From a virus (taxonomy: Duplodnaviria; Heunggongvirae; Uroviricota; Caudoviricetes): a stretch of 7,839 nt of DNA. Below the pieces are notes generated by a model. The model searched no databases and had not been told where the DNA came from. It worked only from the letters and a program-made list of their open reading frames with translations. Positions 1-7,839 of the stretch are shown in pieces. The translations under genes were made by a program, and so were the position numbers. Location of the stretch: positions 1-7,839 of the IMG/VR virus record IMGVR_UViG_2690315922_000017; one strand, 5' to 3'. The stretch's first letter is position 1. The number at the start of each line of letters is the position of its first letter.

Positions 1-57
1 TTAAAATTCCATTTGTATTTGTTCAGAACGCTCGGTCTTGCACACCGGGCGTTTTTT
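1..57 (+). ncRNA. OOP-like antisense RNA, 3' portion with intrinsic terminator (5' end and promoter lie beyond the window start)
   Basis: Plus-strand hairpin CGCTCGGT(29-36)/ACCGGGCG(44-51) with one G-U pair and a 7-nt loop, followed by TTTTTTATT (52-60). The segment GTTCAGAACGCTCGG...CCGGGCGTTTTTTATT closely resembles my recollection of the 3' end of phage lambda OOP RNA, and it lies antisense to the 3' end of cII exactly as OOP does in lambda. Confidence 0.5.
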
Positions 58-300
58 ATTGGTGAGTCCATCAAGCGCATACTTAAAAGCCCTGCTAATC
101 GGACTGATGTCTGATGCCATTCCAAAAGCACACAAGACCGAAGCAATAAATCTCCAGTCCGTTCTGCTTATCTTCGATTCATGACAGCCAATCATCTTTG
201 CCAGACCGCGCTGGGTAAGCGTTGACAGGTTGATGAGTAAATCTGTTTCTGCGCGATCAACGTCGCGCTGTGATAGTTTGCTGTAACTTGTTTGTTCCAT
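1..300 (-). CDS. cII: CII-like transcriptional activator (lysogeny establishment)
   Basis: Minus-strand ORF of 99 aa with ATG at 300. The C-terminus ...TNKKRPVCKTERSEQIQMEF and the HTH-like centre (...ESKISRTDW...) match recalled lambda CII (...TNKKRPAATERSEQIQMEF). It sits downstream of cro and nutR on the pR transcript. Confidence 0.85.
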   Translation of the reverse strand: MEQTSYSKLSQRDVDRAETDLLINLSTLTQRGLAKMIGCHESKISRTDWRFIASVLCAFGMASDISPISRAFKYALDGLTNKKRPVCKTERSEQIQMEF

Positions 301-310
301 TTCTTATGAT
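278..310 (+). promoter_or_regulatory. pRE-like CII-dependent promoter: TTGC(278-281)-N6-TTGT(288-291) flanking a poor -35, with -10 TATGAT (305-310)
   Basis: The direct tetranucleotide repeat lies inside cII codons 2-8 on the opposite strand and ends 9 nt from the cII start codon complement, the same geometry as the lambda CII site. A 17-bp spacer leads to TATGAT, which would drive plus-strand transcription antisense to cro and towards cI. Confidence 0.4.
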
Positions 311-328
311 TTCCAATAGTGAATATTA

Positions 329-350
329 CGCATCTGTTGATGCGTTTTTT
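329..350 (+). terminator. Hairpin plus T6 on the plus strand (possible attenuator of pRE transcript); function uncertain
   Basis: CGCATC(329-334), loop TGTT, GATGCG(339-344), then TTTTTT(345-350). On the minus strand the hairpin is preceded rather than followed by the homopolymer run, so it is terminator-like only for plus-strand RNA. Confidence 0.3.
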
Positions 351-352
351 GT

Positions 353-390
353 GGGGACGAATCATCCCCGACCTGATTGTTTAAAGAGCG
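353..390 (-). promoter_or_regulatory. nutR (boxA CGCTCTTTAA + boxB hairpin GGGGATGATTCGTCCCC) for N-dependent antitermination
   Basis: Read on the minus strand: boxA-like CGCTCTTTAA (390->381), an 11-nt spacer, then a 17-nt hairpin (369->353) identical to the hairpin at nutL. It lies between cro and cII, as in lambda. Confidence 0.6.
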
Positions 391-397
391 GTGTTAC

Positions 398-622
398 TTA
401 TGCTGCCTGATTCGGTTTTGGAAACAGGTGTGGCAAATCGGGGCGAATTTCGTAAGCCTTGATCTGCCCTCCAGTGGCGTTAACGATGGCGGTAACTTTC
501 TCTGGAGAGACCAACCCGCCTTTCAGCCATTTGTGTACTGCTGGCTGCGTTACACCACACTTGTCGGCAAGGCGTTTTTGGCTACCGACAATTTTCAAGG
601 CTCGTTGAATTACTAAATTCAT
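398..622 (-). CDS. cro: Cro-like repressor, YdaS-type HTH (Cro/CI superfamily)
   Basis: Minus-strand ORF. The preferred start is the ATG at 622 because AAGAGG sits 7 nt upstream; the ORF-track start at 643 and the Met at 628 have no usable SD. The HTH segment ...GSQKRLADKCGVTQPAVHKWLKG...ATGGQIKAYEIRPD resembles recalled E. coli Rac prophage YdaS. It is first on the pR transcript, divergent from cI. Confidence 0.8.
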   Translation of the reverse strand: MNLVIQRALKIVGSQKRLADKCGVTQPAVHKWLKGGLVSPEKVTAIVNATGGQIKAYEIRPDLPHLFPKPNQAA

Positions 623-655
623 GAGCATACCTCTTGTGGTCATTACTTATAACCA

Positions 656-726
656 AAGATAACTCAAGTTATAAAAAATAGCAATAACCTTTGTTATTTT
701 ACTTTGGATAACCGTAGTTATAGATT
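656..726. promoter_or_regulatory. oR region with three operators (659-672 ATAACTCAAGTTAT; 684-697 ATAACCTTTGTTAT; 708-721 ATAACCGTAGTTAT), divergent pR and pRM
   Basis: Three 14-bp ATAAC-N4-GTTAT palindromes with 24-25 bp centre spacing. pR on the minus strand: -35 TTGCTA (684->679), 17-bp spacer, -10 TATCTT (661->656). pRM on the plus strand: -35 TTTACT (698-703), 17-bp spacer, -10 TAGATT (721-726), placing +1 at about the cI ATG (leaderless, as in lambda). Confidence 0.6.
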
Positions 727-733
727 TGTGGGT

Positions 734-1441
734 ATGAAAACATTCGCAGAAAGACTAAATGCAGCCATGAGCTCAGCAGGTGTGTCGCAATCACAGCTTG
801 CTGACATGGTTGGAATATCTCAGCCAGCCATACAGAAGATGTCATCCGGTAAAACAAACGGATCTCGCAAGATGGTTGAATTAGCCAATGCTTTAAAAGT
901 ACGCCCTGAATGGCTTAGCTCTGGTATTGGTGAAATGAGGGATGGTACACATGAAGAACCATCCAATGTCCGTGAATCATCTTTAAAAGCTGTGGTATGG
1001 GAAGATATTAAAAGAAACGATGACGAGTTTGTCGCGTTGCCTCTTCTTAACGTTTCGCTTTCAGCTGGAAGCGGTAGCTGCGAGCTAGAGGAATCATCAG
1101 AGTTCTCTTTGGTTTTCAGAAAGTACTATCTGAAAAAGATGGGGGTATCTGAAAGATCAGCCAAGCTAGTTAGGGTTGTAGGGCAAAGCATGGAACCAAC
1201 GCTTCACGACGGAGATGTTGTTGGCGTTAACACACAAGATACCACAATCAGAGATGGTAAAACCTACGCTATTTGCCAGTCTGATTTGTTACGAGTAAAA
1301 ACATTAATCGCCACCCCAACATCGGTGATAATCAGATCAATAAATCGCGAAGAGTACCCAGATGAAGTAATGGATAGAGATGAATTTCATGAAACCGTAA
1401 GGATTATTGGCAGAGTATTCTGGTCGTCTCATAGTTGGTAA
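734..1441 (+). CDS. cI: CI-like prophage repressor (N-terminal HTH, C-terminal LexA/S24-type autopeptidase domain)
   Basis: HTH ...QSQLADMVGISQPAIQKMSSGK..., Ala-Gly cleavage site within LSAGSGS, Ser in GQSMEP and Lys in LRVKTL (S24 Ser/Lys dyad). Start chosen at ATG 734; the ORF-track start at 704 is a TTG inside operator 3. Confidence 0.85.
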   Translation: MKTFAERLNAAMSSAGVSQSQLADMVGISQPAIQKMSSGKTNGSRKMVELANALKVRPEWLSSGIGEMRDGTHEEPSNVRESSLKAVVWEDIKRNDDEFVALPLLNVSLSAGSGSCELEESSEFSLVFRKYYLKKMGVSERSAKLVRVVGQSMEPTLHDGDVVGVNTQDTTIRDGKTYAICQSDLLRVKTLIATPTSVIIRSINREEYPDEVMDRDEFHETVRIIGRVFWSSHSW

Positions 1442-1481
1442 CCGATAATCAGAAGAAGACTTACGGAAGTGCGGAGGGATA

Positions 1482-1778
1482 ATGGAATTTCTGATAGTTC
1501 TTGTTGTTGTTTTGGTCATCATTCTTTTTGTTTTGCTAAGCATTAGCAAAAAGCTATCTCAAATGATTGAACATAGCTCTAATCGCGCAAAAGAAGAAGA
1601 CCATCTAATTGATATAAAAGAGATTCTCTCTGATATAAAAATCACATTAGATGAAATAAAATACACAACAGATCTAATTGAACAGTATAAAATACCAACC
1701 ACAAACGAGAGAAAAGCAATAGATCAATATCGTATTGACTTAGAAATCGACGAAATGCTAAGCAAAAGAAAAGACTAA
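1482..1778 (+). CDS. Small single-pass membrane protein with charged helical C-terminal domain; moron in the rex position (function unknown, candidate exclusion/defence protein)
   Basis: ATG 1482 preceded by GGAGG (1473-1477). N-terminal hydrophobic segment FLIVLVVVLVIILFVLLSI, then a K/E/D/I-rich helical region. About 30% GC by hand count, much lower than flanking genes. It is 40 bp downstream of cI and followed by an intrinsic terminator. Confidence 0.7.
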   Translation: MEFLIVLVVVLVIILFVLLSISKKLSQMIEHSSNRAKEEDHLIDIKEILSDIKITLDEIKYTTDLIEQYKIPTTNERKAIDQYRIDLEIDEMLSKRKD

Positions 1779-1782
1779 AAAC

Positions 1783-1810
1783 ACCCGGCCTCAGCGCCGG
1801 GTTTTCTTTT
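1783..1810 (+). terminator. Rho-independent terminator ending the cI-moron transcription unit
   Basis: Stem ACCCGGC(1783-1789)/GCCGGGT(1796-1802), 6-nt loop, then TTTTCTTTT. The reverse complement also has a T-run, so it may be bidirectional. Confidence 0.7.
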
Positions 1811-1931
1811 CCTGCCGTCCCCCACCCAATCAACCATCCTCATCATAGACAAGCATCAAGCCAAAGGTAGCACCTTCACCCCGCACGCAAGCCTTCAAAC
1901 ACCAATCAATCAGCAACATTTACAAAAATAA

Positions 1932-2017
1932 AATACCTTTGTTATCCATCACTTATAACTTACTTACCACAAAATATAAACTAAGTTATTGACCACACCT
2001 ATAACCTAAGTTATCTT
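1932..2017 (+). promoter_or_regulatory. oL/pL: operator sites (1932-1945 degenerate, 1976-1989 ATAAACTAAGTTAT, 2001-2014 ATAACCTAAGTTAT) and pL -35 TTGACC (1989-1994), -10 TATCTT (2012-2017)
   Basis: Same ATAAC-N4-GTTAT operator family as oR. The promoter uses a 17-bp spacer and the same -10 hexamer as pR, with operators overlapping the -35 and the spacer/-10. It is oriented towards nutL and N. Confidence 0.55.
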
Positions 2018-2062
2018 TAAGCCATCAGCAGGACGCAGGAAGCCAAACGGAACAGATTGGCA

Positions 2063-2101
2063 GGCTCTTTAACATTGATGGAATGGGGATGATTCGTCCC
2101 C
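2063..2101 (+). promoter_or_regulatory. nutL (boxA GCTCTTTAA 2064-2072; boxB hairpin GGGGATGATTCGTCCCC 2085-2101)
   Basis: The boxB 17-mer is identical to the reverse complement of 353-369 (nutR). boxA matches the CGCTCTT(T)A consensus. It lies about 40 nt downstream of the predicted pL start and upstream of N. Confidence 0.6.
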
Positions 2102-2256
2102 ACCAAAGAGAGGTTGGCTTTGGGATTTGATGAATGCGCAGGTCGATGCGCTACCACTTAGCGGTGAGCACCTGCATTTTGGGCAGGATGGATAGCCGCA
2201 ATAAGGGGATCGACACATGACATCAAATCACCAAAGTCAATCATCGGAGGTATCCA

Positions 2257-2463
2257 GTGAAAGCAAGAGAGATTCGCAAACTCGAACGCGCTCGTAAGCA
2301 CAAAGAGGCGACAGCAAAACGTAAAAATATTGACCGTGTTTCAATGGTGGTTTCGCTAGCAGGAGCGAATAGGAAGAAGGTTGAATGTGGTTCGTGCTGC
2401 CTGCCAAACGTAGCCATTTACGCGGCAGGCTACCGGAAATCAAAACAACTGACGGCGAGGTGA
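2257..2463 (+). CDS. N: N-like transcription antitermination protein (arginine-rich motif at N-terminus)
   Basis: GTG start at 2257 with GGAGG (2246-2250) 6 nt upstream; an in-frame stop at 2218-2220 precludes a longer ORF. N-terminal ARM KAREIRKLERARKHKEATAKRK. The C-terminal ...IDRV..SLAG..K.VE.GS..LP.VA.YAAG.RKSKQ.TAR resembles my recollection of P22 gene 24 (N). Confidence 0.7.
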   Translation: MKAREIRKLERARKHKEATAKRKNIDRVSMVVSLAGANRKKVECGSCCLPNVAIYAAGYRKSKQLTAR

Positions 2464-2484
2464 CGATCTCCCGCCGTCGAGGCA

Positions 2485-3024
2485 CTAAATTAACTCATCA
2501 GCTTTACCAGCAAAGCGCATATAACACTCATGGAACCAGACGTCAGGTATAACAAATTTCTCTTTACCTGACGCGCTGTAAGTCACACCTGAGCGATGGA
2601 GAAGGCCTTTTCTCATAAGAGATAAAGCGACCGGATCGCCGTGCTTAAGTACGATTTTGTTATTTGCCATAACAGCAAATGCTAAAACCTCTTTTTCCTG
2701 AATACTCAGAGAATTGAACAGGCGCTCAGTCTCCACAATTACTTTAGCTTCATCTCTCTTACTGAGATATTTTTTATATCTTTCTGAAGATGCCAGAAAG
2801 ATAAACTCCATCACCCTGTTCAGAACATAACTGATACACAAAAGCATTGCGTAATACATCCAGTGTTCTGGAAGTATTTCAGGGTTCCTTATATCTACCC
2901 ACTCTTTAATTGATGCTGGGGTGATTATTATCAAGGCAATTAAAATAATAAGCATATGAATTAACTGTTGTAGCGTAAGACCACGCAGGAAGAAACGTAA
3001 TAGTTCCTGCCACCAGTTACTCAT
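2485..3024 (-). CDS. sieB: SieB-like superinfection exclusion (abortive infection) membrane protein
   Basis: Minus-strand ORF of 179 aa with ATG at 3024 and GGAG 8-11 nt upstream. The MSNWWQELLRFF N-terminus is followed by two hydrophobic helices. It is oriented opposite to N and immediately downstream of it, as sieB is in lambda and P22. AT-rich. Confidence 0.7.
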   Translation of the reverse strand: MSNWWQELLRFFLRGLTLQQLIHMLIILIALIIITPASIKEWVDIRNPEILPEHWMYYAMLLCISYVLNRVMEFIFLASSERYKKYLSKRDEAKVIVETERLFNSLSIQEKEVLAFAVMANNKIVLKHGDPVALSLMRKGLLHRSGVTYSASGKEKFVIPDVWFHECYMRFAGKADELI

Positions 3025-3039
3025 CGGTGAATCTCCATC

Positions 3040-3090
3040 ATTCTCTCTGTAGGGGTGAATAGAGTTTATCCGATTTCTCGCTGTAGGGGT
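3040..3090. repeat. Direct repeat pair TCTCnCTGTAGGGGT (3042-3056 and 3076-3090) upstream of sieB
   Basis: Two copies match at 14 of 15 positions, 34 bp apart, 18-66 bp upstream of the sieB start codon on the minus strand. Confidence 0.6.
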
Positions 3091-3150
3091 ACACGAGAAC
3101 CACCGAGCCTGATGTGGTTAAAAGACAGGCATACGAATAAACACTGCACT

Positions 3151-3178
3151 GTGTATTCATTCCAACGAGTGAATACAC
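3151..3178. repeat. Perfect 9-bp inverted repeat GTGTATTCA-N10-TGAATACAC
   Basis: Arms at 3151-3159 and 3170-3178 in the sieB-cIII intergenic region. Possible protein-binding palindrome or RNA hairpin. Confidence 0.6.
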
Positions 3179-3240
3179 GGAGCAATGTCGATCGTAACTA
3201 AACAGGAGCCGACTTGTTCTGATCATTGGAAATCTTCTTT

Positions 3241-3265
3241 GCCCTCCTGTGTGAGGGCCTTTTTA
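3241..3265 (+). terminator. tL1-like intrinsic terminator within the pL operon upstream of cIII
   Basis: Stem GCCCTC(3241-3246)/GAGGGC(3253-3258), loop CTGTGT, then CTTTTTAT. The reverse complement has no T-run, so it is plus-strand specific. Confidence 0.4.
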
Positions 3266-3327
3266 TATGCATACCAATAACGTTTCACTCGAGGCGTTTT
3301 TCGTTATGTATAAATAAGGAGCACACC

Positions 3328-3468
3328 ATGCAATATGCCATTGCAGGGTGGCCTGTTGCTGGCTGCCCTTCCGAATCTTTACTTGAACGAATCACCCGTA
3401 AATTACGTGACGGGTGGAAACGCCTTATCGACATACTTAATCAGCCAGGAGTTCCCCAAAATGGATAA
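3328..3468 (+). CDS. cIII: CIII (FtsH inhibitor stabilising CII)
   Basis: ATG 3328 with AAGGAG 6-7 nt upstream. The 46-aa product MQYAIAGWPVAGCPSESLLERITRKLRDGWKRLIDILNQPGVPQNG is near-identical to recalled lambda CIII. The ORF-track start at 3226 is an unsupported N-terminal extension. Confidence 0.8.
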   Translation: MQYAIAGWPVAGCPSESLLERITRKLRDGWKRLIDILNQPGVPQNG

Positions 3469-3574
3469 AACACTTATGGCTATCCAGACTAAATTCACTA
3501 TCGCAACTTTTATTGGCGATGAAAAGATGTTTCGTGAGGCCGTCGAAGCCTACAGGAAATGGAGGTCAAAATGA
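3461..3574 (+). CDS. kil: Kil-like host cell division inhibitor
   Basis: The 37-aa product MDKTLMAIQTKFTIATFIGDEKMFREAVEAYRKWRSK matches recalled lambda Kil (MDQTLMAIQTKFTIATFIGDEKMFREAV...). Its start overlaps the cIII stop by 8 nt. The ORF-track start at 3335 is an out-of-context extension. Confidence 0.75.
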   Translation: MDKTLMAIQTKFTIATFIGDEKMFREAVEAYRKWRSK

Positions 3575-3759
3575 TTCCGGTAGAACTGGCGAAAACTCCA
3601 GAGTTAAGTCGATTAAAAAGAGAATATCACATTGCTGAGGCTCGTTACTGGCGTAAAGCGGGAGATAAATCAAAGAAACAACTTTGTTTATGGCAGGCAC
3701 AAAGAGAGCGCATGAATGAGCGCGAGTTTCTTTCCTCCCCATCCGAATTACCATTCTGA
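3571..3759 (+). CDS. Hypothetical small basic protein (62 aa), translationally coupled to kil
   Basis: ATG 3571 overlaps the kil TGA (ATGA) and has GGAGG (3561-3565) upstream. Product MIPVELAKTPELSRLKREYHIAEARYWRKAGDKSKKQ...; no family recognised. Confidence 0.5.
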   Translation: MIPVELAKTPELSRLKREYHIAEARYWRKAGDKSKKQLCLWQAQRERMNEREFLSSPSELPF

Positions 3760-3767
3760 GGTGAATT

Positions 3768-4475
3768 ATGGATTTGAATAAATTCGATGAGCCATTCAGC
3801 CCCGAAGATATCGAATGGCGAATACAGCAAAGCGGTAAAACACGCGATGGCAAGGTGTGGGCTATGGTGCTGGCTTATGTCACGAACCGGGCAATCATGA
3901 AACGCCTGGACGATGTTTGCGGCAAAGCAGGATGGCGCAATGAATACCGCGATATTCCCAACAACGGCGGAGTTGAATGCGGCATATCAATCAAGATTGA
4001 TTCCGAATGGGTAACCAAATGGGATGCTGCTGAAAACACGCAGGTAGAAGCCGTCAAAGGTGGTCGTTCAGGTGCAATGAAGCGCGCTGCCGTTCAGTGG
4101 GGAATCGGTCGGTATCTGTATAACCTTGAGGAAGGTTTCGCACAAACATCTCTCGATAAAAAGCAGGGGTGGCACAGGGCAAAACTGAAAGATGGAACAG
4201 GATTTTACTGGCTCCCTCCATCGCTGCCGGGATGGGCAATCCCAGCATCAGATAACAAACCATCACCAGAAAATACCAACCAGAAATCTCCATCGGTTGA
4301 CTGCGAACAAATCCTGAAAGACTTCAGCGATTATGCGTCAACAGAAACTGACAAGAAAAAACTCATCGAGCGTTATCAGCGTGACTGGCAATTAATGGCT
4401 GGCAACGAGGAGGCGCAGGCTAAATGCGTTCAGGTAATGAACATCAGAGTTAACGAACTAAAACAGGCGGCATAA
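3768..4475 (+). CDS. Rad52/Sak-family single-strand annealing protein (phage recombinase)
   Basis: Motifs KRLDDVCGKAGWRNEY and GAMKRAAVQWGIGRYLY are typical of Rad52-family phage annealases. GAGGTG SD; stop is immediately followed by the ssb ATG. Confidence 0.75.
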   Translation: MDLNKFDEPFSPEDIEWRIQQSGKTRDGKVWAMVLAYVTNRAIMKRLDDVCGKAGWRNEYRDIPNNGGVECGISIKIDSEWVTKWDAAENTQVEAVKGGRSGAMKRAAVQWGIGRYLYNLEEGFAQTSLDKKQGWHRAKLKDGTGFYWLPPSLPGWAIPASDNKPSPENTNQKSPSVDCEQILKDFSDYASTETDKKKLIERYQRDWQLMAGNEEAQAKCVQVMNIRVNELKQAA

Positions 4476-4991
4476 ATGGCAAGCAGAGGCGTAAATAAGG
4501 TGATCATTATTGGTCGCCTTGGTCATGATCCAGAAATCAGATATTCACCATCAGGAACGGCATTTGCAAACCTTACCGTTGCTACGTCAGAACAATGGTG
4601 TGATAAGCAAACTGGAGAGCAAAAGGAGCAGACGGAGTGGCACCGTGTGGTAATGAGCGGGAAACTGGCAGAAATTGCCAGCGAATATCTGCGAAAAGGT
4701 TCTGAGGTTTATCTTGAAGGCAAATTGCGGACAAGAAAATGGCAAGATCAAAGCGGACAGGATCGGTTCACTACCGAAGTCATCGTGGGCGTTGGTGGAA
4801 CCATGCAAATGCTTGGTGGCAAGCAAGGAGGAAATGAACAGTCTTCTCATCAGCGAAATAACGGTCAGCAACAAAGACAGCAACCTCAGCAGCAAGGGAA
4901 TCACAGCGAACCACCTATGGATTTTGACGACGATATCCCCTTTGCACCAGTAACTCTCCCCTTCCCTCGTCACGCTATTCACGCAATTTAA
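4476..4991 (+). CDS. ssb: Single-stranded DNA-binding protein SSB, with 15-aa extension beyond the canonical DDDIPF tip
   Basis: N-terminal OB-fold region [23 protein letters not shown]...TEWHRVV...[10 protein letters not shown] closely resembles E. coli SSB, followed by a Q/G-rich linker and ...[11 protein letters not shown], then [15 protein letters not shown] before the TAA. Confidence 0.85.
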
Positions 4992-5004
4992 TCAGGAGAA
5001 AATC

Positions 5005-5301
5005 ATGCCAGCACCTCTGTATGGTGCGGATGACCCGCGCCGCTGTTCCGGCAATTCCATATCGGAGGTGCTGGATAAATTCAGAAAAAACTACGACCGG
5101 ATAATGTCTCTACCGCAGGAAACGAAAGAGGAAAAGAAATTTCGCCACTGTATATGGCTTGCAGAGAAAGAAGAACGAGAGCGAATTTACCAGACATCAA
5201 TCCGACCATTCTGCAAAGCAACATATACCCACTTCCCTGAATATATCGACCCGCGCCTGCGTAATTACCGCTCACGCTATGGCGCTATCAGTAATGACTG
5301 A
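5005..5301 (+). CDS. Hypothetical protein (98 aa)
   Basis: ATG 5005 with AGGAG (4994-4998) 6 nt upstream, same strand and operon context. No family recognised. Confidence 0.55.
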   Translation: MPAPLYGADDPRRCSGNSISEVLDKFRKNYDRIMSLPQETKEEKKFRHCIWLAEKEERERIYQTSIRPFCKATYTHFPEYIDPRLRNYRSRYGAISND

Positions 5302-5311
5302 GGAATTAACA

Positions 5312-5602
5312 ATGAAAACAATGAAGCTAAACATCGACCTCGGAAAATACGTTATTACCGGAACCAAACACGATCTGATTCTTAGCGAAAGAGGAATTAT
5401 CAAAGAAGGCGAGAATGCAGGGAAAGAAACGCTCAGTCGTATCGGTTATTACAGCAAGTTTGAGCATCTGGTTAAAGAGTTATGCAACCGTGAAATCCTG
5501 TTATCTCAGGCGCAGACGCTACAAGATATTCAGCAGCATATCGAAACTTTAGGCATGTCACTTAGCATGGCTATTGACCAGTTCGTTGAGAGTAAATCAT
5601 GA
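5312..5602 (+). CDS. Hypothetical protein (96 aa)
   Basis: ATG 5312 ([17 protein letters not shown]...) with GAGG upstream, 10 nt after the previous stop. The ORF-track start at 5159 overlaps the preceding gene and is unlikely. Confidence 0.55.
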
Positions 5603-5763
5603 GAGGACTTGCATACAATCCCGGCATTCTTCCGGCAGAAATGATTATTCGCCAACGCGTAAAGCCAATGCCATCGAGAGAGGAATTGCTTAAGCGAAAC
5701 TCGTTTCCTTCAGTGAATCAAAACAAATATCTGAATGCAATGTGGCGGAGTGGGAAGAAATGA
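5599..5763 (+). CDS. Small hypothetical protein (54 aa), below ORF-track size cutoff, translationally coupled on both sides
   Basis: ATG 5599 overlaps the upstream TGA (ATGA), and its own stop at 5761-5763 overlaps the next ATG at 5760. Product [54 protein letters not shown]. It fills an otherwise unexplained gap in a tightly packed operon. Confidence 0.35.
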
Positions 5764-6269
5764 AACAAATGTCACTAATTGAGATGGATGGTTTCCTGAA
5801 AGGTAAATGCATACCATGTAATTTAAAGGTTAACGAAACAAACGCTGAATATCTTGTCCGTAAGTTCGGTGAACTTGAATCAAAACTCAACGAGCAGCGT
5901 GAGTATTACGAAGGTGTTATCTCGGATGGAAGTAAGCGCATAGCAGAACTGGAAGCCCGAGAGGTGACTTTGCCAGCAGAGAAATTCTGTCAGGCGGATT
6001 ACCCAGGCATCCTGCTGTGGGCAGAACCCGTTGCTTATATTTTCAAACATCCGGCCGGAAAATTATTCTGGGCTTTGACGGATGAAAGCAATAAAGAACA
6101 ATCGGACGTTATTCCTGTTTATGCCGCCCCTCCAGTGCCAGTAGTACCGGAAGAAAAACCAATGCCTAATCCTCTTAGCATGTACGCGGTTGATGCTGTT
6201 GCCGCTATTGCAGAGGTGAGAGGATGGAACGCCTGCCGTGCAGCCATGCTTAAGGGGGATAAATCATGA
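5760..6269 (+). CDS. Hypothetical protein with predicted coiled-coil segment (169 aa)
   Basis: Start preferred at ATG 5760 (ATGA overlap with the upstream ORF); an alternative in-frame start is at 5742. Helical segment ...[34 protein letters not shown].... Its stop overlaps the next start (ATGA at 6266-6269). Confidence 0.55.
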
Positions 6270-6625
6270 TTAATCGAACCAAACTGGAGCACATCCTCGA
6301 GTATGCCAGGCAGCAGAGGCGCTTTGGCCAGCTTTGTAAAATTCTGCCAGGAGATATGGTTGAAATCGTGGAGATTGCCATGCGTAAGACTGGCAACTCT
6401 CCAGTAACTCCGGATAGTTGGATAAGCTGTAGTGAGCGAATGCCAAATGATGGTCAGCACGTAATTATTTTATGTGATGGTGCATTCGTTCTTTATGCGC
6501 AATATCGAGACGGAGAGTTTTTCGATATTGTCCGCAATGGTGATGAATTTTTCGAAACACAGAGTCGCAATGTAACCGACTGGATGCCTCTACCAGAACC
6601 GCCTCAGGAGGTTAACCGTGGCTAA
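6266..6625 (+). CDS. DUF551-like prophage protein
   Basis: C-terminal pattern W-x-SCSERMP...W-MPLPEPP is recalled as characteristic of DUF551 proteins of enterobacterial prophages. Family assignment is from memory. Confidence 0.55.
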   Translation: MINRTKLEHILEYARQQRRFGQLCKILPGDMVEIVEIAMRKTGNSPVTPDSWISCSERMPNDGQHVIILCDGAFVLYAQYRDGEFFDIVRNGDEFFETQSRNVTDWMPLPEPPQEVNRG

Positions 6626-6902
6626 CCTGCAACTTGCCGTCAAAGGTGAATACTTCGATGCCATGATTCGCGGGGAGAAAACGGAAGAGTATCGCCTGTG
6701 TAATGACTACTGGAATAAGCGAATTATGTTCCGCGAGTATGACCGACTGATTATCACAAAGGGATATCCGAAGCGCGACGATTCCAGCCGCAGAATTGAT
6801 GTTCCGTATGACGGATATGAAATCAAGACAATCACACATCCGCACTTCGGTGATAAACCGGTAAAGGTGTTCGCGATAAAGGTGAATATCGGCAATGAAT
6901 AA
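6618..6902 (+). CDS. ASCH/PUA-like (DUF3850-like) small protein
   Basis: GTG start at 6618 with AGGAGG (6605-6610) upstream, overlapping the preceding gene by 8 nt. The N-terminal KGEYFDAMIRGEKTEEYR resembles the ASCH-domain signature. Family assignment is tentative. Confidence 0.55.
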   Translation: MANLQLAVKGEYFDAMIRGEKTEEYRLCNDYWNKRIMFREYDRLIITKGYPKRDDSSRRIDVPYDGYEIKTITHPHFGDKPVKVFAIKVNIGNE

Positions 6903-6906
6903 CAAT

Positions 6907-6933
6907 CCTCGCACTCGCGGGGATTTCTTTTAT
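6907..6933 (+). terminator. Intrinsic terminator-like hairpin after the ASCH-like gene
   Basis: Stem CCTCGC(6907-6912)/GCGGGG(6917-6922) with one G-U pair, loop ACTC, then ATTTCTTTTAT. Confidence 0.45.
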
Positions 6934-6974
6934 CTGAACTCGCTACGGCGGATTTTGTTTTATGGAGATGATAA

Positions 6975-7142
6975 ATGCACTTCCGAGTCACAGGTGAATG
7001 GAATGGAGAACCATTCAACAGAGTTATCGAAGCAGAGAACATCAATGACTGCTATGACCACTGGATGATATGGGCGCAGATAGCACATGCAGACGTAACC
7101 AATATTCGAATTGAAGAACTGAAAGAACACCAAGCCGCCTGA
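6975..7142 (+). CDS. Small hypothetical protein (55 aa)
   Basis: ATG 6975 with GGAG (6964-6967) 7 nt upstream. Product MHFRVTGEWNGEPFNRVIEAENINDCYDHWMIWAQIAHADVTNIRIEELKEHQAA. Preferred over the overlapping minus-strand ORF 6960..7166, which has no RBS and is antisense to the operon. Confidence 0.4.
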   Translation: MHFRVTGEWNGEPFNRVIEAENINDCYDHWMIWAQIAHADVTNIRIEELKEHQAA

Positions 7143-7169
7143 TGGAGGTTTTTTTATTGGAGACAAGAA

Positions 7170-7514
7170 ATGTCAGATTTGTCTATGAAGGTTTTGAAAT
7201 GGCAATCGACTGGCGATGTCGGCATCAGTAGCGCAACTCTTGCCTCAATCGCATGTGGACTGAAAAAGAATATCTATGGTCATCACTTCGGCGCTCCACA
7301 TGACGCAGCAGACTTCCGGCGATGCGTTGCTCTTGTCGAGCAGATTCCAGAAATCAGAGCTTCATTCGACAAAGTTGCAAAGCGCGTTCCGGCATTCAAA
7401 GGCATCCTCAACGAATGGGATTCCCTCGTTGCTCTGTTGAAGTCTGAAATGAAGATACACGGAAACAAAGCACCAGAGACTTACAGAAGAATCAGCGAGC
7501 TACGCAAGGACTAA
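7170..7514 (+). CDS. Hypothetical protein (114 aa)
   Basis: ATG 7170 with GGAG (7159-7162) upstream. No family recognised. Confidence 0.55.
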   Translation: MSDLSMKVLKWQSTGDVGISSATLASIACGLKKNIYGHHFGAPHDAADFRRCVALVEQIPEIRASFDKVAKRVPAFKGILNEWDSLVALLKSEMKIHGNKAPETYRRISELRKD

Positions 7515-7573
7515 CCACAGCCTCACACTCGATGAGGCCCGTTCATTTCTCAAGATATCCAGACCTACCATTG

Positions 7574-7595
7574 CCGCATCAATGCGGTTTTTTAT
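7574..7595 (+). terminator. Rho-independent terminator upstream of xis
   Basis: Stem CCGCAT(7574-7579)/ATGCGG(7582-7587) with a very tight loop, then TTTTTTATT (7588-7596). Confidence 0.5.
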
Positions 7596-7638
7596 TGCCT
7601 GATTTGCAGGTTCGATTCCCTATTCGGAGATAGCACTC

Positions 7639-7839
7639 ATGCAACACGAACTACAACCTGATTCACTGGTTGATTTGAAATTCATCATGGCCGATACTGG
7701 CTTCGGTAAAACCTTCATCTATGACCGGATTAAGTCCGGCGACCTGCCAAAAGCCAAAGTTATCCACGGGCGAGCAAGATGGTTATATCGTGACCATTGT
7801 GAATTCAAAAATAAGCTCTTAAGCCGCGCCAATGGGTAA
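7639..7839 (+). CDS. xis: Excisionase-like / AlpA-family winged-helix DNA-binding protein
   Basis: ATG 7639 with GGAG (7626-7629) upstream. The 66-aa product has the pattern ...IMADTGFGKTFIYDRIKSGDLPKAKVIHGRARWLYRDHCEFKNKL, typical of phage excisionase/AlpA HTH proteins. It is at the distal end of the pL operon where xis precedes int in lambdoid phages; the window ends at its stop codon. Confidence 0.6.
   Translation: MQHELQPDSLVDLKFIMADTGFGKTFIYDRIKSGDLPKAKVIHGRARWLYRDHCEFKNKLLSRANG

Follow-up and report, generated by a model that had tools for sequence, protein, structure and literature searches.

ORF98, a 98-aa reading frame on the plus strand at positions 1482–1778 of the window (the whole 7,839-nt stretch of DNA analysed here), is better regarded as a swappable cargo gene embedded in the cI operon of a lambdoid prophage, in the manner of rexAB, than as a self-contained moron. 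It begins 40 nt 3' of the repressor gene and is a member of PHROG 18389. The most likely role that we can assign to it, and we do so tentatively, is that of an accessory cI-operon gene which protects the lysogen by excluding other phages at or just after DNA entry; judged from its sequence features, the product is most likely a membrane-tethered binding module and not a pore.

Organisation of the immunity region

The 7.8-kb window covers the immunity and early-left region of a lambdoid prophage. The minus strand carries cII (1–300; PF05269, E = 6e-35) and a cro gene of the YdaS/P22-Cro type (398–643), both diverging from cI (734–1441, plus strand), which encodes a 235-aa repressor with profile matches to HTH_3 and Peptidase_S24; the identical 708-nt cI coding sequence is annotated by RefSeq in E. 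coli genomes. Between cro and cI, OR is formed by three perfect ATAAC-N4-GTTAT operators (659–672, 684–697 and 708–721), and three further matches to the same motif on the plus strand form OL (1932–1945, 1976–1989 and 2001–2014), a set overlapped by a pL-like promoter, TTGACC-17-TATCTT (1989–2017, plus strand). The operator motif has 11 matches in the window against 3.5 expected, a count reached in none of 200 shuffles. An N-type antiterminator gene (2257–2463, plus strand) marks the far side of the cI–N interval; it is followed by a convergent sieB homologue on the minus strand (2485–3024; PF14163, E = 3.5e-20), beyond which the window carries cIII, kil, a Rad52-type recombinase gene, an SSB gene and an excisionase-like gene. 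Since ORF98 falls between cI and OL, it occupies the rex position, as had been proposed from a sequence-only reading of this DNA.

Two promoters may serve the repressor operon. A putative pRM on the plus strand (TTTACT-17-TAGATT, 698..733, with the -10 hexamer at 721–726) was read from the sequence by analogy with lambda pRM; its TAGATT hexamer lies 7 nt 5' of the A of the cI ATG and scored below the threshold of the promoter scan, and transcription from it would yield a leaderless, lambda-like cI mRNA. A candidate for the CII-dependent establishment promoter is suggested by a TTGC-N6-TTGT box at 278–291. The same phage encodes CIII, an FtsH inhibitor, together with its thermoregulator RNA; this RNA, located elsewhere, was all that Rfam returned, and an RNA element was therefore rejected as an account of the ORF98 region.

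Composition and expression signals of ORF98

With a GC content of 30.3% (GC3 0.27), ORF98 stands apart from the window (44.6%) and from cI (42.9%), in agreement with the hand count of about 30% against GC-richer neighbours that had drawn attention to it. Only 0.15% of 297-bp windows have an equally low GC content, and the minimum for the whole window falls at ORF98. A Shine–Dalgarno sequence, GGAGGG (1473–1478, plus strand), lies 3–5 nt 5' of the ATG, so that the strong ribosome-binding site attributed to the gene is present, though its spacing is short. The 40-nt gap between cI and ORF98 contains no terminator and no structure beyond chance (z +0.46), and ORF98 is placed such that any cI transcript would run on through it. 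A promoter scan yielded a sole candidate for ORF98, a 9/12 consensus match within cI (1407–1435), and the scan total was 4 sites compared with 7.0 in shuffled sequence. A search at ORF98 for an antisense promoter or an antitoxin-like feature found neither.

The cI operon is closed by an intrinsic terminator with a T-run on both strands (1783..1811, stem 1783–1802), in which a 7-bp stem containing 6 G-C pairs is followed by TTTTCTTTT; folding yields -13.7 kcal/mol (z -3.5 relative to shuffled sequence), and a terminator is scored on either strand.

An exchangeable cassette bounded by cI and a shared terminator

Comparison with phages sharing both cI and this terminator delimited an exchangeable plus-strand cassette, 1444..1782, that is replaced in them by other cargo, and which here contains a single ORF, with no gene for a partner sensor. 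At locus L011, which carries the same cI, homology to the window stops at 1443, two bases past the cI stop codon, and restarts exactly at 1783, where the terminator stem begins; in place of ORF98 there are 770 bp encoding two unrelated proteins of unknown function (phrog_13858 and phrog_12503). A third type of cargo was seen in strain 23CRST049 (locus L013), where a LexA-family repressor gene is followed by genes for a DUF3024 protein (PADLOC candidate PDC-S43), a RuvC-like protein and a Ser/Thr kinase (PD-T4-6 models up to 1e-37; top PADLOC match mad6, 6e-50), and then by the same terminator. The terminator sequence, ACCCGGCCTCAGCGCCGGGTTTTCTTT, is identical across the three cargo types, and the segment 1782–1829, which includes it, is 88% identical in H-19B, BP-4795 and many Stx phages. 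Because it is identical at loci with three different cargos, and because homology resumes at its first base, the terminator is, on this sequence comparison, a backbone element that closes the cI operon, as tImm does in lambda, and lies outside the imported segment. The sequence-only reading was thus correct that an intrinsic terminator follows the gene, but this terminator does not belong to the gene itself.

Phages with the same cI and cro exist that lack ORF98 and carry unrelated cargo, from which it follows that ORF98 is dispensable for its own immunity circuit. In the Juhala/Hendrix definition, a moron combines deviant GC content with its own promoter and its own terminator (PMC3594210). 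ORF98 has the deviant composition (30.3% against 44.6% GC) and a presence/absence pattern, being replaced at L011, but its terminator is shared with loci of other cargo and no convincing promoter was found, the only candidate being the 9/12 match inside cI; the 'typical moron signature' first ascribed to the gene is not supported in that form.

Homologous loci

Related loci were sought with an alignment of 8 closer family sequences, and the family members compared were 32–73% identical to ORF98 and came from Citrobacter, an NCBI assembly, and metagenomic and IMG/VR contigs. All ten divergent homologues lie on the same strand as, and 0–54 nt after the stop codon of, a gene for an HTH plus Peptidase_S24 repressor. 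The lambdoid loci have a divergent cro and a lambda-type cII upstream, and an N-type gene downstream wherever the contig reaches that far. The TTG start codon of the homologue abuts the cI stop codon at L016, and at L014 a single nucleotide separates the two, with the ribosome-binding site lying within cI; at the sequence level, gaps of 0–1 nt imply translation coupled with that of cI. Most homologues have no room for a promoter of their own, as their gaps measure 0–24 nt. Across many backbones the ribosome-binding site is conserved and the spacing from cI is tight.

The repressors at these loci fall into at least eight groups at <60% identity in their DNA-binding domains, and similarity between the ORFs does not follow similarity between the repressors, the ORF and cI alleles having been reshuffled: the window and L002 share 73% identity in the ORF and 35% in cI, and L007 and L018 share 39% in the ORF and 75% in cI. 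At most loci the GC content of the ORF is below that of its own cI and of the locus. Horizontal exchange of the ORF98 segment is supported by the comparison with L011. The three distant members P0020, P0023 and P0025, which come from Pelagicoccus, a Rep3 plasmid-like contig and a contig that also encodes a SHOCT lipoprotein, have no adjacent repressor. A linkage between ORF98 and sieB was considered and rejected, most homologue loci being without sieB.

Co-transcription with cI, which had been proposed at the outset, is the likely mode of expression of ORF98, given that the 40-nt gap is free of a terminator and that homologues lie 0–54 nt after cI, some of them translationally coupled. We infer that the protein is probably made in lysogens.

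The ORF98 family and its conservation

ORF98 matched PHROG 18389 (function unknown) with E = 2.3e-59, residues 1–98 aligning with positions 1–98 of the 98 in the profile. A word-indexed search of 5.8 billion proteins returned 11 clusters, whose named sources were all E. coli or Citrobacter, and only 14 proteins at E <1e-3 emerged when 1.84 billion cluster representatives were searched exhaustively with an HMM; they are 94–126 aa long and show no fusion to other domains. By these searches, the ORF98 family is a very small orphan family. The exact 98-aa sequence is on record as a hypothetical protein of Escherichia albertii, and among 5426 complete E. coli genomes, 98 carry DNA ~98% identical to the ORF98 region, O26:H11 strain 11368 and an O111:H8 strain among them, as does the Stx1a-converting phage Stx1a_10051; wherever the annotation was inspected it read 'hypothetical protein'. 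When three family members were compared by tblastn with 50,697 GenBank phages, the sole match was Stx1a_10051, in which the gene is unannotated. IMG/VR matches confined to residues 20–98 do not represent truncated genes, since all of those loci encode the full 98 aa, and the short matches are attributable to low-complexity masking. A degenerate DNA pattern for D-x-IEKYKLP picked out 24 stretches in species-representative genomes; the taxonomic range is unchanged by this search, as none of the 24 encodes a family member on re-scoring with the family HMM.

Nothing significant was found in Pfam, NCBIfam or PADLOC with ORF98 or with 18 family members. DUF4446, DUF948 and ZorB were rejected as relatives, their matches being sub-threshold and driven by hydrophobic or coiled-coil composition; among the 5027 defence-protein models of PADLOC-DB v2 the best was ZorB (E = 0.038), over the hydrophobic segment of ORF98 alone. 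Profile searches of the PDB matched designed coiled coils only, with nothing specific, and Foldseek with the ORF98 model returned no match in PDB and none that was significant in BFVD. A literature search with the RefSeq accession of the protein gave no match. That no family had been recognised by eye was therefore borne out across Pfam, NCBIfam, PADLOC, PDB and BFVD, PHROG 18389 being the only assignment; the lack of likeness to known defence proteins in these five collections speaks against an exclusion role.

In the family alignment, an N-terminal hydrophobic segment precedes a linker whose length varies and a C-terminal block that is conserved and aligns without gaps. This block forms the hairpin with the motif IKY(T/V)TDxIExYK(L/I)PxxxERxxIDQxRIDxEIDxM, and Y69, P72, D81 and E88 are invariant in the family. 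The full-length architecture is kept down to ~30% identity, with occasional truncated or anchor-less variants (P0005, P0010 and P0011). Between ORF98 and a Citrobacter freundii homologue (73% identity, dS 0.73), the overall dN/dS is 0.20; the hairpin, at 0.07, is held by strong purifying selection, the linker comes out at 0.38, and the anchor, at 0.47, is the least constrained part. In view of the low dN/dS and the full-length match to PHROG 18389, ORF98 is a real gene and not a chance ORF.

Predicted architecture and topology

ORF98 is made up of a membrane anchor (residues 3–21), a linker (23–42) and the conserved acidic helical hairpin (43–97). The anchor is the single hydrophobic segment, has a mean Kyte–Doolittle hydropathy of 3.73 and, in its sequence FLIVLVVVLVIILFVLLSI, is free of polar and charged residues. 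Like the tails of all 18 members examined (pI 4.2–5.4), that of ORF98 is acidic (pI 5.2). Isoleucine occupies each heptad 'a' position of helix 2 (45, 52, 59 and 66), and the literal heptad repeat IKEILSD/IKITLDE/IKYTTDL corresponds to a 21-bp DNA repeat at 1631–1673. The earlier description of a single-pass membrane protein with a charged, heptad-like tail agrees with the hydropathy of residues 3–21 and with these isoleucines. AlphaFold2, run with a 10-sequence alignment, modelled helices at 2–38, 45–68 and 74–96 with a mean pLDDT of 82 and a pTM of 0.29, a low value of the kind expected for a flexible three-helix chain.

ORF98 has one strong hydrophobic segment and a positive C-terminal flank, with no signal-peptide n-region and no lipobox, and is predicted to be a single-pass inner-membrane protein with an N-out/C-in orientation, the hairpin being cytoplasmic. 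This prediction draws on the flank-charge pattern, which holds in 18/18 members: the net charge of the N-flank is ≤0 and that of the C-flank is +0 to +3 (K/R).

Comparison with known systems

The cI–N interval is a documented mosaic hotspot that holds lambda RexAB and BstA (PMC8585504). ORF98 lies in the same slot as lambda rexA-rexB, on the far side of cI and ahead of the operon terminator and OL/N; pRM and pRE presumably drive both, and both have a membrane component and are accessory and exchangeable. Rex, however, consists of two genes, for the cytoplasmic sensor RexA and the polytopic RexB, whereas ORF98 is one single-pass protein of 98 aa with an anchor that is not channel-like, and no sequence similarity between the two was found with Pfam, PHROG or PADLOC.

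BstA is a cytoplasmic protein of about 300 aa. In BTP1 and relatives its gene is found directly 3' of the prophage repressor, in an architecture described as 'strikingly conserved', and is followed by a Rho-independent terminator (PMC8585504). The homologues of ORF98 show a conserved repressor-adjacent synteny of the same kind. BstA localises to sites of phage DNA replication and not to the membrane; it acts by abortive infection and has the aba self-immunity element, whereas ORF98 has no match to BstA or to any other PADLOC entry. The Stk-type Ser/Thr kinase cassette of H-19B/933W-like Stx phages (PD-T4-6 family) is an alternative cargo in the same slot, with a cI-type repressor and the same terminator, but it holds several genes in ~2 kb, has an enzymatic effector and shows no sequence relationship to ORF98.

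HK97 gp15 and P22 SieA are small inner-membrane exclusion proteins expressed from prophages, and gp15 blocks genome entry while leaving the outer-membrane receptor untouched (PMC3594210). The closest functional model for ORF98 is HK97 gp15, a small, inner-membrane protein of a lambdoid prophage, as ORF98 is by prediction; gp15, though, is a self-contained, YebO-related moron of the tail operon, whereas ORF98 lies in the cI operon, and Pfam scans of ORF98 and 18 family members gave no match to YebO. SieB (PF14163) likewise gave no match to ORF98, the SieB homologue being the neighbouring gene at 2485–3024. The Hex protein of phage 434 is also made from the pRM transcript, beside the repressor gene (PMC3564112). 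Its likeness to ORF98 is one of position and expression, by description only; the reading frame of Hex overlaps that of the repressor, the protein acts on cleavage mediated by RecA, and no membrane anchor is described for it. RexA and RexB are reported to assist the lysogenic-to-lytic transition (bioRxiv 10.1101/2021.04.19.439022). By sequence profile, ORF98 belongs to none of the systems compared and only to PHROG 18389. Accessory cargo that is expressed with the repressor at the cI–N hotspot is already well known; the protein family and its YK(L/I)P hairpin are not.

Possible functions of ORF98

An abortive-infection, superinfection-exclusion or conversion function, as first suggested for the gene, is plausible by analogy with the record of the slot (RexAB, BstA and the Stk-type kinase). 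Exclusion is taken as the most likely role because the slot holds RexAB, BstA and Stk-type kinases and because small prophage inner-membrane exclusion proteins are known. In the proposed mechanism, a pRM transcript in the lysogen would pass through cI and ORF98 to the shared terminator at 1783–1802, and the CII-dependent establishment promoter would also drive both genes; the protein would insert into the inner membrane with ~2 residues outside and its acidic helix-turn-helix hairpin, which carries the heptad repeats, would face the cytoplasm. There, on the inner side of the membrane, the hairpin may bind a conserved component of either the host or the phage, and this binding would block infection, as a form of superinfection exclusion in the manner of HK97 gp15, P22 SieA or DicB. 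A tethered binder is preferred to a pore because the anchor is featureless and the least constrained part, the length of the linker is free and the hairpin is nearly frozen.

The conservation of the hairpin is unusually strict for a sensor of fast-evolving phage proteins, which weighs against exclusion; it fits a host target equally well, and such a target need not concern phage exclusion. Two further observations count against exclusion: the distant relatives P0020, P0023 and P0025, located on plasmid-like or unclassified contigs, are not accompanied by a repressor, and the placement behind cI, kept with at least eight repressor types and translationally coupled in some lineages, would suit a part in the lysogeny circuit as well.

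We regard it as unlikely that ORF98 modulates the lysis–lysogeny switch or induction, with the tethered hairpin binding a host factor that controls the circuit, e.g. RecA*, FtsH/HflKC or Lon, in a role like that of 434 Hex or RexA/RexB, where expression during both establishment and maintenance would give feedback. Its position behind RecA-cleavable S24 repressors is strict over at least eight types, always with a lambda-type CII, the gaps of 0–1 nt in some lineages imply cI-coupled translation, and the very strong purifying selection acting on the cytoplasmic domain points to a host partner that is itself conserved. Precedents from the same slot are provided by Hex (PMC3564112) and RexA/RexB (bioRxiv 10.1101/2021.04.19.439022). 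A circuit function is, however, hard to reconcile with phages that have the same cI and cro but carry unrelated cargo instead of ORF98, with the shuffling of ORF and cI alleles against each other, with the FtsH inhibitor CIII already being encoded by the phage, and with the existence of distant homologues free of any repressor. It is likewise unlikely that ORF98 is no defence gene at all and is instead an unrecognised, membrane-tethered component of the lysogeny circuit, its hairpin binding, for example, FtsH/HflKC or activated RecA and so tuning lysogenisation or induction, and hence the release of Stx1 phage; this reading is compatible with the strict position behind at least eight repressor types and the coupling to cI in some lineages, which would also fit such a role.

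Small transmembrane effectors are common among defence systems, and the rex position of ORF98, its single membrane pass and its heptads with beta-branched core residues, which could drive oligomerisation, would be in keeping with an abortive-infection effector whose coiled-coil oligomers depolarise or permeabilise the inner membrane, as do RexB, holins and small membrane toxins. Such membrane damage is nevertheless unlikely: the anchor lacks any motif of polar, charged or small residues with which to line a pore and is less constrained than the hairpin (dN/dS 0.47 vs 0.07), the cassette has one ORF and no partner sensor gene, no antisense promoter or antitoxin-like feature was found, and there is no similarity to RexB, to holins or to PADLOC transmembrane effectors. 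We give an equally low probability to a lysogenic-conversion factor acting on host physiology (envelope stress tolerance, transport or virulence traits) in STEC and E. albertii. The gene is indeed found in prophages of pathogens (the Stx1a-converting phage, O26:H11, O111:H8 and E. albertii), its conserved hairpin suggests a host partner, and bstA, also 3' of cI, was first tied phenotypically to virulence (PMC8585504); but the protein has no likeness to known virulence or stress proteins, the family is also present in Citrobacter and in metagenomic lambdoid phages from unrelated host backgrounds, and the documented contents of the slot are directed at phages. That ORF98 is a functionless hitch-hiker, an AT-rich remnant in a tolerated slot, is highly improbable. 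Rarity (98/5426 E. coli genomes, one GenBank phage and 14 clusters in 1.84 billion proteins) and the occasional truncated or anchor-less variants (P0005, P0010 and P0011) would be expected of such a remnant, but a dN/dS of 0.20 overall and 0.07 in the hairpin at a dS of 0.73, a full-length architecture held to ~30% identity, and a conserved ribosome-binding site with tight cI spacing in many backbones would not.

Significance

A small gene of unknown function at the cI–N position would not surprise a specialist, and ORF98 is otherwise a conserved hypothetical gene in a known hotspot. It does, however, add a protein family without relatives to a slot that has yielded RexAB, BstA, Hex and the Stk-type kinases, and the hosts of this family include E. 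coli (among them the hosts of O26 and O111 Stx1a phages), E. albertii, Citrobacter and uncultured hosts. Natural isogenic comparators exist, with the same cI and terminator and different cargo, and as a single gene of clear domain layout ORF98 can easily be tested, be it for a new mode of exclusion acting on the inner membrane face or for an influence on the induction of Stx phages. Should it have a phenotype, the YK(L/I)P hairpin would represent a small binding module of a new type.

Sequence variation in the ORF98 family and a possible internal duplication

Comparison of ORF98, the 98-aa gene downstream of cI, with its homologues revealed that the window allele carries Thr at residue 74 (window 1699-1704, codons 73-74), in contrast to the Pro found in all other close members of the family and in the majority of the distant ones. 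The substitution sits beside Pro72, the invariant residue in the predicted hairpin turn, where the sequence reads PTTNE in the window allele versus PTPNE in the other close members. The gene also contains a 21-bp tandem repeat (window 1631-1673; two copies, 77% match), which is found in the protein as a literal heptad repeat, IKITLDE/IKYTTDL, suggesting that the coiled coil was expanded through internal duplication. Rare variants were detected in E. coli (proteins P0010, P0005 and P0011), in which the membrane anchor is missing, helix 2 carries a 5-residue deletion or the protein is truncated; the anchor-less form is 75 aa long and begins MITGVWKYRGK. These variants suggest that ORF98-type genes occasionally decay in some prophages.

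Other cargo between cI and the terminator

The slot between cI and the intrinsic terminator is occupied by a different cassette in E. coli 23CRST049 (locus L013, 948-3025) and phage H-19B (locus L080, 2017-3500), encoding a DUF3024 protein (PDC-S43), a RuvC-like protein, a Ser/Thr kinase (PD-T4-6/mad6-like) and a 54-aa ORF. The corresponding 1.5 kb from cI to the terminator is without annotation in the H-19B GenBank record.

Early-left region and transcriptional context

By sequence comparison, the segment that spans nutL and the beginning of the antiterminator gene N (window 2085-2397) is mosaic: it has no similarity to the O26:H11 and Stx1a_10051 (Stx1a-converting) phages, and its flanks are 97-100% identical to them. 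The window N product is only 68 aa (GTG start), that of the O26 phage is 90 aa, and the former matched only the C-terminal part of the Pfam N_peptide model. Further along, the lambda cIII thermoregulator RNA (Rfam RF01804; window 3315-3373, 88.5 bits, E 4e-21) overlaps the 5' end of cIII (window 3329-3468), whose homologous CDS is labelled CIII in RefSeq; a Pfam search with the 46-aa product gave no match. The kil gene (window 3464-3574) follows directly and overlaps cIII.

The sieB gene (window 2485-3024, minus strand; PF14163, E 3.5e-20; phrog_1301) is convergent with N, their stop codons lying 21 nt apart (window 2463-2485), as is the arrangement in lambda. The terminator at 1783-1802 scores on the minus strand too, and could thus keep leftward transcription from reading through into ORF98 and cI. 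At the other end, TTGC-N6-TTGT (window 278-291, plus strand) overlaps the first cII codons. Because this is the place occupied by the CII-binding repeats of pRE in lambda, the motif may mark an establishment promoter, from which ORF98 would be expressed as well.

Follow-up and report, generated by a model that had tools for sequence, protein, structure and literature searches.

Among the closest described systems is the abc2-to-xis region of phage HK022, with the family order abc2, DUF2737, Ea22-like, DUF551, ASCH, EaG-like, phrog_1229 and xis. Its counterpart stretches are hkaJ-hkaD in HK620 and genes 25-19 in Sf6, the latter with a DUF5405 cassette (gp24) between abc2 and DUF2737. The 'ea' region of P22 (abc2-orf56-eaE-orf45-eaF-eaD-eaI-eaA-eaG) occupies an equal operon position; there, the DUF2737 homologue orf56 starts 10 nt after abc2, and successive small genes overlap by 4 nt and more. 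The P22 'ea' genes are non-essential accessory genes. In lambda, the equivalent is the under-characterised exo-xis region, an early region driven from pL, in which the mosaic Ea22 genes keep a common N-terminus and coiled coil and exchange their C-terminal domains, and where DUF551 acts as a portable domain (PMC10834534). Conserved inter-gene boundary sequences of HK620 have been proposed as recombination targets (Clark et al. 2001, as cited in PMC3233612), and boundary-sequence features, named 'bsq', are annotated in the Sf6 record. An account of the co-transfer of interdependent genes in lambdoid phages makes no mention of abc2, Ea22 or the exo-xis region (PMC9836094).

The window, a stretch of 7,839 nucleotides forming positions 1 to 7,839 of the IMG/VR record IMGVR_UViG_2690315922_000017, carries five small genes directly after the recombination genes (Rad52-like annealing protein, SSB and Abc2) and before xis/int. 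This region aligns with the same stretch in HK022, HK620, Sf6, CUS-3 and APC_JM3.2, and the lambda cIII thermoregulator was found at 3315-3373, which places the five genes on the pL side. It is, as a preliminary description of the DNA had supposed, an early-left accessory region of a lambdoid prophage, lying directly 3' of the anti-RecBCD gene abc2: the 'ea' or exo-xis-type accessory part of the early-left (pL) operon of a P22/HK022/HK620/Sf6-like temperate phage. The features are the following.

5005..5301, + strand, abc2 (anti-RecBCD protein 2; PF11043, E=4.5e-60; phrog_656)
5312..5602, + strand, gene 1, 96 aa, DUF5405 (P2 Orf83 / Sf6 gp24 family; PF17399, phrog_154)
5599..5763, + strand, gene 2, 54 aa, DUF2737 (HK620 HkaI, Sf6 gp23, P22 Orf56; PF10930)
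5760..6269, + strand, gene 3, 169 aa counted from the ATG, chimeric Ead/Ea22-like, separate PHROGs matching separate segments
6266..6625, + strand, gene 4, 119 aa, DUF551 (PF04448)
6605..6625, + strand, portable junction cassette CAGGAGGTTAACCGTGGCTAA, common to unrelated upstream genes
6618..6902, + strand, gene 5, 94 aa, GTG start, small protein of predicted ASCH fold (phrog_625, E=1.8e-51)
6895-6974, + strand, conserved non-coding linker closing the chain; its terminator-like hairpin (6904-6925) leads into a U-rich tract

The reading preferred here, to which a probability of roughly 0.8 is given, is that of a mosaic operon, in which independent modules of known families are joined by generic, portable overlap junctions and give products that act separately.

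The overlaps themselves can be read directly from the sequence. Five intact ORFs, all on one strand, are joined by three ATGA overlaps (5599-5602, 5760-5763 and 6266-6269) and one 8-nt overlap, GTGGCTAA (6618-6625), in which the GTG start of gene 5 lies over the TAA stop of gene 4. Junctions of the ATGA or GTGA type with at least 50 open codons on each side occur three times in the region, while 2,000 shuffles gave a mean of 0.031 and a maximum of 1, and the overlap chain is far beyond chance. Pfam and PHROG profile searches gave a protein-family match for each of the five ORFs, in chain order DUF5405, DUF2737, chimeric Ead/Ea22-like, DUF551 and small ASCH-fold; NCBIfam holds no model matching any of the nine proteins scanned. 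The preliminary description was right about the four overlaps and their positions, and about genes that are real, co-directional and tightly packed. Its further step, that co-translation is obligate, is not supported. The stop/start overlap of successive cistrons seen throughout the chain is of the kind expected of a translationally coupled operon. A Shine-Dalgarno-like purine run (weak for gene 2) precedes each start, and the folding of the start regions against shuffled sequence gave z values of +1.55, -1.76, +1.88 and +0.60, so that these regions are no more stable than shuffles and there is no indication of sequestration. Ribosome-binding runs of their own and unremarkable start structure argue, indirectly, against an obligate translational dependence of each gene on the preceding one.

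The same overlap habit is found in P22, Sf6, HK620, P2, a Klebsiella prophage and the Jerseyvirus LSPA1, with different genes in each. HK022 has junctions equal to those of the window (10-nt gap, ATGA overlaps and the 8-nt overlap), and its DUF2737 and ASCH proteins are 100% and 96% identical to those encoded here, although two genes (235 aa and about 122 aa) stand in place of the single 169-aa chimera. P22, with its equal position and parallel layout, differs in most individual genes, and its abc1 and erf take the place of the SSB and Rad52-like genes of the window. Gene 1 is absent from HK022, HK620 and P22.

Signals that could divide the chain are weak. A consensus scan of 5312-6902 gave one weak promoter-like site (9/12 matches, 6075-6102, within gene 3) and one weak terminator-like site with a five-pair stem (6017-6031). 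The only strong hairpin is the one just after the stop of gene 5 (RNA fold -15.1 kcal/mol, z=-3.09), which belongs to the 80-nt conserved block 6895-6974; this block is found with several different genes upstream and downstream and has no coding signature. An ORF at 6895-7068 has an 8-nt overlap between its ATG and the stop of gene 5, and might have been a sixth link; it was rejected, being open over the conserved block in only 38 of 81 alleles, with no codon-position bias. An antisense ORF at 6612-6914 was also weighed as a real gene and rejected.

Gene 1 scores 25.6 bits against PF17399 (cut-off 21.6) and matches phrog_154 with E=6.8e-33; it is 98% identical to Sf6 gp24, and its pN/pS is 0.03-0.09. 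In HK022, DUF2737 is directly preceded by the same ribosome-binding region that stands before gene 1 here, and gene 1 is an optional cassette, inserted cleanly and exactly at the ATG that otherwise starts DUF2737. Its AF2 model (pLDDT 89) predicts a four-strand beta-meander and two helices, with no convincing match in the PDB, and a PDB sequence search with genes 1, 4 and 5 returned nothing meaningful. P2 Orf83, which is 34% identical to gene 1 over 92% of its length, is also a small early-operon gene overlapping its neighbours, although its neighbours in P2 are a DksA/TraR-type zinc-finger gene on one side and replication gene A on the other, and DUF2737 is absent there. No support was found for the label 'replication initiation protein', which phrog_154 and some RefSeq records attach to this family, and it was set aside; the P2 RefSeq record gives that name to Orf81 and lists Orf83 simply as DUF5405.

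Gene 2 had been presented in the preliminary description as an unlisted 54-aa ORF, a status due only to the ORF length cut-off applied there. Its coding nature stands, its novelty does not. It matches PF10930 with 107.7 bits (cut-off 25; E=2.6e-31) at full length, over residues 1-52 against a profile of 53 positions, and shares 100% identity with HK620 HkaI and 75% with P22 Orf56. Against P22 orf56, pN/pS is 0.22 with pS=0.74, and among 121 alleles the variable columns are distributed over the codon positions as 27/27/42, most of them at the third. These substitution patterns argue that the ORF is a real gene under purifying selection. NCBI routinely annotates its homologues as 'DUF2737 family protein', and the HK620 record already names the identical protein hkaI.

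Gene 3 is a chimera, made up of an Ea22-type N-terminus, a short coiled-coil segment, a rare linker and a C-terminal domain from a different gene. Over residues 1-65 it shares 97% identity with the N-terminus of HK022 p35, an 'ead/Ea22-like family protein', whereas the match of residues 86-169, at 95% identity, is to the C-terminal end of the ORF that comes next in HK022; the C-terminal half matches PHROGs 6847 and 5117. None of 404 loci gives a contiguous match of at least 90% identity across the gene, and only three of them cover 5960-5990. The score against Ead_Ea22 (PF13935) is 21.1 bits, below the cut-off of 27 and confined to residues 33-65. Taking into account this low score together with the 97% identity over residues 1-65, gene 3 shares the N-terminal module and is not a full member of the family. 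Its match to lambda Ea22 is limited to the N-terminal and coiled-coil part, its C-terminal domain coming from a different gene family. A GTG at 5742 was considered as its start and set aside for the ATG at 5760, because protein homology starts there in 135 contexts with the ATGA junction and the HK022 RefSeq record uses the same start.

The DUF551 assignment of gene 4, tentative until now, is solid: residues 51-114 cover the whole 68-position profile of PF04448 with 73.3 bits (cut-off 22, E=3.1e-20). The edges of this gene are conserved and its core is variable, with breakpoints near 6390, 6440 and 6570-6615; it is 63% identical to its HK022 counterpart, from which it differs in the DUF551 core, the N- and C-terminal ends being alike. 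Its last codons (...QEVNRG) come from the junction cassette of the gene that follows.

Gene 5 belongs to a group whose members NCBI names 'ASCH domain-containing protein', and it had been given a tentative ASCH/PUA-like fold before. Its score against ASCH (PF04266) is 14.3 bits, below the cut-off of 21.2 (E=0.068), over residues 6-28 only. The AF2 model has a pLDDT of 79.8, with two of five models confident, and in a Foldseek search against the PDB the 14 best matches were all of ASCH type (2z0t, 3iuw, 1xne, 5gus and 9kyh), with probability up to 0.98, TM 0.42-0.58 and E values of 0.03 or worse. An N-terminal GxKxxExR is the ASCH signature. In gene 5, G19, K21, E24 and R26 are present, and are invariant in 34 homologues; pN/pS is 0.09. 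The predicted beta-barrel-like fold has its best PDB matches in the ASCH superfamily (E. coli YqfB, Zymomonas ZmASCH and PH0355), from which gene 5 differs in being shorter, at 94 aa, and in its low sequence HMM score. This modelling is supportive of an ASCH or PUA-like fold but not decisive.

The junction in front of gene 5 is the most instructive. The cassette CAGGAGGTTAACCGTGGCTAA contains the Shine-Dalgarno sequence AGGAGG, the GTG start of ASCH and a stop codon for the upstream gene. It is present in seven of ten representative upstream gene clusters, the sequence further upstream being unrelated, and across the ten clusters identity climbs sharply about 14 nt upstream of the GTG. Unrelated proteins upstream of ASCH all end in QEVNRG. 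Whatever gene precedes them, the ribosome-binding site and start of ASCH rewrite its final six codons as QEVNRG. The boundary between genes 4 and 5 has the form that the boundary-sequence model (HK620, Sf6 'bsq') describes, with a conserved sequence before ASCH and unrelated genes upstream of it. Elsewhere the chain departs from the model: breakpoints are also found inside genes 3 and 4, and the boundary of gene 1 is no more than the ATG(A) itself. For the breakpoints of genes 1, 3 and 4, illegitimate recombination followed by selection would fit equally well.

The distribution of the genes bears on the choice between the mosaic operon and a single system. In the phage records, 80% or more of 5000-7200 is nowhere present in one place. 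Of 5,426 complete E. coli genomes, 3,459 match parts of the block, and none reaches 80% of 5312-6902; among 319 IMG/VR loci, the highest coverage of the block is 1262 of 1591 nt (79%). Homology breakpoints cluster at 5315, 5595, 5745, 5870-5885, 5950-5960, 6250, 6390, 6440, 6570-6615 and 6895. Among the matches listed, DUF2737 is preceded either by abc2 with the 10-nt gap (107 contexts) or by DUF5405 with the ATGA overlap (87), and at least 18 families occur on its downstream side, where 178 of 211 contexts show a 4-nt overlap; likewise, ASCH has at least 13 upstream gene families among the matches listed, and the 8-nt overlap in 86 of 109 contexts. The conserved co-occurrence and synteny expected of a multi-gene system were not found, as no record holds the block and its members have many neighbour families. 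The overlaps belong to the junctions and not to particular gene pairs, and the five ORFs are independent, individually selected modules of known families. Since these families are catalogued and are swapped independently, the overlaps represent compact operon packing and not a five-protein machine. The loci sampled were the best 80 per scan and are close relatives, mostly more than 90% identical for the anchor gene; with such sampling, some linkage together with some diversity reflects recent shared ancestry and the sampling itself.

Taking the mosaic operon as the working model, one long antiterminated transcript would carry all five genes, and the stop/start overlaps, whether ATGA or GTGGCTAA, would keep the operon compact. 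Ribosomes ending one gene would probably reinitiate on the next, smoothing the expression of whichever module happens to sit downstream. The exchange of modules between phages takes place at start codons or close to them, as well as within genes 3 and 4, and the short conserved junction sequences travel with the downstream gene. Judging by the independent distribution of the genes, separate action of their products is most likely; they would modulate host physiology, the lysis-lysogeny decision or host defences without being essential.

One or more of the modules alone could be an anti-defence or host-takeover factor, for instance ASCH acting on modified cytidine or RNA, or DUF551 acting on replication or stress pathways. 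The accessory region is the site of abc2 in this DNA and of ral, kil and gene 17 in relatives, and the rapid turnover of modules, together with the hypervariable DUF551 core, fits arms-race genes. The predicted fold of ASCH is similar to those of ZmASCH and of the N4-acetylcytidine amidohydrolase YqfB; for YfdS, a DUF551 protein, a stress phenotype is reported, and its overexpression contributes to the inhibition of replication initiation (PMC4776307); and lambda Ea22 is pro-lysogenic (PMC10834534). However, no experimental or homology link joins any of the five proteins to a characterised anti-defence protein, the ASCH fold match is modest (E about 0.03, TM about 0.55), and literature searches, including one for ASCH linked to anti-defence, returned nothing specific. 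Such a role is conceivable for some module, and we regard it as somewhat doubtful.

Less probable is a small unit at the promoter-proximal end, in which DUF2737 would work with Abc2 or the recombination module, DUF5405 being an adaptor that is optional, for example in RecBCD modification or recombination-dependent replication. The gene abc2 is the last of the recombination module, separated from gene 1 by the 10-nt gap, and its product is 90% identical to P22 Abc2, so that P22 keeps the pair of abc2 and DUF2737 (90% and 75% identity). Among the matches listed, abc2 is followed by DUF2737, directly or through DUF5405, in all 70 distinct abc2-anchored contexts, and DUF5405 is followed by DUF2737 in 89 of 90; the phage collection holds full-length abc2 in 224 records and full-length DUF2737 in 223, a comparison of totals and not of co-occurrence record by record. 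Furthermore, the P2 DUF5405 gene adjoins replication gene A. These two strict linkages in the sample leave room for a small functional unit within the chain. However, they may reflect mere physical adjacency across 10 nt in a narrow and recently diverged lineage. In the phage collection, the match to the 98-aa abc2 protein lies almost wholly within temperate phages of Salmonella, E. coli and Shigella (a search of genome contigs for abc2 gave six loci, too few for use). In Jerseyvirus, the DUF2737 core is present with no abc2 annotated in the 4.25-kb stretch examined, DUF5405 homologues at 64%, 43% and 34% identity have no adjoining DUF2737, and Orf56 is unmentioned in a published account of Abc2 action (PMC12315714). 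DUF5405 to DUF2737 and abc2 to DUF2737 are the only tight links of the chain, and both break in more distant phages. A looser version is equally improbable, namely that DUF2737 would be either a partner of the Abc2 module, with DUF5405 as adaptor, or, acting on its own, a small inhibitor of some host factor for defence or repair, while in parallel ASCH would be a stand-alone enzyme for modified cytidine or RNA.

The preliminary description had taken the five genes for one obligately co-translated complex or pathway, possibly of anti-restriction or anti-defence function, a very improbable reading that has in its favour four consecutive stop/start overlaps, genes on one strand with internal promoter and terminator consensus matches that are only weak, and the vicinity of known host-takeover genes such as abc2, but against it a block conserved in none of the phage records, E. 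coli genomes or IMG/VR loci examined, members with many alternative neighbours and an unchanged junction type, internally chimeric genes 3 and 4, relatives (HK022, HK620 and P22) without gene 1, start regions with no sign of the occlusion that obligate coupling implies, and a PADLOC-DB search of the five proteins with no match at E <=0.01. A lack of conserved synteny across prophages had been named in that description as counting against its own proposal, and on this ground the five-protein complex is largely refuted.

In sum, the finding is an ordinary one, of known and already catalogued families, and a tidy chain of overlapping prophage genes should not be read as a protein complex: overlaps in such phages are junctions of a modular operon, generic and portable. 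The cassette before ASCH offers a worked example of how a downstream ribosome-binding site and start rewrite the C-terminus of an upstream gene, which is useful for annotating such regions and for interpreting 'conserved' C-terminal tails. Prophages of E. coli and Salmonella very commonly encode DUF2737, DUF5405, DUF551 and small ASCH proteins, which merit gene-by-gene study.

Five intact + strand ORFs are joined between 5312 and 6902 at exactly the positions given in the preliminary description, and a catalogued family match was obtained for every one of them in Pfam and PHROG searches. Direct reading of the sequence places ATGA overlaps at 5599-5602, 5760-5763 and 6266-6269, and at 6618-6625 the GTG start of gene 5 and the TAA stop of gene 4 have 8 nt in common (GTGGCTAA). 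The chain and its neighbours, with the Shine-Dalgarno-like purine run found before each start of the chain, are as follows.

5005-5301, upstream of the chain: abc2, P22 anti-RecBCD protein 2 (PF11043, E=4.5e-60)
5312-5602, +: gene 1, 96 aa, DUF5405 (PF17399 above threshold; phrog_154, E=7e-33); GAGGA
5599-5763, +: gene 2, 54 aa, DUF2737 (PF10930, E=2.6e-31); GAGAG, weak
5760-6269, +: gene 3, 169 aa, several PHROGs on separate segments, Ead/Ea22 match sub-threshold; GGAG/GGGAAG
6266-6625, +: gene 4, 119 aa, DUF551 (E=3e-20); AAGGGGG
6618-6902, +: gene 5, 94 aa, phrog_625 (E=2e-51), Pfam ASCH match sub-threshold; AGGAGG
6975-7142, downstream of the chain: EaG-like gene, related to P22 EaG

This chain is not due to chance, since the region contains three ATGA-type junctions flanked on both sides by 50 or more open codons, against a mean of 0.031 and a maximum of 1 in 2,000 shuffles.

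As the window also carries cI, cro, cIII with its thermoregulator, a Rad52-like annealing protein, SSB and, at the window end, an AlpA/Xis-like gene, the chain can be assigned from gene content to the accessory part of the early-left operon, called 'ea' in P22 and exo-xis in lambda. The thermoregulator (Lambda_thermo, Rfam RF01804) lies at 3315-3373 (88.5 bits, E=3.7e-21), preceding the cIII gene that ends at 3468, and this match confirms the identity of the pL operon. The DNA aligns piecewise with the corresponding stretch in HK022, HK620, Sf6, CUS-3, APC_JM3.2 and many Stx phages. In annotated records, the counterparts of gene 2 are HK620 HkaI (100% identical), Sf6 gp23 and P22 Orf56 (75% identical), and that of gene 1 is Sf6 gp24, whose record bears the note 'similar to P2 Orf83'. 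The label 'replication initiation protein' that DUF5405 genes bear in phrog_154 and several RefSeq phage records is apparently unsupported and propagated; in the P2 RefSeq record this name belongs to Orf81, and Orf83 (2501-2776 of the P2 locus) is plain DUF5405.

The placement in an accessory region is the part of the earlier interpretation that stood. It had also been proposed that the overlaps imply obligate co-translation and, probably, a functional complex or pathway, and this is not supported and, on the condition that the proposal itself had set, is refuted: conserved synteny across prophages is absent, and the neighbours vary. Loci were collected from IMG/VR with genes 1, 2, 4, 5 and abc2 as separate anchors (319 at the first block-level check and about 400 overall, identical contexts being entered once). 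At least 80% of 5000-7200 was found in one place in no phage record, and at least 80% of 5312-6902 in none of 5,426 E. coli genomes; the best of the 319 IMG/VR loci covered 1262 of the 1591 nt of the block. Few loci contain all five families, and in them the alleles of genes 3 and 4 are distant and extra genes lie between. Homology breaks at the junctions (5315, 5595, 5745, 6250, 6570-6615 and 6895) and also within genes 3 and 4 (5870-5885, 5950-5960, 6390 and 6440). The five-gene block is not conserved.

The junctions themselves are portable. Upstream of ASCH at least 13 gene families were found, with the same 8-nt overlap in 86 of 109 contexts, and 18 families follow DUF2737, overlapping it by 4 nt in 178 of 211. 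Unrelated proteins encoded upstream of ASCH share the C-terminal end ...QEVNRG, and across the upstream-gene clusters DNA identity jumps about 14 nt 5' of the ASCH GTG, within a shared stretch:

6605-6625: ASCH junction cassette, CAGGAGGTTAACCGTGGCTAA, comprising the Shine-Dalgarno, the ASCH start and the stop of the upstream gene

Thus, the 8-nt overlap comes with the ASCH gene, as part of the cassette from which its translation starts, and is joined to any gene lying upstream, in agreement with the notion of a 'boundary sequence' put forward for HK620; the Sf6 record marks such features 'bsq'. Many ASCH homologues (P0121, P0129, P0137 and others) are annotated at 108-114 aa, versus 94 aa here, which suggests that in other genomes starts are called 5' of the conserved GTG/ATG junction. 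At the other end of the chain, ...ctgaggaatttaccATGagagga of HK022 runs directly into DUF2737; in the window, ...ctgaggaattaacaATGaaaaca runs into DUF5405, and DUF2737 begins at the next ATGA. Gene 1 is a clean optional cassette, and the gene before DUF2737 is DUF5405 in 87 contexts and abc2, across a 10-nt gap, in 107. Tight overlaps are the norm and join entirely different genes in P22, Sf6, HK620, P2, a Klebsiella prophage and Jerseyvirus LSPA1.

Nor does the coupling appear to be obligate. Given that each start has its own Shine-Dalgarno-like run and that the start regions show no excess of structure over shuffled sequence (z = +1.55, -1.76, +1.88 and +0.60), nothing indicates that starts are occluded pending upstream translation. 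Reinitiation by terminating ribosomes is likely at overlapping cistrons in general, and would likely occur at those of the chain. A consensus scan of 5312-6902 gave two weak sites only, both within gene 3, and the sole strong hairpin lies beyond the chain.

6017-6031: terminator-like site, weak, five-pair stem, inside gene 3
6075-6102: promoter-like match, weak (9/12), inside gene 3
6904-6925, followed by a U tract: terminator-like hairpin, stable (z=-3.09), directly 3' of the ASCH stop

The non-coding 80-nt linker just 3' of the ASCH stop (6895-6974), in which the hairpin at 6904-6925 lies, is conserved more widely than the flanking genes and is found with several different genes upstream and downstream; it may be a pL-operon terminator, a processing site or a recombination boundary. 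A 57-aa ORF (6895-7068, +), which starts with an ATG in an 8-nt overlap with the ASCH stop, was considered as a sixth link and rejected as a gene: it is open across 6895-6974 in only 38 of 81 alleles, shows neither codon-position bias nor a match to any family, and runs into the real EaG-like gene. Similarly, an antisense 100-aa ORF (6612-6914, -) matching phrog_20945 (E=8.5e-65) is a shadow ORF of ASCH, with pN/pS of 2.12 versus 0.09 in the ASCH frame and stops in 17 of 80 alleles; phrog_20945 is probably a collection of misannotated genes.

The 54-aa ORF, gene 2, is genuine: in the comparison with P22 orf56, pN is 0.16 and pS 0.74 (near saturation), a ratio of 0.22, and variation among 121 alleles is greatest at third codon positions. 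It is already known, not novel. PF10930 was found on all 120 clusters listed (139 matched in a large protein collection), and those among them with source names are almost all 'DUF2737 family protein'. The family is narrow, occurring in Escherichia, Salmonella and Shigella prophages, with a related core in Jersey-type Salmonella phages.

Regarding the other products, gene 3 is a chimera of parts of two HK022 genes, which lie within 2966-4040 of the HK022 locus. Its residues 1-65 correspond to the N-terminus of the HK022 Ea22-like protein (the module extends 65-70 residues) and its residues 86-169 (the C-terminal 84) to the end of the HK022 ORF that follows; the linker between them is rare, 5960-5990 being present in only 3 of 404 loci. 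Such a make-up agrees with the published view of Ea22 proteins, in which a common N-terminus and coiled coil carry swapped C-terminal domains (PMC10834534). In gene 4 the edges (about 6390-6440 and 6570-6615) are widely shared and the core between them (6440-6560) is far more variable; a binding surface under diversifying selection could account for this. What hints there are of a DUF551 function concern E. coli YfdS only, for which an H2O2 sensitivity phenotype is reported and which, on overexpression, contributes to inhibiting replication initiation (PMC4776307). The gene 1 AF2 model is confident (pLDDT 89), with two long helices after a four-strand beta-meander, and structure searches returned no convincing relative. 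For gene 5 (AF2 pLDDT 79.8, with two of the five models confident), a predicted ASCH fold is supported by its 14 best PDB matches, all ASCH-type (PH0355, 3iuw, PF0470, ZmASCH and the E. coli ac4C amidohydrolase YqfB; TM 0.42-0.58, probability up to 0.98, but E only about 0.03), and by the invariance of G19, K21, E24 and R26 among homologues, whose spacing fits the ASCH signature, GxKxxExR. PADLOC defence models matched none of the chain's proteins.

Two linkages, of DUF5405 and of abc2 to DUF2737, do hold. In 89 of 90 contexts the gene after DUF5405 is DUF2737, and abc2 leads on to DUF2737, either immediately or with DUF5405 in between, in all 70 distinct contexts (5005-5763 in the window; loci L324-L407); full-length abc2 and DUF2737 occur in 224 and 223 records of the phage collection. 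Both linkages fail at greater distance. No DUF2737 adjoins P2 Orf83 (34% identical to gene 1) or a Providencia homologue (43%), a Klebsiella homologue (64%) is followed by an unrelated 235-aa gene with a 4-nt overlap, and for Jerseyvirus LSPA1, which carries a DUF2737 gene, the 4.25-kb stretch examined contains no annotated abc2. Because of these failures in distant relatives, a functional Abc2-DUF2737 pair, linked to the anti-RecBCD module, is a low-probability lead. In sum, the modules are known ones, newly combined as a mosaic in a region of a well-described kind, and the Abc2-DUF2737 association is the one lead deserving a cheap experiment.
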